IMG/VR virus record: IMGVR_UViG_2684623237_000002
Span: 8,215-72,214 of that record
Direction: 5' to 3' (one strand)
Length of the DNA: 64,000 nucleotides
From: a virus
Lineage: Duplodnaviria > Caudoviricetes
In this document: positions 1 through 64,000 of the stretch, piece after piece
Position numbering within the stretch: position 1 is the stretch's first letter
Layout of the letters: each line of letters starts with the position of its first letter
The notes under the pieces: model-generated
What the model saw: the letters and a program-made list of their open reading frames with translations, nothing else
Told to the model about the DNA's origin: nothing
Databases searched by the model: none
Translations under genes and position numbers: made by a program

Positions 1-27
1 GCGGAATGCATTCTTTTCTTCGGGCAT
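1..27 (-). CDS. 5' end of a gene running off the left edge (MPEEKNAFR...)
   Basis: ATG at 27 preceded by GAGG and a leader similar to those at 3841 and 5430. Confidence 0.55.
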
Positions 28-76
28 AGGGATACCTCGCCCGCCGCTCACCGGCAGGCATGTAGGGGGATTGGGG

Positions 77-310
77 TTAGGGCAGGGATTTGTGAGAAAG
101 CGCATGCGCTAGGTGGCGCGCGTAGGTCGAGACGGCTCGCCAGTAGGCGGCCATCGGGCCTTTGCGGCGCTTCCAGGAATTCTCCGCCTCGGTGTTGGCC
201 TGGTCGCGCAGTTCGCGCATTACGGCTTCAATCCGCGCCCTATCTTCTGCTGGTAGATCCAGAAGGGCGCGGCCAGATGGCAACTTTAAGAGTGGGTTGA
301 TGTAGCCCAT
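77..310 (-). CDS. Phage hypothetical protein
   Basis: 77-aa ORF in the leftward operon, overlapping the upstream HNH gene. Confidence 0.7.
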   Translation of the reverse strand: MGYINPLLKLPSGRALLDLPAEDRARIEAVMRELRDQANTEAENSWKRRKGPMAAYWRAVSTYARHLAHALSHKSLP

Positions 311-669
311 AGGGTCACCTTTTCGAAGTAGAACACCACCGGCGCGCCAGTCTCGGCGATCAGTCCGTAGGACTTGGCTAGGCGGTAGATGGGGTGGTAG
401 CTGTTGAGGGAGTTGATGTGCCCGGCGATCCAGGCCCGCAAGCCCTCCAGCGTCTGCCGGCCCTTGCTGATGTTGCAGGGCGCACAGGCCGGCATCATGT
501 TGTCGAGGTTGTGATTCTCGGCCTGCTCGGCCACGCGCTCATCACTGACCCTGATCACTGGCTCTCGGTGGTCGGCGTGCCACCGGTCACCCAGCAGCAC
601 GCCGCAATAGGCGCAGTGCCCGCCGTATTTCAGGCGCACTTGCTCGCGCTCAGCTTTCTTCAGGCGCAT
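286..669 (-). CDS. HNH endonuclease
   Basis: CAYCG...HADH...NMMPACAPCNISKG zinc-binding HNH signature. Confidence 0.9.
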   Translation of the reverse strand: MRLKKAEREQVRLKYGGHCAYCGVLLGDRWHADHREPVIRVSDERVAEQAENHNLDNMMPACAPCNISKGRQTLEGLRAWIAGHINSLNSYHPIYRLAKSYGLIAETGAPVVFYFEKVTLWATSTHS

Positions 670-800
670 AAGTTTCCTTGCCGCTATAGCGGCTGACTTT
701 GAGGGGGGAGGGGTATTTACCTGACCTGCGTCGAGCTTTCACTTTGGGCAAAGGGCCTGTATATTTTTGAGGGCAAAACGCCATACATAGGGAAAATGAG

Positions 801-1184
801 ATGAGCGAGAAAATTGATGCTGCAGACATACTCAGAGGCATCGAGGGTTTAGCCCAGGCCCGGCTAGCTTATGGGGTAGCTCCTCCGCCTCCGCCACCGC
901 CTATTCCATCGCCTCCAGCAGTAAGAGGGCTTTGGTATAACGAAAAAATTATAAAACTGGATGGTTGGCGCTTTGAGTCGTGTAGGTTTGATAAATGTCG
1001 TCTCATAATTGAAACTCCAAATTTCTCTTTGATTGATTGCTATTTGGATAGCACGAATTTTATTGTTGTTTCTGGGAAGTTAGTTAACGCACTGCAGTTT
1101 ATGGATTTGGGGAATGAGTTTGATGACTCTCCCGAGTACCACCCGATACGTAATCCTAACGGTACCGTTACTATCGGAGCATGA
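801..1184 (+). CDS. Moron gene 1: hypothetical, poly-Pro linker plus LDGxxFxxCxFxxC beta-helix-like segment
   Basis: AT-rich, antisense to the early operon, closely coupled to the next gene. Confidence 0.75.
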   Translation: MSEKIDAADILRGIEGLAQARLAYGVAPPPPPPPIPSPPAVRGLWYNEKIIKLDGWRFESCRFDKCRLIIETPNFSLIDCYLDSTNFIVVSGKLVNALQFMDLGNEFDDSPEYHPIRNPNGTVTIGA

Positions 1185-1185
1185 T

Positions 1186-1767
1186 ATGGAAGTTAAGGCC
1201 AAGGCTGCATTGAGTGTCAGTCCTCGTGGTGGGCAAATAGTTGTATTTACATTGGTTTTCTTTTCTGCTGCATTCTTGTTTGTAGCTATTTGGCTTCACT
1301 CCCAGAATCAAAATTTCATCATTGCTGTCTGCGGGGCGATTGTATTTTTCGCTGCGGGCGGCTTGTTTTGGTGGGTTTCGCATAAAAATGAAGAGTTGAA
1401 GCAGTCTCATCCTTTTAATCTGAATTTGGGAGAGGGTGATAATGGCTTGATTTTAAGTGCGGATGTTCGAGCTTTGCCGCAACTGGAATATGTAAAGGGC
1501 TTGCTATCTCATTACTCCTCCGTATTTCATCGGGAACCGCTACCTATGGCGGACGGAATGATTGGTGAATCTGGTGAACTGATAGAAGGTAGAGTTGAAG
1601 AAGCAAACAACGTCGTACAGAAAGCTAATGAGCAGGCCAGGGCCCAGTGTGATTTATTGATGCAGGAATTATTAATTGGTGCTGAATCAAGATTACACTC
1701 AAAACTTCATGTCGTATCGAATGTACCACCCACGATCGATTTAATAACCCCAGTCTCCAACAGCTAA
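1186..1767 (+). CDS. Moron gene 2: two-TM membrane protein
   Basis: GGAG RBS then ATG 1186; two hydrophobic helices then a soluble domain; AT-rich. Confidence 0.75.
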   Translation: MEVKAKAALSVSPRGGQIVVFTLVFFSAAFLFVAIWLHSQNQNFIIAVCGAIVFFAAGGLFWWVSHKNEELKQSHPFNLNLGEGDNGLILSADVRALPQLEYVKGLLSHYSSVFHREPLPMADGMIGESGELIEGRVEEANNVVQKANEQARAQCDLLMQELLIGAESRLHSKLHVVSNVPPTIDLITPVSNS

Positions 1768-3845
1768 GCGGCTTTGATAACTACAGCCAGCTTTTGCCAT
1801 GGATCGTTGGCCCGAGCTAAGACAGCCATCGGCGGTGGGCTTACGCTGTTGCCGCACATGTGCACCTGTTGTGTCTTGGTGAACGGCTTGCCGTCGGCGC
1901 CGTGGCTGATGATGTAATCAGCGGGGAAGCCCTGAGCCTTGTACAGCTCGGACGGCTTCAGCATCCGCAGGCAGATGTCGACGATTACGTAGGGGGTTCC
2001 CTTGACCATCACGGTGACCATTGCCAGGCGGTCCTTGGTGGTGATCGTCGGCGCCGGCGAATCGCAAGCGCTGATGTTCTCGGTACCGTAGTAGCTGATC
2101 AGGAAAGCGGCTACGCGGAGGGCACCGGCTTCGTGCTCAGGCGATAACGTGAGCGAAACCAGCGAGCTCTTGCCGCCGCCACCGGCAGTAATGGTCGGCG
2201 CCGGTTCTTCCAGGCCCTGACCAATGCTGCCGCCGAATGCTCGCTCCATGAATGCGCTGACCAACCCGTGGTGCTGGCCACCGGCGCTGACGGTGTGCAG
2301 CGGGTCATTGACGTCCCGGGCATCGCAGTTGCCGCGCAAGTGCACCAGGTTCGCCGCCACCAGCTGTTGCTGGCTGCCGGTGTTGGTCACCGTGGTCATC
2401 GGGTCCTCGATGCTCTTGGCGTCGGTGGTGTTGAAGCCACCATTCATCTGGGCCATGAACACCGTGGAGATGCCCATAGCGTGGGCAGCCCCGGCCGGGC
2501 GCTGATAGTTGCCGCCGCTGGTGATGGTCGGCAGTGGCTCGTCCAGCGCCTTTCCCGCGTCATCAAAGCGAAACTTCACCAGATGCGCCGCTGCGATCGC
2601 GCGGTGGTTCTGTGTCGTGACTGTACCTGTCGGCTGGTCGACGCTCACCGGCTTACCGGAATACTCTGGGCCGCCCGCCCCAACCATCAACGGGCTGATC
2701 AGCGTCAGCTCGCCGCGATTCGCGCACGTTACCGTGGGCAGAGGATCAAGCGGGTCATTGATACGATCGCTGCCCTGATGCGTTGCCGGTGCGATGATTG
2801 GGCTCACCACCGAGAAGGCGCCGCCCTTTGGGTAGGAGGTGATGGTGCGCAGCGGCTCGTCTGCCGATTGCACAGTCTCGCCTGACCAGTTGGCAATCGG
2901 CACAATGAACGGCGCCGCGCTATCGATGACGAACTTCTTCATGCCCTTGGCAACACGGCGCAGGGTGGCCGGGGCCAGGTCTTTCTTGCGGCCGAAAATG
3001 CTCTTGCCCAGGTCGGTGAAGTCGATGCAGTCAGCGGCGGTTTTCCACTTTTGCTGACCCTTAACGGGGTTCTTGGCGTGGGTTGGCTCCGGCCACACAA
3101 TCGGCTCGCCGTCGCACCTGGCGATCATGAACAGGCGTTCCCGGCTGGTCGGCGCGCCGAAGTCGCAAGCCTTGATGACTTTCCATTCAACGACGTAACC
3201 CATGCCCTCCAGCAGCGCCACGAAGCGGCGCCAGGTGCGGCCGCGCTGCTTCGGGTCAGGCACCAAGAACTGGTTGGAAACCGGAACCTGTTCGCCTGGC
3301 GCCGCCACTCGGTTGGTAGTCGCGCCCTTTTTGGTTGGGTGCGGAATCTGGTCAAGGGTCACCACGCGGCCGGTGGCCTTGTCGCGCTTGGCGATCAACC
3401 GGCCCCACTGCAGGATCTGTTTCACGTTCTCTAGGCTGATCACCCTGGGCCGCTTCATGCCTGCCCACTTGAGGCCGATCCACGACAGGTTGCGGATCTC
3501 ACGCTTGCGCGGTTGCCCGCCGGCCGCCTGGCTGTGGTGCGTGCAGTCCGGTGACATGTGGAACCAGCCGACGGCCTTGCCGCCACACTCGGTGTCAGGG
3601 TCACCCTCGAACACGTCGGTGGTGAAGTGCTGGGCGCCTGGGTGGTTCATGGTGTGCATGCTGATCGCTTGCGGACTGTGGTTCTTGGCGACGTTCACCG
3701 CGCGGCCCAGGCCGATCTCCAGGCCGGTACCGGCACCACCACCACCGCAGAAGAAGTCGACAACGATCTCATCGTCCTGAGGGTTGAAGCCGAGTCCGTA
3801 TTGGGTTTTGAAATCGAAGGGGTGTTTCTTCTGTTGTGCGGACAT
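1764..3845 (-). CDS. Phage DNA (cytosine-5) methyltransferase with expanded repeat-containing variable region
   Basis: Motif I DFFCGGGG, catalytic SPDC, ENV, RERLF, C-terminal CGNSV. Confidence 0.93.
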   Translation of the reverse strand: MSAQQKKHPFDFKTQYGLGFNPQDDEIVVDFFCGGGGAGTGLEIGLGRAVNVAKNHSPQAISMHTMNHPGAQHFTTDVFEGDPDTECGGKAVGWFHMSPDCTHHSQAAGGQPRKREIRNLSWIGLKWAGMKRPRVISLENVKQILQWGRLIAKRDKATGRVVTLDQIPHPTKKGATTNRVAAPGEQVPVSNQFLVPDPKQRGRTWRRFVALLEGMGYVVEWKVIKACDFGAPTSRERLFMIARCDGEPIVWPEPTHAKNPVKGQQKWKTAADCIDFTDLGKSIFGRKKDLAPATLRRVAKGMKKFVIDSAAPFIVPIANWSGETVQSADEPLRTITSYPKGGAFSVVSPIIAPATHQGSDRINDPLDPLPTVTCANRGELTLISPLMVGAGGPEYSGKPVSVDQPTGTVTTQNHRAIAAAHLVKFRFDDAGKALDEPLPTITSGGNYQRPAGAAHAMGISTVFMAQMNGGFNTTDAKSIEDPMTTVTNTGSQQQLVAANLVHLRGNCDARDVNDPLHTVSAGGQHHGLVSAFMERAFGGSIGQGLEEPAPTITAGGGGKSSLVSLTLSPEHEAGALRVAAFLISYYGTENISACDSPAPTITTKDRLAMVTVMVKGTPYVIVDICLRMLKPSELYKAQGFPADYIISHGADGKPFTKTQQVHMCGNSVSPPPMAVLARANDPWQKLAVVIKAA

Positions 3846-3940
3846 AGGGGATCCTCGCCTAGGTGGCGTGAGTTGATGATTTGAGGTATTCAGAAGGTTG
3901 TGGGCGGCAATGTGCCATCCTTATAAGCAAGGAGTTTTGC

Positions 3941-4237
3941 GTGGAGCAGGTCAGAGCTGCATTTGCTGAGGCAATTTCTGAAGCAATCAGGGAATGCCAC
4001 GAGTTCGGATATCACCCAACTAAATGGGAGGCGATGAACCGCGCCCAGCATCCGGTCGAAGCATCGATCAAACTGGTTCAGTCCCCCGAGTTTCAAGATG
4101 GCTTCAGGAAGCTATTGCGAGAGGGAAGGGAGCACCTGACAGTGGAGGCGATCATGCTCAGACCCGAGTTCGCTTCCCTGTTCAGCAGTCAGCTCCTCCA
4201 AGCCGCTAGGTGGCGATTGCAGTCCGCCCCCCGTTAA
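3941..4237 (+). CDS. Moron hypothetical protein (98 aa)
   Basis: AAGGAG RBS and GTG at 3941; antisense to the flanking operon. Confidence 0.7.
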   Translation: MEQVRAAFAEAISEAIRECHEFGYHPTKWEAMNRAQHPVEASIKLVQSPEFQDGFRKLLREGREHLTVEAIMLRPEFASLFSSQLLQAARWRLQSAPR

Positions 4238-4251
4238 ATCTGGTGATGCAG

Positions 4252-4305
4252 CGCGCCGGCGCTCCATTTGCCGAGGCCGGCGAACAAATCGATTGCTGTT
4301 TTCGT
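4252..4305 (-). pseudogene. Relic N-terminus of a second C5 methyltransferase
   Basis: Translates (ACG)KTAIDLFAGLGKWSAGA = motif I DLFAGxG; start appears mutated and a stop follows shortly. Confidence 0.55.
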
Positions 4306-4352
4306 AGAAGAGTTGCCGCGAGCCCCTCACGAGGCTCGGGCCTTAGATTGAC

Positions 4353-4457
4353 TTACAGGATGCCGAACTTGTATTGGATGAATTTGAGTGCGACAGCACC
4401 CCAGAAAAGGCCGGACGAAAAGGTCTTTAAGAGTTCTTTGTTGCAGTTGCAGCTCAT
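4353..4457 (-). CDS. 34-aa hydrophobic peptide MSCNCNKELLKTFSSGLFWGAVALKFIQYKFGIL (not in ORF track)
   Basis: GAGGG RBS upstream of ATG 4457; stem-loop downstream at 4316-4340. Confidence 0.5.
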   Translation of the reverse strand: MSCNCNKELLKTFSSGLFWGAVALKFIQYKFGIL

Positions 4458-4564
4458 ACGTTGCCCTCACTAGATCAATCACAAGCGGAATGCCTGTTAC
4501 CTAATAGTGGAAAGGCACAGCCCCTTTTTGGCGGTATAGGTGACCAAATCTTGTAAAATAAAGA

Positions 4565-5434
4565 TCAGTCGCCGCAGAAACAGGCAATGGCCTCGTCGTG
4601 GTCGGCGAACATATCGAACTGTCTGTCGGAGTAGTCGAGCATCTGCTGGTAGCTGGGCCGGTCGCTGCGGAAGCGGGCGCCGTCGCCGGTGAACTTCCCG
4701 CCGGAAACAACTGAGCTCTCCATGCGTGCCCACCAATCACCCTTGCGGATCGGTTCATCGCGGTCGCTAGCGATGATTGAATAGACCTGCTTGGCACCTT
4801 TTAGGAAGCAAAGGTCGCAGTTGCCTTCCAGCGTCCTGCCGTTGATCGTCGGCAGCATCAGGTCGAACGGTTGGCCTGCCCAGAAGTCGGTCACGTCTTG
4901 CACGCCGACACCGGCGTCAGCCAGCGGCATAACCATAGTTGCCCATTTGCTTTCGCTGGTGCTTTTGCGGTGGCGGATCTTCACGACACGTCGCGGCTCA
5001 TCAGCACGGATGCCTGTCATCATGTCCACCGGCACTTCCTCGGTCGAAAGGCCCAGGCTGCGCAGGTACTTGTGAATGATGCGGATCTTCAGGTCGATGG
5101 TGCAGAACCTGGTTACAGGGTTGGGCAGGTACTTGCGTTTGCGGATCAGGGCCTCGAACGGCTCGCCCTGTCGGCTTGCAGTGTCGTAATCCACTACTGC
5201 AAATCCCGCGTCATCGTCCCGAAACTCCAGCCAGACAATCGGCACTGCCCAGCGCTCTGCGCATTCCCGGACGAACTCCAGGGTGGCCGGATGCTCCTTC
5301 CCGGTATTGGCGAAGGTGACGACCAGATCGCTCAGGTCTTCGTTGTTGTCCAGCACCTGGCGCAGCATGTAGGCGCTGGTGCGACCGCCGGAAAAGCTGA
5401 CGACCGTCGTCCCGGACAATTTGTAGGGAGACAT
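4565..5434 (-). CDS. PAPS-reductase family (PP-loop) protein
   Basis: VSFSGGRTS PP-loop, ANTGKEH, RFCTIDLK, GIRADE, GNCDLCFLK, C-terminal CFCGD. Confidence 0.88.
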   Translation of the reverse strand: MSPYKLSGTTVVSFSGGRTSAYMLRQVLDNNEDLSDLVVTFANTGKEHPATLEFVRECAERWAVPIVWLEFRDDDAGFAVVDYDTASRQGEPFEALIRKRKYLPNPVTRFCTIDLKIRIIHKYLRSLGLSTEEVPVDMMTGIRADEPRRVVKIRHRKSTSESKWATMVMPLADAGVGVQDVTDFWAGQPFDLMLPTINGRTLEGNCDLCFLKGAKQVYSIIASDRDEPIRKGDWWARMESSVVSGGKFTGDGARFRSDRPSYQQMLDYSDRQFDMFADHDEAIACFCGD

Positions 5435-5517
5435 AGGGGATCCTCGCCGGCTGGCGTGATTCGTTGATATGGGGTATTACGGGTGACCGGCATGGGGCCG
5501 GGTTACGGAGATGCTTA

Positions 5518-5892
5518 ATGGATGCAGCGGTCGCAGGGCTTATTGGTGCCGGGATAGGAGCTGCAAGCTCGGTCTTGACTATTTGGTTCCAGTCTTATTA
5601 CTTGGCGAAGCGAGAGCGGGCTAAAGCGGTTCTGGACTTCTCTATTCGGCATAGAGCCGAGGTAGTGGAAAATGCAGATAAAATTTCCGGCCCGGTAACT
5701 GTACTGCCACTCGCCGTTTACGTGCATTTTCAGCAAGGCATGCTAGATATAGTTGAGTCAGGAAAGGTGACCACAGAAGCTCTAGTTCGGTTAAGGAAGG
5801 ATAACGATGAACTCGTCGAAAAACTTTCTGAGATGGATAGTCCAAAGTCGCCAGATGCAAGGCGAACTTACATTCCAACTGGGGACCGGTAA
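5518..5892 (+). CDS. Moron membrane-anchored hypothetical protein
   Basis: GGAG RBS, N-terminal TM helix, antisense orientation. Confidence 0.7.
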   Translation: MDAAVAGLIGAGIGAASSVLTIWFQSYYLAKRERAKAVLDFSIRHRAEVVENADKISGPVTVLPLAVYVHFQQGMLDIVESGKVTTEALVRLRKDNDELVEKLSEMDSPKSPDARRTYIPTGDR

Positions 5893-6016
5893 TCCTGATT
5901 TTCGTTAGAAACGCCAAGAGTTTCGCGGTTGTTATTGATCTTCAATTTCCGCGACACCTTTCGCCTTTTGTGAGTAGGTGCCGCGCTCCTTTACCGGGTG
6001 CAGCGAGTAGGGTGGG

Positions 6017-6328
6017 TTATGCTTCTTCGGCGTCGAGCCGTGATGCTTGGCGCTGGCCTATGGCGTAAAGTTCTGCCGCCACGTTTTCGTTAACTTCGAT
6101 TTTGTGGCGCGAACGGAGCGCTTCACGTGCGCCATCGCGGCCGAGTGAGTGGACATAGCGCAGGGCGCCGGCCATTACCGAGGCCTGCTCAGTGTCTTCA
6201 GTCCAGGCCATGAGGTCGGCGAGCATCCGCTTTTCGCCTGCCCGCACCCGGTGCCGAAGCTCTTCCTCGCCAAGCTCCTTGCGTTTCGCCGCGCTCTTTG
6301 CAGATCGCGTCTTTTGATCCATGGCCAT
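6017..6328 (-). CDS. Phage hypothetical protein
   Basis: ORF in the leftward operon with GAGG RBS. Confidence 0.7.
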   Translation of the reverse strand: MAMDQKTRSAKSAAKRKELGEEELRHRVRAGEKRMLADLMAWTEDTEQASVMAGALRYVHSLGRDGAREALRSRHKIEVNENVAAELYAIGQRQASRLDAEEA

Positions 6329-6397
6329 GGCCTACCTCTTCTATTCCGCTGGCCGGCAGTGCGAGCCAGGTTTGTCTTTTGCGTTGCTGGATGCGGG

Positions 6398-6868
6398 CTA
6401 TGCGGCGCATGAATCGACCTTCACCTGGTGCCAGGCACCGACTGCTTCGAAGATGCGCGCCGCGTGGGCCTCGTCCAGCGATAGGGTGTCGGGGATGGCG
6501 ATCCAGCCAGAAGCCACCATCTGACTTTGGTTGGCCTCGTCGCGCAGCTTCTTGTAGCAATGCTCGATCACGTCTTCCAGGTGGTCGGAGAGGTAAACGC
6601 CATCGGGCGCCACCTCCACCGACTTGCTGTATCTGTCACCGCGGGCGTCGATGCAGAGGGCGCTGAGGTAGATCGTCCACCGGTGAGGGATGCCGCAGAC
6701 AGCCTGGCCAATCTTCCCTGGAGCGATGTTCTTCAGCGACTTGTAATTGATCATGCCCTGGCGGCCACTGGGGTCGATGTTCACCACTGCGACATGGTTG
6801 GTTGCCAGCAATGATCGGCACGAACGGGCGATGCGTGCCTGAAAATTGTGCGGCTTGCGCTTTTTCAT
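6398..6868 (-). CDS. Phage hypothetical protein
   Basis: Overlaps the upstream gene stop; host-like codon usage. Confidence 0.75.
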   Translation of the reverse strand: MKKRKPHNFQARIARSCRSLLATNHVAVVNIDPSGRQGMINYKSLKNIAPGKIGQAVCGIPHRWTIYLSALCIDARGDRYSKSVEVAPDGVYLSDHLEDVIEHCYKKLRDEANQSQMVASGWIAIPDTLSLDEAHAARIFEAVGAWHQVKVDSCAA

Positions 6869-7107
6869 AAAGCCTCCGCGAGTTTGCGCAGCGCTTCACG
6901 CTCGGCCCGGGTGATGGGCGGCTTGCGGCGCTTGAGGATGGTTGCCGGGTCGATGAATTCCGAACGCTTCGCCGGGTCTGGATTGATCGCCGGGCTATCG
7001 CCGATGGTGAGCTTGCCGCCGGCGGCCAGGTGCCGCCGGACCTGACTGGAAAGCTCCAGCGCTTTCTCGCGCCGAAACTCGATGTCTGATTTCAGGTTAC
7101 TGATCAT
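6865..7107 (-). CDS. Phage hypothetical protein
   Basis: Follows exonuclease; GGAG RBS. Confidence 0.75.
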   Translation of the reverse strand: MISNLKSDIEFRREKALELSSQVRRHLAAGGKLTIGDSPAINPDPAKRSEFIDPATILKRRKPPITRAEREALRKLAEAL

Positions 7108-7109
7108 GA

Positions 7110-7772
7110 TCAGGCTCCTAGGCGACGGGCTTGCGCCCGGGCTTTGTCTGCTACCTCATCAACCATGCGATTGAGCTCCAGGTTGAACTGAACCAGCTCT
7201 TTGTGCAGGTTGGCGATGTAGTCTTCGTCGCGATAAATCGTCTCGATATAGAGCTGACACTCTTCATCTTGGCGGGAATCGAAAGACAGAAAGTCCCACC
7301 ACTTGCGACCTGTAACGAACATGCAGCCCTGAATCTGCGGCATATGCTCTTCGGGCATCCCTTCCAGCCAGGTCCTGACGTGTATCGCCTCGTTGAAGGG
7401 GCACTTCGACTCGGTGCCCCCATCATCGTTGATAAGGCCGTCTGGTGAGCAGCCGAGCCAGTCGTACTTCGGGTGAACGATGAACTCCGACGGCTGGACG
7501 ATGTTGCCGGTCAACATCTCGTAGGCGTCCTGGGCCTTTTGCTCTTCGATGTGGCCCCACTTCATAGAGGCGCTGCTGACATTGTGCTTGGACTTCTTTG
7601 CCAGTCGCTCGAAGCACAGTTCGCGCATGTATGAGGTGCGCGCGCCCATCGGCTCGCGCTTCCCATTTTTATCAGGCTTCCCCCAGGCCATAACGTCTTT
7701 AAAGCGGCTGGCTGTTACGCGACCAGATCGGTCCGCACGCCACTTTTCAGTGCCCTGAAGTTCCGTCCTCAC
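7110..7772 (-). CDS. YqaJ/lambda-exonuclease family recombinase
   Basis: W...R.GRVTAS, WG..EE..A...YE, GCSPDGL, ESKCP, QIQGCM motifs. Confidence 0.92.
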   Translation of the reverse strand: MRTELQGTEKWRADRSGRVTASRFKDVMAWGKPDKNGKREPMGARTSYMRELCFERLAKKSKHNVSSASMKWGHIEEQKAQDAYEMLTGNIVQPSEFIVHPKYDWLGCSPDGLINDDGGTESKCPFNEAIHVRTWLEGMPEEHMPQIQGCMFVTGRKWWDFLSFDSRQDEECQLYIETIYRDEDYIANLHKELVQFNLELNRMVDEVADKARAQARRLGA

Positions 7773-8761
7773 TATGCCGCCTCCTCTGCCTGGGACTGGT
7801 CGCCGTTATGGCCGGTCATATCTGTAAAGTCGGCATCGACGGTCGCCGCCATGGCTTTGAGGGCTTCGTGGCACTCCAGCCCGATTGCTGCACGTTGCTT
7901 TGGCTTGAGACCTGCCCATGCTGCCGCATAGGCCTCGATGTCCTGCTGCTTCGCGACGACCAGTAGGTCTGCGAAAACACCGTCAATTTCTGGTGAGGGG
8001 GATTTGGGGCCAAACGAAACGCCAGCAGCGGCAGCAGTATTTGCAGCATGCTTGGTAGGAGTGATGTCGATCTCGCCACCGTATGAGTCCTCGAATTCGT
8101 CGGGCGTGTAAACGCCGAGGATCACGTCAGGGCAGAAGAGGCGGGCCCATTTTTTTGTCACCAAGTAGGCGATCTGTTGCTTCGGGTCTTCCGCCCAAAG
8201 TGTGGAGTTGCGTGTGCGAACCTGGGTAAGCAGAAGCTCCAAAACCCGCGGCTCATCTTCGCCCTTGAAGGTCGCCCAGACTTTAATGCCGAGCCCTTTC
8301 TCATCATCAAAACTCCAGGCTGGAACGCGGTATTTTTTAAACTCGCCGGTGTCCTCGTCCTTCTTCGTTTTGCTGGTGACTTCGCGCATCTTCCCGATGA
8401 CGTTTTCCCAAGCGCCGAACCATTCAAAATTCAATCGACCTTTGACTGGTGCCTTGGCGGTGATCACTGCATTAACGAGCTGCGCCTCATAGCTCAAAGC
8501 GCCACCGTTGACGATGAACGTCTTCTGCGCGACAGCGAAGGGATTCATCTGCCACTGCATGGCCTGCAGTACTACAGCCATGCAGTCGGCTTGATTGCCC
8601 TTCAGGTGTTTTGGCACTGTGGTAACACCCTTCGACATCATCATCGCCAGGTCGCTCATCGACCTCATGGTGCCTGGGTCGAGTATGAGCGCCGCGGCGT
8701 TGTGCGATGGATCGTGGTACGTGGCGATGCCGGTTTGTGCTTGTGTGTCTGATTCGTTCAT
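7772..8761 (-). CDS. recT: RecT family single-strand annealing protein
   Basis: VPKHLKGNQADC...QWQMNPFAVAQKT...W...PKQQ..Y...WARLFCPDVILGVYTPDE; adjacent to exonuclease. Confidence 0.88.
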   Translation of the reverse strand: MNESDTQAQTGIATYHDPSHNAAALILDPGTMRSMSDLAMMMSKGVTTVPKHLKGNQADCMAVVLQAMQWQMNPFAVAQKTFIVNGGALSYEAQLVNAVITAKAPVKGRLNFEWFGAWENVIGKMREVTSKTKKDEDTGEFKKYRVPAWSFDDEKGLGIKVWATFKGEDEPRVLELLLTQVRTRNSTLWAEDPKQQIAYLVTKKWARLFCPDVILGVYTPDEFEDSYGGEIDITPTKHAANTAAAAGVSFGPKSPSPEIDGVFADLLVVAKQQDIEAYAAAWAGLKPKQRAAIGLECHEALKAMAATVDADFTDMTGHNGDQSQAEEAA

Positions 8762-8814
8762 TGCGCTCTCCCTGGCCGACAAGGAATGTGTCGGCTTTCG
8801 GGTGGAAAGGGTGG

Positions 8815-9975
8815 TTAGAAGCGGATGGCGCGTAGCCAAGCGTGGGCAGTGTCGAGAGGTACGTCGAAGCCCAGCGCTACAACCTCGATAATGTCTTCAA
8901 CTGCCGGCGCGGTCGTAGTCAAATCGTCCTGTTCAGCGTCGGTCGCCTGTGATCTGACTGGTGCGACCTCGGCCTTCGCTTCGATCGAGGCAGGAGCCGT
9001 AGCAATGACCGGGACCGGCGCGGCAGCTTGGGCGCGCAGACGGGCCAGTTCTTCTTGGTCACGCTGATATTGGGCGTCGCGCTCGCGCTGCTGGCGCTGC
9101 TGTTCTTCTTGCTGCTCGCGCTGTTGGCGTTGCTGGGCTTCCATGTCACGACGCTGCTGGTCCAGTTCGTCCTGCTGCTTCTTTAACCGCAGACGGTCTT
9201 CCTCGGCGCGCTGCTTACGCAGTTCTTCAGCCTCAGCGTCGGCGATGCGTTGTTTCTCGCGCAGGTCGTCCAGCTCTTTCTGCTGAGCCAGCAGCTTGGC
9301 AGCAGCTTCCTCTCGATCAATGGCAGCCTTGTGTAGCGCTTCCAATTGCTCAATGGCGTTGTCGCGAGCGATGGTGCCTTCGGCTTCAAATTCGCCATAT
9401 TCTTCGGGGAGGATCACCGACTCCTTAACGCCTTTCAGAATTCCGGCGACGTCGGCAGCGCTGCGGCTTGCGTATGCGGCAGCGACAGAGCTGAAGCGGG
9501 TAATCTTGGCCCGGATGGCGTCGACACGCTCAGCCTCGACACGCTCGCGCTCTGCCTTGGCATCAGCAATGCGCTTTTCTTCGGCCTTGATTGCTTCGTC
9601 AACAGGAGTCTCGATTGCCAAGACTCGATCTTTCAGCGTATCGCCGAACTCCTTTACTTGGTTGACGCGAGCCTGGGCGTCTTTAACCGCCTGCTGGTAG
9701 GGAACCAGTGCCGTTTTGGTGGTGTTGGCTAGGGCATAACGCACGTCGCGGATATCGACGCGAACTTCCTTTGCATTCGCCAAGCCTTCGCTGGTCGAGC
9801 AGTCAACCACCAGCTTCCCGTAGGTTGTCTCTAGGCGAACGATTTGCTCCTCGTGCGGCCGATACTCCGCGATGTCGGTGACGGCGACAGCAGGGGCAAT
9901 GGACTTCTTGGATTCTTCCGTTTCGCTCATTTCGAGCGATTCTTGTGCGGGTGCTTTTTTAGGATTGGTGGACAT
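8815..9975 (-). CDS. Coiled-coil phage protein
   Basis: E/Q/R/A-rich heptads; upstream of recT. Confidence 0.8.
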   Translation of the reverse strand: MSTNPKKAPAQESLEMSETEESKKSIAPAVAVTDIAEYRPHEEQIVRLETTYGKLVVDCSTSEGLANAKEVRVDIRDVRYALANTTKTALVPYQQAVKDAQARVNQVKEFGDTLKDRVLAIETPVDEAIKAEEKRIADAKAERERVEAERVDAIRAKITRFSSVAAAYASRSAADVAGILKGVKESVILPEEYGEFEAEGTIARDNAIEQLEALHKAAIDREEAAAKLLAQQKELDDLREKQRIADAEAEELRKQRAEEDRLRLKKQQDELDQQRRDMEAQQRQQREQQEEQQRQQRERDAQYQRDQEELARLRAQAAAPVPVIATAPASIEAKAEVAPVRSQATDAEQDDLTTTAPAVEDIIEVVALGFDVPLDTAHAWLRAIRF

Positions 9976-10032
9976 GACGATCCCTCGCCGCGCCTGGCGC
10001 AGCATTGAAAGTTTTGTGGTGGGGTGGGGCCG

Positions 10033-10260
10033 TTAAGCGGCGGAAACGATAGAGGCGTTGTAGTTGGCGTAAATCTTGTCGATGCGCGCCCGGAAGTATC
10101 GATGTTCGGCCTCGTCAATGGCCCGCAGCATGAAGGCCAGGGTGACGCAGGATGTCGCCGCCGAACTGGCGTTGGGCTGGCCAAGGTTGCGGATCATGTT
10201 TTCGATCTCTGTCTCGATCCAGCTGACGGCGTTCTGGTGGTCTCGCTGGGCGGTGTTCAT
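10033..10260 (-). CDS. Phage hypothetical protein
   Basis: GGAG RBS, overlap with upstream gene stop. Confidence 0.7.
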   Translation of the reverse strand: MNTAQRDHQNAVSWIETEIENMIRNLGQPNASSAATSCVTLAFMLRAIDEAEHRYFRARIDKIYANYNASIVSAA

Positions 10261-10487
10261 GTATCTCCCCCAACCGGCGGACAAATGCTTTCCATCTGAG
10301 CCATAACCAGTCCAATGCGACGCTTGAGGCTGGCACGCTCTGCGAGCCGGCGGACTTCACGCTCCGCCAAATCTTTCTCGGTGTATTCGTGAAAGAGGGC
10401 GGCGCGGCTTTGCGGTGTTCGCTCCGGGAAGTCCCAGCGCCTGTCTGATTCACGGGCCTGGGCACTATCCGCGTAACTGGTCGGCAT
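10257..10487 (-). CDS. Phage hypothetical protein
   Basis: GGAG RBS; operon context. Confidence 0.65.
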   Translation of the reverse strand: MPTSYADSAQARESDRRWDFPERTPQSRAALFHEYTEKDLAEREVRRLAERASLKRRIGLVMAQMESICPPVGGDT

Positions 10488-10731
10488 TGAGGGACTCCAG
10501 GCGCCGAGCGAGCGCGCAGGCTTCGTTGTGATCGCGGCGGAACCCCATCACTTTGTCGGTCCGGGTATCAACCACATGGAAGAAGTCACGTCCCGCCGGC
10601 TTCACTGTCATCCTGAAGCGGACCGCGGGCTCCGGCCGCCCAATCAGTCGGTAGAAGTCGGCAGTGGCGATGCGGGAGCGTTGACGCAAGCCATCGACGA
10701 TGTCGCGGCGCGATTGGATGCTGTGGTGCAT
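10465..10731 (-). CDS. Phage hypothetical protein
   Basis: GGAGG RBS; operon context. Confidence 0.7.
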   Translation of the reverse strand: MHHSIQSRRDIVDGLRQRSRIATADFYRLIGRPEPAVRFRMTVKPAGRDFFHVVDTRTDKVMGFRRDHNEACALARRLESLNADQLRG

Positions 10732-10752
10732 GGTGACCTCCAGTGTTTGAGG

Positions 10753-10995
10753 TTAGGTAGAGCGGGCGGCGAGCATCCGGTCGGCAATTTCATAGGCATA
10801 CTTCGCCGCGGTCGACAGGATCTCGTCTACCTCATTGCCTGCAGTTGCAAGCTCGCCGATTTCTCCGAAGCTCGGTGCGATCTTCACAATTGCCTTCGCT
10901 GCGAAGTAGTCGCGCAGCGTCATGCCTGCTTCACCTTCATGCACGTAGTTGGCTTCGGTTCCTGGGAACGCTGGGCCGCCGGTTTCTGTCGTCAT
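10753..10995 (-). CDS. Conserved phage protein (GGPAFP...GMTLRDYFAAKA family)
   Basis: Recognisable phage motif; GGAG RBS. Confidence 0.8.
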   Translation of the reverse strand: MTTETGGPAFPGTEANYVHEGEAGMTLRDYFAAKAIVKIAPSFGEIGELATAGNEVDEILSTAAKYAYEIADRMLAARST

Positions 10996-11204
10996 GACTT
11001 TCTCCATTCGTTGGTTCACCTGTATTCGTCAACACTCATGCCTCCCGCTGGTTGCCGATGGGCGCGGGGGAGGAGTGCTGACGGGTAGAGGTGGGAATCC
11101 GAAAAATCGGATTGATATGAGAGGACAGGGAGTCCTCAATGCATTGCTGTAGGAATGGTGGAGCTGAGGCCCTGTTCAGTAAGCCACCACTAGGGGAGGT
11201 GCGA

Positions 11205-11693
11205 TTACTGGTGAATGCTGGTCTTGCTGATGGCAATCCAAGAAATAGCGAATATGCCAGCAACAAATATCACCGGACTGCCGAAAACTTTGTAGTAAAG
11301 CCAAAAATCAAATGGCGTGGAAAAAGCGACCGCAACGTTCAACACTGCCATAGTTGCGAGAAGCAACGCCAGTGAAAGTGCACACATGCGCCATTGTGGT
11401 TTTGACAGATTTAAACGTTTTCCGAAAATGCATTGAAGTAGATTGAGCTTGAATCCGGCTTCAGCGATAACTACTACCAGAGCTAATGATCCGTACAAAA
11501 TTGTAGGCTTAATCAATATGACGAATGAGCTCGGCAGTAGGAGTTTTCCAAGCAGTACGCCAAATACCAAACCGAAAATTTGGAACAATAGAAACGCGCG
11601 CCACAAAAGCGCAAAGGACAGCCTCAGCCAATTTTTTGTCACACTCATTCTACGAGACCTTAAGGTGTTCATCATGTAGCGGCGGTATGCCAT
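11205..11693 (-). CDS. YciB/IspZ (intracellular septation protein A)-like membrane protein, moron; start uncertain
   Basis: IKPTILY...W......LN..VA....D.W..YKVFG pattern; multiple TMs; AT-rich. Confidence 0.7.
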   Translation of the reverse strand: MAYRRYMMNTLRSRRMSVTKNWLRLSFALLWRAFLLFQIFGLVFGVLLGKLLLPSSFVILIKPTILYGSLALVVVIAEAGFKLNLLQCIFGKRLNLSKPQWRMCALSLALLLATMAVLNVAVAFSTPFDFWLYYKVFGSPVIFVAGIFAISWIAISKTSIHQ

Positions 11694-11809
11694 TTCACGT
11701 TTAGGATTTCAGTTCTAAGCTACTAGATTGTATTGGCTCCATAAAGTACGAAAATTTTGTCATGCAGGTGACCGGGCATTTAACGACAGGCTGTCGTGGC
11801 GCTGGTTGT

Positions 11810-11977
11810 TCAGGTGCTCGCACGCATGAACAGGTCGACCAAGGCTTTCAGCAGTGCATCATGATCAAGGCTCTCTACAGGCAGGCCTGCATCCTGAAAG
11901 GTCGCAATTGCACGATCCAGTGCATTGCTGACGATCTCCTGATCTTCTGGCTCAAGGTCTATGTATTCGGTTGCCAT
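11810..11977 (-). CDS. 55-aa acidic protein, first ORF after the pL leader (not in ORF track)
   Basis: GAGGG RBS; MATEYIDLEPEDQEIVSNALDRAIATFQDAGLPVESLDHDALLKALVDLFMRAST. Confidence 0.65.
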   Translation of the reverse strand: MATEYIDLEPEDQEIVSNALDRAIATFQDAGLPVESLDHDALLKALVDLFMRAST

Positions 11978-12242
11978 CGTCTTGCCCTCGGTTGTTTTCC
12001 CAATGCACCCGTCACCAGGTGCATCAGTGAAAACTTCCGCCGTGACCCGCTACTGGCGTCGGTCACTGGCTTGAATCAATTGTTCTTCCAGCCACGGGCC
12101 TTTCGGCTTGTTATCCCGCTGGATAACTGTTCTTGGCGCTTTACGCTGCACGCCCGGGTCAGTTGCCAACCCTCTGAACCGTTTAGGCCGGCTCATCGCT
12201 GCCTTTGAATCTGGGCCGGTGGTGATCCGGCAAGGGGTATCG

Positions 12243-12252
12243 CTAAAGAGCG
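12243..12252 (-). promoter_or_regulatory. boxA-like antitermination element in pL leader
   Basis: CGCTCTTTAG about 45 nt after pL; resembles lambdoid/rrn boxA. Confidence 0.6.
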
Positions 12253-12300
12253 GCGCAGGTTTAGCTGCTGGCCGGCGTTCTTCGTTGCTGGCTTGAGGCG

Positions 12301-12375
12301 ATAATCACAGAGTGTGTTTATCATGTCAACACGTAATGTGTTCGTATTTTTCATGATTGAATCACGCTGTGTGGT
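12301..12375 (-). promoter_or_regulatory. pL promoter with three oL operators
   Basis: TTGACA(12329-12324)-17-GATTAT; A(A/T)CAC-N5-GTG(T/G)T palindromes at 12304-12318, 12328-12342, 12361-12375, matching those between cI and cro. Confidence 0.8.
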
Positions 12376-12431
12376 TTTTATAGGGGAATTGAGAAGGACG
12401 GGGTGGTGAGCCCGCCTGCTGGCGTGCTCAT

Positions 12432-12683
12432 TTAGGAATCGCAGTATTCGCGCCAGCCGATCCTGACGGCACCGTCATCCAGATGCTCGACGCTAATGCC
12501 GGCGGTGTCGCCGATGTCTTGAATGACCTGGCGCCAGGCTTCAGGGCTCTCGTCGTCGCGTCTCGAAACCTCGACCAACTGAACTCTCTGGACCCGGGGA
12601 GATGCGATCAAGCGTTGCAGGCGGTGGCCCACAAGCTCGTAGGAATTTCTCGGTTTGGGTGTGGGATATGGTGCCTGGATCAT
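12432..12683 (-). CDS. DUF1654-like small protein, SOS-regulated
   Basis: AAGGAG RBS; SYELVGHRLQRLI..P.VQ...DDGAVRIGW; LexA box upstream. Confidence 0.75.
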   Translation of the reverse strand: MIQAPYPTPKPRNSYELVGHRLQRLIASPRVQRVQLVEVSRRDDESPEAWRQVIQDIGDTAGISVEHLDDGAVRIGWREYCDS

Positions 12684-12702
12684 GCGTCGCTCCTTGCGAA
12701 TA

Positions 12703-12718
12703 CTGTATGCATACACAG
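12703..12718. promoter_or_regulatory. LexA (SOS) box
   Basis: CTGT-ATGCATAC-ACAG, perfect CTGT-N8-ACAG. Confidence 0.85.
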
Positions 12719-12852
12719 TATTGGTGCTGACATATCTTGGCAATAGGGCGACAGGAAGTTTCATGCATAAATGCATATTTCTAAGAGGGGCGTTTTCACC
12801 GGGCCTGAAAAAGCCCTCTCGTAGCGGGCTTTGATCGAATTGGTCTTGAGTC

Positions 12853-13647
12853 TTATTTGGGGATTGAGCTTCGCTGCTCTGCCCAACGCTCAAGGGTCCA
12901 GTAGTTGAACCGGCCTACCTCTGGGCTCTTCGAATATTCACTCGCCTGCTTTAGGCCAACCTGCATTAGATCGTCCCGAATCTGTAAAACGGTCCAGGTG
13001 ACTCCGGGGTTGACGTCTCGTTGGTGAAAGCAATCCGCTCCCTTCGTTCTGTCCGCCCAAGCCGTAAACTCTGATCTGTTGTAGTGATAGAGCGACTGGG
13101 AAAAGTTGGTTTCAGACACGCACCCGAACGCGGACGGGTTCAGCCCGATCAGTTCGTCAGCTTTAGGTCGATACGTGTTTGCAGGCGCGAGCACCGTAGA
13201 GGCAGACGGGACGGGGATCATTCGATAGGCGACCACACCAATGATTAAGGCGACCAAGGCCGCACAGATCGCGATGAATGGACGATTGCTATTCGAATTC
13301 CGCACTATCTGATCTGTCGTAATAGAACTGGCGATTGATTCCACGTCAGCCCCACAGTGACGGCACCGGATAGCTGCGTTTTTGATTACCTCGGCGCAGA
13401 GGGGGCACGGTCGTGTATCGGCCTCAACGGCAGGGTTGGTAACTGAGCCTCTCCCGCCAAGCAGTACCATCAGGAGACCGGCCACCGCTAGCAACCCGCC
13501 GACGATTGTGTGCACCTGGCGGTCTGCCATGAGGCCCAGGTTATTAACTCTCCCGCCAGCGCCGGTTGCAACGGACACATCCATGCTCAGCGCGAAGATC
13601 AGCCAACACGAGCCGACAATGATCGCAAATATTCCGAATCCCTTCAT
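12853..13647 (-). CDS. Membrane protein with zinc ribbon (moron)
   Basis: Two N-terminal TMs, CPLCAE...CRHCG, third TM; terminator 12808-12832 downstream. Confidence 0.8.
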   Translation of the reverse strand: MKGFGIFAIIVGSCWLIFALSMDVSVATGAGGRVNNLGLMADRQVHTIVGGLLAVAGLLMVLLGGRGSVTNPAVEADTRPCPLCAEVIKNAAIRCRHCGADVESIASSITTDQIVRNSNSNRPFIAICAALVALIIGVVAYRMIPVPSASTVLAPANTYRPKADELIGLNPSAFGCVSETNFSQSLYHYNRSEFTAWADRTKGADCFHQRDVNPGVTWTVLQIRDDLMQVGLKQASEYSKSPEVGRFNYWTLERWAEQRSSIPK

Positions 13648-13818
13648 TGAATAACTCCCGTAATTGAACCCGAACTTTACCATTGGTGACGCACTGCCAC
13701 TATCGGATGGCCGAACCGCCCAGCAAACCGTGTACAGAGAAAAGCCCGCGATGGGGGAGGGCGGGCATAAGGTGTTCTCAAAGCGAATACAGTTCTAAAA
13801 GAGGTGTTTTGGCTGTTA

Positions 13819-14457
13819 TTAAGATGGAATCAAGCGAAGAGCGTAAAATATAAAGCCAACCAAAAATATGTAAGCTGTTAGAGTTATGATGGCCTCAGAT
13901 TTTCGATCCATGAAGCGAGCAAATCCGCCTAATAAAAACTGCTGCTCAATAGCTTGCTTTATAAGCGCTCCGGTTTTTGTAACGAAATTCCCTCGGAAAA
14001 GCTTGCTGAATTCAAGCTCTAGTGCGGACTCTAGGTCGCTAGAGGTGTCTCTGATATTCTCAATAATCAATGAGCTGGGGGCCTGCCTAATAAATGTGGC
14101 GCTTTGAAAGTTATCTAGGGTTATGGCGTCCACAAATAACGAGTATTGATCCATGTAAGAAGAGTTACGAATTCTTAGATATCCCAAGTGTTCGCTCAGC
14201 CTACTCTCCATCATGACGATTTGTGTTTCTAAATTAAAATTTTTACGCTTTGCCGTATGATAGGTTATCGCCTCTCTTTGGAGGCTATCTATATCATCAA
14301 ATATTTTTGCAAGCGCAGTTCTAATCTCTTTCCTTTCTTCACGTCTATTGTTCTGCCAGTTTACGATTAGCCAGCCTACGATGACTAAGGCCCAAGTCAC
14401 TGGGTAAAACCAAATCGGAGTACCGTTACCTTGGCTCTCTGCCGTCAGTGCCATCAA
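13819..14457 (-). CDS. Membrane protein (N- and C-terminal TMs), third gene of AT-rich operon
   Basis: Hydrophobic termini; overlaps upstream STAS gene. Confidence 0.75.
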   Translation of the reverse strand: MMALTAESQGNGTPIWFYPVTWALVIVGWLIVNWQNNRREERKEIRTALAKIFDDIDSLQREAITYHTAKRKNFNLETQIVMMESRLSEHLGYLRIRNSSYMDQYSLFVDAITLDNFQSATFIRQAPSSLIIENIRDTSSDLESALELEFSKLFRGNFVTKTGALIKQAIEQQFLLGGFARFMDRKSEAIITLTAYIFLVGFIFYALRLIPS

Positions 14458-14800
14458 TCATTCTCCGTATGAAAGATTTGCTCTTGGGGTTACTTTTCCC
14501 GCGAGCGTCATGAATGTAAGTTTTAATACGTTGAACTAAATTTTCATCACGTGAAGCTAGTATTATTAAAGACTCAACTAAATCTGTAGGGTATTTCCGA
14601 GCGATACCACCGAACGCCTCTTCAAGAAAAGAGGATCCATAGCCTCTAGCTCCATCCAAATAAACCACAATTTTTTCATGGTCTTTCATTCGCGGTTCTA
14701 GATATTTTTCCCTAAATAATTCGCCGCTATAAGGGCCGTCGGTTTTATACCTTCCTGCTGGATGCTTGGAAAATTCCGCAGCCAAATGTACTTCTGTCAT
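14426..14800 (-). CDS. STAS-like (DUF4325) protein
   Basis: FS..PAGRY..DGPYSGELFRE...LDGARGYGSSFLEEAFGG; ATGA overlap with upstream gene. Confidence 0.8.
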   Translation of the reverse strand: MTEVHLAAEFSKHPAGRYKTDGPYSGELFREKYLEPRMKDHEKIVVYLDGARGYGSSFLEEAFGGIARKYPTDLVESLIILASRDENLVQRIKTYIHDARGKSNPKSKSFIRRMIDGTDGREPR

Positions 14801-15837
14801 GATCCGGGCCTCGCCGTTAAGGGCATCTGCCAATAAATTATCGTACCATTTGTAGACATTGTGAAGTCGCCATAGGTTTCCTTTCCTTTCTTGATTTGGT
14901 ACCACCCTCGATTACTTTGTACTATTGCCACGCTGTCCTTGCTCGCAAGCACTGTTTCGACGATCTGTGTCAACCCTTTGCCACGATTATGCTTTCTGGT
15001 GCGAGTTTTGCTATGGCGGATTGCACCTCTGATAAGGCGAGCGTCACCAAGATTCTGGAGGCCAAATCGAGAGAGGACCAGATACCATTTCCGCCAACCG
15101 TCGTCGTCGCTATATGGAAGTGACCCTGGAATCCCCACCCCCAAATCACAAAACACAACCGAGAGCATTCCATCCTTTTCTTGAGAAAACATCCACCAAG
15201 GCTTGTAACTTTTTGCCGATGCGATACCGTCTGAGCGACGAGCAATGTATGCGTGATGATGTGCATTTGTCATTGCTTCTGTAAGGCCTGCATACAGGTC
15301 CTCTTGCAGCGCAGGGGTAATAACACCATCATATTTCCCAAGAATCACATCATAATTGGCTCCCGATACATCCTGACCTTTTGCCACGCGCCAGTTTATG
15401 ACGTCAGCAAGTTCGCAGTTGGAGATCGGAACTTTTTTACCTATTCTTGTATAGAAGCCTATTTGTTGCAAAACAAGAGAAGCTTTTTTATTTAGTGGAA
15501 TGGTTGATCGAACATTGAGCTTTGGAAATAAGTCAAGTAAGCGATCTATCTCGGAGAAAAATAAAATTGTACCGCTTGCTATAAATTTTTGTGTTCTAGA
15601 AAAGTCAATGAGTATGGATCTGCAACCGGAGATTACCGAAAATCTAATTTTTTCGATAAATTTTATTAGCTCATTTCTGGGTTCTGTGAAAGCACAAAAT
15701 ACTATCGGAGCGTGATGGATTACCGTTTTAAGTTTATGCTTGCTCTTAGAAGGCTGAGTAGATCGCAACACTTTGATCAAAGCGAATCTATGTTTACGCA
15801 AAGCTATATCTTTATAGTCGATCGGTAGCTTTTTCAT
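14797..15837 (-). CDS. STAS-like + GHKL/HATPase (anti-sigma-kinase-like) protein
   Basis: N box EAMTNAHHHAY, G1 DLGVGI, G2 RGKGL, GT box; N-terminal IDFS...FI.SG STAS-like segment. Confidence 0.8.
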   Translation of the reverse strand: MKKLPIDYKDIALRKHRFALIKVLRSTQPSKSKHKLKTVIHHAPIVFCAFTEPRNELIKFIEKIRFSVISGCRSILIDFSRTQKFIASGTILFFSEIDRLLDLFPKLNVRSTIPLNKKASLVLQQIGFYTRIGKKVPISNCELADVINWRVAKGQDVSGANYDVILGKYDGVITPALQEDLYAGLTEAMTNAHHHAYIARRSDGIASAKSYKPWWMFSQEKDGMLSVVFCDLGVGIPGSLPYSDDDGWRKWYLVLSRFGLQNLGDARLIRGAIRHSKTRTRKHNRGKGLTQIVETVLASKDSVAIVQSNRGWYQIKKGKETYGDFTMSTNGTIIYWQMPLTARPGS

Positions 15838-16226
15838 ATTACGCTTTCCATGTCGTAAAATCCGGCTAATTTCTCTAATAAATCCTGAAATTTTGCCTTT
15901 AATCAATAAGCGCCCTTCAACGTCTGTAAACGGAGCTTGGCGGGAAATGTAGACTCACTTGTGCGAATTATGATAATGGCTCAGTGCTATCAATTCAAGC
16001 GCGGTCACGAATGCACAAAGCAAAATGAAGGCATGGCTGAAGACCTGCTTGCGGCTGAATGAGCAGCCATCCGCCCAATTGCCAGCGTAGCTTGTGAAAA
16101 CCACCATGAGCATCAGCAGATCATAGGTCCACGCCTTGCTCCAGAAGGTCCGCTCTCCTTGTCTTGCCCCGCAGTTTGGTTTGGTTGGCGGATCATCAGA
16201 TCACCCCCGCGACCTACTTATCATGC

Positions 16227-16568
16227 CTAGGGCTTGCGGTAGAGATACATACCTTTCTCGTCAGACTCGTTAGCAGCGCTCAAAGCCCTCGCTGCAAGCG
16301 CTGTAGTTTCACCATGTCCGAATTCGTAGTGCGGAGGCAGTACCAATACGCTGGTCCACCAAGGCTCTCCATTGATTGGCAGGGGGAGTTCGTGGCATTG
16401 CAGTTGGTTTTCATCAGATCTAGGACCCAGCGCCGCTCTAAGCGAACTTGTGAGGATTGAAGCCCCGGGGCGATTGTGGTGGTTGGCCACAACAAGCCCA
16501 TAAGCCTTCAAGGCGCTGGCTATGTGATCTAGGTCTGCTTCGTTATTCAGCACTGCAACTACGGTCAT
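16227..16568 (-). CDS. Hypothetical protein immediately downstream of cI
   Basis: AAGGAG RBS; same orientation as cI. Confidence 0.7.
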   Translation of the reverse strand: MTVVAVLNNEADLDHIASALKAYGLVVANHHNRPGASILTSSLRAALGPRSDENQLQCHELPLPINGEPWWTSVLVLPPHYEFGHGETTALAARALSAANESDEKGMYLYRKP

Positions 16569-16626
16569 ATCGCACTCCTTGCAACTTCACTTTGAAAATC
16601 CGGAATTCCCCGGAGTGTGGTCCTTT

Positions 16627-17271
16627 TCAATAAAACTTCTGCAGTGCCTGCACAACCACGCCCACGATCCGGCAATGCTCGTCGACTGCTTCGATGGGGT
16701 AGCTCGGGTTCAGTGGCTTCAGGAACAATCGGCCACCGTCGCTCACCAGCTTCTTGAATGTCGCCTCGTTGCTGTCCGGGAGCTTTGCCACGACCAGCTT
16801 ACCTGGTGCAACTTCAGCCTCAGTGTCCACAAGGATCAGCGTGCCCTCAGTGATGCTCTGGCCGGCGGGCGCCGTCATTGAGTCACCTTTCACCTTCAGC
16901 CAGAAAGCCGTGCCCTTCGAGTCGTACTCCGAGAACTCATAGCTGTCCGAAAATCCGGCCGGGTAGGGCTCAACGGCTTCCGCCCAGGCGCCGGCGGCAA
17001 CCCAGCTGATTACTGGGTAGCGGAATGATTTGGTGGGCTGGGCGGCGATTGAAATATTCGAGGGGCTTTCGCCAGGCAAAAGTAACGCTGCCGGATCGAC
17101 TTTCAGCTCATGGGCAATCTTGGCGATATCTTCAAGGTTTGGCTCCCGAGCATCTTTCTCATAGTTTCCTATGCGCGATTGGGATTTCCATCCGCACGCC
17201 TTTGCCAAGGCAGCCTGAGAAAGCCCTGCTTTTTCTCTGTAGTGCGCGATGCGCGATCCGAGTGTCTTCAT
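16627..17271 (-). CDS. cI: CI-like repressor (HTH + S24 autopeptidase)
   Basis: HTH LSQAALAKACGWKSQSRIGNYE; AG cleavage site; GDSM; TFKKL. Confidence 0.95.
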   Translation of the reverse strand: MKTLGSRIAHYREKAGLSQAALAKACGWKSQSRIGNYEKDAREPNLEDIAKIAHELKVDPAALLLPGESPSNISIAAQPTKSFRYPVISWVAAGAWAEAVEPYPAGFSDSYEFSEYDSKGTAFWLKVKGDSMTAPAGQSITEGTLILVDTEAEVAPGKLVVAKLPDSNEATFKKLVSDGGRLFLKPLNPSYPIEAVDEHCRIVGVVVQALQKFY

Positions 17272-17284
17272 GGATGGAATTTTA

Positions 17285-17350
17285 ATCACGGAGTGAAATA
17301 AAATCCGCCCACTTATTGTGTTTGCCAATAACACGATATGTGTTTATCCT
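17285..17350 (+). promoter_or_regulatory. oR operators and pR promoter
   Basis: CCCAC-N5-GTGTT (17308-17322), AACAC-N5-GTGTT (17330-17344); TTGCCA-17-TATCCT. Confidence 0.8.
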
Positions 17351-17377
17351 TGGTTTATTGACCGCAGGAGCAACGCA

Positions 17378-17605
17378 ATGAATCTCATAGCAGAGTTTCG
17401 TGAGGAGGCCGGAATCACGCAGGCAGCCTTACACCGAAAGCTCAACTGGAAGCAGTCGCGGCTCGCTAACTACGAGTCGGGGGCTCGCCCATTGAAGCTT
17501 GAAGACGCCCGGAAGATCGTCCAGGCGCTGAATGAATTGGGTGCGAAATGCACTTTGGATCGCGTTTTTCCGCAGCAATCTTCTGCGGATGTTCAGGCCG
17601 CCTAA
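17378..17605 (+). CDS. cro: Cro-like HTH regulator
   Basis: ITQAALHRKLNWKQSRLANYESG; divergent from cI. Confidence 0.9.
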   Translation: MNLIAEFREEAGITQAALHRKLNWKQSRLANYESGARPLKLEDARKIVQALNELGAKCTLDRVFPQQSSADVQAA

Positions 17606-17659
17606 GCGACACCCCTGTCCGCCGTTCCATTGAAGCCAGATTAGAAGAGAGCAGTCCCC

Positions 17660-18277
17660 ATGCAAACGTCCAGTTCCAGACACACCGTACAAACCCGTGA
17701 TCAGGTGCTGGTCGCCCACGCTGCAAACCAGATCGCGCGCACCAGCCTGAGCCAGGACGACTTCGCCCAGGCGCTGAGCCGCGAGCTGCATCTGTCGTGC
17801 CCAGAGAAGGCTGTCGCCAAAGAGGTCCCGGACTTCGCCGCGCTGACGTTGCAGAACGATGTCGGTGACTTTGTGAAGGCGACCGGCCGCTGGCTCAAGC
17901 GCGTTCAACGCTGGCTGTCCGGCGATCAGGAGATGCCGTCGTGGTTGGAAGAGTCGTGGGTCAACGCCCTTGAGCCTGAATTCCGCGACCACTGCGTAAA
18001 CGAACTGGCGAGCCGTCACGGCCTGACCGGCGCCCGCCAGATGACCAGCGACCAATGCGCGAACAAAAGTTTCGGCGCGCTGATCCGTGCCTTAGGCGAT
18101 GTGATCGACACCGGCAGCGAAGTGTTTGACGACCAGGTGATGTGCGAACTGGATCTGCCGCACCTACCGGCATTCGCCAAGCAGTGCCGCCAGGTTGAAG
18201 CGAAGGCGGGGGAGTTGGGGCGCCGTGCCGAGCAGTTGCTCGCTTCGGTCCAGCGAAATTTGAAATCTGTTTCCTGA
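17660..18277 (+). CDS. CII-position regulator (YdaT-like)
   Basis: Position after cro; helical protein. Confidence 0.6.
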   Translation: MQTSSSRHTVQTRDQVLVAHAANQIARTSLSQDDFAQALSRELHLSCPEKAVAKEVPDFAALTLQNDVGDFVKATGRWLKRVQRWLSGDQEMPSWLEESWVNALEPEFRDHCVNELASRHGLTGARQMTSDQCANKSFGALIRALGDVIDTGSEVFDDQVMCELDLPHLPAFAKQCRQVEAKAGELGRRAEQLLASVQRNLKSVS

Positions 18278-18407
18278 TTTCCCGCGCATGCGCGGAAATC
18301 GGTGCCCACCGGGTTCGCACTATGAATTAAGCGGATCTGAAACCCAGGCACAAAAAAGCCGACGGTCGAGGTCGGCTAATTCGATAACACTTTGTGAGGC
18401 CGATTAT

Positions 18408-19256
18408 ATGCAAACCCCGCCACATATCAATAGCACTACCAATCTCGCGCCACGTTTTTCGCAATCTGAAAACGTGGCGCGCAATTCAGCAGTGATTCCG
18501 TTCGACTTCGACGGCGCCGCAATCCGGGTCATCACCGACAAGCTCGGCGATCCGTGGTTTGTTGCGCGCGACGTCGCTGACGCCCTCGGCTACTCCAAAC
18601 CAGAGAACGCGGTGGCCCGTCACTGCAAGGCAGCGACCACTACCCCGAAACAGGGTGGTGGTTTCATGACAATCATTCCTGAGCGGGACCTGTACCGGCT
18701 GGTGATGAAGTCCAAGCTGCCGGCCGCCGAGAAGTTCGAAGAGTGGGTGGTCGGGCAGGTGCTGCCGAGTATCCGCAAGACGGGCACCTTTTCCACCCAG
18801 GGCCCGAACAACTCCAAGATCGTCGGCGAGCTCGCCATTCTGGAATGCTTCGACCGCCTGCTGAAGCCTGCGAACTCCAGCAAGATGATGATGCTAGCCA
18901 AGATCGCCCAGAACAATGGCCTGGATCCGAAGTTCCTCCCAGGCTACTCCGTTGATGCCGCCCCTGACGCTGCTGGCGGCTCTTCGATGCCTACCAAGGC
19001 AATCACCGCCCTGATCAAAGATCACGCCATCGCCAGCACCGCCCGCGCCTTCAACCTTTCACTGGAGGCCCACGGTTTCCTCAAGGTTCTTCAGCGCAAA
19101 AATTCAAAGCAGGAAATGGTCGACTTCTGGTCCGTGACCGAGAAAGGCATGGTCTACGGCAAGAACCTCACCAGTCCTCAATGCCCCCGCGAGACGCAGC
19201 CTCACTGGTACGTGGATCGCTTCCTTGAATTGGCCGCTAAGGTCGGGAAGGCCTGA
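18408..19256 (+). CDS. BRO-N domain antirepressor-like protein
   Basis: PWFVARDVADALGY, LYRLVMKSKLPAAEKFEEWV...VLPSIRKTG. Confidence 0.88.
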   Translation: MQTPPHINSTTNLAPRFSQSENVARNSAVIPFDFDGAAIRVITDKLGDPWFVARDVADALGYSKPENAVARHCKAATTTPKQGGGFMTIIPERDLYRLVMKSKLPAAEKFEEWVVGQVLPSIRKTGTFSTQGPNNSKIVGELAILECFDRLLKPANSSKMMMLAKIAQNNGLDPKFLPGYSVDAAPDAAGGSSMPTKAITALIKDHAIASTARAFNLSLEAHGFLKVLQRKNSKQEMVDFWSVTEKGMVYGKNLTSPQCPRETQPHWYVDRFLELAAKVGKA

Positions 19257-19257
19257 C

Positions 19258-20235
19258 ATGCAATACACCGTCACGATTAACCAGGTGAAGGCGCTGGAGT
19301 GGGGGCTGAATTCTCAGCAGGCCCTGCTCTTCGCGTTCGTCTACGGCTGCCCGAGCTGGGCCAAGCCAATCAAGACTGATGACGGGATCTTCTTCGCGCT
19401 GAGCAAGGCCAAGATCACTGAGGAGCTACCGCTGCTCACTGACAAGCCAGACACCGCTTACCGCATGCTGAAGGCCCTGGAAGAGGCCGGTTTGATTGAG
19501 CTTTCCAGCACTTCGAACATCACGCTTTTTCGCCTCACAGAGAAAGCGATCGAGTGGAACCAGAAGCTCGACGGGTCGGAAAAATATCCGACCCCACCAA
19601 ACAATAAGGGTCGGAAAAAAATCCGATCTACCTCGGATAAATCTCCGAGCAAGGTCGGAAAAAAATCCGGGCAAGGGTCGGATAAATCTCCGACAAATCA
19701 GGATACCAATCATCAGGGTACCAATCAGGGCACCAGTCAGGACTTGCAGGACGCCACCGGCAAGCCGGCTCAGTCCCGCGGCTTGGTGCTGGTGGTTGAT
19801 CGTACCGATACCCCACGGGTCGAGATCCCCGCCGACATGCCGGGCCCCAAAGACCAGACCTGCAAAACCTTCAAGGTCTGGGCGAACTACGCCATGGCTT
19901 ACCGCAAACGCTACAGCGCCTGGCCGGTGTGGAATGCCAAGGTCGGGGGCCAACTCGGCCAACTGGTTGACCGCCTCGGCGCCGATGTCGCCCACCACGT
20001 CGCCGCTCACTTCCTGAAAACCAGCGATGCCGCTGTGCTGCGCAAGTGCCACAGTCTCAACGAACTGCTGGCCAACGCCGAGAGCTATCACACCCAGTGG
20101 GTGACCGGGCAGCGCATCAACGGCACAACTGCTCGCCAGATGGAGCGGACTGAGGCGAACCATTCCGCGGCCGAGCAGGCCGCCCAGATGGTTCTGGCCA
20201 AACGCCAAGCAGGTGACCGCAATGAATACCTTTGA
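19258..20235 (+). CDS. Replication initiator (O-like)
   Basis: N-terminal wHTH; central low-complexity region with short repeats (TCGGA(T/A)AAA, ACCAATCA) typical of origin iterons. Confidence 0.8.
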   Translation: MQYTVTINQVKALEWGLNSQQALLFAFVYGCPSWAKPIKTDDGIFFALSKAKITEELPLLTDKPDTAYRMLKALEEAGLIELSSTSNITLFRLTEKAIEWNQKLDGSEKYPTPPNNKGRKKIRSTSDKSPSKVGKKSGQGSDKSPTNQDTNHQGTNQGTSQDLQDATGKPAQSRGLVLVVDRTDTPRVEIPADMPGPKDQTCKTFKVWANYAMAYRKRYSAWPVWNAKVGGQLGQLVDRLGADVAHHVAAHFLKTSDAAVLRKCHSLNELLANAESYHTQWVTGQRINGTTARQMERTEANHSAAEQAAQMVLAKRQAGDRNEYL

Positions 20236-21019
20236 AATGAACGACCAGCAGGTCGCCGGGCTTGCAGCCGCTATCTGCGCAACAGCTGAGGCCATGGGCC
20301 AGGAAATGAATCCAGGCACCGCCGCGATGATGGCCGAAGACCTCTGCGCGTATCCGGTGCCCGTCGTCAAGGCTGCGCTCAAGGCCTGCCGCTTCGAAGT
20401 GAAGGGAAAGCTGGCTATGGCCGACATCCTGCAGCGGGTGCAGTCCTCCGATGGGCGCCCGGGCAAGGACGAGGCCTGGGCCATCGCCATGACGACCAAC
20501 GACGAATTTGAAACCGTGGTGCTGACCGACGAGATCCAACTGGCCCTGGCTGCTGCGAAACCCATCTTGGATGGCGGCGACAAGATCGGTGCGCGCATGG
20601 CGTTCATCGATGCCTACCAGCGTTTCGTAGGGCAGGCCCGCGAGGATGCGAAACCGGTCAACTGGCACGTGTCCGTGGGCTTCGACTCCAACCGCCGCAT
20701 CCAGGCAGTCACCAAGGCTTTGGAGCTGAAACGCATTCCCCAAGAGCACGGCCAGAAGTACTTGGCTGACCTCAGCATTGTTCCAGTTACCGAGGATGGC
20801 CGCGCCATTGCTGGATTGCTCACAGGCACCGTCACCCAGCCAAAGCCGCTGCTGCGCGCGAAGCTCGAGATTGTGAAGAGCTCGATGCTGGAAATGCGGA
20901 AGGCCAGCGCCGAGAGAAAGGACGAAATGCGGATTGAAGCGGCCAATGAACTGGCGGATCGCCGGGCGCTACTGATCAAGCAAGCCCAGGAACTGGAAGC
21001 GAAGAGGGCGGCGCAATGA
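20222..21019 (+). CDS. Replication protein (P-position)
   Basis: Overlaps initiator; DGRPGKDEAWA motif. Confidence 0.7.
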   Translation: MNTFEMNDQQVAGLAAAICATAEAMGQEMNPGTAAMMAEDLCAYPVPVVKAALKACRFEVKGKLAMADILQRVQSSDGRPGKDEAWAIAMTTNDEFETVVLTDEIQLALAAAKPILDGGDKIGARMAFIDAYQRFVGQAREDAKPVNWHVSVGFDSNRRIQAVTKALELKRIPQEHGQKYLADLSIVPVTEDGRAIAGLLTGTVTQPKPLLRAKLEIVKSSMLEMRKASAERKDEMRIEAANELADRRALLIKQAQELEAKRAAQ

Positions 21020-21486
21020 CCGACAAAATCAGCGTCAACTGCCAGGCCAAGCTCTCCGAAGTCATCACCAAAATCAGCGCCATGTACAAAGACAAGAAGT
21101 ATGTCGTCGTGACCCTGCGCGCGGGCAAGGACCGCACGCTTGACCAAAATCGGTTGTGGTTCGGGATGTACAAACGCATCGCCGAAATGACCCAGATCGG
21201 TGACGCGGCTGACGCCCGGCGCTACTGCAAGCTGCACTTTGGCGTGCAAATCCTGCTGAACGAGGATGCCGGGTTCCAGGCGGAGTGGTATCGCGTCATG
21301 CGCCATCTGCCCTACGAAACAAAACTGGCCATGATGGGGGAGTGCCATTTGTTCGGGCCTGACGGCTTCCCGGTAACCAGCCTGTTCAATCGCGCCCAGG
21401 GCATCAATTACACCGACCGCATCGCCGCCTATTTCACGGGCCAAGGTGTGGTTTTCACTGATCTACTCAGCAAGGAGGCTGCATGA
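21016..21486 (+). CDS. NinB-like protein
   Basis: RTLDQNRLW motif; nin position. Confidence 0.7.
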   Translation: MTDKISVNCQAKLSEVITKISAMYKDKKYVVVTLRAGKDRTLDQNRLWFGMYKRIAEMTQIGDAADARRYCKLHFGVQILLNEDAGFQAEWYRVMRHLPYETKLAMMGECHLFGPDGFPVTSLFNRAQGINYTDRIAAYFTGQGVVFTDLLSKEAA

Positions 21487-22073
21487 TCGCCAAGCAACCC
21501 AAACCGAAGAAGTGCAAGAACCCGGCATGCGGCATCAGCTTTCCGCCGCAGCGCCTGGGCCAGGCCGTATGCAGCCCGAAGTGCGGCCTCGCTATCAAGG
21601 ACGTGAACCAGGCGAAGGCGCGCAAGTCGCTGGCCCAGGTCGAGCGTCGCGAGATCAAGGTTCGCAAGGAGAAGCTGAAGAGCCGCGGCGAACACATGCG
21701 TGAGGCTCAGCAGGCGTTCAACGAGTACGTCCGCACCCGGGACCAGGCCGCCGGCCACCTCTGCATCTCCAGCGGCAAGCCTTTGGACTGGAGCGGTAAC
21801 GCAGTCGATGCCGGCCACTATCGCAGCGTTGGCTCCGCGCCACACCTGCGCTTCGATGAGCGCAACTGCCACGCCCAGAGCAAGCAGGACAACCGGTTCC
21901 TTTCCGGCAACGCGGTGGACTACCGGATCGGTCTGATCGCGCGCATCGGCCAGGAGGCCGTCGACGCCCTGGAAGCTGACCAGAGCGTGCGCAAGTACTC
22001 CGTGGAGCAGATCAAGGGCATCAAGGCCTACTACAGGGCAAAAACCAGAGAACTGAAGAGGGCTGCAGCATGA
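21483..22073 (+). CDS. ninG: NinG/Rap recombination endonuclease
   Basis: AQQAFNEYVRTRD, CISSG, DAGHYRSVGSAPHLRFDERNCHAQ. Confidence 0.92.
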   Translation: MIAKQPKPKKCKNPACGISFPPQRLGQAVCSPKCGLAIKDVNQAKARKSLAQVERREIKVRKEKLKSRGEHMREAQQAFNEYVRTRDQAAGHLCISSGKPLDWSGNAVDAGHYRSVGSAPHLRFDERNCHAQSKQDNRFLSGNAVDYRIGLIARIGQEAVDALEADQSVRKYSVEQIKGIKAYYRAKTRELKRAAA

Positions 22074-22615
22074 CCTATCGCAACGTTGTTTCAGCAGTAG
22101 TTCGGGCGCTCGCGGCCGAGACCATCAGTTCCGCCGGCGGCTGCGACTTTGAGCCGAAGGTGCAGTGCGCCAAACAGAAGGGGGAGATAGTCGGAAAGGA
22201 GGCGGCGTTTCTCCAGGACTGCTGGGTGTTCGGTCGGCTGCACAAGGCGCTCACCCCGGCACACTGGCGCGCGCTGGTGGCGAAATACTCGACGCACCAG
22301 GAACGAAAGCATGGCGCCATTTTGGAGCTCCTGAATTCGGTGAAGACCCCGGCGCCGAAGCGCTTCCGGGAATGCGCGGTGCTGACCTGGGCCATTCCGC
22401 AAGTTGCCGGTGCCGACGGCAAGCGTTCTGCCGCTGTGCTGCCGGCCGCCTGGTACGACATCACAAATTGGGATAACGACGGTAAGCCTGAATCTACTCG
22501 GTACCGGTGGCGCTCGACGATCCGTAAGACACTGGATGACCAGGTGAACGAGGCGCTCACTGCCGCTCAGGAACTGCTTGATGCAGAGGGATTAATCGAA
22601 AGTTGTGTGGCGTAG
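22070..22615 (+). CDS. Late antiterminator (Q-position)
   Basis: Position after ninG; followed by promoter-like sequence (TTGCAA 22626) and terminator. Confidence 0.65.
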   Translation: MTYRNVVSAVVRALAAETISSAGGCDFEPKVQCAKQKGEIVGKEAAFLQDCWVFGRLHKALTPAHWRALVAKYSTHQERKHGAILELLNSVKTPAPKRFRECAVLTWAIPQVAGADGKRSAAVLPAAWYDITNWDNDGKPESTRYRWRSTIRKTLDDQVNEALTAAQELLDAEGLIESCVA

Positions 22616-22695
22616 TAAAAAGCCGTTGCAATGAGTGAGAAAGTGAGAGAGTATTTACCCATCCTATCGATCTTGCGCGTTAGGGGTTCACACTG

Positions 22696-22724
22696 AAAAG
22701 CCCGGCTTATATGTCGGGCTTTTT
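22696..22724 (+). terminator. Intrinsic terminator (tR'-like)
   Basis: AAAAGCCCGGC-loop-GTCGGGCTTTTT. Confidence 0.75.
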
Positions 22725-22785
22725 ATTGCGCTCAGTTTGTGCAAGGTCGAAAATAGAGCTTCCGACTATAAACTGGGAGAGCGTC

Positions 22786-23019
22786 ATGGTTTTGCGTGGC
22801 ATGGCACAGATGCATGTCGACGACTTGGCGGAACGGTTCAAGAAGTTGGTTGTAGGGCAGGCTGGCAACGCGGATATTCAGTTAGCGTGGGTTGTTTTTT
22901 ATCAGGGCAGAATGTTCGGAGCTTATTCAACGGCCGAGCTTGCACTGAAGAAAATAACGGACATTGAGCACTGCATCAGCATCGACGAGGCCCCAGTCCC
23001 TCAAACTTCAAGCGACTAA
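22786..23019 (+). CDS. Small moron hypothetical protein
   Basis: GGAG RBS; bounded by terminators 22696-22724 and 23030-23055. Confidence 0.6.
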   Translation: MVLRGMAQMHVDDLAERFKKLVVGQAGNADIQLAWVVFYQGRMFGAYSTAELALKKITDIEHCISIDEAPVPQTSSD

Positions 23020-23096
23020 ATTTTTTATGAAGCCCCGCCTAGAGCGGGGTTTTTTATTGCCCACGGAAAGGGCGATTCAGCAAAAGGAATTTGCAG

Positions 23097-23303
23097 ATGT
23101 TGAAAGAATTCAGATGCGGTAACTGCAAAAGACTACTCGCCCGTACGGGTGGGTTTACAGAGCTCCAGATCAAATGTTCCCGATGTGGGACGCTGAATCA
23201 TGTGAAGGCCACGAGCCTCGAGCAATCGCCTTTGAGCGACACGAACGCGGGATCTTCCGCAATCATTTGTCCGACTCAAAAGGTGAATACATGTCTTACC
23301 TGA
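23097..23303 (+). CDS. com: Com-family (Mu Com-like) zinc-finger regulator
   Basis: EFRCGNCKRLLA...IKCSRCGTLN; overlaps start of next gene as Mu com overlaps mom. Confidence 0.85.
   Translation: MLKEFRCGNCKRLLARTGGFTELQIKCSRCGTLNHVKATSLEQSPLSDTNAGSSAIICPTQKVNTCLT
23204..23293 (+). repeat. Three-hairpin leader, copy 1 (inside com 3' end, ends at bacteriocin ATG)
   Basis: About 75% identical (manual alignment) to 24216-24306. Confidence 0.85.
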
Positions 23304-24160
23304 CCCCCTTCACAGCCAATGGCAGCTCCGTGCTCCCGCCGCGAAACCTCATGAGCGCTGGCCAGTTTCTGCAGTCTCCGAATAAGCGCTTCCGGCTGAT
23401 CTATCAACCAGATGAGAATCTGGCGCTATACGATGGCGATACAGCTGTGTGGATTGCAGACTCAAATAGTGCGTACGCAACCCAGATGATCTACCAATGG
23501 AAAGCCGTATCCACACCCCAGGTTTTCATGAACTACAGCCTGGTGCTGAACGACTTTAGTCGTCAGCGTATTTGGCAGACAAAAAACAGCGACGTACCGG
23601 GCGGCGATAAGTATTTCGATACTCTTGCACAGCGAACTCATCTTCAGCTGCAGGACGACGGCAATATGGTGATCGTTGAGTTGGCTCCGCTTTGGACCAC
23701 CTCAGGCCTTCCCATTGTTTACGATCAACCGTCATACATCTTCCCACCCAACACTTCCCTTGAGGTAGGTAAGATCTACAGCGTTGGTAGCTTTGGAGTG
23801 GTGTTCCAGGGTGACGGAAACTTGGTTGTCTACGGTCCTGGCAGCTCTGTTGTTTGGGCGAGTTACACCCAGGGTAAGGGCGCTACCAGTTGCGTGTTCC
23901 AGGGTGACGGCAACCTCGTGATTTACAACGCTGCCGGTGTTGCGCTGTGGCATACCCATACAGGTGGTAACCCAGATGCGGTTCTGAGCCTTCAGGCAAA
24001 CGGCCGGCTCACCATCACTCAGGCGCGTCCCGCTTGGGCTCGATTTGGCTACACGCCGACGATCCGCGCTCGCAAAGTGTACTACCCGAACAACGCTGAT
24101 CCGGAGCAAAACAGCACCAGTCCGTACCCGACTTATGGCCATATCGGCTATGAGTTCTAA
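23291..24160 (+). CDS. llpA: Lectin-like (L-type) bacteriocin, tandem MMBL domains
   Basis: QxDxNxVxY-type motifs QPDENLALY, QDDGNMVIV, QGDGNLVVY, QGDGNLVIY; W.RFGY.P tail; AGGTGA RBS. Confidence 0.88.
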   Translation: MSYLTPFTANGSSVLPPRNLMSAGQFLQSPNKRFRLIYQPDENLALYDGDTAVWIADSNSAYATQMIYQWKAVSTPQVFMNYSLVLNDFSRQRIWQTKNSDVPGGDKYFDTLAQRTHLQLQDDGNMVIVELAPLWTTSGLPIVYDQPSYIFPPNTSLEVGKIYSVGSFGVVFQGDGNLVVYGPGSSVVWASYTQGKGATSCVFQGDGNLVIYNAAGVALWHTHTGGNPDAVLSLQANGRLTITQARPAWARFGYTPTIRARKVYYPNNADPEQNSTSPYPTYGHIGYEF

Positions 24161-24215
24161 ACACTGACGGATGTGCCCATTCAGGCCCGCGGCATTGTAG
24201 TGGGCCTAGTTACAA

Positions 24216-24306
24216 GAAGGTCGAGAACCTCACCTCATCGCCTCTGAGCGACATGAAAGCGGAAATCTTCCGCGATAAATCATTCGACTCAATAGGTGAA
24301 AAAATG
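24216..24306 (+). repeat. Three-hairpin leader, copy 2 (ends at ATG of second cargo gene)
   Basis: Same hairpins and CGACTCAA-AGGTGAA-ATG block as copy 1. Confidence 0.85.
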
Positions 24307-24636
24307 GCTGTACGTACCCTCGGTAAATATTTCAAAAATACATCCTTCAATGGCAATGCAATCTCAATCGCTACCTTGATTGCCCCTGAAGATAACCTGC
24401 ACGGTGTCATCCTGCGATCCAAGACAGGTGGTGCTGATACCAGTTACGGCAAGAAGGCTCCGCCACCAGGTAACCGCTTCGATGTCAGCCTGATCCAAAT
24501 TCCAAGCGTCATGCTTTCCTATAACGATGTCCTGATTCCGGCAGGTAATGGGTTGTTCATGAACCTTTCGGCTGATTACACCATCAACATCGCAATGTCC
24601 TGGGACGTACTCAACGCCGATGGCACTGTTGCGTAA
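24304..24636 (+). CDS. Second cargo protein, 110 aa, beta-rich, unknown function
   Basis: Start defined by duplicated leader/RBS; terminator 24716-24742 downstream. Confidence 0.75.
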   Translation: MAVRTLGKYFKNTSFNGNAISIATLIAPEDNLHGVILRSKTGGADTSYGKKAPPPGNRFDVSLIQIPSVMLSYNDVLIPAGNGLFMNLSADYTINIAMSWDVLNADGTVA

Positions 24637-24829
24637 GTCACGCTGAAGGATGGAGCCCCGGGTAAGAAGGGGGCTCTCAAGCAACGCCGCGTGGCTGAGA
24701 TCACGCAACTATTCAAGGCCCCTCCATTGTGCGGGGCTTTTTCGTATTCGGCCCCACCACATCCATCGCTCTGAGCTGGGAGTGCCACTGGGGCTGACCT
24801 CTTCAAACATGCCCCACGGAGTCGAGCGC

Positions 24830-25168
24830 ATGGAGTATCTACAGCGCCTGCTCGACAAGATCGACAGGTTCGAATTACTGATTGCGGGCCTCGTCGGCGC
24901 CGTGATCGCCAGCTGGTGGCACAAGGACGACTTGAACGACTGGCGTGCCTGGATGATCTTCCTCATCACCGGCATGGCCTGCTCGATCTACCTGACGAGC
25001 ATGGTCAGCACCTACCTGGGTGTGACGGAGCCGAAGATCGTCGCCGGCATCGGCTTCCTGCTGGGTGCATTCGGCGGTTCGCTCCTGGCGGCCATCAATC
25101 GAGCCATCAAATCCGCTGACCTCTGGGCGCTCATTCGCCAGCGGTTCGGGGGAGGCAATCCACCATGA
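24830..25168 (+). CDS. Holin
   Basis: Three TM helices, small size, late-operon position. Confidence 0.8.
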   Translation: MEYLQRLLDKIDRFELLIAGLVGAVIASWWHKDDLNDWRAWMIFLITGMACSIYLTSMVSTYLGVTEPKIVAGIGFLLGAFGGSLLAAINRAIKSADLWALIRQRFGGGNPP

Positions 25169-25509
25169 ATCTTGAACTGATCAACTCCATCGCCTGCGGC
25201 CTTATCGCGCTGTGGGCAGCCTGGTGCGTACTGAGCGGGAAGGTGAGGGACGGCATTCTGGGCAAGCTGATCTACTCGGCCATTGCCATCAGCGGTTTCG
25301 TCGTTATGGCGCGCAGCCAGAACATTTTCTTTGGCCCGAGCAGTGCCGGCCTGACCCTGCATGTGTCCCTGGCCCTGGCCGGAGCCCGCCATGTCTTCAT
25401 GGTCACGTACTGGCAACGGGTGAAGGTCTGGCTGTGCCGGACGTTGAACTGCGAACACTGCCTGCACTGTGACAAAGCGCCTGGTGGTGTCGAGCGGCGG
25501 GGCAAGTAG
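25165..25509 (+). CDS. Holin-associated membrane protein
   Basis: Three TMs; ATGA overlap with holin. Confidence 0.75.
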   Translation: MNLELINSIACGLIALWAAWCVLSGKVRDGILGKLIYSAIAISGFVVMARSQNIFFGPSSAGLTLHVSLALAGARHVFMVTYWQRVKVWLCRTLNCEHCLHCDKAPGGVERRGK

Positions 25510-25690
25510 TTCGCGCCACGTTTTCTAATGCGCCAAATCGTGGCGCGGCAGTGGAGCAGGGCATGACCGCCGGCAACATACCTTCGTCGATCCTGAGCGA
25601 GCCAGTGGTGCAGAGGATCATCGAGGAGCGGCTTCAGCGGATGACTGCGTGACGACTAAGCAGCCAGCTGGAAGACAAATATTGGCAGTA

Positions 25691-25719
25691 TTGAGCCTTA
25701 ATGCCGGTTGTCATATGAT
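25691..25719 (+). promoter_or_regulatory. Sigma70 promoter for riboswitch-fluc
   Basis: TTGAGC-17-TATGAT, 7 nt upstream of aptamer. Confidence 0.75.
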
Positions 25720-25726
25720 TCATCCA

Positions 25727-25800
25727 GGAGATGGCATTCCTCCTCATAACCGCCTTCTGGCTGATGATGCCTACGCAAACCCTATGGAGGGTGCGTAGGC
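25727..25800 (+). ncRNA. Fluoride riboswitch (crcB motif) and alternative stem
   Basis: GGAGATGGCATTCCTCC..TAACCGCC..GCTGATGATGCCTAC; GCCTACGCA/TGCGTAGGC stem; upstream of fluc. Confidence 0.92.
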
Positions 25801-25849
25801 CATCGCCTGTCTTTCCATAGGGATCCTCAGATCTCTTTGGAAGTCTCGA

Positions 25850-26227
25850 ATGTACAAGTCTCTCTTCGCGGTAATCATTGGTGGCAGCTTCGGCTGTGTG
25901 CTTCGGTGGGCGCTTGCCTTGAAGTTTAATGGTGCGTTCCCCAGCATGCCGCTGGGTACGCTCCTCGTTAACCTGATTGGCGGACTCATCATAGGGTGCG
26001 CCATGGCCTTCTTTATCAAGATGCCAGATCTCGATCCTGCGTGGCGATTGCTCGTTACCACGGGTTTCTGTGGCGGGCTGACTACGTTTTCAACGTTCTC
26101 CGCTGAAATCGTATTCATGCTGCAAGAAGGTAGATTCGGCTGGGCTGCTGCTACGGTGCTCACGCATGTCCTGGGGTCGTTGTTGATGACCTTCATCGGC
26201 TTCGGGCTAGTGACGGCGCTGGATTAA
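25850..26227 (+). CDS. crcB: Fluoride channel Fluc/CrcB
   Basis: GG..G...[28 protein letters not shown]. Confidence 0.95.
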
Positions 26228-26269
26228 CCCCTATAGCCGCTAGGCCTGGAAGTCTGCAAGGAGCATTCG

Positions 26270-26893
26270 ATGGAAAGGCCATACCCGCCCTCGTCACTAC
26301 TTGAATTGGCCGAGATTTCCGACTTTGGTATCCGGTTGACCCCGGCGCCGGAGGTGTGGGAGTGGCTCCAAGCCGAGATACTCGCCGACACCGGCAGCAT
26401 TCACAACGAAGACCATGCCCACCTACTGGATGCAGACATCCGGGTTATGTGGGCCTCGTCTAGCTTCGAAAAGCAGGGCAGAACGGTCTTGGGCCAGGCC
26501 GAACAGGTAGCGTTCCGCGCCGGTGGCTGGCAGAAAGCACGGATGGAGCAACAGATGCGTGATTGGTTCGGCGATGTGCCGGCCTTCATCATCACGCTGG
26601 CTGCCGACTATTGCGCCCAGTGCAGCGACCTTGAGTTCTGCGCCCTGATCGAACACGAGCTGTACCACCTGGCTCACGCGACTGACAAGTACGGTCAACC
26701 AGCATTCACCCAAGACGGTGCACCGAAGATCAAGCTGCAGGGCCACGACGTCGAAGAGTTCGTCGGTGTCGTCCGCCGCTACGGTGCAAGCCCTGACGTT
26801 CAAGCGTTGGTGGATGCTGCAAACAGTCCTGCTGAGGTGGGGAAATTGAACATTGCGAGGGCCTGCGGAACCTGTCTGCTCAGATCGGCCTGA
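26270..26893 (+). CDS. Putative phage metallopeptidase
   Basis: HELYH (HExxH) and HDVEEF..VV.RYG. Confidence 0.85.
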   Translation: MERPYPPSSLLELAEISDFGIRLTPAPEVWEWLQAEILADTGSIHNEDHAHLLDADIRVMWASSSFEKQGRTVLGQAEQVAFRAGGWQKARMEQQMRDWFGDVPAFIITLAADYCAQCSDLEFCALIEHELYHLAHATDKYGQPAFTQDGAPKIKLQGHDVEEFVGVVRRYGASPDVQALVDAANSPAEVGKLNIARACGTCLLRSA

Positions 26894-26924
26894 CCCCTGA
26901 CAGACCTAAGACGGAATTTACCCT

Positions 26925-27386
26925 ATGGCAGCCCTGAACAGTGAGGTGAAAGGCTTCATGGTTCAGGCCTTGGCGTGCTTCGACACACCTTCCCAGGTTG
27001 CAGCGGCTGTCCGAGAGGAATTCGGCATTGAGGTGACCCGTCAGCAGTGCGAGGCGCAAGACCCGACCAAGCGCGCCGGCCGAGATCTGGCAAAGAAGTG
27101 GGTGACCCTTTTCCACGACACCCGTAAGCGGTTCCGTGAAGAGACAGCTGACATCCCGATCGCCAACCGCGCCTTCCGCCTCCGCGCCATGAATCGCTTC
27201 GTGGAGAAGGCCGAGACGATGAAGAACATCGGTCTGGCCATGCAGATCCTCGAACAGGCCGCGAAAGAAACCGGTGACATCTACGTCAACCGGGCACGGA
27301 AAGAAGAGGCTGGCGATGAACCGGTGATCCCGACCCGCATTCAGGTCGACGTGGTGGATGCGAGGAAGCCGAATGCCGAGCCTTAA
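26925..27386 (+). CDS. terS: Terminase small subunit (DUF2280-like)
   Basis: QALACFDTPSQV..AV.EEFG, PIANRAFRL; directly upstream of terL. Confidence 0.8.
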   Translation: MAALNSEVKGFMVQALACFDTPSQVAAAVREEFGIEVTRQQCEAQDPTKRAGRDLAKKWVTLFHDTRKRFREETADIPIANRAFRLRAMNRFVEKAETMKNIGLAMQILEQAAKETGDIYVNRARKEEAGDEPVIPTRIQVDVVDARKPNAEP

Positions 27387-29682
27387 CGTTCCGCAATCGC
27401 AGTTCCTCCTGTTACCGCACAAGTTTCGTGCATTCGTTGCCGGGTTCGGGTGCCTGCGAGGAAGCACCCTGGTTATGACTGAGTCTGGGCCTATGCCCAT
27501 TCAGGAAATCGATCGGCCAATGCGCGTTCTATCGTGGTCGGCTGCGAATGATCGATTTGAGCTTGCTCTAAGTGGTGGCGCGTACCCAAAAGGTGCGGCG
27601 ACGCTATTCCGAGTCGTGACGCAGCGAGGAGAATTTGTAGCAAGCGGACATCACCGCGTTCTCTGCGCTGACGGTAGCTATCGACGCGTGGATATGCTGG
27701 TCTCAGGTGAGATGGTATCTGCATCTTCGCAAAGCCTTCTTCAGACCAATTTGGCCGAAGTCCCGAAATCGTGGCACGCAGGTGATCAGCATTCGAATCA
27801 AAGACTCGCAGATTCACTGGGTCGTTATGCAGATGAAGCCCGTCGATATGGTCAACAACTTCTGACGGAAGCAGGTATCGGCCAATCTTCTGCTCGGCAA
27901 TCAGCCGATGCTGGAACATCAAGCCAGTCTTCCTTGCTTGAGGGTGGTCGGCCGGAGCCTGGACTAGCGCATAGCCATCCAGGTCGACAATTCTGCCTGC
28001 TTGGTAGCTGTGGTTCAGTTCGCCAAGCCGTCCTCCGCGACTCAGTCGATCTGCGTTGTGAGTCCTCAGGGTGTTCTGCACATGCTTGTCGCTGCACCCG
28101 AGAAGGCCAGCAATCTCTGCAGATGTCCGATTCTCTCCTGCAAGGGCAAGAATCTCCTGCTTCAGGCTGGATCGAGGCGCAGGCTTCGCTCGCTGCTTCA
28201 GCTTCAGGTTGTACCGCTCAATGCAGCGATAAACATGGCTGCGCTCGCACCCTGCAAGCTTCGCAACTTCTGATGCGCTGCGATCAGGCTGGGCAAGATC
28301 ACAAATTTTCTGGTCTAGAGGCGTCAAATAATAGCTCCGCAATCGAATCCTGCTACATTTTAAGCGTTGTCGCACTCGATGTGGTAGAGACTTACTACGA
28401 CCTGCAGGTGCTGGATAACAACTGCTACGTGACTGTCGATGGGGCTATCCATCACAACAGCGGCAAGACCTGGGTCGGATGCTCGGCACTGAGCAAGCAC
28501 TTCATGGAGTGGCCCGGCGTTAACGCTGGCTACTTTGCACCGACTTACCCGCAGATCCGGGACATCTTCTATCCGACCATGGATGAGGTGGCCTACGACT
28601 GGGGGCTGAAGACCAAGATCAACCAGGCGAACCACGAAGTTCACATCTACAGCGGCCGGCAGTACCGCGGCACTGTGATTTGCAGGTCGATGGAGAAGCC
28701 GCAGACGATTGTCGGTTTCAAGATTGGTCACGCCCTGGTTGATGAGCTGGACGTGCTGACTGCCATCAAGGCTCAGCAGGCCTGGCGCAAGATCATTGCC
28801 CGTATGCGCTACAACCTTCCGGGGCTGAAGAACGGCGTGGACGTCACCACGACGCCAGAAGGCTTTAAGTTTGTCTTCCTGCAATTCGTGAAGCAGTTGC
28901 GCGACAAGCCGTCGCTCAAGGAAATGTACGGCCTGGTGCAGGCCAGCACGTTCGATAACGAGCTGAACCTGCCGGATGACTACATCGCCTCCCTGATGGA
29001 GTCGTATCCGCCGCAGCTGATCATGGCGTACCTCAAAGGCCAGTTCGTCAACCTGACGTCCGGCACGATCTACACGGCCTACGACCGCAAGCTCAACGGC
29101 TGCTTCGACACTGTGCTGCCCGGCGAGCCGCTGTTCATCGGGATGGACTTCAACGTAGGCAAGATGGCGGCGATTACCCATGTTAAGCGTGACCAGGGGC
29201 TGCCCAGGGCCGTGGATGAGCTGATCGACGGCTACGACACGCCCGACATGATCCGCCGCATCAAAGAGCGCTACTGGCAGCACGACGGCAATGACTTCAA
29301 GAAGACCTGCGAGATCAGGATCTACCCAGATGCCTCGGGCGATTCGCGCAAGTCCGTGAACGCCAGTATCACCGATCTGGCCATGCTCAAGCAGGCCGGC
29401 TTTGCGGTCATCGCTCCCGCGGCAAACCCGCCGGTGAAGGACCGAATCAACGCAATGAACGCCGTCTTCTGCAATGCGCAGGGCGAGCGCCGCTACCTGG
29501 TCAATTCGCTCACCTGTCCGACCTACGCCGATGGCCTGGAACAGCAGGTGTGGGGCACGAACGGGGAGCCAGATAAAACCGCCGGCATCGATCACGCGAA
29601 CGACGCCGGCGGCTACTTCATCCACCGCGAGTACCCGATCATCAAACCGGTCACCGCTATCAAAATGGGATACGCCCGATGA
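27373..29682 (+). CDS. terL: Terminase large subunit interrupted by an intein
   Basis: Walker A GFG|SGKT split by insertion; Walker B LVDELD; TTTPEG; nuclease GMDFN, YPDASG, DHANDA. Confidence 0.93.
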   Translation: MPSLNVPQSQFLLLPHKFRAFVAGFGCLRGSTLVMTESGPMPIQEIDRPMRVLSWSAANDRFELALSGGAYPKGAATLFRVVTQRGEFVASGHHRVLCADGSYRRVDMLVSGEMVSASSQSLLQTNLAEVPKSWHAGDQHSNQRLADSLGRYADEARRYGQQLLTEAGIGQSSARQSADAGTSSQSSLLEGGRPEPGLAHSHPGRQFCLLGSCGSVRQAVLRDSVDLRCESSGCSAHACRCTREGQQSLQMSDSLLQGQESPASGWIEAQASLAASASGCTAQCSDKHGCARTLQASQLLMRCDQAGQDHKFSGLEASNNSSAIESCYILSVVALDVVETYYDLQVLDNNCYVTVDGAIHHNSGKTWVGCSALSKHFMEWPGVNAGYFAPTYPQIRDIFYPTMDEVAYDWGLKTKINQANHEVHIYSGRQYRGTVICRSMEKPQTIVGFKIGHALVDELDVLTAIKAQQAWRKIIARMRYNLPGLKNGVDVTTTPEGFKFVFLQFVKQLRDKPSLKEMYGLVQASTFDNELNLPDDYIASLMESYPPQLIMAYLKGQFVNLTSGTIYTAYDRKLNGCFDTVLPGEPLFIGMDFNVGKMAAITHVKRDQGLPRAVDELIDGYDTPDMIRRIKERYWQHDGNDFKKTCEIRIYPDASGDSRKSVNASITDLAMLKQAGFAVIAPAANPPVKDRINAMNAVFCNAQGERRYLVNSLTCPTYADGLEQQVWGTNGEPDKTAGIDHANDAGGYFIHREYPIIKPVTAIKMGYAR
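27451..28458 (+). mobile_element. Intein (336 aa) in TerL Walker A
   Basis: Block A CLRGSTLVMT, block B FVASGHHRVL, block F TYYDLQV, block G NCYVTVDGAIHHN then Ser+1; removal restores AGFGSGKT. Confidence 0.92.
27491..28327 (-). CDS. HTH-HTH-HNH homing endonuclease encoded antisense inside the intein
   Basis: Two HTH repeats (SASEVAKLAGCERSHVYRCI; TSAEIAGLLGCSDKHVQNTL), GELNHSYQAGRIVDLDGY, HRLIAEQKIGRYLLPSEVVDHIDGLHLHNDPVNL; GGAG RBS 7 nt before TTG 28327. Confidence 0.85.
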   Translation of the reverse strand: MTPLDQKICDLAQPDRSASEVAKLAGCERSHVYRCIERYNLKLKQRAKPAPRSSLKQEILALAGENRTSAEIAGLLGCSDKHVQNTLRTHNADRLSRGGRLGELNHSYQAGRIVDLDGYALVQAPADHPQARKTGLMFQHRLIAEQKIGRYLLPSEVVDHIDGLHLHNDPVNLRVFDSNADHLRATISGLRPNWSEEGFAKMQIPSHLRPAYPRVDSYRQRRERGDVRLLQILLAASRLGIASPHLLGTRHHLEQAQIDHSQPTTIERALADRFPEWA

Positions 29683-31097
29683 GCAACGACGTCTCCTTCA
29701 AGCGGGCGGAATACACGGCAGTGCTGGATCGCTGGGCGACCGTTCGCGACGTCTGCGCGGGCCAGCACCGGGTAGTCGATCGGCTGCCGTACATCAACGC
29801 GCACGACAAGTCGCCGGAGAACGAAGATCGGAACCGGGCTTACCGCGAGCGAGCGGTGTTCAAGAACGCCACCGGGCACACCCGTAACGGGCTGCTGGGT
29901 CTGGCCTTCCATAAAGACCCGACACTCACGGTGCCAAAGAAGCTGGAATACCTGCAAGACAACGCCAACGGCTCCGGAGTGAGCATTTACCAGCACTCCC
30001 AAGGCACGCTGGAGAAGGTGCTTGAAGCTGGGCGCCACGGTCTGTACGTCGACTATCACCAGGACGACGGCATCGGCGGTCACTCGGTGATCCTGTCCTA
30101 CTGCGCGGAAGACATCATCAATTGGCGCACGGGCATGGTTAACGGCCACAGCGTGCTGACGCTGGTGGTACTGCGCGAGTCTCCGGAGATTCCTGACGGC
30201 TTCGGCTACAAGACGGCTGAGCAGTACCGGGAACTGGCGCTTGAGGATGACGGGTTTGTTTGTCGTGTTTGGCGCCGGTCCGGCCCGAAAGGTGGCGGGC
30301 CGCTGGCGGTCATCGAAGAGTTCAGGCCGGAAGGCGTCACCGGGCGTCTCAAGGAGATCCCGTTCACCTTCGTCGGCGCGCAGAACAACGACCCAAGCAT
30401 CGATGAGTCACCGCTCTACGATATCGCCATGATCAATCTGGGCCATTACCGGAACAGCGCAGATTACGAAGACAGTGTCTTCTGGTGTGGCCAGGCCCAG
30501 CCATGGATCAGTGGTTTGGATGAGCAGTGGCGCGACTGGATGGAGAAGCACGGTGTCTATGTCGGCTCCAGGGCGCCAATGATGCTGCCGGCCGGCGGCC
30601 AGTTCGGCTACGCGCAACCCCAGCCGAACACGCTGGTTAAGGAGGCCATGGCCGACAAGAACCAAATGATGATCGAGCTTGGCGCCCGCATGGTCGTTGC
30701 GTCTCTGTCCTCAAAGACGGCAACCGAGGCGCGCGGTGACCAATCAGCGTCCACATCGGTGCTGGCCGGGTGCGTGGCGAACGTGAGCGAGGCCTACACC
30801 CGGGCGATCATGTGGTGCTGCGCCTACATGGGCATTGCTGACAAGAAGATCGCCTACCAAGTGAATCAGGAGTTCGTCGAGCTGACGGCTGATCCGCAGA
30901 TGATCACGGCTTTGGTTGGCTTGTGGCAGCAACGCGGCTTTGCCAAGGCAGACCTTCGGGCCTACCTGCGCAAGCTGGGGCTGATCGCGCCAGAGCGTAC
31001 AGATCTGCAGATCGACGGTGAACTGGAAGAGCAGGGCGACGGCCTGGGCCTGGATGACGAGGACAAACCAAATGGCGGTAAATCCGGCAGTACTTGA
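29679..31097 (+). CDS. Portal protein (DUF4055-like)
   Basis: Follows terL; Y.ERAVFKN.TG.T, PLYDIAMINLGHYRNSADYE. Confidence 0.88.
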   Translation: MSNDVSFKRAEYTAVLDRWATVRDVCAGQHRVVDRLPYINAHDKSPENEDRNRAYRERAVFKNATGHTRNGLLGLAFHKDPTLTVPKKLEYLQDNANGSGVSIYQHSQGTLEKVLEAGRHGLYVDYHQDDGIGGHSVILSYCAEDIINWRTGMVNGHSVLTLVVLRESPEIPDGFGYKTAEQYRELALEDDGFVCRVWRRSGPKGGGPLAVIEEFRPEGVTGRLKEIPFTFVGAQNNDPSIDESPLYDIAMINLGHYRNSADYEDSVFWCGQAQPWISGLDEQWRDWMEKHGVYVGSRAPMMLPAGGQFGYAQPQPNTLVKEAMADKNQMMIELGARMVVASLSSKTATEARGDQSASTSVLAGCVANVSEAYTRAIMWCCAYMGIADKKIAYQVNQEFVELTADPQMITALVGLWQQRGFAKADLRAYLRKLGLIAPERTDLQIDGELEEQGDGLGLDDEDKPNGGKSGST

Positions 31098-32160
31098 TGC
31101 CACGATCCGGCACGCGGTCTTCCTCGAAAAGCTCAAGGCGGGGGAGGTGGGCAAGTTCGCTCCCTTCCTCAAGGAGATTGACCGATCTATACGGGATCGG
31201 CTGACCCAGTCGGACCTGACCGAGTACAACACGAAGCGCCTGGAAGCGTTGCTGAAAGAGGTCGACAGTCTGTTGCTGGGCATCTTCGACCGGTACAGCG
31301 CGCAACTGAACCTTGACCTGGTGGACATCGCCAATTACGAGGCCGAGTTTGAGGCGACCAGTCTTGCCAGATCGGCGCCGGTTGGCGTGTCGCTGGATGT
31401 GGTCGCTCCGACGACCGCTGCAATCCGCACCGCAGTGCTGACGAATCCGCTCAGCGTGCGCGGCACAGGCGGCGGGAAGCTGCTGAAGGCCTTCATCAAG
31501 GGGTGGACCGGTGCGGAGCGTGAACGGGTTACCGGCACCATCCGGCAGGGCTTTTTCGAGGGGCAGACGAACTTTCAGATCATTCGCAACATTCGCGGCA
31601 CCAAGGCGGCAGGGTACAAAGACGGCATCCTGGCCACCACCAACCGTAATGCCAGCACGGTCGTGCACACCGCGATTCAGCATGTGTCGTCCCAGGCGCG
31701 CATGGAGGTGGCCAAGGCCAACACGGATATCGTGGAAGAGATCCAGATGGTGGCCACGCTGGACAGCAAGACCAGCCAGCAATGCCGCTCAATGGACAAG
31801 CGTAAGTTTCCAGTGGATTCCGGGCCAAGGCCTCCGTTCCACCCGAACTGCCGTACTACGTTCGTTTTGCTCACCAAACTCAGCGCCATGTTCGCCAAAG
31901 GCGCTACCCGGGCTTCAGTGGGTGCTGACGGCGGGCAGCAGGTGAGTGCTGAACTCGATTACTACCACTGGCTCCAGCAGCAGCCGGCCTCGTTCCAGGA
32001 CGTCGCCATCGGGCCCGTCCGAGCCAAACTGTTCCGGGAGGGCGGGCTGACCGTCGAGCGCTTCGCCGAACTGCAGCTTGATCGCAACTTTGCGCCGCTG
32101 ACTCTGGTGCAGATGAAGAGCCTAGAACCTCTAGCCTTCCAAAACGCTGGGTTCATATAG
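31072..32160 (+). CDS. Minor head morphogenesis protein (SPP1 gp7/Mu F-like)
   Basis: ATLDSKTSQQCRSMD, PPFHPNCRT. Confidence 0.88.
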   Translation: MAVNPAVLDATIRHAVFLEKLKAGEVGKFAPFLKEIDRSIRDRLTQSDLTEYNTKRLEALLKEVDSLLLGIFDRYSAQLNLDLVDIANYEAEFEATSLARSAPVGVSLDVVAPTTAAIRTAVLTNPLSVRGTGGGKLLKAFIKGWTGAERERVTGTIRQGFFEGQTNFQIIRNIRGTKAAGYKDGILATTNRNASTVVHTAIQHVSSQARMEVAKANTDIVEEIQMVATLDSKTSQQCRSMDKRKFPVDSGPRPPFHPNCRTTFVLLTKLSAMFAKGATRASVGADGGQQVSAELDYYHWLQQQPASFQDVAIGPVRAKLFREGGLTVERFAELQLDRNFAPLTLVQMKSLEPLAFQNAGFI

Positions 32161-32198
32161 CTTGTAGAATGACCCTTCATAACCATGGAAGAGACAGT

Positions 32199-32834
32199 AT
32201 GAATTGGGGTTGGATTTTGTTCTCGGTAGTGCTGGGCATTGTTTGCACTTTAGCTGGGCTATTTATCGGCGTCAGCGTGAATTCTGAGTGGTCGGTGAAC
32301 TATTTGCCTGTCGGCGCTAGCTTTGGTGATTGGGGGAACTGGGTCTCTGGTGTTGGTGCTTTACTAGCGGTTTTGGTATCGCTGCATCTCGCACGTCGAG
32401 ACGATAGTGAGAAAGTTTCCACGGAAGTTGGCGTACAAGCTCTGTTAGACCGTGGGGCAGAAGGTCTTGGAATATTCATAAGAGCTGCTAGCGTCGGTCG
32501 ATCTCCTACGACAGTAGTACAGGTCGGCGTTTGTATAGACGGCAAGCCACAAAGCTTTTGTCCAGCCGTTGCGTTTACCAGCGAAACTGACGAAGTTCCG
32601 AAATATCTGGCGCGCGGGCAAATATTTGAGGCTTCTCTCGACATCGTTGGTATTTCGAAGGTGGCGTTAAGGTTCTATGAGGAGACGAGTGGACAGCCTA
32701 AGAAGCTTCATTTTGAAGTTAGAACTGGTTCTAGGACGTACAGGGTAAAGCCCACTGCGGCGGCATTTGATCTCCTAGAAATGGCGTTTAAGTCGCAAGC
32801 CAAATATTCAGGGGGCGTCGCTAAAGCAACGTAG
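32199..32834 (+). CDS. Moron two-TM membrane protein
   Basis: Lower GC, two N-terminal TMs, followed by terminator ~32857-32883. Confidence 0.75.
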   Translation: MNWGWILFSVVLGIVCTLAGLFIGVSVNSEWSVNYLPVGASFGDWGNWVSGVGALLAVLVSLHLARRDDSEKVSTEVGVQALLDRGAEGLGIFIRAASVGRSPTTVVQVGVCIDGKPQSFCPAVAFTSETDEVPKYLARGQIFEASLDIVGISKVALRFYEETSGQPKKLHFEVRTGSRTYRVKPTAAAFDLLEMAFKSQAKYSGGVAKAT

Positions 32835-32926
32835 CTGGAACTGACTTTTATTGATAAGCCTCGGCAACTGCCGGGGTTTTTTTATGCCTGCAAAGCGGGC
32901 AAAACATACCCAAGGGGTGCATCAAC

Positions 32927-33655
32927 ATGGCAGAAGAAAACGAAATCGACCTGGAAAACCCGGCAATCAAGGCCGCTATCGCGACTGCCGTTGAAGCATC
33001 CGTTTCTGGTTTGAAAACCAAGAACTCGGAGCTGCTGGGTAAGCTGAAGGAAACATCCGGCAAGCTGACCCAGTTTGAAACACAGTTTGAAGGCATCGAC
33101 ATCGACGCTGTTAAAGGCCTGCTCAGTCGAGCGGGCCAAGACGAAGAAACCAAGCTGCTGACTGAGGGCAAGGTTGACGAGGTCTTCAACCGCCGCACCG
33201 AGCGCCTGCGTGGCGACTACGACAAGCAACTGAAGACCATCAGCGAGCGCGCCGAGAAGGCGGAGTCGTTCGCTGCCAAGTTCCAGGGCAAAGTCCTGGG
33301 CGACTCGGTACGCGGTGCAGCGCTGAAAGCCGGCGCTCTGCCAGAAGCAACCGACGACATCATCCTGCGCGCCAAAGGCGTGTTCACTCTTAACGAAGAT
33401 GGCGATGCAGTCGCCGTTGATGAATCCGGCCAGGTCATCCTCGGTAAAGACGGCAAGACCCCTCTGACTCCGCTCGAATGGGCGGAATCTCTGCGCGAAA
33501 GCGCACCTCATCTGTGGCCAAGGGCTTCAGGGACATTTGCCCCGGGCGGGGGTGGCGGCAAGGCTGCATTCAAGCGCTCCGAAATGACCTCCGAGCAGAA
33601 GCGCGACTTTCAGCGCAAGCACGGCCAAACCGCATATCTCGCATTGCCCAAGTAA
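32927..33655 (+). CDS. Capsid scaffold protein
   Basis: Coiled-coil, upstream of capsid gene. Confidence 0.8.
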   Translation: MAEENEIDLENPAIKAAIATAVEASVSGLKTKNSELLGKLKETSGKLTQFETQFEGIDIDAVKGLLSRAGQDEETKLLTEGKVDEVFNRRTERLRGDYDKQLKTISERAEKAESFAAKFQGKVLGDSVRGAALKAGALPEATDDIILRAKGVFTLNEDGDAVAVDESGQVILGKDGKTPLTPLEWAESLRESAPHLWPRASGTFAPGGGGGKAAFKRSEMTSEQKRDFQRKHGQTAYLALPK

Positions 33656-33667
33656 GGGGATTGACCC

Positions 33668-34633
33668 ATGGCTACAACCGTTAACAGCGACCTGATCATC
33701 TACAACGATGAGGCGCAAACCGCATACCTGGAACGTGTTCAGGACAACCTGGACGTGTTCAACGCATCGTCCAACGGCGCAATGGTGCTGGACAACGAGC
33801 TGATCGAAGGCGACTTCCGCAAGCGCGCGCTCTACAAGCTGAACGGCTCTCTGGAGCATCGCGACGTCAACTCCGACGGCAAGGTAACTGCCAAGAAGAT
33901 CAGCGCCGGCGAAGCTGTCGGCGTCAAAGCTCCCTGGAAGTACGGCCCGTACCAGACCACCGAAGAGGCATTCAAGCGCCGCGGTCGTCCGGTCGAGGAG
34001 TTCTCCCAGATCGTCGGCGCCGACGTCGCTGATGCGACCCTGGAAGGCTTCATCCAGTACGCAACTGCTGGCCTGCGTGCCGCCATCGGCTCCAACGCTG
34101 ACATGGTGGTTTCGGCCAACATCGAAACCGATGGCAAGAAGACGCTGACTCGCGGTATGCGCAAGTTCGGCGACAAGTTCGGCCGTATTGCTCTGTGGGT
34201 CATGCACTCCAGCGCCTACTTCGACATCGTCGACGAAGCCATCACCAACAAGATCTACGAAGAAGCTGGTGTCGTGATCTACGGCGGCCTGCCAGGCACC
34301 CTGGGCAAGCCGGTACTGGTGACCGACACCGCGCCGGCGGACGTGATCTTCGGCCTGCTGCCAAACGCCGTAACCATCACCGAGTCGCAGGCGCCGGGCT
34401 TCCGTTCCTACGAAGTGAACGACGAAGAAAACCTGAGCATCGGCTACCGCGCGGAAGGCACCGTGAACATCGATGTGCTGGGTTATAGCTGGAAAGCCAC
34501 CACTGGCGGTTCCAACCCAACCCTGGCTGCCGTCGGCTCCGCTGCCAACTGGGTCAAGCATGCGGGAAGCAACAAAGTCACCGCCGGCGTGATGATCACG
34601 CTGACCGCAACGCCTCCTGTTACTGGCGGTTAA
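33668..34633 (+). CDS. Major capsid protein
   Basis: 321 aa, strongly biased codons, position after scaffold. Confidence 0.88.
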   Translation: MATTVNSDLIIYNDEAQTAYLERVQDNLDVFNASSNGAMVLDNELIEGDFRKRALYKLNGSLEHRDVNSDGKVTAKKISAGEAVGVKAPWKYGPYQTTEEAFKRRGRPVEEFSQIVGADVADATLEGFIQYATAGLRAAIGSNADMVVSANIETDGKKTLTRGMRKFGDKFGRIALWVMHSSAYFDIVDEAITNKIYEEAGVVIYGGLPGTLGKPVLVTDTAPADVIFGLLPNAVTITESQAPGFRSYEVNDEENLSIGYRAEGTVNIDVLGYSWKATTGGSNPTLAAVGSAANWVKHAGSNKVTAGVMITLTATPPVTGG

Positions 34634-34680
34634 GCCTCAAACTCAACGCGCGGTCAGCAATGGCCGCCTTGGAGAAACAC

Positions 34681-35262
34681 ATGGAACTGACTTACAGCAA
34701 CCAGCTGAGCGGCTTCGACCCGGAGAAGCGTTACCGCAATCCGGAACACTTCGATAAGCCCGAAGCGGGTGTGACCAGCGTGCTGGTGATTGGCGATTGG
34801 CCGAGCGTGGTCAATGCGTACGAAGTAGCCGGCATCGATGTGTCGGTGAAGGAAGCCAAGCGGGCGCAGATTGTTGGTGTGGGCAACCAAGCCGAACTGG
34901 AAAAGGTTATCGCGGCTTTGCTTGCTGAGCATGGATCGATCCAGATCCTTGTTGACGGTCTGGAAGCTGGCGAAATCCATCCTCCAGAGTCCGGCGACCT
35001 GGCGTTGCGCTTGTATGAAGTGCTGGGCGCCATCCATGCTTCGGTTGGTGAGTTGACCACAGAACGTGACGGGCTGACCCTGACTGTCGAGGCGCTGCGC
35101 GGCGAGGTTGAAGCGCTGAAGCAGGCTGCCCTCACGCCGTCGGCTGATGAGGCTGGTGAAATCGCGGCGCTGAAAGCAAAGCTCGATGAGGCCAAGGTCC
35201 AGTACCGGGCCAACGCCTCGAGAGAATCCCTGGAAAAGCTCGTCGCAAAGTTGAGTGCCTAA
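34681..35262 (+). CDS. Head-associated hypothetical protein (C-terminal HeH/LEM-like helix pair)
   Basis: LKAKLDEAKVQYRANASRESLEKL; position after capsid. Confidence 0.7.
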   Translation: MELTYSNQLSGFDPEKRYRNPEHFDKPEAGVTSVLVIGDWPSVVNAYEVAGIDVSVKEAKRAQIVGVGNQAELEKVIAALLAEHGSIQILVDGLEAGEIHPPESGDLALRLYEVLGAIHASVGELTTERDGLTLTVEALRGEVEALKQAALTPSADEAGEIAALKAKLDEAKVQYRANASRESLEKLVAKLSA

Positions 35263-35394
35263 TACGACCGAGCTGTAGGCAAGGCTAATAAAGGACTAAG
35301 CAAAAGCTTCGTGAGTTCTTCAGAAATCTACTAAATCAGGCGTGATTCAGGTAGGTTTTAACTTCTGACCTTCACCGAATCTATGGAGTGGATA

Positions 35395-35832
35395 ATGATG
35401 AGCGAAAATGGAGAGCTAAATCCTGAGCTTCACGAGCAAATAAAGAAATTCAGTAGTGCCGGAGATATGCTGGCTGAGTCAGGCCGCTATGAGGCAGCGG
35501 TGACTGAATATAACAAGGCCTGGGAAATGATCCCTTCACCAAAAAACGATTGGGAGGCCGCTACTTGGATTCTGGCGGCCATAGCTGATGCTTGTTTCTT
35601 GTCAGGATTCAAAACCTCTGCTCGCGAAGCTTTGCAGTACGCAATGACCTGCCCTGGCGGTCTCGGAAATCCATTTTTGCATCTGCGCCTTGGGCAGGTT
35701 TTGTTTGATGAAGGTCAAGAAGACTCTGCAGCAGACGAGTTGATGCGAGCATACATGGGGGCTGGCCCAGAGATTTTCGCAACTGAAGATGCTCGATACC
35801 TAATCTTTCTCAAAACACGTGCTGATCTTTGA
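35395..35832 (+). CDS. TPR-repeat moron protein
   Basis: GDMLAESGRYEAAVTEYNKAW...GNPFLHLRLGQ...ELMRAYMGAG; lower GC. Confidence 0.75.
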   Translation: MMSENGELNPELHEQIKKFSSAGDMLAESGRYEAAVTEYNKAWEMIPSPKNDWEAATWILAAIADACFLSGFKTSAREALQYAMTCPGGLGNPFLHLRLGQVLFDEGQEDSAADELMRAYMGAGPEIFATEDARYLIFLKTRADL

Positions 35833-35976
35833 AGTTCTTTAACTACTAGGCTGACCATCTCTCTACTGCACTGAGCGCTGTCTAGCGCTCTAGGCACTCC
35901 ATCGTGCGCGCACTTGGTCTAATGACTTAGTCCGTAAAGCGAGCAGGCGGTCTAAACCCATTCAGCGAGCAAACGC

Positions 35977-36480
35977 ATGACACTAATCATCGAGGACGGC
36001 ACCGGCAAGCCTGACGCCGAAAGCTACGCGAGCGCCGAGGACCTGGCCATGTATGCCGTGAAATTCGGCACGGTCATCCCCTCCGGCGTTCCCGAGCAGG
36101 AAGCGCTGCTGCGCCGGGCCGCCCTGGCGATGGATGGCATGACCTGGAAGGGGCGAAAGACGAATAGCGAGCAGGGACTGTCCTGGCCGCGCCGGGAAGT
36201 GCTGCTGGACCACGAGATCAAGCCGAACAACTACCTGCCTGCGCGCATCCAGTACGGCCAAATGGCCCTGGCCGCTGAGATCCATCAGGACGACATCGAC
36301 CCAATCGACAAGCGCAAAGGCGCTGTGACGCTGGAGCGTGTCGAAGGTGCGGTAACCCGCGAATACGCGACGATCTCCAACACCAGCAATCGGCTATTGC
36401 CGGCGGCACCTGATCGACCGAGCGCTACGCAGTTTGCCGACTACCTACAAAAACGCGGGCTTTTCGCTGTTCGTGCGTAG
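35977..36480 (+). CDS. Head-tail adaptor (DnaT-like annotation family)
   Basis: LIIEDGTG..DAESYAS, QGLSWPR. Confidence 0.8.
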   Translation: MTLIIEDGTGKPDAESYASAEDLAMYAVKFGTVIPSGVPEQEALLRRAALAMDGMTWKGRKTNSEQGLSWPRREVLLDHEIKPNNYLPARIQYGQMALAAEIHQDDIDPIDKRKGAVTLERVEGAVTREYATISNTSNRLLPAAPDRPSATQFADYLQKRGLFAVRA

Positions 36481-36515
36481 TGGTAGCGTGGGCTCTCACA
36501 CACAAGGAGGCTCGC

Positions 36516-36689
36516 ATGATTGTTAACGGTCAAGAAAGGCATGAAATTTGGAAGCTAGCGTATATAGCTGCAATCGGAGGTTTGGCAGCTAAGTCCATTC
36601 CAGATAACGATGTGGTTACTCGCGCAGTGGAAATCGCAAATAAGGCACTCTCTGAATATACAAACGAGATGTCGAAGAAAAGCTTCTAA
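36516..36689 (+). CDS. 57-aa moron protein
   Basis: AAGGAGG RBS; TGGTAGCGT extended -10; AT-rich. Confidence 0.6.
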   Translation: MIVNGQERHEIWKLAYIAAIGGLAAKSIPDNDVVTRAVEIANKALSEYTNEMSKKSF

Positions 36690-36709
36690 TTAAAAACTCT
36701 GGAGCCACC

Positions 36710-37078
36710 ATGGCCTTCTACGACGAAATGGCCGTGATGGCTCTGGAGATGATCACAGAGTTCGGCCAGCCTGTGACCATCAGCAAGACGGAGCCGGGCG
36801 AGTACGACCCGGGGACGGGCGGGGAAGCGCCAGGCGACACTGTCGAGCAAATCGCCCAAGGCATCCTGCTCGACTTCACCGGCCAAGAATTCCAACACAA
36901 CAGCCTCATCAAGCAGGGCGACAAGAAGCTCAAGATCGCTGCGCAGGGCATGGCCTGGGTGCCGGGTCTGCTCGACAAAGTCGTGGCCCAGGGCCGCATC
37001 TGGTCAATCGTCCCGCCGCTGAAAGCGGTCAACCCCGCCGGCACCCCGATCCTGTATGAGCTGCAGGTGCGGTCATGA
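36710..37078 (+). CDS. Head closure protein
   Basis: Position; size. Confidence 0.7.
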   Translation: MAFYDEMAVMALEMITEFGQPVTISKTEPGEYDPGTGGEAPGDTVEQIAQGILLDFTGQEFQHNSLIKQGDKKLKIAAQGMAWVPGLLDKVVAQGRIWSIVPPLKAVNPAGTPILYELQVRS

Positions 37079-37671
37079 GCCGGGCAGGCGCCGGCCAGTC
37101 CGGTAGCTTCGCCCTGAGCCTGGCCGAGTTCGCCGCTCAGACGGGTGAAGCCATCGATGCCAGCGTGCGTGAAATCATCATCGAGGTCGGCAGTAGCCTG
37201 GTCCGGATGTCCCCCGTGGGCAACCCGGAGATCTGGGCGCAGAACGCAGTGGCCACCCAGTACAACAGGGCCGTCGACGATCACAACAGCGCGCTGCGCA
37301 GTGACCCTGCCAACCTCACGAAAGGCGGCAGGTTGAAGAAAGGCCGCAAGCTCAACGACGGCATGGACATCAAGGTGCCTGAAGGCTACGTCGGCGGTCG
37401 ATTCCGTGCGAACTGGCACATCTCGCTCGGTGTGGTCGAGAACGTCACCTTTGACGAGGTTGACCCGAGCGGCGCCGAAACCATTGCTGCGCTGGTTGCT
37501 GCGATGAGCGACTTCACCGCCGGCCAGATGGCCTACATCATCAACAATTTGCCCTATGCCATCCCGCTGGAGTTCGGCCATTCCACCCAGGCCCCCGGTG
37601 GCATGGTCCGGGTAACCGTGGCTCGCTTTCAGCAGATAGTGCTGGAGGCCATCAGGAACAACCAGGTATGA
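37075..37671 (+). CDS. HK97 gp10-like neck protein
   Basis: SPV...GRFRANW, NNLPYA..LEFGHSTQAPGGMVR. Confidence 0.8.
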   Translation: MSRAGAGQSGSFALSLAEFAAQTGEAIDASVREIIIEVGSSLVRMSPVGNPEIWAQNAVATQYNRAVDDHNSALRSDPANLTKGGRLKKGRKLNDGMDIKVPEGYVGGRFRANWHISLGVVENVTFDEVDPSGAETIAALVAAMSDFTAGQMAYIINNLPYAIPLEFGHSTQAPGGMVRVTVARFQQIVLEAIRNNQV

Positions 37672-38084
37672 GTCACGCAATTATTGCTTCGATCTACGAG
37701 GCCAAGCTCATCGCCTGGAACGCTACCAGGTCGGAGAAGCTGAAGATCGTCTTCGAGAATACGACCTATACGCCGGCGGCGGGCGAAACCTTACTGCGAG
37801 CCTTCACTATTCCGGGCGACACCGCGAGCAACACGCTCGGCGGTGATCACCGGCTGTTCACCGGCGTGTTCCAAGTCAGCGTCATCGCACCGGCAGGCAC
37901 CGGGAAGGCCAAGACGAATCCAATAGCAGCCGAACTGACCGACCTGTTCCCTCTCTACGCGCGGGACACGAAGGGCTCGGTCACCGTGGTGACCATGTCG
38001 CCAGTTGACCCAGGCCCTGGCATCACCGGCGATTCCACCTACACCGTCCCGGTCTCGTTCTTGTACCGAGCCGACACCAACTGA
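37668..38084 (+). CDS. Tail terminator protein
   Basis: Position; GVFQVSVIAPAGTG. Confidence 0.75.
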   Translation: MSHAIIASIYEAKLIAWNATRSEKLKIVFENTTYTPAAGETLLRAFTIPGDTASNTLGGDHRLFTGVFQVSVIAPAGTGKAKTNPIAAELTDLFPLYARDTKGSVTVVTMSPVDPGPGITGDSTYTVPVSFLYRADTN

Positions 38085-38156
38085 TCCCGCCCATTGGGCA
38101 AACCCACAAACCCGCCATTGAGCGGGTTTTTTCATATCTGCAAAGAGGAAATACCC

Positions 38157-38813
38157 ATGGGCTACAAACTCCCGAACGGCGGCACCTTCCAGCACGCCGC
38201 AACCTACGGCGCGGCACTGGCGTTCGCTGCCATCAGCAATGCGAGCGAGGCGGTGGCTACTGTAGTCGGCGGCACCATTGCCGCCGGCGATATCGTTCTG
38301 CTCACGTCCGGCTGGAGCAAGCTGGATAGCAAGGTTGTACGCGTGAAGGCGGCCACCGCGACGGCTATCACCCTGGAAGGTATCGACACCACCGATACTC
38401 AGGTTTTCCCGGCAGCAGGCGGTGCAGGCACTATGCGCAAGGTGCTGACCTGGGTGCAGATCCCGCAGATCTCCGACGTTGCCTTCTCCGGCGGCGAACA
38501 GAACTACCTGGATGTGGTGTTCCTCGAGGATGACCAGGGCAAACAGATCCCCACTGACAAATCGGCGGCAAGTATGGTGCTGACCATCGCTGACGACCCG
38601 GCCCAGGCATTCAACAGCGTTCTGCTGAAGGCTGACGCCGGCAAGCAGATTGAAGCGGCGCGCCTCAACCTGCCCGGCAATGACACCCTGCTGTACGGCA
38701 CCTACACGTCGTTCTCCAAGCAGCCGGCAGTCTCCCGCAACAACCTGTTGACGCGCACCGTCAACTTGGCGCTGCAGGCCGAGCCGACCCGTTACCTGAC
38801 TGCGGTGGCGTAA
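38157..38813 (+). CDS. Major tail tube protein
   Basis: KLPNG, SGWSKL, SGGEQ motifs; position. Confidence 0.85.
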   Translation: MGYKLPNGGTFQHAATYGAALAFAAISNASEAVATVVGGTIAAGDIVLLTSGWSKLDSKVVRVKAATATAITLEGIDTTDTQVFPAAGGAGTMRKVLTWVQIPQISDVAFSGGEQNYLDVVFLEDDQGKQIPTDKSAASMVLTIADDPAQAFNSVLLKADAGKQIEAARLNLPGNDTLLYGTYTSFSKQPAVSRNNLLTRTVNLALQAEPTRYLTAVA

Positions 38814-38816
38814 CCC

Positions 38817-39197
38817 ATGGCAAAGATCAGAATCGCCCAAAACCCGACGTTCAAGGCCTTCGTGTCTATCCCGATCGTTGGGGGTGAGCCCGAGAAAATC
38901 GAGTTCACCTTTAAGTATCGGGATCGCCTGGGGCTTGCCGCTCTGTTTGATGAGTGGAACCTGAAGCGCGATGAAGCTCGGGCCTCCCTGGGTGAAAGCC
39001 CAACGCTTTCCGAAATCGTTGCTGCTGACACTGAGCAGCAGTCGCAGCAGATCAAAGACCTGGTAGTCGGCTGGGGCTTCGACGACAAGTTCGACGACAA
39101 GAGCATTCGTGCGTTGGTGACGTCCTGTCAGGGCGCCGCTGAGGCGGTCGTGAATGCCTACCAGAGCGCATTCAATCAGGCCCGCTTGGGAAACTGA
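38817..39197 (+). CDS. Tail assembly chaperone (gpG-like)
   Basis: Between tube and TMP; ends in G GGA AAC TGA. Confidence 0.85.
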   Translation: MAKIRIAQNPTFKAFVSIPIVGGEPEKIEFTFKYRDRLGLAALFDEWNLKRDEARASLGESPTLSEIVAADTEQQSQQIKDLVVGWGFDDKFDDKSIRALVTSCQGAAEAVVNAYQSAFNQARLGN

Positions 39198-39517
39198 CGG
39201 ACGCCGCCCGCGCACTCTACGCGCCGGCGGCACCGGCTGAACTGATGGGCCTGTTCGGGCTTGCCCCGGGTGACCTTGAAGAGGTGTCCGAGGTCTGGCC
39301 CTGCAACTGGACGGCGTTCTTCCTGTTCAACAGGATGTCGACTCAGTGGAGGGCGGGCGTCGGTGGCGCGATCGGTCTCGACTACACCTGCATCCGCGAC
39401 GTGGCCGGCTTCCTCGGCATCAAGAAAAAGAAACTCGCTGAAATCTTCCCTGACCTTCAGGTGCTGGAAGGCGAAGCCCTGCGCGTTATGGCGGAGGAAA
39501 GGGAAAACAGCCCGTAA
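39188..39517 (+). CDS. Chaperone extension (gpT-like) reached by -1 frameshift
   Basis: Slippery GGGAAAC 39188-39194; -1 frame is open into the TQWR...GLDY ORF. Confidence 0.8.
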   Translation, partial: GKLTDAARALYAPAAPAELMGLFGLAPGDLEEVSEVWPCNWTAFFLFNRMSTQWRAGVGGAIGLDYTCIRDVAGFLGIKKKKLAEIFPDLQVLEGEALRVMAEERENSP

Positions 39518-39544
39518 CTACGGGCACTTATTCAAGGTGAGTCG

Positions 39545-42500
39545 ATGAACATTGCAGAACTCGGCGTCAAGATCGACTCGGCCGATGCAATCCAGGCGAA
39601 AACGAGCCTGGATGAAATGGCGAAGGCCGGCGGCCGGGCCGAGCAGTCCGCCGTTTCGCTGATGAACGAAATGCAGGCGCTGGAGAAATCGCTTTCCACC
39701 AGCGCCAAGACCACGCAGGACCTGGCAAAGCAGCGTGATGCCCTGGCGAAACTGACCAAGACCGGCGCCTATGGCGAGGCCGAGGCAGCGAAGATCTCAG
39801 CACAGCTCGACAAGCAGCAGGTGGCCTTGGCCAAGTCTGCTATGGACGAGCAGAAGGCCCTCAACAGCCTGCTGGGAGCTATTGACCCTGCCCGTGCCGC
39901 GCTGGCTAGGCTGGACACTCAGGTCGAGCAACTGGGCAAGCACTTGGACGCCGGCCGCATCAGCCAGGATCAGTACAACGCCGCCCTGAGCAAGATTGAC
40001 AAGGACTACGCCAAGCTCGAAAAGACCACCACCGGTTTCGACAAGCTGCGCCTCGGCACCCGCCAGGCGCAGGAAAACGTAGTGCAGTTGGGTAATGCTC
40101 TGTCCTCGGGTGACTGGGGTAGCGGTGTGCGTGCGGTTGCTCAACTAGGTGCCGGGGCTGGGGCAGGCGCTGCCGGGCTGCTCGCCATCCTGGGGCCGCT
40201 GGCGCTTGCAACGGCTGCTGTTGGCGGCCTCGCATACGCCTACTACAAGGGCAGTGAGGAGCAGGACAAATACAACAAGTCGCTGATCCTCACCGGAAAC
40301 TACGCGGGAGTGAGTGCTGGCCAACTGGGAGATATGGCCCGGCAGGTAAGCGCAACGGTTGGTACTACCGGGCAGGCCGCTGCTGTGCTGGCGCTGCTGG
40401 CCGACAACGGCAAGATCGCCGGGGACAGCTTCACCGGCATCACCCAGGCAGCCGTGTCGATGCAGGAAGCCACCGGTAAAGCCGTAAGCGAAACTGTCGC
40501 CGAGTTCTCCAAGCTGGCAGACGACCCGGTAAAGGCCTCCGCTGCGCTGAACGAGCAGTACCACTACCTGACGGCCTCGGTTTACTCGCAGATAGCCGCG
40601 CTGGAAGCGCAGGGCGATCATGCGGGCGCCGTGAAGCTGGCGACCGAATCTTATGCCGATGCAATCAACGAGCGCACGCCGAAGATTCTGGAGAACCTGA
40701 GCTTCTGGGAGCGAGGCTACAACGCCGTTGCGCGTGCTGCTGACAACCTCAAAAACATCGGCCGACCTGACATTGGTGCAGACATTGAGCAGGCGCGTCG
40801 CGACCTGACCGATGCGCAGAAAGGCAATATCGGCCTGTTCCAAAACCAGAAGGAAATGATCGAGTTCCGGCAGAACCGCCTGAACATGCTTGAGGACGAA
40901 AAGGCGGCCCAGGCTGATATCGCCAAGTGGGAAGGCGAGCAGGCGAAGGCGCAGGGCGATGCTGTTTCGTCGATGGCCAAGATCGATGCCTTGACCAAGT
41001 CGTCGTGGACCAACGAGCAGAAACGCGCCGAGGCCCTGAAGGATTACAAACGGCAACTCGACGATATTCGCAAGGTTGACCCGAAAGACTCGCGACTCGA
41101 TCAATCGGCAATCGACAAAAACATCTCCAACATCAACGACAAGTTCAAGGATCCGAAGGCGGCTGCGAATCAGGTCGACTTAACCGGCTTCAACAACGCC
41201 AAAAACAACCTCGCAGCCATCGTTGATGCTTACAAAAACACCCAGAAGGAACTGGATGCGGCGGAAAAGGCCGGGCTGATTTCTCAGTCCGAATACGCAC
41301 TGAAGCGTGAAGCCCTGATCGGCAATCAGCGTGATGAGGTAACCGCGGCCTATGAGGCCGAGATCGCAGCGCTGGAAGCCACCAAGGGCAAGAAGGCGAC
41401 GACGGCCGCGCAAAGCATTCAGTTGGACCAGAAGATCGCTGACGCGCGCGCAGGGATGGTCAAGGCGCAGAAGGAGGCAGACAGCCAGCTTGAGGTGTTG
41501 GCCACCAACGAAACTGGGCGCCTGGCGAAGCAGGAGCGGTCAATCACCACCTACGTGCAGGCCCTGGCTCAGCAACAGCGAGCCTTGGAGCTTGCGGGGC
41601 AGCGCGCAGTTCTCGGAGTGGGCCAGGGTGACCGCCAGAACGCACTCAACGGGGAACTGAACAGCCAGCAAGACCGGTTTGCTCAGCAAGCGCTGGAACT
41701 GGCCAACCAGAAATCCGACCCGTCGCGCAACATGTCGGAGGAAGAGTTCAAGCGAAAATCCCAGGCACTCGCAGACGCGAACAAGGCTGCCACTGACCAG
41801 ATCCGGCAGAACTACGCGGATGTGGAGGCCGCCCAGGGCGATTGGACGAAGGGCGCGACCTCGGCCTGGGCCAACTACCTGGATTCGGCGAAGAATATTG
41901 CTGGCCAGACCAAAAGCCTGTTCGGCAATACCTTCAGCAGCATGGAGGACGCGGTCGTCAACTTCGCAATGACCGGTAAGGCATCGTTCTCGGACTTCGC
42001 TAAGTCGATCCTTGCGGACATGGCGCGCATTGCTACCCGCCAGGCGAGTTCGGCATTGCTGAGCAGCTTGGTTGGCGCAACGGCCAGCTACTTCGGTGGC
42101 GGCGGTGGTTCTGGCGGTGCAAGTCAGGCCGGGTACACCGGTACCGACCTTTCAAACTTCACGCCGGGCAGCATTCAGGCCAAGGGTGGCGCTTGGTCGG
42201 GCGGTGTGCAGATGTTCGCCGACGGCGGCGCCTTCACCAACACAATCGTCAGCAAGCCCACCGCGTTCGGCATGGCCAACGGCAAAACCGGGGTCATGGG
42301 CGAGGCGGGCGACGAGGCAATCATGCCGCTAGCCCGCACAGCCAACGGCAAGCTGGGTGTTTCTGCGGTTGGAGGCGGCGGTGGCGGGGTAAACCTTAGC
42401 CTCAGCATGCCGATCATCCTGACGGAACAGGAGGCCGGCCGCCCGGACGGTGCCGAGTTCGACGCCGAACTTTTCCAGCGCAACATGGAGTTGCGCACCC

Positions 42501-42574
42501 GGCAAATCGCAACAGAAGAGATCGCCAAGTCTTGGCGCCAAGGCGGCGTGAGCAGCCGAAACGTAAAAGGATGA
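39545..42574 (+). CDS. Tape measure protein
   Basis: 1009 aa, Ala-rich helical, lambda-type C-terminus. Confidence 0.93.
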   Translation: MNIAELGVKIDSADAIQAKTSLDEMAKAGGRAEQSAVSLMNEMQALEKSLSTSAKTTQDLAKQRDALAKLTKTGAYGEAEAAKISAQLDKQQVALAKSAMDEQKALNSLLGAIDPARAALARLDTQVEQLGKHLDAGRISQDQYNAALSKIDKDYAKLEKTTTGFDKLRLGTRQAQENVVQLGNALSSGDWGSGVRAVAQLGAGAGAGAAGLLAILGPLALATAAVGGLAYAYYKGSEEQDKYNKSLILTGNYAGVSAGQLGDMARQVSATVGTTGQAAAVLALLADNGKIAGDSFTGITQAAVSMQEATGKAVSETVAEFSKLADDPVKASAALNEQYHYLTASVYSQIAALEAQGDHAGAVKLATESYADAINERTPKILENLSFWERGYNAVARAADNLKNIGRPDIGADIEQARRDLTDAQKGNIGLFQNQKEMIEFRQNRLNMLEDEKAAQADIAKWEGEQAKAQGDAVSSMAKIDALTKSSWTNEQKRAEALKDYKRQLDDIRKVDPKDSRLDQSAIDKNISNINDKFKDPKAAANQVDLTGFNNAKNNLAAIVDAYKNTQKELDAAEKAGLISQSEYALKREALIGNQRDEVTAAYEAEIAALEATKGKKATTAAQSIQLDQKIADARAGMVKAQKEADSQLEVLATNETGRLAKQERSITTYVQALAQQQRALELAGQRAVLGVGQGDRQNALNGELNSQQDRFAQQALELANQKSDPSRNMSEEEFKRKSQALADANKAATDQIRQNYADVEAAQGDWTKGATSAWANYLDSAKNIAGQTKSLFGNTFSSMEDAVVNFAMTGKASFSDFAKSILADMARIATRQASSALLSSLVGATASYFGGGGGSGGASQAGYTGTDLSNFTPGSIQAKGGAWSGGVQMFADGGAFTNTIVSKPTAFGMANGKTGVMGEAGDEAIMPLARTANGKLGVSAVGGGGGGVNLSLSMPIILTEQEAGRPDGAEFDAELFQRNMELRTRQIATEEIAKSWRQGGVSSRNVKG

Positions 42575-42577
42575 TTT

Positions 42578-42916
42578 ATGGCAATCGAGCGATTTACCTG
42601 GGCTACTGAGAAGGGCGTCGAGGGTGACATCAAGCAGCGCGTGCGCACGAAGCAGTTTGCCGATGGCTACGCGCAGTCGACCGAGGACGGGATCAACAAC
42701 AAATCCCAGTCCTGGCCGGTCACCTTCACCGGCTTGAAGGGGCGGATCAAGGACATCATGGACTTCATCGACCGGCACAAGGGCGCAAAGGGTTTCCTCT
42801 GGGAACCGCCCCTAGGCGATTTGGGCCTCTACAAGTGCAACGGCTACAAGCCAGTGCACCGCGGCGGCCAGGTCTACGCGATCACTGCGACCTTCGAACA
42901 AACCTTTTCACCCTGA
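42578..42916 (+). CDS. Minor tail protein M-like
   Basis: FADGYAQ..EDGINN, F..RHKGAKGFLWEPP. Confidence 0.88.
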   Translation: MAIERFTWATEKGVEGDIKQRVRTKQFADGYAQSTEDGINNKSQSWPVTFTGLKGRIKDIMDFIDRHKGAKGFLWEPPLGDLGLYKCNGYKPVHRGGQVYAITATFEQTFSP

Positions 42917-42927
42917 GATAACCACCC

Positions 42928-43680
42928 ATGGCACTGATCACGGACATCCAGAAACTGGAGCCCGGCGCTGAAATTCGCCTGTTTGAAATTGACGGGACCG
43001 AATACGGCGCGGATTACCTGCGCTTCCACGGTCACGCCATCCCGCACACGCCCGAGGAACTGCTGGCTTACGAGCATTCGGAGGAGGATCTGCCGGCCAA
43101 GTCGATTTGGTGGCAGGGCGCCGAGTACGCGGCCTGGCCGGTGCAGATCGAGGGTATCGCCTCTGGCAGTGACGGCACGGCCACCAGGCCGACGTTTGCC
43201 GCCGGCAACATTAATGGGCGGGTCACCGCGCTATGCCTGGCCTTTGAGGACCTGCTGAAATTCAAGCTGACAGTTCGCGAGACCCTGGCCCAGTACCTGG
43301 ACGCCGCGAACTTCCCCGAAGGTAACCCAACTGCCGATCCGACTCAGGAAGGGCTGGAGATCTGGTACATCGACCAGAAAACCAGCGAGGACGGTGAAGC
43401 GGTGGTCTGGGAGCTGTCCTCGCCGGGTGAGATCGATAACCACGGTCTGCCCGGGCGCCAGATGACGACGTTTTGCCACTGGGCGATGACCAATGGCTAC
43501 CGGGGGCCAGACTGCGGCTACACCGGTGCGGCCATGTTCGACGACGAGGACAACTCCACGGATGACCCGGCCAAGGATCAGTGCAAGGGCTGTCTGTCGT
43601 CTTGCAAATTGCGCTTCGGCGAGAACGAAGAATTGGGATTTGGGGGATTTCCAGCTGTGTCCCTCATAGCCCGGAGCTGA
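42928..43680 (+). CDS. Minor tail protein L
   Basis: C-terminal Cys cluster CHW...CGY...C..CLSSCKLRF..FGGFP. Confidence 0.92.
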   Translation: MALITDIQKLEPGAEIRLFEIDGTEYGADYLRFHGHAIPHTPEELLAYEHSEEDLPAKSIWWQGAEYAAWPVQIEGIASGSDGTATRPTFAAGNINGRVTALCLAFEDLLKFKLTVRETLAQYLDAANFPEGNPTADPTQEGLEIWYIDQKTSEDGEAVVWELSSPGEIDNHGLPGRQMTTFCHWAMTNGYRGPDCGYTGAAMFDDEDNSTDDPAKDQCKGCLSSCKLRFGENEELGFGGFPAVSLIARS

Positions 43681-43682
43681 TC

Positions 43683-44444
43683 ATGCGAAAACACATCATT
43701 GCGGCCATCCAGGCGCACGCGGCCGCGCAGTACCCGAAAGAATGCTGCGGCCTGTTGCTCGCCATTGGCAAAGCGCAGAAGTACTTCCCGTGCAGGAACG
43801 TCGCCACGGAGCCGAGCGAAGAGTTTCGGCTCGATCCCGAGGACTACGCTGCGGCGGAAGACCTGGGCGAAGTCATTGGCATTGTCCATTCGCACCCGGA
43901 CGCCACCAGCCGGCCGTCACCGCACGACCTGGCCATGTGCGAGGCCACGGCCTTGCCCTGGCACATTCTGTCGTGGCCCGAGGGAGACCTGCGCACGATC
44001 ACACCAACCGGCAGCACGTCGCTGCTCAAGCGTCCGTTCGTGCATGGAGCCTGGGACTGCTGGCAGGTCTGCGCTGACTGGTACCAGCGTGAATGGGGGC
44101 TTGAGTTCGAAGCCTTTCAGCGCGTCGATGGCTGGTGGGAGAGGGCGGAGAACGCCAGCCTGTACGAGCAGCACTACGAGGCCGCCGGCTTTGTTCGCGT
44201 CGACCGGCCGCAGCGCGGCGACCTGATCGTCATGCATGTGGGCCGGACGGTTCACCCGAACCACGCTGGGATTTACCTGGGCACTGATACTGCGCTACCC
44301 GACGAAGAGTCAGGCACTTTCGGCCCTGGGCCGTTCCTGCTGCATCACCTATACGGCAGGCCTTCCGAAATCATAGTTTTTGGCGGTCCGTGGCATGACA
44401 GAACGCGCCTGATTCTCAGGCATAAAAATGCAAAACAACCATGA
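43683..44444 (+). CDS. Tail assembly protein K (JAB + NlpC/P60)
   Basis: ECCG, HSHPD...S..D, DCW, NHAGIYLG, LHHLYG. Confidence 0.92.
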   Translation: MRKHIIAAIQAHAAAQYPKECCGLLLAIGKAQKYFPCRNVATEPSEEFRLDPEDYAAAEDLGEVIGIVHSHPDATSRPSPHDLAMCEATALPWHILSWPEGDLRTITPTGSTSLLKRPFVHGAWDCWQVCADWYQREWGLEFEAFQRVDGWWERAENASLYEQHYEAAGFVRVDRPQRGDLIVMHVGRTVHPNHAGIYLGTDTALPDEESGTFGPGPFLLHHLYGRPSEIIVFGGPWHDRTRLILRHKNAKQP

Positions 44445-44469
44445 CGCGGCCGGGCCGCTGGAGCAGGGC

Positions 44470-44724
44470 ATGCAAACCTCGCAACGCTACATGCTGACCA
44501 TTTACGACCTTTTCACCATTACCGACCCTGGTATCTGCGGCGCTGAAGCCGAAGTCGCCATTCTGGATGATGGTGTCGAGATTGATCGCATGAAATTCTC
44601 CGGAAAGTGCCAGAGCAAAGGTGGCTACAGCCGCAGCTACCAAGGCAAGCCAGGGCTCAAAGCGGCGCTTTTATCAGGGCCTGGAAGAATTGATTTTGGT
44701 TTGGCACAGGCGGTCGCTATCTAG
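44470..44724 (+). CDS. Moron hypothetical protein
   Basis: GGAG RBS; ORF between K and I. Confidence 0.55.
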   Translation: MQTSQRYMLTIYDLFTITDPGICGAEAEVAILDDGVEIDRMKFSGKCQSKGGYSRSYQGKPGLKAALLSGPGRIDFGLAQAVAI

Positions 44725-44947
44725 GCTCGTCGCCACCACCCATAAAGTCATCAGTTCCGAGCCTGTGCGACCCATATTTCACAGTGTGACCATCACCTAA
44801 GCGATCAGCCTCGATCTCTGCGACATGCTTGTCAGCGTAGATGTCAATAAAGCTCCATGGATCATTACGGCCCACTGCCCATCCCAGTACCCACCCAGGC
44901 ATGTCTGGGTCTGCAGGTAGATTCTTTGCGAGGCTTCTGATTGACAT
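44717..44947 (-). CDS. Moron hypothetical protein (76 aa)
   Basis: Antisense ORF with purine-rich RBS. Confidence 0.6.
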   Translation of the reverse strand: MSIRSLAKNLPADPDMPGWVLGWAVGRNDPWSFIDIYADKHVAEIEADRLGDGHTVKYGSHRLGTDDFMGGGDEPR

Positions 44948-45104
44948 GCCCTATCCCTGGCTGCTGTATATGAAGGCGCAAAGCTACTACGGCTGAATCC
45001 AATCCCGTTACTGGGTTTGCGTCCAGGCTGGATGGGTGGACAGGGGGCTTTCCATCGCTCTGCTGTATAGTGCTAAAGTGCCATCTTTTGCTAGGAGCAC
45101 TGAA

Positions 45105-45509
45105 ATGGTCAGCGGAACTTTGCTGCGGGTTGCCACGGAGATTGAAATTGCGAGCCTTCAAAATCTGTTAGAGCAAGACACCAACAACAGTATTCGGGCG
45201 GTGCGCAATGGATCTGAAGTTCTGGGCGAAACTGTGCTTGCGATCTTGCATGGTGGCAAATATGCCGGTTTCTGCACGTTCAGAGCTGGCGGCAATGAAA
45301 TCTTCCCACTAGTTGTCTTCGGCCCATTTCGCGGAATCGGGGTAGGCTTCTCCGCTATGCAGCAGCTGATCGGGATGTTGCGGAAGGACGGGATCCGAGA
45401 CGTGAGCATTGAGGTGCTACCAGGGGCCGAAGCTTTCTGGAAGAAGGTATTTGCCGGCTTCCCAGAGACAGCTCACTTTGGTGGAAAGAACTTTACATAC
45501 GCCATTTAA
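45105..45509 (+). CDS. GNAT-family acetyltransferase (moron)
   Basis: FRGIGVG acetyl-CoA motif A; AEAFWKK motif B; AGGAG RBS. Confidence 0.75.
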   Translation: MVSGTLLRVATEIEIASLQNLLEQDTNNSIRAVRNGSEVLGETVLAILHGGKYAGFCTFRAGGNEIFPLVVFGPFRGIGVGFSAMQQLIGMLRKDGIRDVSIEVLPGAEAFWKKVFAGFPETAHFGGKNFTYAI

Positions 45510-45522
45510 TGTTTCACTTAGG

Positions 45523-45595
45523 AAGCCCAGCCCCGCGCTGGGCTTTTTGCATCTGCTCGCCCCAGTGCTACAGTCCCGCCAAACCAACGAGGGAA
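45523..45595 (+). repeat. Terminator + extended -10 + RBS junction unit, copy 1
   Basis: Near-identical to 46489-46559. Confidence 0.85.
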
Positions 45596-45606
45596 ACAAG
45601 CGTTCA

Positions 45607-45843
45607 ATGAATCATGAACTCTGGCTTGAGCCCGACGGGTGTCAAACATTTTGTCTTGCTGGCCCTTACGGAGAAGATGCGCGCGGGCTGCTGGAACCAA
45701 TGTCAAAACTCATTTGGCAGGTCGAAGCCTCCAGTTATTTTGAAGCAATGAGCAAATACTATTCGTACATGGACTGGGGAGATTACACGACCGAATTTCC
45801 TGAGCATGACAAGACCTCATATAAGGATCTTGGCTGGGAGTGA
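45607..45843 (+). CDS. Moron hypothetical protein (78 aa, acidic/aromatic)
   Basis: Downstream of junction unit 1. Confidence 0.65.
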   Translation: MNHELWLEPDGCQTFCLAGPYGEDARGLLEPMSKLIWQVEASSYFEAMSKYYSYMDWGDYTTEFPEHDKTSYKDLGWE

Positions 45844-45976
45844 GAAAAGCTCAGTCGATCGCACTCCATCCACGCTGGATGCCTGGCCAGCCTGTTGTCT
45901 CCTGATGACGATAAGACCTGATTTGCTCCGATTAAGGTTGATGGTAGATTGCCGCCATCTACATGGAGGGTTTTGA

Positions 45977-46468
45977 GTGAAACTTAAGATAATCGCTTTG
46001 ATGATAGGGCTCGCTTTGATTTCTGGATGCGCGAATCAACAGCCCGTTCCGAGAATACCGTTCCCAAGTGCCGAGTATGAGGCACTGCCGACTACCGGCA
46101 CGGGGACGATCGAAGGGCAGGCTTTCTTGAAAACCGTCGGCGGCGATGTGAAGTACGGGGCAGGCTCAGAGGTTTATTTGGTTCCAATCACCAGCTACTC
46201 TGAGCAGTGGTACGACGTCTCCTACAGGCAGCAAAAGCCTTTTGCTGTAAGTGACCCGCGGCAGGCCAAGTTTGTTCGTATGGTTCGTGCGGACGGCAAC
46301 GGCAACTTCAAGTTTGAAGAGGTGCCACCTGGCAAGTACTTCATCCGAGCCGACGTCTTTTGGAAGGCGCCTTCTCCATACGGCGGCCTATCTCAGCAGG
46401 GTGGCTCTATGGCAAATCGCATAGAGGTATCCAACGGAAAGCTAACGCGGGTAATTATCACGCGATAG
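45977..46468 (+). CDS. Lipoprotein with carboxypeptidase-regulatory-like beta-sandwich
   Basis: Lipobox ISGC; ADGNGNFKFEEVPPGKYFI. Confidence 0.8.
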   Translation: MKLKIIALMIGLALISGCANQQPVPRIPFPSAEYEALPTTGTGTIEGQAFLKTVGGDVKYGAGSEVYLVPITSYSEQWYDVSYRQQKPFAVSDPRQAKFVRMVRADGNGNFKFEEVPPGKYFIRADVFWKAPSPYGGLSQQGGSMANRIEVSNGKLTRVIITR

Positions 46469-46488
46469 AATTTGTGGGATAAAGCTTA

Positions 46489-46559
46489 AAGCCCAGCCCG
46501 GCGCTGGGCTTTTTGCATCCTCCCCTCAGTGCTAGAGTCCCGCGAAACCAAAGAGGGAA
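46489..46559 (+). repeat. Terminator + extended -10 + RBS junction unit, copy 2
   Basis: AAGCCCAGCCC.GCGCTGGGCTTTTTGCATC...CAGTGCTA.AGTCCCGC.AAACCAA.GAGGGAA. Confidence 0.85.
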
Positions 46560-46563
46560 CGAC

Positions 46564-46914
46564 ATGCGAATTTTGATAGCGGCGGTAGCGGTGGCGATTC
46601 TGGCGGGGTGCATGGCTCCGACGATGAACGAGGCTCGCCAGGAAGGTCCTTACAAGGTGCTGACCTCGCAGAAGTCCGACGCCGCGCTGGCCAAATGCGT
46701 TCAGTACGAATGGCAGAACCAGCCAATCTTCGGCGGCGCGCCGGGGGCCACACTTCAGCCAGGGCGCGACACCGGATATACGGTGTTCACTGAGGGCTCC
46801 CAGTACTTCGTTGATATTCAGCCCAAGGGCTCGGGTTCCGAGGCGAAATACTATGTGGTGGTCGGTAACTGGATCGCCAATAAAAGGCTTACCGCGCTGC
46901 AAGGCTGTCTGTAG
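46564..46914 (+). CDS. Small lipoprotein (moron)
   Basis: Lipobox LAGC; two further Cys. Confidence 0.8.
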   Translation: MRILIAAVAVAILAGCMAPTMNEARQEGPYKVLTSQKSDAALAKCVQYEWQNQPIFGGAPGATLQPGRDTGYTVFTEGSQYFVDIQPKGSGSEAKYYVVVGNWIANKRLTALQGCL

Positions 46915-46977
46915 CGGCGCATCAAATTGTTCAAGGCTCGCTTCGGCGGGCTTTTTTATTGCCTGGAGAAAAAGCAC

Positions 46978-47589
46978 ATGGCGGCACTTGCCATCAATTA
47001 TCAGCCTATGACCACGATCCTGCTCTATGGCCAGCTCCGGCAGTTTGGTCGGTCCTTCCGGATGGCAGTGAGGACACCGGCCGAGGCCGTCAAGGCCCTG
47101 TGTGTGCAAATACCGGGTTTCGAGCGCTTCCTGTCCAATGCCAAATCCCGGGGTATCGAGTTCGCCGTATTTCGCGGGGCTACGAACCTGGCAGAAAAGG
47201 AACTGGGGTTTGTCGGCGAAGGGGATATCCGAATTGCACCTGTCATCACTGGCAGCAAACGCGCAGGGGCACTCCAAACCATCATCGGGGCTGTGCTGAT
47301 CGTTGTCGGCGCGGTGATTACCGGAGGCACCTTCGGCGCAGGCGCTCCGTTTGGTTCGGCCTTGATCATGATGGGGGGATCGATGGTGCTGGGTGGCGTA
47401 ATTCAAATGCTCAGCCCCCAGGCCGGCGGACTTAAGACCAGCGCTGCGCCGGAGAACACACCCGGCTACGCCTTCGGCAGCGCCAAGAACACAACGGCCT
47501 CCGGCAATTCTGTGTCGCTGTGTGCAGGCCGCCGGCGCTGGGGTGGCGCGATCATCAGTGCCGCCATTTACGCCGAAGATCAAATGTAG
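46978..47589 (+). CDS. Tail assembly protein I
   Basis: LYGQLRQFGR, EAVKALCVQIPGF, IRIAPVITGSK. Confidence 0.9.
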   Translation: MAALAINYQPMTTILLYGQLRQFGRSFRMAVRTPAEAVKALCVQIPGFERFLSNAKSRGIEFAVFRGATNLAEKELGFVGEGDIRIAPVITGSKRAGALQTIIGAVLIVVGAVITGGTFGAGAPFGSALIMMGGSMVLGGVIQMLSPQAGGLKTSAAPENTPGYAFGSAKNTTASGNSVSLCAGRRRWGGAIISAAIYAEDQM

Positions 47590-47648
47590 CCAACACCTGA
47601 AGCACCGCAGCCGCCCATGAGGCGGTTTTTTATTGCCTGGAGAAAAGC

Positions 47649-50600
47649 ATGGGCGCAGCACGCAAGATTGATATCCACGGCGCCAAGGGCGGCGAAGAAA
47701 AGCCAAAAACGCCAACGGAAGCCCCGGACAGTCTGCGCTCGGTGGCCATAGCCAAAATGCTGATCGCTATCGGTGAGGGTGAATTCGAAGGCACGCCTAC
47801 GGCGCGTGACATTTATCTCGACAACACCCCGCTGCAAGACCCTCAGGGCAACATGAACTTCCCGAACGTGAAGTGGGAATGGCGCACCGGTGCGGTGGAT
47901 CAGACCTATATCCAGGGGATTCCATCGGTCGAGAACGAGACCACGATTGGCACCGAGTTGCGTAGCGGCACGCCATGGGTCAAGTCCATCAACAACATCC
48001 AGCTTTCTGCTGTGCGCGTGCGCTTTTCTTGGCCGGCCCTCCAGTCAGTGGATGCCGGCGGCAACATCAACGGGTACCGGATTGAGTACAAGGTTGAACT
48101 GGCAACCGACGGCGGCGCCTACCAGCAGGTGCTGAGCGAAGCTGTCGATGGTAAGACCACCACCGTGTACGAGCGCACCCGCCGTATTGACCTTCCCAAG
48201 GCAGTGTCCGGCTGGCTTTTGCGTATTACCCGGATCACGCTGAACCAGAACAACAACAAAATCTCAGACACGATGCAGATCGCCGGCTTCACTGAGGTGA
48301 TCGACGCGAAGCTGCGGTATCCAAACACCGCGTTGTTGTACATCGAATTTTCCGCTGAGCAGTTCCGCAGTATCCCGGCAGTCACCATTGATTGCGACGG
48401 CCGCAAGTGGCAGGTGCCGAGCAATTACGACCCTCGATCGCGCAGCTACTCTGGCATTTGGGATGGCACATTCAAGGAGGCATGGACCGACAACCCTGTC
48501 TGGCATACCTATGGCCTCACCACGAACGACCGCTTCGGCCTCGGCCGCCGTATCAAGCCGTGGATGGTCGATAAGTGGGAGCTGTACCGCATCTCGCAGT
48601 ATTGCGACCAACTGGTACCGGATGGGAAGGGCGGCATGGAGCCGCGCTTCATCTGCAACCTGAACCTCCAGAGCAAGGCTGATGCCTGGTCCTTGCTGCG
48701 TGACATCTCGGCGATATACAGGGGCATGACCTACTGGGCGCAGGGCCAGGTGTTTACCCTGTCGGATATGCCGCGGGCCACTGACTTCGATTTCGCCTAT
48801 ACCCGGGCGAACGTCATCGATGGCAAGTTCACCTATTCGAGCGCATCGGAGCGCACTCGCTACAGCCGGGCGCTGGTCAGCTACGACAACCCGCTGAACA
48901 ACTACGACACCGACGTCACGGCCGTGACCGACCAGAAGCTGCAGCGGCGCTACGGCGACAACCCGCTGGAGATCAGCGCCATCGGCTGCACGCGTGAGTC
49001 GGAGGCCCAGCGCCGCGGCAAGTGGGCCTTGCTCACCAACTCCAAGGACCGGGCGGTAACGTTCCGTGTCGGCCTGGACGGCCGCATCCCGCTGCCTGGC
49101 TACGTAATTCCGATCGCGGACGAGCTGCTGGCTGGCCGGCCCGTGGGCGGGCGTATCTCATCGGTGAACGGCAAGGTCATTACCCTAGACCGCGACACCC
49201 AGGCAAAGCCCGGCGACCGGCTGATCCTCAACCTGCCCGACGGCAAGTGCGAGGGGCGCACCGTGCAACTGGTCAGTGGTCGCCAGGTCACGGTCACCAC
49301 GGCGTACTCCGTGGCGCCTGAGAGAGAACTGGTGTGGGCGCTCGACGCTGACGACCTGGCCATCCCGCTGTACCGGGTTACCAGCGTTTCCCGGCCAGAG
49401 CCTGGCGTGTTCGAAATCTCGGCTGTGCAGTACGACCCGAGCAAGTTTGCGCACATCGACACCGGCGCTCGGCTGGAAGAACGGCCGATCAGCGTTATCC
49501 CGATCACCGTAGTTCCAGCACCGGCCAGCGTCACGCTGACGTCGAGCTACGCCGTGAATCAGGGCATTGCCATCAGCACCATGAACGTCTCGTGGCCAGC
49601 CGTGAACGGTGCGATCGCCTACGACGTGGAGTGGCGCAAGGACAGCGGCAACTGGATCAAGGTGCAGCGCACCGGCTCGACGAGCGTCGATGTCACTGGC
49701 ATCCACTCGGGCGCCTACTTGGCCCGGGTCCGCTCGGTCAGCGCTTTCGAGATCTCGTCGATCTGGAAAAGCTCGATCCTGACCAACCTGGAAGGGAAGG
49801 TCGGGCTTCCGCCGGCGGTGTCGTCCCTGACCACCACCAGCCTGGTTTATGGCATTGGCATTCAGTGGGGATTCCCGCCGGGCGCCGAGGACACCCAGCG
49901 CACGGAGGTGTGGTACAGCCAGTCGGCGGATCTGTCGACTGCGGTCAAGCTGAGCGACTTCAGCTATCCGCAGGCCGCGCACGAAATGCACAGCCTGCTC
50001 GCCGGTGCGAGCCTCTTCTTCTGGGCGCGCCTGGTTGACCGGACTGGTAACGTTGGTCCGTTCTTCCCGGTGCCCGGCGCAGTCAACGGCCAGGCCAGCA
50101 GCAAGCAGAGCGATTATGAGGCGTACTACGCTGAGAAGATCGGCAAGGGCGCCCTGTACCAGAGCCTGCGCGAAGAGATCGAGCTGATTACAGGCGATGG
50201 TCCAGGGTCGGTAAATGAACGGCTTGATGAAGCCAAGCAAGAGTTGGAGGATTTGATCAAGCAGGTCAGCGATGCGCTCGCCTACGATCCTGCAAAGCCC
50301 TATCTGAAGGGCGACATCGTCCGACTGGATCAGCGTCTCTACCAAGCGAAAGGCCCGGTGCCGGTTGGGGCGGCGCCCCCAGACGCCGATTACTGGATCG
50401 ATATCGGTACCATCCTGGAGACCACCGACGCACTGGCGTCTCAAGTCCAGATCATCGAAACCAAGATCGAAGAGATCGACGGCAAGGTGTTGGCCACCGC
50501 AACCTCGGTGGAAGCGCTGCGCTCTGCTGCGCGTGGCGATGACGGCGCCGGCGACCTGGCCGATGCAATCAAAGGATGGACGTCCACGGCAGATCTTGCT

Positions 50601-51518
50601 GTCGAACGCAAAACGCGAGCGGGCGAGAATGACGCAATGGCTCAGCAGCTGCTCACCCTGGGTGCCCAGGTAGGCGATAACAAGTCGTCGCTGAGCGTTC
50701 TGGAACAGGTGGTAGCCAGCAACCGTGAGACCTCCGCAGCGCAGATCACCAAACTGAACAGCGATCTGTCTGCGGTCGATCAAAAGGCGAACGGCAATGC
50801 CCAGGCGCTCACCAACCTCGATACGAAGGTCATCAATCTTGACGGGAAGATCACCTCTCAGGCTTCGAGTAATGAGGCGCTCCGAGCTTCCGTTCGTGGT
50901 GACGACGGCTCTGGCGACCTGGCTGGGGCGATCAAAGCATGGGAATCAACCGCAGCCATCAGCACAGAGAAGAAAGTGCGAGCATCTGAAATCGAGGCCC
51001 AGGCTAAGGTTTCGGAAACGCTGCAGTCGAGCATCGGACAGACAAGCGCGTCGGTTCAAACGGTGAGCGAGACAGTAGTTCGGCTCGACGGCAAGGTGTC
51101 GGCACAGACCACCATGAAGGCACAGACCATCGTAGATGGAAGGAAGGTTGTTTCGGGTTTGGCCTTTGGCTCGAATGGCGAACAGTCGGAGTTCCTGATC
51201 TTCGCTCAGCGGTTCGCCATCGTGAACGAGGTCAGCGGCAAGGTTGACCCGATGTTCGTCATCGAGAACGGCCAGGCAGTCTTCAACACAGCGATCATCA
51301 GCAGGGCGATCATCCAGGAAATCGTTCTGGGGATGGTGCTTCGGTCGCCGGCGGTTGATTCGAAAGGCCGGCCTTTGCTGGAAATTAACATCCCGGCGGG
51401 CACTTTCACTCTTCGTAGTTCCGGTACGGGCGGCTCGGCCCTGCTCAACAACGACGGGCTCACTGTGTTTGATGCCCAAGATATTGATCGCGTAACCGTT
51501 GGGAGGCTTTCGTCATGA
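47649..51518 (+). CDS. Central tail tip protein J
   Basis: GAKGG, EGEFEG, YPNTA, WTDNP, FN3 domains, coiled coil. Confidence 0.95.
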   Translation: MGAARKIDIHGAKGGEEKPKTPTEAPDSLRSVAIAKMLIAIGEGEFEGTPTARDIYLDNTPLQDPQGNMNFPNVKWEWRTGAVDQTYIQGIPSVENETTIGTELRSGTPWVKSINNIQLSAVRVRFSWPALQSVDAGGNINGYRIEYKVELATDGGAYQQVLSEAVDGKTTTVYERTRRIDLPKAVSGWLLRITRITLNQNNNKISDTMQIAGFTEVIDAKLRYPNTALLYIEFSAEQFRSIPAVTIDCDGRKWQVPSNYDPRSRSYSGIWDGTFKEAWTDNPVWHTYGLTTNDRFGLGRRIKPWMVDKWELYRISQYCDQLVPDGKGGMEPRFICNLNLQSKADAWSLLRDISAIYRGMTYWAQGQVFTLSDMPRATDFDFAYTRANVIDGKFTYSSASERTRYSRALVSYDNPLNNYDTDVTAVTDQKLQRRYGDNPLEISAIGCTRESEAQRRGKWALLTNSKDRAVTFRVGLDGRIPLPGYVIPIADELLAGRPVGGRISSVNGKVITLDRDTQAKPGDRLILNLPDGKCEGRTVQLVSGRQVTVTTAYSVAPERELVWALDADDLAIPLYRVTSVSRPEPGVFEISAVQYDPSKFAHIDTGARLEERPISVIPITVVPAPASVTLTSSYAVNQGIAISTMNVSWPAVNGAIAYDVEWRKDSGNWIKVQRTGSTSVDVTGIHSGAYLARVRSVSAFEISSIWKSSILTNLEGKVGLPPAVSSLTTTSLVYGIGIQWGFPPGAEDTQRTEVWYSQSADLSTAVKLSDFSYPQAAHEMHSLLAGASLFFWARLVDRTGNVGPFFPVPGAVNGQASSKQSDYEAYYAEKIGKGALYQSLREEIELITGDGPGSVNERLDEAKQELEDLIKQVSDALAYDPAKPYLKGDIVRLDQRLYQAKGPVPVGAAPPDADYWIDIGTILETTDALASQVQIIETKIEEIDGKVLATATSVEALRSAARGDDGAGDLADAIKGWTSTADLAVERKTRAGENDAMAQQLLTLGAQVGDNKSSLSVLEQVVASNRETSAAQITKLNSDLSAVDQKANGNAQALTNLDTKVINLDGKITSQASSNEALRASVRGDDGSGDLAGAIKAWESTAAISTEKKVRASEIEAQAKVSETLQSSIGQTSASVQTVSETVVRLDGKVSAQTTMKAQTIVDGRKVVSGLAFGSNGEQSEFLIFAQRFAIVNEVSGKVDPMFVIENGQAVFNTAIISRAIIQEIVLGMVLRSPAVDSKGRPLLEINIPAGTFTLRSSGTGGSALLNNDGLTVFDAQDIDRVTVGRLSS

Positions 51519-51847
51519 CTTATGGTATGCGAACAAAGGGGGGGGATGGAGCGGTCCAGCTTGATGAAAACTCCTTTACCTGTCGAGTCGTCTACAGCGC
51601 AGTTGTTAATCCTGCTACTGCGCCGAATGGGTCTTACTTTGATATACCAGTCGTCGGAGTAACTACGGCCAACGCTGCTGCATTTTGCATACCTGCCGGG
51701 CCCATTAATTTCAGCTCTGATAAGCAGCTAGAGCCCGAGATTATAAATGGTGCAGCAAGAGTTTGGCGGGTTATGAAAGGGTATTCCTACCCTAATAGCT
51801 GGTCCAGCCAAACAGCTATGATCCTTATCGTAGTGAGGTTTAAGTAA
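51515..51847 (+). CDS. Tail tip accessory protein
   Basis: ATGA overlap with J; lower GC. Confidence 0.75.
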   Translation: MTYGMRTKGGDGAVQLDENSFTCRVVYSAVVNPATAPNGSYFDIPVVGVTTANAAAFCIPAGPINFSSDKQLEPEIINGAARVWRVMKGYSYPNSWSSQTAMILIVVRFK

Positions 51848-52537
51848 GTGGCGGAATCTTATGGTTTGACGTTTCAGAACTCAGTGGATAATAGAGTTAT
51901 TATTGATTCTGAGTTTACGAGGCTTTCTGTTATATGCAAAGGAAGGTATGTTAACAATTCGGGTCTTTATGCAATCACATCTTTTCCGTTCGCAATAAAG
52001 TCGCAGTGGCCTCCGTTTGTGTTCATACGTCCTGACCCGGCTGCTGGGCAGATAGGTATGACACAAGCTGAAGTGCTAGGAAGCTCAGGCGCGTGGACTG
52101 GATTCAGAATTAGGGCTTATGATAACTCCAGTGTTCGACCTAACGGCAGTTACTTTGTTGCGGGCTTCGGTGCTGAGATTTTAAGTGACTATGGAATGCG
52201 GCTTAAAGACGGAGACAGGAAAGTACTTTTTGATACGGGCACGCCAACTGCTTTGTTTGCTAACTATAACTCGACATGGACGTACTCGGGGCAAGGTACA
52301 ACGCCTCAGGGACAAAGCATCGCCTATTTTACCGCGCCGTTCGTGATGAGCAATAAAGAGTACATATTGATAAATACTCTGAGTATGCCGGTTATCCGTT
52401 CATTGCAACAGCAAAGCGATCTGCAAATGATATGGGATTATCCTAATAACAGAATGATTGCGGCTGTTATTTATATCAATGGATATAACACTAACTCGCT
52501 GGGTATTTCCACGATGACAGCAAAGCTCGTTGTGTGA
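51848..52537 (+). CDS. Tail tip accessory protein (GTG start probably 51848)
   Basis: Duplicated YGL/YGM..D...V.FD motif; lower GC. Confidence 0.75.
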   Translation: MAESYGLTFQNSVDNRVIIDSEFTRLSVICKGRYVNNSGLYAITSFPFAIKSQWPPFVFIRPDPAAGQIGMTQAEVLGSSGAWTGFRIRAYDNSSVRPNGSYFVAGFGAEILSDYGMRLKDGDRKVLFDTGTPTALFANYNSTWTYSGQGTTPQGQSIAYFTAPFVMSNKEYILINTLSMPVIRSLQQQSDLQMIWDYPNNRMIAAVIYINGYNTNSLGISTMTAKLVV

Positions 52538-52590
52538 TGTGGTTTTTAAGTCTATTGCACCTATTTTAAATTATTAGTTCGGAGTAAGTC

Positions 52591-53331
52591 ATGGCTTCTT
52601 GGTTCGCAGAAGGAACCGTAACAGTCACCAACGGGAATACCGTGGTGGCTGGTGTGGGTACGAAGTTTTCAAATTGCCGATCTGGTGACATGTTCGTCGG
52701 GCCTGACAACGGCATTTATCAAGTGATCAATCCGTCGAGTGATACCTCCGTTTCAATCTCGCCGGCCTACCGCGGTACTACTGTCGCTGGTGCTGCTTAC
52801 GGCATCGTGCCGGTTAACGGCTACCCAAAGGCACTGGCTGATGCAGTGAACCTCATGGTTCAGCAGTGGGGCGCAACCCTTGCTGGCCTGGGCCCTGTCG
52901 CAAGCATGACGATAGTGCCCGTTGCCAACGGAGGTACGGCCGCCAATTCGGCGGCGGGTGCCCGGGCAAATCTTGGGCTCGGTAGTGCGGCCGTAAAAAA
53001 CATCGGCAGTGCCGCCGGCAATCTTCAGGACGTGAATTCACCTCCTGCGATGGTTGGCAACTCTGCATTCGCTGAACCGGGCAGCCACTTCATCAGCTAC
53101 GGCGACAACACCACAAACGTACCGGCCGGCGGCGCTTACTGGGCAGGTCTGCGCGCTCAATACCCATTCCAGAACTGCGGCATGGATCTTGTAGCCCAAG
53201 TTGTCACCGGCGGCAGCATGAACCTGATGTTTCGAACCATCGCAGGCAGCGGTGCGCCAGACGCGTGGCGGAAGATCTACCACGATGGCAACACAACCCG
53301 TGCCGCTGACGGCACCTTGAAGGCGATCTGA
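52591..53331 (+). CDS. Tail fibre protein
   Basis: GTVTVTNG..V.GVGTKF, VANGGT.A.SA..AR.NLGLG, NTTRAADGTLKAI. Confidence 0.85.
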   Translation: MASWFAEGTVTVTNGNTVVAGVGTKFSNCRSGDMFVGPDNGIYQVINPSSDTSVSISPAYRGTTVAGAAYGIVPVNGYPKALADAVNLMVQQWGATLAGLGPVASMTIVPVANGGTAANSAAGARANLGLGSAAVKNIGSAAGNLQDVNSPPAMVGNSAFAEPGSHFISYGDNTTNVPAGGAYWAGLRAQYPFQNCGMDLVAQVVTGGSMNLMFRTIAGSGAPDAWRKIYHDGNTTRAADGTLKAI

Positions 53332-53333
53332 CC

Positions 53334-53684
53334 ATGGCAAGAGCAGCAATTAACGTTCTCGGCGCAACCGGTGCGACGTACGACTTCGTCACCCAGGGCG
53401 CCACCGCTGTCACTTCGGCGCGACTTTCGAAGGGGCTATACCAAATTACAGGGTGCCTTGGCATGGTCCCGTTCCCACCTATCGACGACGGATGGGGTTA
53501 CACGGTGAACCAGGTGGACGGTCGGGCTGACGTGGAGACGGACTTCGCGGACGGCCTCCTGACCGTGACGGTGACCAAGGACGGCCAGCCGTACGACCTG
53601 AAGCACATGATCACCCTGCACATTCTGGTACCGGACTCGCCGGCCGTAGATGTACCGACGCCCGCGCAGACCGCTGAGGCCTGA
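53334..53684 (+). CDS. Tail fibre-associated protein
   Basis: Directly follows fibre gene. Confidence 0.7.
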   Translation: MARAAINVLGATGATYDFVTQGATAVTSARLSKGLYQITGCLGMVPFPPIDDGWGYTVNQVDGRADVETDFADGLLTVTVTKDGQPYDLKHMITLHILVPDSPAVDVPTPAQTAEA

Positions 53685-53766
53685 TCGCTGACCAAACATC
53701 GATGCCCGCCTTGAGCGGGTTTTTTATTGCCTGGGAAAATCTCGGCTAGTTCGGCTCTAATAAAGG

Positions 53767-53976
53767 TCAGCTTCCACTAGGTTTCAGATCGATTTTCTCT
53801 GATGGTTTTTTCGAGCTAGAGGATGGTGTGGAATTGCAGCCAGGCTGATTGGCTGGCTCGGCATCGCAGCTGATTTGGAAGCCTCCAACCCTCATGTCAG
53901 TAGTGTTGTGTCCGGTGCTGTACGACGAACAAGCGCCGAGAGTTGCAGAAACTATAAGGATCGCTAGGTATTTCAT
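53767..53976 (-). CDS. Small antisense lipoprotein moron
   Basis: Lipobox LGAC; between two terminators. Confidence 0.65.
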   Translation of the reverse strand: MKYLAILIVSATLGACSSYSTGHNTTDMRVGGFQISCDAEPANQPGCNSTPSSSSKKPSEKIDLKPSGS

Positions 53977-54071
53977 CTGGGGTCCATTCCTGTTCACTCC
54001 GATAATCCCCCGAGTATATCGAAAGTGCCTCGCCCGCCAAGATGCGGGCTTTTTTTCACCTGGAGAAAACT

Positions 54072-54605
54072 ATGCCGATCACTGAGCAGCAGCTGCTGCA
54101 GATCCTCCCGAACGCCGGCCGCCAAGCCGGCGTTTTTGTTCCTGTGCTGAATGTGGCCATGGCTAAGTACGGAATCGTCACGCGACTGCGCATCGCCGCA
54201 TTCATCGCCCAGGTCGGGCATGAGTCCGGCCAACTGCGCTACGTGCGCGAGATCTGGGGGCCCACGGTGCAGCAGCTCACGTACGAAGGTCGTGCCGATC
54301 TGGGCAACACCATCAAGGGTGACGGCTCGAATTACCGTGGGCGTGGACTGATCCAGATAACCGGCCGAGCCAACAATGCTGCATGCGGTGAAGCCCTGGG
54401 CCTGGATCTGATCAACAATCCGGACCTGCTCGAGCTGCCCCAGCACGCGGCGATGTCGGCGGCCTGGTTCTGGTCTACCAAGGGGCTCAACACGCTGGCG
54501 GATCAGGGTGAGTTCACGAAGATCACGCGGCGCATCAATGGCGGGCTCACAGGCCAGGTCGATCGCCAGGCGCTATACGACAAGGCGCTTAAGGTGCTGG
54601 CATGA
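54072..54605 (+). CDS. GH19 endolysin
   Basis: AAFIAQVGHESG, YRGRGLIQITGR.N, TRRINGG. Confidence 0.95.
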   Translation: MPITEQQLLQILPNAGRQAGVFVPVLNVAMAKYGIVTRLRIAAFIAQVGHESGQLRYVREIWGPTVQQLTYEGRADLGNTIKGDGSNYRGRGLIQITGRANNAACGEALGLDLINNPDLLELPQHAAMSAAWFWSTKGLNTLADQGEFTKITRRINGGLTGQVDRQALYDKALKVLA

Positions 54606-55108
54606 CGCAGGTGCAGAAGCTGGTGCTCATCCTGCTGGCGATGGCCGTGAGCTTCGGCGCTGCCTGGCAGGTGCAGGACTGGCGGTACGACGGGAAGCTG
54701 GCAAAACAGGCGGGGCAGTTCCAGACGGACCTCAACGCGATCGGCAATGCTGCAGCCGCCCAGGCGCGCGCCGAGCAAGACAAGCGCCTGGCCACCGAGC
54801 AGCAACTGGCCGCCGCCGACCAACAACACTCCAAGGAATTATCCGATGCCCAGCGCAACCAGGCTCTGCTGCGTGACCGCCTTGCTACTGCTGATGTGCG
54901 GCTGTCAGTCCTTCTCGACGCCACGGATTCAGCCAGTGGCTGCGACGTGCCTGCCGCCCCCGGCGCCGTCGGCGTGGTTCATGCAACCCGTCGAGCCCAG
55001 CTTGACCCAGCGCATGCTCAACGAATTATCAGCATCACCGACGCCGGCGACCAAGGATTGATCGCGCTGCGGGCGTGCCAGGCTTACGTCAGGACTATTT
55101 CTCGCTGA
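54602..55108 (+). CDS. rz: i-spanin (Rz)
   Basis: N-terminal TM, coiled coil, LRACQAYV. Confidence 0.88.
   Translation: MTQVQKLVLILLAMAVSFGAAWQVQDWRYDGKLAKQAGQFQTDLNAIGNAAAAQARAEQDKRLATEQQLAAADQQHSKELSDAQRNQALLRDRLATADVRLSVLLDATDSASGCDVPAAPGAVGVVHATRRAQLDPAHAQRIISITDAGDQGLIALRACQAYVRTISR
54846..55061 (+). CDS. rz1: o-spanin (Rz1), nested in rz
   Basis: Lipobox LMCGC, Pro-rich CLPPPAPSAWFM, alternative frame. Confidence 0.75.
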   Translation: MPSATRLCCVTALLLLMCGCQSFSTPRIQPVAATCLPPPAPSAWFMQPVEPSLTQRMLNELSASPTPATKD

Positions 55109-55781
55109 TCGGCTGGATCAGCTCCGGCCCCTTGTTCCGCACATTTCCCACGGCAGTGTCGACCTTGAACCATTCGAAGGCGTCGGCAGGCTCGCCCTGG
55201 TGCAGCCCCATCTGTTCGGCGCGCTCCTTGGGCGTGGCCGGGTCCAACCATTCCCGGGCCAGGTCCGGCGTCAGTACCACGGGCCGCCGGTCGTGAATGT
55301 CCACCATGCCGCCAGCGCTGTCGGCGGTGATGATCACGAATCCATCATGCTCGCCCGGTCCTTCATCGCTGTCAGGCAGTTGGCCAATGGCTGCGCACAG
55401 CACGGGCGCGCCATCCCGCCTGCGGATCAGGTAGGGCTGCTTCTTCGGCCCGCCTTCGTCGACCCACTCAAACCAGTTGTCGACGGGCGTGATTGCCCGG
55501 TGCGGCCAGATTGCGCGGAAGAACGGGCCGTGAGCCACCTTCTCGACGCGGGCATTAATCGGCGCGGCGCGGTCCTTGGCCCAGTGCGGCCGCCATCCCC
55601 AGCGCACCAGGTCGGCGTGCAGCAGGTCTCCTTGCTGGTGGAGCAGGGCGACTTGCGTTGTTGGTGCGACGTTGTACCGCTCCAGGGGCAACTCACCCAC
55701 GGAGTTCGCCAGGGCATTGGGCATGCTCAGCGCTGCAACGAAGTCGTGAATGCCGCTGTACTGGGAAAGTCTTCCGCACAT
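55095..55781 (-). CDS. SOS response-associated peptidase (SRAP/HMCES family)
   Basis: MCGR start, RYNVAPT, INARVE, IHDRRP. Confidence 0.93.
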   Translation of the reverse strand: MCGRLSQYSGIHDFVAALSMPNALANSVGELPLERYNVAPTTQVALLHQQGDLLHADLVRWGWRPHWAKDRAAPINARVEKVAHGPFFRAIWPHRAITPVDNWFEWVDEGGPKKQPYLIRRRDGAPVLCAAIGQLPDSDEGPGEHDGFVIITADSAGGMVDIHDRRPVVLTPDLAREWLDPATPKERAEQMGLHQGEPADAFEWFKVDTAVGNVRNKGPELIQPISEK

Positions 55782-55864
55782 AGTCGTCTCCGCTCGTCGG
55801 CCCCAATGAACAGCCGGGGCCAGGCCAATCTCTACACTGTAGACACTGGCCCCGGGTATTCGTC

Positions 55865-56074
55865 ATGACAATAAACATTGATCAGATCAACGTAATGGAG
55901 GCTTGGTTTTCCCTGCGCAACGATCAGGACTTCAACTCAGCCACACCGGAGGAGCGTTACGAGAGGCGCCTGGCGTTGGCTGACGACATGAAAGATCGCG
56001 GTGTAATCGACAGCGGCGAGTGGCGTGAACTGACCGAAGAGGCCGTCGCCGCGTACGCGGACGAGCTAGGCTGA
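55865..56074 (+). CDS. Hypothetical acidic protein
   Basis: 69-aa ORF divergent from SRAP. Confidence 0.6.
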   Translation: MTINIDQINVMEAWFSLRNDQDFNSATPEERYERRLALADDMKDRGVIDSGEWRELTEEAVAAYADELG

Positions 56075-56419
56075 GGGTTCTTTAAGGCTCTTGAGCTCGC
56101 CCAGTAGCCGTTGATTTTCCCTGAGCAGGTAGTCGCGCTGCTCGGCAACAAGCTTAATGCTAAGAATGCCGGGCTCTGTGGACGCTCGCTTCACCTCGTC
56201 GAGTTCCACCAGTGCTGCCTTCAGTTCATTCTCTGCCTTGGCTTTGCCTACGGCCAGCACATCATTCATCTGCACCAGGCCGGATATGTTTGCCCGCGCC
56301 TTGCGCAGTTGAATCTGCAGGTCGGCAACCTCGTCCTCAATCATCGAGCAATGATGTTTGTACATTTCCAGGGGCGTAGGGCATCCAAGCCACTCGCAGG
56401 TGTCTTCGTCAATGTTCAT
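56066..56419 (-). CDS. Hypothetical coiled-coil protein, SOS-regulated
   Basis: WLGCPTPLEMYKHHC; LexA box upstream. Confidence 0.7.
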   Translation of the reverse strand: MNIDEDTCEWLGCPTPLEMYKHHCSMIEDEVADLQIQLRKARANISGLVQMNDVLAVGKAKAENELKAALVELDEVKRASTEPGILSIKLVAEQRDYLLRENQRLLGELKSLKEPSA

Positions 56420-56439
56420 TGTGGGAGCGAACTCTAGTG

Positions 56440-56455
56440 CTGTATGTGCGTACAG
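56440..56455. promoter_or_regulatory. LexA (SOS) box
   Basis: CTGT-ATGTGCGT-ACAG. Confidence 0.8.
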
Positions 56456-57161
56456 TAATCGAGCTTCGACGGTTGTGCGATTTGAGGCGACGAGCTGTAG
56501 GGGATTTTGGTTTGGTGTTCGGTCGGCAGGACGCCGAGGGAAGGGCGGGTTCCTTATACCACTTTTTACGACTGTCCGTGTTTGGCAGGGTGAACTCGGG
56601 TGCTGCTGAGTAAGTACACCCTCGGAATCTTTGGCTTTCGCTACTTACCATAACCCTCTGAAAATCGCGCCGTGATCGCTCTGCGAGCTTGCCAGGCGTA
56701 CGTCAGGGCTATTGATCAGAATTAAATTCAATGATCCGACCCTCCCCACGTGATCGATTTCCGTAACGGCTTCGTCAACATGGTGGGTGTTCCTGCCGAT
56801 ACGGCCGGACTGCCGCCCATGAAGATCGAGGAGCGTCTCAGGCCAAGAACGGCTTTCGCGGCATTTTCGGAAATTTCCCTGCCGTATGCAGGAAAGTGGA
56901 CCTCCTAATTTACCCATAAAGGCAGGAACATCGTGGCGACGGAAGCGGGGCCTGTACTCATGATTTCTTTACGAATTCTCGTGCTTGAGGATCTGACTGT
57001 GAACAACGTCGTGATCTCAATGTGCGAGGACGGCTCCTAGAACCGGCAATTCCGCTCTTCCCGAGTAAAGAAGTTGTGTCCCTGCTCAGTGCACCTGGCG
57101 GCTTAAACAGTCTGTCGAGAGCCTGGCGGGCTGTATTTGTCCCGCAAAAAAGGAATCTTCC

Positions 57162-60100
57162 ATGCGAGCCCGTTCTTTGTCCTTCGGTCCTGCACTTCAC
57201 GCAGCCGCCCTTCTCACATGCACAGCTTTGTCACACGGCAGCCGTCTTTCCCTGCTCGTGGTGAGCCTGATGCTGGCCTTTCCCGGCACCAGCCATGCCG
57301 GTGGCGCTGCGGGAGGGAAGACTTCGATCGCTGCGAGCACCATCTTTGGCGGCGCTGGCGCCGGCTATGACGCCAGCACCGGTAGCACCATTCCCGCCGG
57401 TGCAGGTAATAATGCCAGTGGTGGTGGGGTGGGCCTGAACGGTGCGGCCGGCGCTCTGACTCCAGCCAGTGGCGGTGGGGGTGGTGGCATAGGAAGTAAC
57501 ATCACATCGGCAGGCAATCTGATAAATCCGGTGACTGGTGGGGCCGGCGGTTTAAGCCCTTCCAGCGCTGGCGCGGGGGGCGGTGGCGACGGTGTGGTCC
57601 TGAGCAGCGGTGGCACCCTCAACGTCGCCGTCACCGGCGGTGCTGGTGGTCAGGCCACCTCCAACGCTGGTGGCGGTGGTGGTGGCGCCGGCGTTGTCGA
57701 TACATCAACAGATACCTTGACGATCACGAAGGCCGTAACTGGCGGCGCCGGCGGCCAGGCCGTTCATTACGCCGGGGGTGGCGGTAGCGGTGTTTGGGTA
57801 ACCTCGGCCGGCAACTTGGCGGTAACGACGGGAAGCGTCACGGGCGGCACTGGTGGCCTGGGCGCCGCCGCCGCCACCATTACCGGTGGCAACGACAATG
57901 GAGGCGGTGGAGCTGGCGTCGTTTTCAGCGCTGCCGGCGCTACACTGGACGTCAGCGGACGAGTTTCCGGCGGCAACGTTAACGCTACCACTGGGGGCAT
58001 GGGTGGTATTGGAGGCGCCGGCGTCAACATCCTTTCCGGCGGCGTCAAGGTGACCGTCGAAAGCGGTGGGTCCATTGTCGGGGGCACAGGAGGAAGCCAA
58101 GCCGGAGGAGCCGGGTTTGCCGCTGTCGGCGCCGGCGGCACCGGCAGCGGGGGCACCCTGGGCGGGGTGAGTTTCGTGGGTAGCGCAGGCGGCGTCGGCA
58201 TCGCTGCGGCAGGCGGCGGCAATACGATCGTCACCAGCGGCGCCATCAAGGGTGGAATGGCCGGGGCAACACAAGCCAACGCCATCACCTTCAGCGGCAT
58301 TGTCGGCAACAATACCCTGGAGCTTCTGTCGGGCTACAGCTTTACCGGCGATGTGGTGGCGCAGGGAGTGCTAGACCCCAACCATCTGGTCCTGGGCGGT
58401 GATACCAGCCCGGCGGCGAGCTTCGACGTCTCCCGCATCGGCGCGGCGCCCGGTAGCAACACTACCGCATATACGGGATTTAAAACTTTCCAAAAAACAG
58501 GCGCCAGCACCTGGACGCTGACGGGGACCACGACCGCAGTGACGCCCTGGACGGTATCGGGCGGCACCCTGTCGGTCTCAAGCGACGGCGCGTTGGGTGA
58601 CACATCCGGCGATTTGACGCTGGACGGCGGTACCTTGCAGAACACCGACACTTTCACGACCGCACGTAATGTCGATCTGACCGCCAACGGCGGAACACTG
58701 GATACCGCTGGGGCCGATCTGACACTGTCGGGTGTGGTTTCGGGGCAGGGCGGATTGACCAAGGCAGGGGACGGCAGTCTTATCTTGACCGGAGAGAACA
58801 CCTACACCGGTGGCACCTCCATCACCGCGGGCACCGTACAAGTGGGCGATGGTGGTACGACTGGCAGCCTCCTGGGCGATGTTGCGACGAGCACCGGCAC
58901 CACGCTGGCGTTCGATCACAGCGATCCCTACGCATTCGGCGGCGTGATCTCGGGCGCTGGCGCACTGAACCAAATGGGTAGCGGCACGCTGGTCTTGACT
59001 GGCGAGAACACCTACACCGGTGGCACCTCCATCACCGCCGGCACCGTACAAGTGGGCGATGGTGGTACGACTGGCAGCCTCGTGGGCGACGTTGCGACGA
59101 GCACTGGCACCACGCTGGCGTTCGATCACAGCGATCCCTACGCATTCGGCGGCGTGATCTCGGGCGCTGGCGCACTGAACCAAATGGGTAGCGGCACGCT
59201 GGTCTTGACTGGCGAGAACACCTACACCGGTGGCACCTCCATCACCGCCGGCACCGTACAAGTAGGCGATGGTGGTACGACTGGCAGCCTCCTGGGCGAT
59301 GTTGCGACGAGCACCGGCACCACGCTGGCGTTCGATCACAGCGATCCCTACGCATTCGGCGGCGTGATCTCGGGCGCTGGCGCACTGAACCAAATGGGTA
59401 GCGGCACGCTGGTCTTGACTGGCGCGAACACTTACACCGGCGGCACCTCTATCACCGCTGGCACCGTACAAGTGGGCGATGGTGGTACGACTGGCAGCCT
59501 CGTGGGCGACGTTGCGACGAGCACTGGCACCACGCTGGCGTTCGATCACAGCGATCCCTACGCATTCGGCGGCGTGATCTCGGGCGCTGGCGCACTGAAC
59601 CAAATGGGTAGCGGCACGCTGGTCTTGACTGGCGAGAACACCTACACCGGTGGCACCTCCATCACCGCCGGCACCGTACAAGTAGGCGATGGTGGTACGA
59701 CTGGCAGCCTCCTGGGCGATGTTGCGACGAGCACCGGCACCACGCTGGCGTTCGATCACAGCGATCCCTACGCATTCGGCGGCGTGATCTCGGGCGCTGG
59801 CGCACTGAACCAAATGGGTAGCGGCACGCTGGTCTTGACTGGCGAGAACACCTACACCGGTGGCACCTCCATCACCGCCGGCACCGTACAAGTGGGCGAT
59901 GGTGGTACGACTGGCAGCCTCGTGGGCGACGTTGCGACGAGCACTGGCACCACGCTGGCGTTCGATCACAGCGATCCCTACGCATTCGGCGGCGTGATCT
60001 CGGGCGCTGGCGCACTGAACCAAATGGGTAGCGGCACGCTGGTCTTGACTGGCGAGAACACCTACACCGGTGGCACCTCCATCACCGCCGGCACCGTACA

Positions 60101-62258
60101 AGTAGGCGATGGTGGTACGACTGGCAGCCTCCTGGGCGATGTTGCGACGAGCACCGGCACCACGCTGGCGTTCGATCACAGCGATCCCTACGCATTCGGC
60201 GGCGTGATCTCGGGCGCTGGCGCACTGAACCAAATGGGTAGCGGCACGCTGGTCTTGACTGGCGCGAACACTTACACCGGCGGCACCTCTATCACCGCTG
60301 GCACCGTACAAGTGGGCGATGGTGGTACGACTGGCAGCCTCGTGGGCGACGTTGCGACGAGCACTGGCACCACGCTGGCGTTCGATCACAGCGATCCCTA
60401 CGCATTCGGCGGCGTGATCTCGGGCGCTGGCGCACTGAACCAAATGGGTAGCGGCACGCTGGTCTTGACTGGCGAGAACACCTACACCGGTGGCACCTCC
60501 ATCACCGCCGGCACCGTACAAGTAGGCGATGGTGGTACGACTGGCAGCCTCCTGGGCGATGTTGCGACGAGCACCGGCACCACGCTGGCGTTCGATCACA
60601 GCGATCCCTACGCATTCGGCGGCGTGATCTCGGGCAATGGCGCATTGAGTCAGATAGGCACCGGCACGCTGAGCTTGACCGGCGACAGCAGCGCATTCAC
60701 GGGCGCGAGTGACGTCGGCGCCGGCACCCTGGAGGTTGACGGCAAGCTGGGCGGTACACTGACGGTGGACAGCGGCGCGACCTTGTCCGGCATCGGTACG
60801 GTCGGCACGACGACCCTGGCCAACGGCGCGATCCTGGCGCCCGGCAATAGCGCCACACCGGTCGGCACCCTGAACGTAAATGGCAACCTGACCTTCGCGC
60901 CAGGCTCGACTTATCAGGTCCAGATACCGCCTGGCAGCACCACCAGCAGCCTGGTAAACGTCAGCGGTACAGCTAACCTGGCAGGCTCGGTGGTGCATTT
61001 GGGCGAGAACGGCAATTACGCCGGGTCCAGCACCTACACCATCCTGACGGCCAACCAACTGAACGGCAGCTTTGATTCGGTATCGAGCAACCTGGCCTTC
61101 CTGACGCCTTCGTTGGTCTATGACGCGCATGACGTGATGCTGCGACTTCAGATGAAGGAAAATTTCGCCGACGCTGCCGTAACCCATAACCAGCGCGCCG
61201 TGGCCAATGCGCTGCAAAGCCTGCCTGCGGGCAGTGATCTTTATAACCGCATATTGAACCTGCCCAACGGCGCACCGCCGGCGGCGTTCAACGCGTTGTC
61301 TGGCGAGTCGCACGCCAGCACGGCCTCGGTTCTGCAGGGTGTAACGGACAATGTCATCAAGCTGCCGATGGATCACCTGCGCAGCAAACTGGATGCGGTC
61401 GATGTGGCCAGTCCGGAGGCTGAACAACCCGTCTGGGTTCAGGTGTTCGGCAACTCTCGTACGTTGGGCGGCAACAGCAACTCGGCCAAGGTTGAGGAGT
61501 CGGACGGCGGCGTGTTCGTGGGTGCAGACCGGTTGATCGACAATGGTTGGCGAGTGGGTGGGGCGCTGGGCTATACCGACAGCCACAGCACGGTCAGTGA
61601 TCGTTCGTCCAAGTTCGCTATCGATAGCTACAGCGCCACGGTTTACGGCGGCAAGGCGTTTGACGCAGGTCCCGGCAAGATCAATCTGACTGCCGGCGCG
61701 GCCTATACTTGGAGTGATATCGATAGCCGGCGCGACGTCAACGCCGCCGGCCTGGACCAGGCGCTGAAATCGACGTCCGGCGCCAGCACGGGCCAGGTGT
61801 TTTCGGAACTGGGATACGCGTTGCCGCTGAATAATCACGCCACGATCGAACCGTTCGTAGGTGCCGCGTTCAGCGACCAGCGCCTGCGCGGCTTCTCGGA
61901 ATCGGGCGGTTCCACTGCATTGGACGGCGAAAGCAAAACCAACGATACCACCACCACCACGCTGGGCCTGCACGCCAAGACGGCGCTCACTGCGCTGCAG
62001 TTGCAAGGCCATCTGTATGGCACCGTGGGCTTGCGCCATGCGTTCGGTGATGTAACGCCGGAGACGACGATGGCATTCGAGGGCAGCCAGCCATTTACCG
62101 TCGCGGGCGCACCAATCGCCCGCAATGCGGCAGTCACTGAGGTGGGTGCGGATGTTGCTGTGAGTAAAAACACCACGGTGGGCGTTTCCTACAGCGGGCA
62201 GTTCGGCGCGGGCTACCAGCAGAACGCGGGCAGCATCAACGCTAATTGGCGGTTCTGA
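57162..62258 (+). CDS. Type Va autotransporter with Gly-rich N-terminus and passenger-associated beta-strand repeats
   Basis: Signal peptide ending TSHA; G.GTLVLTG.NTYTGGT.I..GT repeats; C-terminal beta-barrel ending NWRF. Confidence 0.93.
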   Translation: MRARSLSFGPALHAAALLTCTALSHGSRLSLLVVSLMLAFPGTSHAGGAAGGKTSIAASTIFGGAGAGYDASTGSTIPAGAGNNASGGGVGLNGAAGALTPASGGGGGGIGSNITSAGNLINPVTGGAGGLSPSSAGAGGGGDGVVLSSGGTLNVAVTGGAGGQATSNAGGGGGGAGVVDTSTDTLTITKAVTGGAGGQAVHYAGGGGSGVWVTSAGNLAVTTGSVTGGTGGLGAAAATITGGNDNGGGGAGVVFSAAGATLDVSGRVSGGNVNATTGGMGGIGGAGVNILSGGVKVTVESGGSIVGGTGGSQAGGAGFAAVGAGGTGSGGTLGGVSFVGSAGGVGIAAAGGGNTIVTSGAIKGGMAGATQANAITFSGIVGNNTLELLSGYSFTGDVVAQGVLDPNHLVLGGDTSPAASFDVSRIGAAPGSNTTAYTGFKTFQKTGASTWTLTGTTTAVTPWTVSGGTLSVSSDGALGDTSGDLTLDGGTLQNTDTFTTARNVDLTANGGTLDTAGADLTLSGVVSGQGGLTKAGDGSLILTGENTYTGGTSITAGTVQVGDGGTTGSLLGDVATSTGTTLAFDHSDPYAFGGVISGAGALNQMGSGTLVLTGENTYTGGTSITAGTVQVGDGGTTGSLVGDVATSTGTTLAFDHSDPYAFGGVISGAGALNQMGSGTLVLTGENTYTGGTSITAGTVQVGDGGTTGSLLGDVATSTGTTLAFDHSDPYAFGGVISGAGALNQMGSGTLVLTGANTYTGGTSITAGTVQVGDGGTTGSLVGDVATSTGTTLAFDHSDPYAFGGVISGAGALNQMGSGTLVLTGENTYTGGTSITAGTVQVGDGGTTGSLLGDVATSTGTTLAFDHSDPYAFGGVISGAGALNQMGSGTLVLTGENTYTGGTSITAGTVQVGDGGTTGSLVGDVATSTGTTLAFDHSDPYAFGGVISGAGALNQMGSGTLVLTGENTYTGGTSITAGTVQVGDGGTTGSLLGDVATSTGTTLAFDHSDPYAFGGVISGAGALNQMGSGTLVLTGANTYTGGTSITAGTVQVGDGGTTGSLVGDVATSTGTTLAFDHSDPYAFGGVISGAGALNQMGSGTLVLTGENTYTGGTSITAGTVQVGDGGTTGSLLGDVATSTGTTLAFDHSDPYAFGGVISGNGALSQIGTGTLSLTGDSSAFTGASDVGAGTLEVDGKLGGTLTVDSGATLSGIGTVGTTTLANGAILAPGNSATPVGTLNVNGNLTFAPGSTYQVQIPPGSTTSSLVNVSGTANLAGSVVHLGENGNYAGSSTYTILTANQLNGSFDSVSSNLAFLTPSLVYDAHDVMLRLQMKENFADAAVTHNQRAVANALQSLPAGSDLYNRILNLPNGAPPAAFNALSGESHASTASVLQGVTDNVIKLPMDHLRSKLDAVDVASPEAEQPVWVQVFGNSRTLGGNSNSAKVEESDGGVFVGADRLIDNGWRVGGALGYTDSHSTVSDRSSKFAIDSYSATVYGGKAFDAGPGKINLTAGAAYTWSDIDSRRDVNAAGLDQALKSTSGASTGQVFSELGYALPLNNHATIEPFVGAAFSDQRLRGFSESGGSTALDGESKTNDTTTTTLGLHAKTALTALQLQGHLYGTVGLRHAFGDVTPETTMAFEGSQPFTVAGAPIARNAAVTEVGADVAVSKNTTVGVSYSGQFGAGYQQNAGSINANWRF
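58788..60635 (+). repeat. Nine tandem 210-bp (70-aa) near-identical repeats
   Basis: Units start 58788, 58998, 59208 ... 60468; last unit diverges near 60635. Confidence 0.95.
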
Positions 62259-62391
62259 GCCCCGCGGTCCCTTGTTCAACCGCGCGGTGGCAATGCTGCC
62301 GCGCGGGTCCTTGGGTTTGCAGCATCGCGGATTCGGGTACCTACTCGATTGCCTATAAAACAGATAACAGCATTGGGGATGAGAGGAGCTT

Positions 62392-62679
62392 ATGATAACG
62401 AAGGAGCGGTCATTTTCGGTTCGGGACCTAATTACTGCGCTGTTGCGTGATCAGAAGATCCACACCGGCCATTGGGGTCTGAATATTCATTTCATGGCAA
62501 ATGGGGCCAACGTTAAGCAGGCGGACGGGACTGCGCTGCCAGGTCTAACGGTCGCTGTCTCAGGGCTTACGCTTGTTCAGGCGGCACACGCGGAGGATGG
62601 CAGTATCGATGCTTCATTGGTAAACCCGGCGAGACAAAACCGAGTCCTATCGCTGGCGAAACCGAAAGCATTGGACTAA
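62392..62679 (+). CDS. Hypothetical protein
   Basis: GAGGAG RBS; 95 aa. Confidence 0.65.
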   Translation: MITKERSFSVRDLITALLRDQKIHTGHWGLNIHFMANGANVKQADGTALPGLTVAVSGLTLVQAAHAEDGSIDASLVNPARQNRVLSLAKPKALD

Positions 62680-62767
62680 GTGCAGGAAGAAGCAAGAAGC
62701 CCAGCGGTGCGAGCAGATTGAAGGCTGATCTCGGAATGAAGGCGCGATCGCCACTCAGCTATCCGTG

Positions 62768-62992
62768 TTATTCCTCAGCCCGCTTTATTCGACCGATCTT
62801 CACCTCATCCGCGTAACCCACCAGCCTATCTGCTTCATCATAGAGCGTTCCCACCAATCCCATCAGCGCAATGGCATCTGCATTGCTGAGCTTTTCCGCA
62901 AGTTTTCCGAGGTCGACACACGACTGCTCAAGGTTTGAGGCGATCGCCTTGAGGTCGCGGCGCAATTTCTTGTTGGGTTTGGTGAGGGACAT
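62768..62992 (-). CDS. Hypothetical protein (MSLTKPN..LRRDLK type)
   Basis: Helical 74-aa ORF typical of Pseudomonas accessory DNA. Confidence 0.65.
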   Translation of the reverse strand: MSLTKPNKKLRRDLKAIASNLEQSCVDLGKLAEKLSNADAIALMGLVGTLYDEADRLVGYADEVKIGRIKRAEE

Positions 62993-63087
62993 GGAGATGC
63001 CTTAGGAATTTGCCCGTCGAATAGTGAGTATGGTCGGCAACTAGAGAAGAGCTCAATATTGCGGTGCTCTGCGGGATTCCCCTCCGG

Positions 63088-63297
63088 TCAATCCGCCGCC
63101 ATGAGCACGGCCAGGGTCAGCTTGATGAACTCTTCGTTCTCGTCGATGGTGTGCAGAGCGCCGCGTATGTTCTCTGCCACGTCAGCGGAGCCGCGTTGTT
63201 CGACCCAGTTCGATAGCTCCATGATCGAGGCTTCGAGGGCTAGCTGGTTTTCGTAGAGCTTGGAGAGCAGGGAAGGGAGCAGGTCTGAGTTGGGCAT
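63088..63297 (-). CDS. Hypothetical protein (MPNSDLLPSLL type)
   Basis: GAGG RBS before ATG 63297. Confidence 0.65.
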   Translation of the reverse strand: MPNSDLLPSLLSKLYENQLALEASIMELSNWVEQRGSADVAENIRGALHTIDENEEFIKLTLAVLMAAD

Positions 63298-63511
63298 CGG
63301 CGTTCCTCTGGTGGAGTGAACAGCGTAGCAGTTGGTGGTTGGTAGCCAAATCCAGCATTGGGAGTGTCCGCACTCGACCCAGAGCAGCCTTTCACGAGGG
63401 CAGGAATCGGCCAAAAGAGGTCATTCAAATGTCTCTAGAAAACAGGGGCTATTAACCCAGGCCAGGCGGAGGTGACGGAAGGAGCCAAGCTCCCTCCGCC
63501 TGTTCAGCTAA

Positions 63512-64000
63512 TCAGTTCGTACCAATGAAGGGGTCCCATTGGATGAAACGTATTGATGGTCGCAGTCCTCCGGAGGTCACTTTGACCTGGATCTGGTAGG
63601 TGGTCTGAGAGGACGCGTTGCGAGCCAGGCCCACCCAGTAGTCACCAGCGGTACCTATTTGCATCGGGTAGCCATCGCTGCCGAACACGGAGCCCTGGGA
63701 AACTTGGAAGCCAGTGATGGCTACCGTGTCGCCGGCGTTCTGATCTATCGGTACCACCTCGAAGCCGATGTAGTCCCCGATATTGCAGTGGGTGCGCAGT
63801 TCCAACGATCCTTCGCCGTTGCTGTCATTACTTACACGATTGTCGAACATGTACACACCGGTGGAAATGTTCCCGCCACCAGTGCCCAGTACATAAGAGG
63901 TGTCGATGGCAATGGTGATAGCGGTTTGCGGATTGGCGATGCCCGTAAGCACCTGCGAATCAGCGACCCAGACCTTTGCAGTATTTTTTTCGCCACTCAT
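63512..64000 (-). CDS. AidA/PixA inclusion-body family-like protein
   Basis: IDT..V, YM.D....GEGS.EL......GD.I, YW.G, YQI, WDPFI pattern; start at window edge. Confidence 0.6.
   Translation of the reverse strand: MSGEKNTAKVWVADSQVLTGIANPQTAITIAIDTSYVLGTGGGNISTGVYMFDNRVSNDSNGEGSLELRTHCNIGDYIGFEVVPIDQNAGDTVAITGFQVSQGSVFGSDGYPMQIGTAGDYWVGLARNASSQTTYQIQVKVTSGGLRPSIRFIQWDPFIGTN

Follow-up and report, generated by a model that had tools for sequence, protein, structure and literature searches.

The locus examined here raises the question of why two neighbouring cargo genes of a virus should open with the same leader when a com gene directly precedes just one of them. The window, i.e., the whole stretch of 64,000 nucleotides that was analysed, comes from a Pseudomonas prophage (Caudoviricetes), and the cargo lies in it between genes in the NinG/Q position and the holins, with terminator-like hairpins on both sides:

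21483-22073, NinG gene, upstream of the com-cargo module
23033..23055, plus strand, intrinsic-terminator-like hairpin just 5' of com (six G-C-rich pairs, then a T run; read by eye)
23097..23303, plus strand, com, coding for a 68-aa CCCC zinc-ribbon protein (PF10122)
23291..24160, plus strand, cargo 1, putative LlpA-type lectin-like bacteriocin (289 aa; PF01453 B_lectin)
24304..24636, plus strand, cargo 2 (110 aa; phrog_31751, E 2.9e-20; predicted eight-stranded jelly-roll)
24718..24744, plus strand, terminator-like hairpin (GCCCC...GGGGC, then a T run; read by eye)
24830-25168 and 25165-25509, holin genes (phrog_2359 and phrog_2508)

A preliminary description of this DNA had placed a Com zinc finger at 23097, and the protein indeed matches PF10122 (E 7.3e-22, 77 bits, with a cut-off of 22.9). 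Aligned with Mu Com over 29 aa, it is 41% identical (E 3e-9), and the cysteine spacing C-x2-C-x16-C-x2-C is common to both. The gene ends at 23303 and overlaps the llpA ATG at 23291 by 13 nt, its C-terminal 32 codons being at the same time leader RNA; cargo 2, with no com upstream, has no such overlap. The hairpin at 23033..23055 marks the upstream boundary of the module and the one at 24718..24744 closes the com-llpA-cargo 2 module ahead of the holin genes. Both are absent from the listing of the promoter/terminator consensus scan, which found no promoter near com. Assembled contigs from three sequencing runs depart from the window just before 23047. The loop of the upstream hairpin also fits C-C NNN GA-G, which may be chance.

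Cargo 1 matches PF01453 in one stretch above the cut-off (E 4.6e-9, 37.2 bits, cut-off 32.4), contains repeated GDGN-coding units found by repeat search and clusters with 23 other leader-linked proteins, and from its sequence we regard it as a putative LlpA-type bacteriocin. Cargo 2 is the second commonest leader-linked cargo (23/73). It has no Pfam family match and falls in unnamed viral clusters only in the protein atlas, while its predicted fold (pLDDT 83.9) gave no Foldseek match at E up to 0.001 and generic jelly-roll matches only with VIA-align (best Z 7.7).

The leaders in front of these two genes are the following:

23200..23296, plus strand, leader copy 1, full match to covariance model R1 (101.8 bits; minimum free energy -32.2 kcal/mol, z -2.22)
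24212..24309, plus strand, leader copy 2, R1 match (92.1 bits; minimum free energy -30.1 kcal/mol, z -2.53)

Two copies about 75% identical, each closing at a cargo ATG, had been described before, and the repeat of about 93 nt (23204-23296 and 24216-24309) is in fact 74-79% identical, at 74% in its first half (23204-23250 and 24216-24262) and 78% in its second (23252-23296 and 24265-24309). The repeat spacings are 1012 and 1013 and therefore reveal the 1-nt indel that had also been described, which the alignment puts in the loop of hairpin 3. The closing start codons are those of the 23291-24160 (289 aa) and 24304-24636 (110 aa) reading frames. This likeness is far above chance: when copy 1 was searched by blastn against all other parts of the window, a single 73-nt match came back (79.5%, E 2.5e-12, 61.7 bits), and for 200 shuffled copy-1 queries the best score had a mean of 23.4 bits and a maximum of 29.2 bits. 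The window holds exactly two R1 matches, one inside the 3' end of com and the other without com upstream, where no zinc-ribbon frame was found either. Over 22600-25000 no Rfam covariance model gave a match at E up to 1 overlapping either leader. The fold z-scores are modest (-2.2 and -2.5), with 6 of 200 shuffles folding as well. An in-frame ATG at 24253 in copy 2 was rejected as a conserved start, most leaders meeting a TAG in that frame. Joints such as 23265 to 24264, seen in one sequencing run at 85% likeness, may come from other organisms with a com-cargo 2 order and were left out of account.

Each copy contains the same set of RNA elements:

23206..23218, plus strand, hairpin 1 of copy 1 (AGGC-CACGA-GCCU; CC-AC-GAG over the closing C-G pair and loop)
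24218..24230, plus strand, hairpin 1 of copy 2 (AGGU-CGAGA-ACCU; closing pair U-A)
23226..23239, plus strand, hairpin 2 or anti-SD strand of copy 1 (UCGC-CUUUGA-GCGA; Com-type, 6-nt loop)
24238..24251, plus strand, hairpin 2 or anti-SD strand of copy 2 (UCGC-CUCUGA-GCGA; canonical Com-type loop)
23247..23260, plus strand, hairpin 3 of copy 1 (GCGG-GAUCUU-CCGC; enclosed by the long helix)
24259..24273, plus strand, hairpin 3 of copy 2 (GCGG-AAAUCUU-CCGC; 1-nt insertion in the loop)
23270..23286, plus strand, 3' strand of the masking helix of copy 1, including the SD AAGGUGA at 23280-23286 (minimum-energy fold)
24283..24299, plus strand, 3' strand of the masking helix of copy 2, including the SD AGGUGA at 24294-24299 (minimum-energy fold)

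The three hairpins of the preliminary description are thus all present, and its compensatory C-G to T-A change in hairpin 1 can be read from both sequences; the change keeps the stem of copy 2, with loss of the CC..GAG motif. What did not hold is the picture of three independent hairpins, as in the minimum-energy fold of both copies the hairpin 2 strand pairs long-range with the Shine-Dalgarno (SD) region, a pairing that had been missed, so that hairpin 2 and an SD-masking helix are alternatives. Two other candidates were discarded. Hairpin 3, flagged by the consensus scan, is not read as a terminator because the tail after it is not U-rich in most copies, and a pairing between the hairpin 1 5' strand and the anti-SD, seen in a constrained fold of copy 1, is unconserved in the com-less stem variants.

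The folds suggest that the 5' half of hairpin 2 is an anti-Shine-Dalgarno strand, predicted to mask the ribosome site of the cargo. The predicted cost of opening the stretch from SD to AUG is 12.8 kcal/mol in copy 1 and 10.8 kcal/mol in copy 2. Across 71 leaders, the SD pairs with the hairpin 2 strand at a mean probability above 0.5 in 57, the mean SD pairing is 0.74 vs 0.48 with shuffled upstream sequence (higher in 67/71), and freeing the SD to AUG costs a median of 9.1 kcal/mol, reaching at least 5 in 60/71. For the long helix, pairing is seen in no more than 76-92% of cells even though the alignment was fitted to that helix, and since the 5' strand is nearly constant, independent covariation is scarce.

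In hairpins 1 and 3 the pairing is conserved by compensatory changes. Over 102 leaders, hairpin 1 is paired in 96.6% of cells with both-side changes in 4/4 pairs, and hairpin 3 in 93.3% with both-side changes in three of its four pairs; the observed covariation was reached by none of 500 shuffles, controls slid along the alignment pair in 32-41% of cells, and an unfitted alignment still gives 95.8% and 91.5% pairing, respectively. Hairpin 2 is conserved in another manner, with nine letters invariant across the 71 leaders. Published work gives CC(N)2-3GAG as the sequence that Com recognises, within a short hairpin whose loop has a C-G closing pair (PMC6483171). SELEX with H. sputorum Com gave a closing pair that is invariably C-G. 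Hairpin 2, whose invariant stem ends in a C-G pair beneath a C-NNN-GA loop, matches this published motif and carries it in 98/102 leaders, its 18 loop variants differing at the N positions only. Hairpin 1 carries it in 85/102, the exceptions, which speak against recognition by Com, being copy 2 of the window and 16 other leaders; within the window the motif is found in hairpins 1 and 2 of copy 1 and in hairpin 2 alone of copy 2. As a control, the same scan on Mu returned the known Mu hairpin as the sole match. In the window there are 18 Com-type hairpins per 128 kb (both strands), of which three lie inside the two leaders. Two non-Pseudomonas loci, L078 and L079, likewise have hairpins of this type where com ends, ahead of genes that look methyltransferase-like.

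Taken together, the leader is probably a Com-responsive translational switch of the Mu com/mom type, placed before each cargo gene. In the resting fold the UCGCCUNUGAGCGA strand would pair with the cargo SD region (AGGUGA), in a long helix that would enclose hairpin 3, and ribosomes would be kept from starting on the cargo gene. The same strand could alternatively fold locally as hairpin 2 (4-bp stem, C-G closure, C-NNN-GA loop), with hairpin 1 a few bases upstream offering a similar loop (C-NN-GA), and both loops match the RNA motif of the Com zinc finger. Com would be translated from the first cistron of a late transcript shared with the cargo, bind hairpin 1 and capture hairpin 2; the captured hairpin would keep the anti-SD off the SD, leaving the llpA ribosome site open. 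Cargo translation would in this way be activated by Com binding, depend on it and be timed with lysis. Copy 2 has the same switch and no com, therefore a single Com would be expected to serve the second cistron too, in trans.

The parallel with Mu is close in several respects. In both, com codes for a CCCC zinc-ribbon protein and sits directly 5' of its target, with an overlap, the Mu hairpin (AUGC-CUGCGA-GCAU) shows CC(N)2-3GAG over the C-G closure and the loop, and an adjoining structure (the translation inhibition structure of Mu) hides the start signals, here by prediction. However, the targets in the window, a bacteriocin and a 110-aa protein, are not DNA-modification genes such as mom; the leader has a second Com-type hairpin, which overlaps the masking helix; this helix hides the SD, whereas that of Mu hides the GUG start, and it encloses a third hairpin; and the switch is repeated, with some copies lacking com. 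Passages of a study on com-linked DNA adenine methyltransferases of Mu-like prophages (PMC3299994) likewise describe com upstream of a non-mom target, but with a single target, and those passages note no repeated or com-less leaders.

The arrangement is by no means restricted to the window. With nhmmer, leaders were found in 76/78 sources, and 73 of the 76 near-full-length copies run up to the start codon of an ORF no shorter than 40 aa. A covariance model, the check proposed along with the preliminary description, was built and scanned, and R1 retrieved 102 leaders in the 78 sources, all on the com strand: 81 inside an intact com, six behind a damaged com and 15 com-less. The cargo array with a shared leader proposed at the outset does recur, as many different cargo genes stand behind the leader in Pseudomonas prophages and tailocin loci, often with two to four copies per locus. 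The targets at other loci include Colicin_M, DUF642, GH5, alginate lyase and GH68 proteins.

One reading, which we judge quite improbable, is that the com-less copies, copy 2 among them, are inert, decaying com 3' ends carried along as recombination stacked com-cargo modules. A graded series across loci, from a full second com to a 5'-truncated or mutated com to the leader alone, speaks for such an origin, as does the hairpin 1 Com motif being rarer in com-less copies (9/15) than in the other leaders (76/87). Yet the decay is uneven. In the 15 com-less copies the linker has an identity to the consensus of 0.43 and the 5' flank one of 0.56, whereas the two switch strands stand at 0.97 and 0.87, and homology begins within a few bases of hairpin 1. 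Moreover, hairpin 1 is fully paired in 15/15 with five different stem sequences, and the hairpin 2 motif is kept in all 15, each still closing at a start codon. The selection on RNA structure with diverging linkers, first proposed from the two window copies, is seen here too, with the structure kept by compensatory changes and the linker decaying.

A second reading, which we consider rather unlikely, takes the leader as a functional cis-element without need of Com, which might brake basal translation, sense temperature as an RNA thermometer, affect stability or be bound by a host factor, the com-embedded copies being opened by translational coupling. The com ORF spans the whole switch in 81/102 copies, and ribosomes translating com could by themselves open the helix in these. 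For some com-less leaders (e.g., L134, L114, and L149) no intact com is found in the vicinity; such leaders occur in com-free loci of about 12 kb, directly behind a LexA-like box (CTG-N10-CAG), and genome G052, with five leaders and one diverged com on another contig, has a prophage with three leaders where com survives only as a pseudogene. For such leaders, either Com acts from afar or they work without it. On the other hand, coupling is impossible at copy 2 because llpA stops 56 nt upstream of its hairpin 1, all 37 leader-bearing genomes among 151 Pseudomonas genomes have a PF10122 match, and the conservation of hairpin 2 (C-G closure, C...GA, free N) is that of the Com motif, unlike that of a generic stem.

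The same Com-free reading draws on a published report that lscB expression is com-independent. In P. syringae a phage-associated promoter element (PAPE), a mobile block of about 500 bp with a promoter, com and the first cargo codons, lies upstream of lscB/lscC and of a GH5 gene (Srivastava et al., 2012, PMC3899960). The L056 (levansucrase) and L064 (GH5) loci are of this kind, but in that study PAPE was taken to act at transcription and lscB was judged not to need com (PMC3899960), a premature com stop leaving levan formation and Lsc secretion unchanged (data not shown there). Other com copies may have remained in that strain. The L064 leader has its SD paired at a probability of 0.72, with an opening cost of 3.5 kcal/mol, and the L056 leader, the one levansucrase leader covered, has an opening cost of 0.0 and no predicted masking. 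The latter agrees with the reported com-independence of lscB, and loss of the mask in L056 is a possible reason for the published negative.

The leader may also have been a site of exchange. The same llpA 5' end stands behind four hairpin 1 variants (L005:4104, L044:4554, L051:4854, and L061:4478), three loci (L012, L015, and L061) have the upstream gene and the 5' part of the leader in common with different cargo behind, and cargo order varies among loci. The first of these patterns fits the addition or swapping of cassettes proposed in the preliminary description. It could be argued from all of them that the repeat is mainly a homology patch for swapping cargo cassettes, any effect on expression being secondary, but this is highly improbable, as homology alone leaves unexplained the compensatory changes, the SD masking and the exact registration with the start codon. 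Exchange at the leader is, besides, compatible with the Com switch and no replacement for it.

The linkage between com and cargo is already known (Ghequire 2015, 2018; Srivastava 2012). That a Com-like gene stands before most genes for lectin-like bacteriocins and before other cargo of tailocins has been known for about a decade; in the relevant passages of Ghequire 2015 (PMC4684702) and 2018 (PMC6240691), a PF10122 gene precedes about 90% of llpA genes and may precede other cargos and a lytic enzyme. The gene arrangement in those passages is the same as here, near the lysis cassette. The main-text passages describe the protein and the gene linkage, but no RNA element, masking helix or com-less copy, and the role of Com in Pseudomonas is given in passages of the 2018 review as still to be explored (PMC6240691). 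In the literature searched we found no published description of the leader's RNA anatomy, its com-less copies or its arrays. In its place between the NinG/Q-position genes and the holins, with terminator-like hairpins on either side, the cargo resembles other late-operon phage cargo such as lambda morons and the stx genes between Q and the lysis genes. Classical morons have their own promoter and terminator, whereas each cargo gene of the window has a putative translational switch in their place.

Returning to the Com-responsive switch, a wider reading can be put forward tentatively, as a possibility. Com would be the trans activator of a dispersed regulon, and the leader of about 90 nt a portable tag for Com-gated translation, one that survives local loss of com, stacks into arrays of two to four genes and is found even downstream of SOS-type promoters or within further prophages of the same genome. 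One Com might in this way synchronise bacteriocins, secreted enzymes and lysis functions across phage-derived elements, the tag doubling as a seam for cassette exchange.

With the anatomy described here the role of Com becomes testable as a mechanism at defined nucleotides, those of the anti-SD, of the ribosome site that it would mask and of the pair of Com-type hairpins. Should Com reach the com-less copies in trans, the leader would be a simple, modular, protein-gated tag by which phage add-on genes are timed. If true, it could provide a compact expression switch, as well as an annotation mark for the cargo genes of prophages and tailocins.

The record containing the window is a provirus of 72 kb, in which com, an LlpA-type bacteriocin gene and a 110-aa ORF (cargo 2) form a compact module between a NinG gene and two holin genes.

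Features of the module and its surroundings in the window
21483-22073: NinG gene (PF05766), upstream neighbour of the module
23033-23055: terminator-like hairpin at the start of the module, read from the sequence
23097-23303: com, Com zinc ribbon of 68 aa (PF10122, E 7.3e-22)
23204-23296: leader copy 1
From 23291, within the com end: LlpA-type bacteriocin, a B_lectin protein of 289 aa
24216-24309: leader copy 2
24304-24636: 110-aa ORF (cargo 2)
24718-24744: second terminator-like hairpin, end of the module
24830-25168 and 25165-25509: two holin genes, downstream neighbours of the module
25850-26227, plus strand: CrcB-like gene (PF02537, E 1.1e-28)
27358-29682, plus strand: large terminase subunit (Terminase_6N and 6C)
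27491-28375, minus strand: ORF with HTH and HNH_3 domains, inside the terminase insertion on the opposite strand

The Com protein resembles that of Mu (29 residues, 41% identical, E 3e-9). The CrcB-like gene lies inside the prophage, with the holins on one side and a phage metallopeptidase gene on the other, and the terminase carries an N-terminal insertion of ~340 aa with a weak Intein_splicing match (E 0.0097, below the cut-off). Repeat search and alignment confirmed the two similar leaders, each ending at a cargo ATG, that the preliminary description had proposed: they share two blocks with 74% and 78% identity, offset by 1 base, score 61.7 bits by blastn (E 2.5e-12; maximum of 29.2 bits among 200 shuffled queries), and both end on the ATG that opens the following ORF.

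The leader is widespread. A Com protein search gave at least 77 loci among the matches listed, nearly all from Pseudomonas, and in the 78 sources searched with nhmmer the leader profile matched in 76, with 73 of 76 near-full-length copies ending at an ORF start codon (ORFs of 40 aa or more). The alignment A2 comprises 71 of these 73 leaders (two with long insertions were left out), and from it we derived a covariance model, R1. The covariance-model scan suggested in the preliminary description gave exactly two matches in the 64-kb window, namely the two leader copies, and 102 in the 78 sources. Judged by the upstream reading frame, 81 of the 102 are located within an intact zinc-ribbon com, 6 come after a com that is truncated or Cys-mutated, and 15 are com-less. 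Leader arrays were found in the window and 14 other loci, reaching four consecutive leaders (e.g., L053). An independent IMG/VR pattern scan listed 80 loci of 120 stretches, with 95 R1 matches. Of these, 75 lie in com and 16 are com-less, two are classed as remnants and two are located at the end of a contig; one of the com-less ones (L120) turned out to stand behind a com with a Cys-to-Tyr change. Among 151 evenly sampled Pseudomonas genomes, PF10122 was present in 42 and the leader in 37 (56 matches altogether); com was found in all 37, and 15 of the 56 leaders had no adjacent PF10122 match by coordinates.

Covariation is supportive of hairpins 1 and 3 as predicted stems of the leader. The unfitted alignment has them paired in 95.8% (hairpin 1) and 91.5% (hairpin 3) of cells, with both-sided changes at 4/4 and 3/4 pairs, and the model-fitted alignment of 102 rows in 96.6% and 93.3%; none of 500 shuffles matched the observed pairing measures, and slid controls were 32–41% paired. 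For hairpin 2 covariation is uninformative, because its stem is invariant. The hairpin-2 strand also forms the 5' side of a long helix in which it pairs with the Shine-Dalgarno (SD) region, the predicted minimum-energy fold in both window copies. Predicted SD pairing with this strand has a mean probability >0.5 in 57 of 71 leaders; SD pairing as a whole averages 0.74 vs. 0.48 after shuffling the upstream sequence, and the predicted cost of freeing the SD to the AUG is 12.8 (copy 1) and 10.8 (copy 2) kcal/mol, with an overall median of 9.1. The long helix is paired in 76–92% of cells, with little independent covariation.

The published Com recognition motif is CC(N)2-3GAG in a hairpin loop closed by C-G (Nowacka et al., 2019, PMC6483171). 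Hairpin 1 carries it in 85 of the 102 leaders (in window copy 2 it is closed by U-A and the motif is absent, a point against the Com reading), while hairpin 2 reads [U/A]CGC-C NNN GA-GCGN in 98, with 18 loop variants differing at the N positions only. A simple scan for Com-type hairpins found Mu's own site as the sole match in Mu, hairpins of the same type where com ends in two non-Pseudomonas loci (3' end), and 18 on both strands of the whole window, three of them within the leaders. The loop of the terminator-like hairpin upstream of com (23029-23055) also fits C-C NNN GA-G, as do several other terminator-like hairpins of the window, which may be chance. Since hairpin 2 holds the motif and its strand enters the SD helix, it is, as a predicted element, Com-type site and anti-SD at once. 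In the resting leader, the hairpin-2 strand would pair with the SD region and mask the ribosome site, which capture of hairpin 2 by Com would free. We consider this unmasking of the cargo ribosome site fairly probable from sequence and folding models, from which we infer both binding and activation.

The com-less leaders could be products of neutral decay, and the 15 copies have indeed diverged from the consensus in the 5' flank (identity 0.56) and linker (0.43). Against this, their two switch strands are kept (0.97 and 0.87) and hairpin 1 is still paired, with five different stem sequences. This speaks against neutral decay and makes it improbable that copy 2 is a mere decaying com fragment without structural conservation elsewhere, as contemplated earlier. 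In three loci (L134:2136, L114:9207, and L149, minus strand), com-less leaders precede ORFs of 110–116 aa and lie directly downstream of a LexA-operator-like CTG-N10-CAG box; no com was found within ~12 kb. Genome G052 has five com-less leaders, its sole PF10122 match being one diverged com on another contig. Two loci, the first of them in this genome, are as follows.

L201, G052:C16:39000-46500, minus strand: prophage with a com pseudogene containing stop codons and three intact consecutive leaders, which precede LlpA, a secreted protein (213 aa) and a 125-aa ORF
L205, G133:C1:2115500-2120500: leader matched weakly (35.8 bits), accompanied by a degenerate remnant of com

The L205 leader precedes a 188-aa ORF, with an ORF farther downstream that is recA-like by eye, a setting reminiscent of the published com linkage of tailocin lytic enzymes. 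Leaders also remain intact despite loss of one zinc-ligand Cys in com (Arg in L055:4001, Gly in L029:5177, Tyr in L120, minus strand). The com-less leaders behind the LexA-like box and those of G052 count against the Com reading: either Com acts in trans genome-wide or it is not needed there.

Clustering of 73 ORFs downstream of leaders, with a Pfam scan on representatives, gave LlpA-like proteins (24), relatives of the 110-aa protein (23), DUF642 proteins (9), colicin-M-like proteins (4), secreted proteins of ~213 aa (3), GH5 proteins (3) and a few others, including alginate lyase and levansucrase. A model of the 110-aa family, based on 22 of its 23 members, is a confidently predicted small jelly-roll (pLDDT 83.9), for which structure comparison searches found no specific match. 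One llpA 5' end occurs behind four different hairpin-1 variants, and loci L012, L015 and L061 have the upstream gene and leader 5' part in common and different cargo, which fits an exchange of cassettes by recombination within leaders, as we infer from sequence comparison.

Linkage of com and cargo has been described (Ghequire et al., 2015, PMC4684702), later for ~90% of llpA genes, other tailocin cargos and a lytic enzyme, with Com's role said there to remain to be explored (Ghequire et al., 2018, PMC6240691). In the related element PAPE, a com stop codon is reported to have left both levan formation and Lsc secretion unchanged, data not shown there (Srivastava et al., 2012, PMC3899960). This lscB result stands as the sole experiment so far and counts against the Com reading. 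Of two P. avellanae loci, the levansucrase leader (L056:3135-3234) has lost the predicted masking (opening cost 0.0 kcal/mol), which would fit the published com-independence of lscB; the GH5 leader (L064:205-304) still has its SD paired (probability 0.72, 3.5 kcal/mol). Full-text literature searches gave no account of the leader RNA, of its masking helix or of copies lacking com (supplements may list more com-linked genes), and no Rfam family matches, so the leader anatomy and the com-less tag are probably new. The Pseudomonas leader would belong to the Mu-type Com switches; unlike the Mu switch, it is doubled internally and overlaps its own predicted masking helix, and com-less copies of it stand as tags in front of one cargo gene after another.

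What the first reader, a model, noticed from the sequence alone, without database searches (positions are those of the whole stretch)
27451..28458. Terminase intein whose homing endonuclease is a separate gene on the opposite strand
Seen: the intein has complete splicing blocks (C1, SGHH, YDLQV, HN/S+1) and sits in the Walker A loop. The ~200 aa between blocks B and F show no LAGLIDADG or HNH motif and read as S/Q/A/G-rich filler. The reverse strand over 28327-27491 encodes HTH-HTH-HNH with its own GGAG RBS and a TAAAAT -10-like hexamer (28362-28357). Both frames are stop-free for over 830 nt, their wobble positions do not coincide, and the HNH ORF runs on across the N-terminal splicing domain. 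Established: canonical inteins carry the endonuclease in frame. Inference: a composite selfish element in which a free-standing HNH invaded a mini-intein in reverse. Splicing hides the insertion, the nuclease supplies homing with expression uncoupled from late terL, and its transcript is antisense to terL. I know no characterised example but cannot exclude mention in intein surveys.
Basis: partly seen in the sequence, partly recalled or inferred. Interest (0 to 1): 0.92.

Follow-up and report, generated by a model that had tools for sequence, protein, structure and literature searches.

The report
Terminase intein with antisense HNH gene
A phage DNA-packaging gene is interrupted in its ATP-binding loop by a self-splicing intein whose homing nuclease is an intact gene on the opposite strand; this is real and selected on both strands, but it is an HNH version of a layout already described for other nucleases.

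Summary
The + ORF 27358-29682 is a large terminase (TerL). It carries a 336-aa Hint intein (27451-28458) between G31 and S368 of the Walker A loop. An HTH-HTH-HNH_3 gene (27491-28327, minus strand) lies wholly inside the intein.

The TerL frame has no stop across the HNH ORF, against about 8.4 expected (0 of 5000 synonymous shuffles). The same layout and frame relation occur in 95 of 96 fetched related loci, in 8 Pectobacterium/Dickeya phage records and in Pseudoalteromonas phage PHS3.

Centrally, the HNH wobble position varies most, so that frame is the selected one. The last ~75 HNH codons overlap the N-terminal splicing domain and look constrained in both frames. AlphaFold2 folds the HNH well and the + strand middle as disorder between mini-intein halves. 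A ribosome-binding motif plus start codon sits at a fixed offset.

Homing, splicing and expression are inferred; I found no RNA data.

Antisense homing endonucleases in inteins are already published for LAGLIDADG and VSR-like nucleases (Gosselin et al. 2025 preprint). My six paper searches found no HNH version, so this is a new variant of a known kind. This scan has noted the same layout on other DNA before: 62 notes in at least 48 genomes.

The parts
27358..29682 (+). TerL precursor gene (774 aa plus stop), uninterrupted through the intein
   Evidence: ORF. Terminase_6N E 6.9e-25 (aa 368-574) and Terminase_6C E 8.1e-6. phrog_2 and phrog_10250 'terminase large subunit'.
27358..27450 (+). N-extein (aa 1-31), ending in the first half of Walker A (AGFG)
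   Evidence: The alignment with intein-less Pseudomonas phage Medea1 breaks at 27449 and resumes at 28462.
27451..28458 (+). Class-1-type Hint intein, 336 aa (C1 ... HHN), followed by S+1
   Evidence: C1, H68, D317, H334, H335 and N336 are invariant in 49 of 49 aligned inteins. The AlphaFold2 model matches mini-inteins, e.g. 4o1r at E 1.2e-6, with 26 matches at E <= 0.001.
27451..27735 (+). N-terminal splicing domain (intein aa 1-95, blocks A-B). 27494-27735 also encodes the HNH C-terminal domain on the other strand.
   Evidence: pLDDT 88-98 with beta strands. All three codon positions show low diversity, 0.24-0.51.
27736..28338 (+). Intein linker: the + frame reading of the antisense HNH gene. 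Stop-free, S/Q/A/G-rich and predicted largely disordered.
   Evidence: 140 residues have pLDDT < 50, mainly 156-295. No Pfam nuclease domain. Composition. TerL codon position 2 is the most variable position.
28339..28458 (+). C-terminal splicing domain (intein aa 297-336, blocks F-G). The minus strand here carries the HNH translation-initiation region.
   Evidence: pLDDT 92-98. D317, H335 and N336 invariant.
28459..29679 (+). C-extein: SGKT of Walker A, the rest of the ATPase domain and the nuclease domain
27491..28327 (-). HNH homing-endonuclease gene, 278 aa from the TTG at 28327. The open frame also allows a GTG at 28375 (294 aa). The stop codon is 27491-27493. The gene is nested wholly inside the intein.
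   Evidence: HNH_3 matches 49 of 49 relatives. AlphaFold2 mean pLDDT 88.3. The TTG lies at the conserved offset of 131 nt from the intein's C-terminal end.
28335..28338 (-). GGAG Shine-Dalgarno motif 7 nt before the TTG start
   Evidence: 43 of 51 non-redundant loci have such a motif 3-12 nt before an in-frame start, against 6.5% of internal positions.
28202..28279 (-). First helix-turn-helix (HNH aa 33-58, numbered from the GTG)
   Evidence: HTH_29 E 1.4e-8. Helices H34-41 and H45-55.
28043..28174 (-). Second helix-turn-helix (HNH aa 68-111)
   Evidence: HTH_23 E 1.4e-7. This is the HTH shared by all relatives.
27800..27910 (-). HNH_3 catalytic core (HNH aa 156-192; EVVDH motif, H176, N184, N188, N195, H198)
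   Evidence: Pfam. These residues are invariant in 49 of 49.
27494..27735 (-). HNH C-terminal helical domain (about aa 214-294), encoded antisense to the intein N-terminal splicing domain
   Evidence: pLDDT 92-97. Conserved across lineages. Absent in the distant relative L098.

Best explanation
This is a self-contained mobile element of about 1 kb inserted between the codons for G31 and S368 of the TerL Walker A loop (GFG|SGKT). It codes on both strands.

On the + strand, translation of terL runs straight through the element. The first ~95 and last ~40 residues form a Hint splicing domain. The ~200 residues between them are only the stop-free antisense reading of another gene and behave as a disordered loop. 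Protein splicing then removes all 336 residues and restores the P-loop (inferred).

On the minus strand, a separate HTH-HTH-HNH_3 endonuclease gene is translated from its own Shine-Dalgarno motif and start codon, placed about 130 nt inside the intein's C-terminal end. Its product is expected to cut or nick intein-free terL alleles at or near the P-loop codons, so that repair copies the whole element in (homing; inferred).

Selection therefore acts in three ways. It acts on the HNH protein in the centre. It acts on both proteins where the HNH C-terminal domain overlaps the N-terminal splicing domain. Elsewhere the TerL frame is kept only free of stops.
For: Shown here:
- Both ORFs are intact and both have family matches.
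- The TerL frame is stop-free across the HNH ORF far beyond chance. Stop-free synonymous shuffles: window 0 of 5000, Taid 2 of 5000, Amona 8 of 5000, PHS3 0 of 5000.
- All four have the same frame relation.
- In 95 of 96 loci fetched by HNH similarity (80 viral contigs, 16 genome contigs), the corresponding antisense frame has 0 stops over the HNH match, while the other two antisense frames have 1-25. The open stretch is about 650-1330 aa in loci not cut short by a contig end, and 439 aa in L076.
- 94 of 96 HNH matches have no stop.
- 89 of 98 sequences show both G|C and HHN|[ST]GK[ST] junctions.
- Diversity by codon position in 51 non-redundant sequences: over HNH residues about 78-217, HNH position 3 is 0.52-0.70, against 0.25-0.46 (position 1) and 0.15-0.40 (position 2). 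In the last ~75 codons all three positions are 0.24-0.51.
- Intein catalytic residues and HNH catalytic residues are invariant in 49 of 49.
- AlphaFold2: HNH pLDDT 88.3. Intein ends are above 88 and the middle is below 50. The intein's matches at E <= 0.001 are inteins and related Hint/BIL domains, with mini-inteins best.
- A Shine-Dalgarno motif plus start codon occurs in 43 of 51 loci, and in 33 at offset 128 or 131. The window's TTG is at 131.
- The insertion is exact relative to intein-less phage Medea1, whose TerL is 89% identical.
- The intein is 88-98% identical to L004 and L005 while the exteins are 69-79% identical.

Inference: 9 cultured phages carry this layout, so the TerL precursor must mature (the paper describing the Ymer genus phages, PMC11445585, passages read).
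Against: - I have no direct evidence for transcription or translation of the HNH gene, for splicing, or for cleavage.
- The promoter scan found nothing in 27200-28800.
- The window's Pfam Intein_splicing score is 16.2 bits, below the curated cut-off of 35.8.
- Structural similarity of the HNH core to I-HmuI is weak (Z 5.4; sequence E 0.16).
- The HNH tree follows the extein clusters closely (3 label changes where 2 is the minimum), and no pair combines a near-identical intein with an unrelated extein. Recent jumps between terminase families are therefore not shown.
- The higher identity of the intein relative to L004 and L005 could partly reflect extra constraint on a dual-coded stretch rather than recent transfer.
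- Low pLDDT in the + frame middle could partly reflect a poor alignment of an unconstrained region.
Confidence: 0.8

Rival explanations
1. The HNH gene is a decaying passenger. The intein still splices, but in this window the nuclease is no longer expressed or active, as in the late stage of the homing cycle.
For: No promoter-like site was found. The start codon is TTG or GTG rather than the ATG used in 42 of 43 relatives that have a Shine-Dalgarno motif. One relative, L040, has lost the HTH part and the start region of the HNH gene while its TerL frame stays open.
Against: The window ORF is full length. All catalytic residues invariant in 49 of 49 relatives are present. The TTG has GGAG at the conserved offset. 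The family-wide codon-position pattern shows purifying selection on the HNH frame.
Confidence: 0.1
2. The HNH serves the phage rather than itself, for example as a terminase-associated HNH needed for DNA cleavage during packaging. Such enzymes are encoded next to terminase genes in many phages (abstract of PMC3592412 seen in the listing).
For: It lies inside terL. HNH genes beside terminase genes are common.
Against: Phage Medea1 has a TerL 89% identical but lacks both intein and HNH. Of 938 phage records with a related TerL, only 8 cover 80% or more of the query, i.e. include the intein. The HNH never appears without this intein in the 95 loci or the 9 phage records. An HTH plus HNH_3 architecture is typical of homing enzymes (recalled knowledge, no call).
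Confidence: 0.06
3. This is a fractured gene with a split intein: TerL is made as two polypeptides joined in trans, with a free-standing endonuclease gene between the halves, as in Dassa et al. 2009 (PMC2677866).
For: The GenBank annotation of PHS3 shows a truncated TerL CDS and a separate HNH CDS.
Against: The TerL frame is continuous in the window, in PHS3 (708-aa ORF) and in 95 of 96 loci, although about 8 stops are expected by chance. There is no internal start or stop structure. In the passages I read, Dassa et al. report GIY-YIG and Vsr-like genes, not antisense HNH genes.
Confidence: 0.02
4. The double open frame is a chance by-product of composition.
For: GC is moderately high (0.55-0.57).
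Against: 0 of 5000 shuffles are stop-free. The same holds in PHS3, which is 42-45% GC. 95 of 96 loci keep both frames open.
Confidence: 0.01

Closest known systems
Non-canonical actinobacteriophage inteins with anti-sense LAGLIDADG or anti-sense VSR-like homing endonucleases (Gosselin, Arsenault and Gogarten, bioRxiv 10.1101/2025.01.02.630785; abstract, sections 8 and 15 and passages read). Earlier anti-sense LAGLIDADG cases in Synechocystis DnaX and a Chloroflexus SpoVR-like protein are cited there to Gorbalenya 1998 and Gogarten 2002, which I did not read.
   Same: A contiguous intein whose endonuclease ORF lies on the opposite strand within the intein. The extein frame stays open. Some are in the terminase large subunit. 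The authors also infer invasion of an intein by a free-standing endonuclease gene and continued mobility as one unit.
   Different: The nuclease here is an HTH plus HNH_3 enzyme, and that paper lists HNH only in frame. The hosts here are Gram-negative and environmental phages rather than actinophages. The insertion point is the Walker A loop of Terminase_6N and Terminase_3 proteins. [quoted passage not shown] I could not see its supplementary tables, which may list further types.
Fractured genes with split inteins and a free-standing endonuclease gene (Dassa et al. 2009, PMC2677866; passages read)
   Same: A separately translated endonuclease gene occupies the place of the usual endonuclease domain of an intein. 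Their set includes one terminase locus.
   Different: Those genes are broken into two ORFs that splice in trans, and the nucleases are GIY-YIG or Vsr-like. Here the host ORF is continuous and the nuclease is an antisense HNH.
ShiLan-type hidden out-of-frame HNH insertion in a phage DNA methylase (Arsenault et al. 2025, PMC11855218; abstract read)
   Same: An HNH gene is hidden in another reading frame of an insertion that stays stop-free in the host gene's frame.
   Different: According to its abstract, that element has no detectable splicing domain. Here the flanks are a complete Hint domain.
[quoted passage not shown]
   Same: Same Hint splicing domain, same insertion into a conserved catalytic motif, and the same presumed homing cycle.
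   Different: No nuclease domain is present in the intein's own frame.
I-HmuI-like HNH homing endonucleases (PDB 1u3e)
   Same: An HNH_3-type core with accessory DNA-binding modules. The AlphaFold2 model aligns to 1u3e over 80 residues (Z 5.4, rmsd 3.2, 25% identity).
   Different: The match is weak by the tool's own standard, and the sequence E-value is 0.16. The domain order differs (N-terminal HTHs and a C-terminal helical domain). I-HmuI being intron-encoded is recalled knowledge, not from a call.

Membership tests
Intein (Hint domain, class 1) | Nucleophile (Cys, Ser or Thr) as first residue | tested here: met
   C32 of TerL. C1 is invariant in 49 of 49 aligned inteins.
Intein (Hint domain, class 1) | Block B His in a (T/S)xxH motif | tested here: met
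   SGHH in the window. H68 is invariant in 49 of 49.
Intein (Hint domain, class 1) | Block F Asp, penultimate His, terminal Asn, and a Ser, Thr or Cys at +1 | tested here: met
   D317, H335 and N336 are invariant. The HHN|[ST]GK[ST] junction is found in 89 of 96 loci.
Intein (Hint domain, class 1) | Hint fold | tested here: met
   The AlphaFold2 ends have pLDDT above 88. Foldseek gives 26 matches at E <= 0.001, all inteins or related Hint/BIL domains, the best being the NpuDnaB mini-intein 4o1r at E 1.2e-6 and rmsd 1.6 over 97 columns.
Intein (Hint domain, class 1) | Pfam Intein_splicing above its gathering score | tested here: inconclusive
   The window scores 16.2 bits against a cut-off of 35.8. 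26 of 52 related TerL ORFs match at E <= 0.001, best 2.1e-16.
Intein (Hint domain, class 1) | Protein splicing activity | not testable with these tools
   Inferred only, from the viability of 9 cultured phages with this TerL.
HNH / His-Me finger endonuclease (Pfam HNH_3) | Match to the family model above its cut-off | tested here: met
   26.9 bits against a cut-off of 24.8. 49 of 49 relatives match, best E 2.3e-12. phrog_10730 E 7.7e-54.
HNH / His-Me finger endonuclease (Pfam HNH_3) | Conserved catalytic His and Asn residues | tested here: met
   D175, H176, N184, N188, N195 and H198 are invariant in 49 of 49. Assigning catalytic roles to these residues is recalled knowledge.
HNH / His-Me finger endonuclease (Pfam HNH_3) | Beta-beta-alpha-metal fold similar to a solved HNH structure | tested here: inconclusive
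   The model has strands 173-176 and 189-192 followed by helix 195-203. VIA-align to I-HmuI gives Z 5.4. Foldseek found no match at E <= 0.001 for the whole model.
HNH / His-Me finger endonuclease (Pfam HNH_3) | Site-specific cleavage of the intein-free allele (homing endonuclease function) | not testable with these tools
   No assay was possible.
Inteins with an antisense homing endonuclease (Gosselin et al. 2025) | Endonuclease ORF on the strand opposite to the intein and inside its boundaries, with a continuous host frame | tested here: met
   The HNH gene (27491-28327) lies within the intein (27451-28458). Shuffle test.
Inteins with an antisense homing endonuclease (Gosselin et al. 2025) | Nuclease type LAGLIDADG or VSR-like, as in the described cases | tested here: not met
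   The nuclease is HNH_3.
Fractured gene / split intein (Dassa et al. 2009) | Host gene broken into two separately translated ORFs | tested here: not met
   A single 774-aa ORF. 95 of 96 relatives are continuous.
Canonical endonuclease-containing intein | Nuclease domain in the intein's own reading frame | tested here: not met
   No Pfam nuclease domain in the + frame. Intein residues 156-295 are almost all below pLDDT 50.
Group I intron carrying a homing endonuclease gene | Ribozyme structure | tested here: not met
   No Rfam match at E <= 1 in 27200-28700. The host frame is open throughout.

The most novel reading that the evidence does not exclude
The antisense layout may be a stable, selected design rather than a frozen accident. 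Because the HNH C-terminal DNA-binding-like domain and the intein N-terminal splicing domain are written on opposite strands of the same ~240 nt, neither can easily be deleted without harming the other. This would lock nuclease and splicing element into one unit that cannot be separated. It would also slow the usual decay of homing endonucleases and explain why nearly every relative found (94 of 96 HNH matches without a stop) is intact. Antisense placement would in addition uncouple nuclease timing from late terL expression, and the HNH transcript could modulate terL.
Probability: 0.25. Interest if true: 0.75.

Novelty: new variant of a known kind. Interest (0 to 1): 0.6.

Why it matters
- Annotation. 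In public records the element is either missed or misread. Eight Pectobacterium/Dickeya phage records match TerL across the intein; in the two whose feature tables I opened the 754-aa TerL is a 'hypothetical protein' with no HNH gene, and one record has no annotation. PHS3 has a TerL truncated at the intein and an HNH that looks free-standing. Gene callers that forbid nested antisense genes will always miss one of the two.
- Evolution. It is a large natural data set of long antisense dual coding. 272 stretches in IMG/VR encode a relative. It contains three selection regimes side by side: one frame selected, both frames selected, and one frame kept only stop-free.
- Intein biology. It supports the view that inteins acquire nucleases by invasion of free-standing endonuclease genes. 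It adds HNH to the list of nucleases found in antisense. It also offers tractable test systems in cultured phages (Ymer genus, PHS3).

Tried and rejected
- RNA evidence. No RNA holder was listed for 27358-28700. Two raw-read RNA runs with the same species label laid no reads on 27000-29800, which is no test. Contigs of two other runs only showed that the DNA is present.
- Promoter and terminator scan of 27200-28800: 0 sites of each kind.
- Foldseek of the whole HNH model against the PDB: no match at E <= 0.001. VIA-align gave only weak rows: HTH domains at Z about 6 and I-HmuI at Z 5.4.
- Profile search of the HNH alignment against PDB sequences: I-HmuI at E 0.16, not significant. A 'CAP repeat' row at E 6.1e-11 had 0 passing stretches and I disregarded it.
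- Search for recent jumps between terminase families: no pair with intein DNA identity of 85% or more and C-extein identity below 60%. I first read (HNH identity up to 61% between extein clusters, as low as 40% within one) as incongruence. The tree corrected this: the extein label needs only 3 changes, so family switches were rare.
- Search for mini-intein or in-frame relatives of this intein in GenBank phages: the N-terminal splicing domain finds only the same 9 HNH-bearing records.
- Group I intron alternative: no Rfam match.
- Literature. Six full-text searches found no paper describing an antisense HNH in an intein. PMC8966425, PMC4853749 and PMC5418858 were opened for passages and were irrelevant. 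The paper on the Ymer genus phages (PMC11445585) has 0 occurrences of 'intein', 'HNH' or 'endonuclease'. Subscription papers are not covered.
Full report
**What is there**

The + strand ORF 27358..29682 (774 aa) is a large terminase. Pfam gives Terminase_6N at E 6.9e-25 over aa 368-574 and Terminase_6C at E 8.1e-6. Residues 32-367 are an insert that begins FVAGFG|C and ends HHN|SGKT. The insert is therefore 27451-28458 and splits the Walker A loop.

The minus strand ORF 27491..28375 (294 aa) matches HTH_29, HTH_23 and HNH_3 above their cut-offs. It matches phrog_10730 'HNH endonuclease' at E 7.7e-54 over residues 65-292. Its stop codon lies 40 nt inside the intein's first codon, and its likely start (TTG at 28327) lies 131 nt inside the intein's last codon. 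The gene is thus nested wholly within the intein.

The + frame between the splicing blocks has no Pfam nuclease domain. It is 47.8% S+Q+A+G, against 24.1% in the C-extein.

**Is it more than chance?**

HNH codon position 1 coincides with TerL position 1, and HNH position 3 with TerL position 2. In this register a TerL stop arises wherever an HNH codon of the form NTT, NCT or NTC is followed by a codon starting with A (my derivation from the register).

Across the HNH ORF the real sequence has 0 stops in the TerL frame and 8 and 14 in the other two antisense frames. Synonymous-codon shuffles of the HNH ORF give a mean of 8.4 stops, and 0 of 5000 are stop-free. Codon-order shuffles give a mean of 11.3 and 0 of 5000. 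The open TerL frame is therefore maintained.

**Relatives**

tblastn of the HNH against 50,697 phage records found 30 records. Nine were strong (E <= 4e-47): seven Pectobacterium phages, Dickeya phage Setonix and Pseudoalteromonas phage PHS3.

- In Taid and Amona a 754-aa + ORF, annotated 'hypothetical protein', contains a 232-aa antisense HNH ORF that is not annotated.
- In PHS3 the record annotates a truncated TerL and a separate HNH, but a continuous 708-aa TerL ORF runs through the HNH gene.
- All have the same frame relation. Their TerL frames are open beyond chance: stop-free shuffles are Taid 2 of 5000, Amona 8 of 5000 and PHS3 0 of 5000, and PHS3 is only 42-45% GC.

A search with an alignment of the four HNH proteins found 272 stretches encoding a relative in IMG/VR, of which the best 80 were kept, and 16 in genome contigs. 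Of these 96 loci:

- 95 have 0 stops in the corresponding antisense frame across the HNH match, while the other two antisense frames have 1-25 stops. The open stretch is about 650-1330 aa in loci not cut short by a contig end, and 439 aa in L076. The exception, L099, is the weakest hit, with 61 residues matched.
- 94 have no stop in the HNH match. In L016 and L017 the single stop lies upstream of the ATG at 3037, which has a Shine-Dalgarno motif.
- 89 show the HHN|[ST]GK[ST] junction.

Both junctions were located in 89 of 98 sequences: the window, L001, L003 and 86 of 95 loci, with L099 left out. Intein lengths are 283-360 aa. The nine failures are four loci cut by contig ends (L014, L018, L063, L079), the shorter L040, and four distant relatives (L094-L097). 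Three of those four match Intein_splicing directly before a terminase domain. The fourth, L097, matches only the terminase domains, starting at residue 350.

Many loci are near-duplicates. There are 70 distinct HNH-frame segments among the 89, and 51 at below 90% amino-acid identity.

**Which frame is selected where**

I used a codon alignment of the 51 non-redundant sequences and measured mean pairwise diversity by HNH codon position.

- Over HNH residues about 78-217, diversity is 0.25-0.46 at position 1, 0.15-0.40 at position 2 and 0.52-0.70 at position 3. This is the usual signature of purifying selection on the HNH protein. The most variable site is TerL codon position 2, so the TerL-frame peptide is not conserved there.
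- In the last ~75 HNH codons, which overlap the intein N-terminal splicing domain, the three positions are about equally low (0.24-0.51). In the final block the TerL wobble position is the highest (0.42 against 0.30-0.32). This points to constraint from both proteins.

It is not a formal overlap-aware dN/dS analysis.

**Both proteins look functional**

HNH side:
- H156, E172, V173, V174, D175, H176, D178, N184, N188, N195 and H198 are invariant in 49 of 49.
- HNH_3 matches 49 of 49, best E 2.3e-12.
- AlphaFold2 gives mean pLDDT 88.3, including 92-97 for the C-terminal helical domain that is encoded antisense to the splicing domain.
- Similarity to I-HmuI is only suggestive (Z 5.4 over 80 residues; sequence E 0.16).

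Intein side:
- C1, H68 (block B), D317 (block F), H334, H335 and N336 are invariant in 49 of 49.
- AlphaFold2 gives pLDDT 88-98 for residues 1-90 and 92-98 for 297-336. 140 residues, mainly 156-295, are below 50.
- Foldseek returns 26 matches at E <= 0.001, all inteins or related Hint/BIL domains. The best is the NpuDnaB mini-intein 4o1r (E 1.2e-6, rmsd 1.6 Å over 97 columns).
- The nearly invariant + frame residues R131, G134 and L137 lie opposite the invariant EVVDHID codons of the HNH. I read them as a by-product of that constraint (coordinates worked out).
- No Rfam family matches the region.

**Translation signals**

In 43 of 51 non-redundant loci an in-frame start codon is preceded by GGAG, GAGG or AGGA ending 3-12 nt upstream. 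The first such start is ATG in 42 of them. In 33 it lies 128 or 131 nt from the intein's C-terminal end.

Taking simply the first start codon of each ORF, 33 of 48 have such a motif, against 6.5% of internal positions.

The window's TTG at 28327 sits at offset 131, with GGAG at 28338-28335. The GTG at 28375 has no such motif. I therefore take 28327 as the start, which gives 278 aa. No promoter was found, and I have no RNA evidence.

**Insertion site and mobility**

Pseudomonas phage Medea1 has a TerL 89% identical but without the insert. The DNA alignment stops at 27449 and resumes at 28462, and its sequence reads GFG-SGKT without interruption. Of 938 phage records with a related TerL, only 8 cover 80% or more of the query, i.e. 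include the intein. The distribution is therefore sporadic.

The element occupies the same P-loop position in different terminase families. Terminase_6N matches 22 of 52 scanned ORFs and Terminase_3 matches 17 of 52; 13 have neither at E <= 0.001. By blastp the C-exteins fall into clusters of 47, 36, 1, 1 and 1.

The HNH tree (50 rows, quick method) needs only 3 changes of extein label, where 2 is the minimum. One cluster forms a single clade with 99% support. Switches between families happened but were rare. I found no recent one.

Against L004 and L005 the intein is 88-98% identical while the exteins are 69-79% identical. That fits a more recent spread of the intein, although dual coding may also slow its divergence.

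L040 has lost the HTH part and the start region of the HNH gene but keeps the TerL frame open. This is the expected look of a decaying endonuclease.

In the phage collection the N-terminal splicing domain finds exactly the 9 records that also carry the HNH.

**Mechanism proposed**

TerL is translated through the element. The Hint halves fold around a disordered ~200-residue loop and splice, restoring GFGSGKT. The HNH is made from a minus-strand message. It cuts or nicks intein-free terL alleles during co-infection or when a superinfecting phage meets the prophage. Repair then copies the ~1 kb unit.

- Shown: the anatomy, selection on both frames, conserved catalytic residues, conserved initiation signals, exact insertion and sporadic distribution.
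- Inferred: splicing (nine cultured phages depend on such a TerL), expression, target site and homing.

**Comparison with what is known**

Gosselin, Arsenault and Gogarten (bioRxiv 10.1101/2025.01.02.630785; abstract, sections 8 and 15 and passages read) describe 63 actinophage inteins with non-canonical endonucleases. [quoted passage not shown] They cite Gorbalenya 1998 and Gogarten 2002 for earlier anti-sense LAGLIDADG cases. [quoted passage not shown]

Dassa et al. 2009 (PMC2677866, passages read) describe split inteins with free-standing GIY-YIG or Vsr-like genes. Arsenault et al. 2025 (PMC11855218, abstract read) describe a hidden out-of-frame HNH in a methylase, with no splicing domain.

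Six searches found no report of an antisense HNH in an intein. The present case is therefore a new variant of a known kind. It differs in nuclease family, in host range, in its ~240-nt overlap with the splicing domain and in its abundance.

This scan has already noted the same layout on other DNA (62 notes in at least 48 genomes). I read those notes after reaching my own reading, and they agree with it.

**Verdict**

The layout is real, selected and widespread. Its concept is published for other nucleases, and the functional steps remain untested. Interest 0.6.

Noticed in passing
L003 (KX912252.1, Pseudoalteromonas phage PHS3) 1715-3841 minus strand; L001 and L002 (Pectobacterium phages Taid and Amona) 1420-3684: The public annotation misses the architecture. 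PHS3 has TerL annotated only from 1715 to 2890, with the HNH shown as a free-standing gene. Taid and Amona annotate the 754-aa TerL precursor as 'hypothetical protein' and do not annotate the antisense HNH.
   Followed up: yes
L077 467-3841 and L080 485-3865 (minus strand); L038 1031-3856: Some related TerL ORFs are 942-1127 aa and carry a second insertion downstream of the antisense-HNH intein. L077 and L080 have an in-frame LAGLIDADG_3 region at about aa 581-643. L038 has a second Hint domain at about aa 768-899. These terminases appear to carry two inteins of different types.
   Followed up: partly
window 28458-28578: Contigs of coded runs X1 and X5 show no listed differences from the window between 27000 and 28577 (an X5 contig over 27000-28231 has none at all). 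From 28578 onward they differ at 65 positions (X1). 25 differences were not shown in the output. This looks like a recombination boundary within about 120 nt downstream of the intein, consistent with co-conversion or with phage mosaicism.
   Followed up: partly
L040 2995-3504 (+) and 1658-3655 (-): A relative whose HNH frame lacks the HTH region and the usual start site (170 open codons), while its TerL frame (666 aa, intein about 224 aa) remains open. This is a likely decaying endonuclease on the way to a mini-intein.
   Followed up: partly
L095 2-3997 (minus strand): The open stretch is 1332 aa and matches Terminase_3 and then P22_portal in one frame. TerL and portal appear to be read without an intervening stop in this metagenome-assembled contig. 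It may be an assembly or frame artefact.
   Followed up: no
L098 and L093 (distant relatives): In these two the HNH ORF ends 71 and 49 codons before the intein start and lacks the C-terminal tail. The overlap with the N-terminal splicing domain is therefore not universal and may be a later extension.
   Followed up: partly
window 26925-27386: The gene upstream of terL corresponds to the Medea1 gene annotated as a DUF2280 domain-containing protein. It is presumably the small terminase.
   Followed up: no
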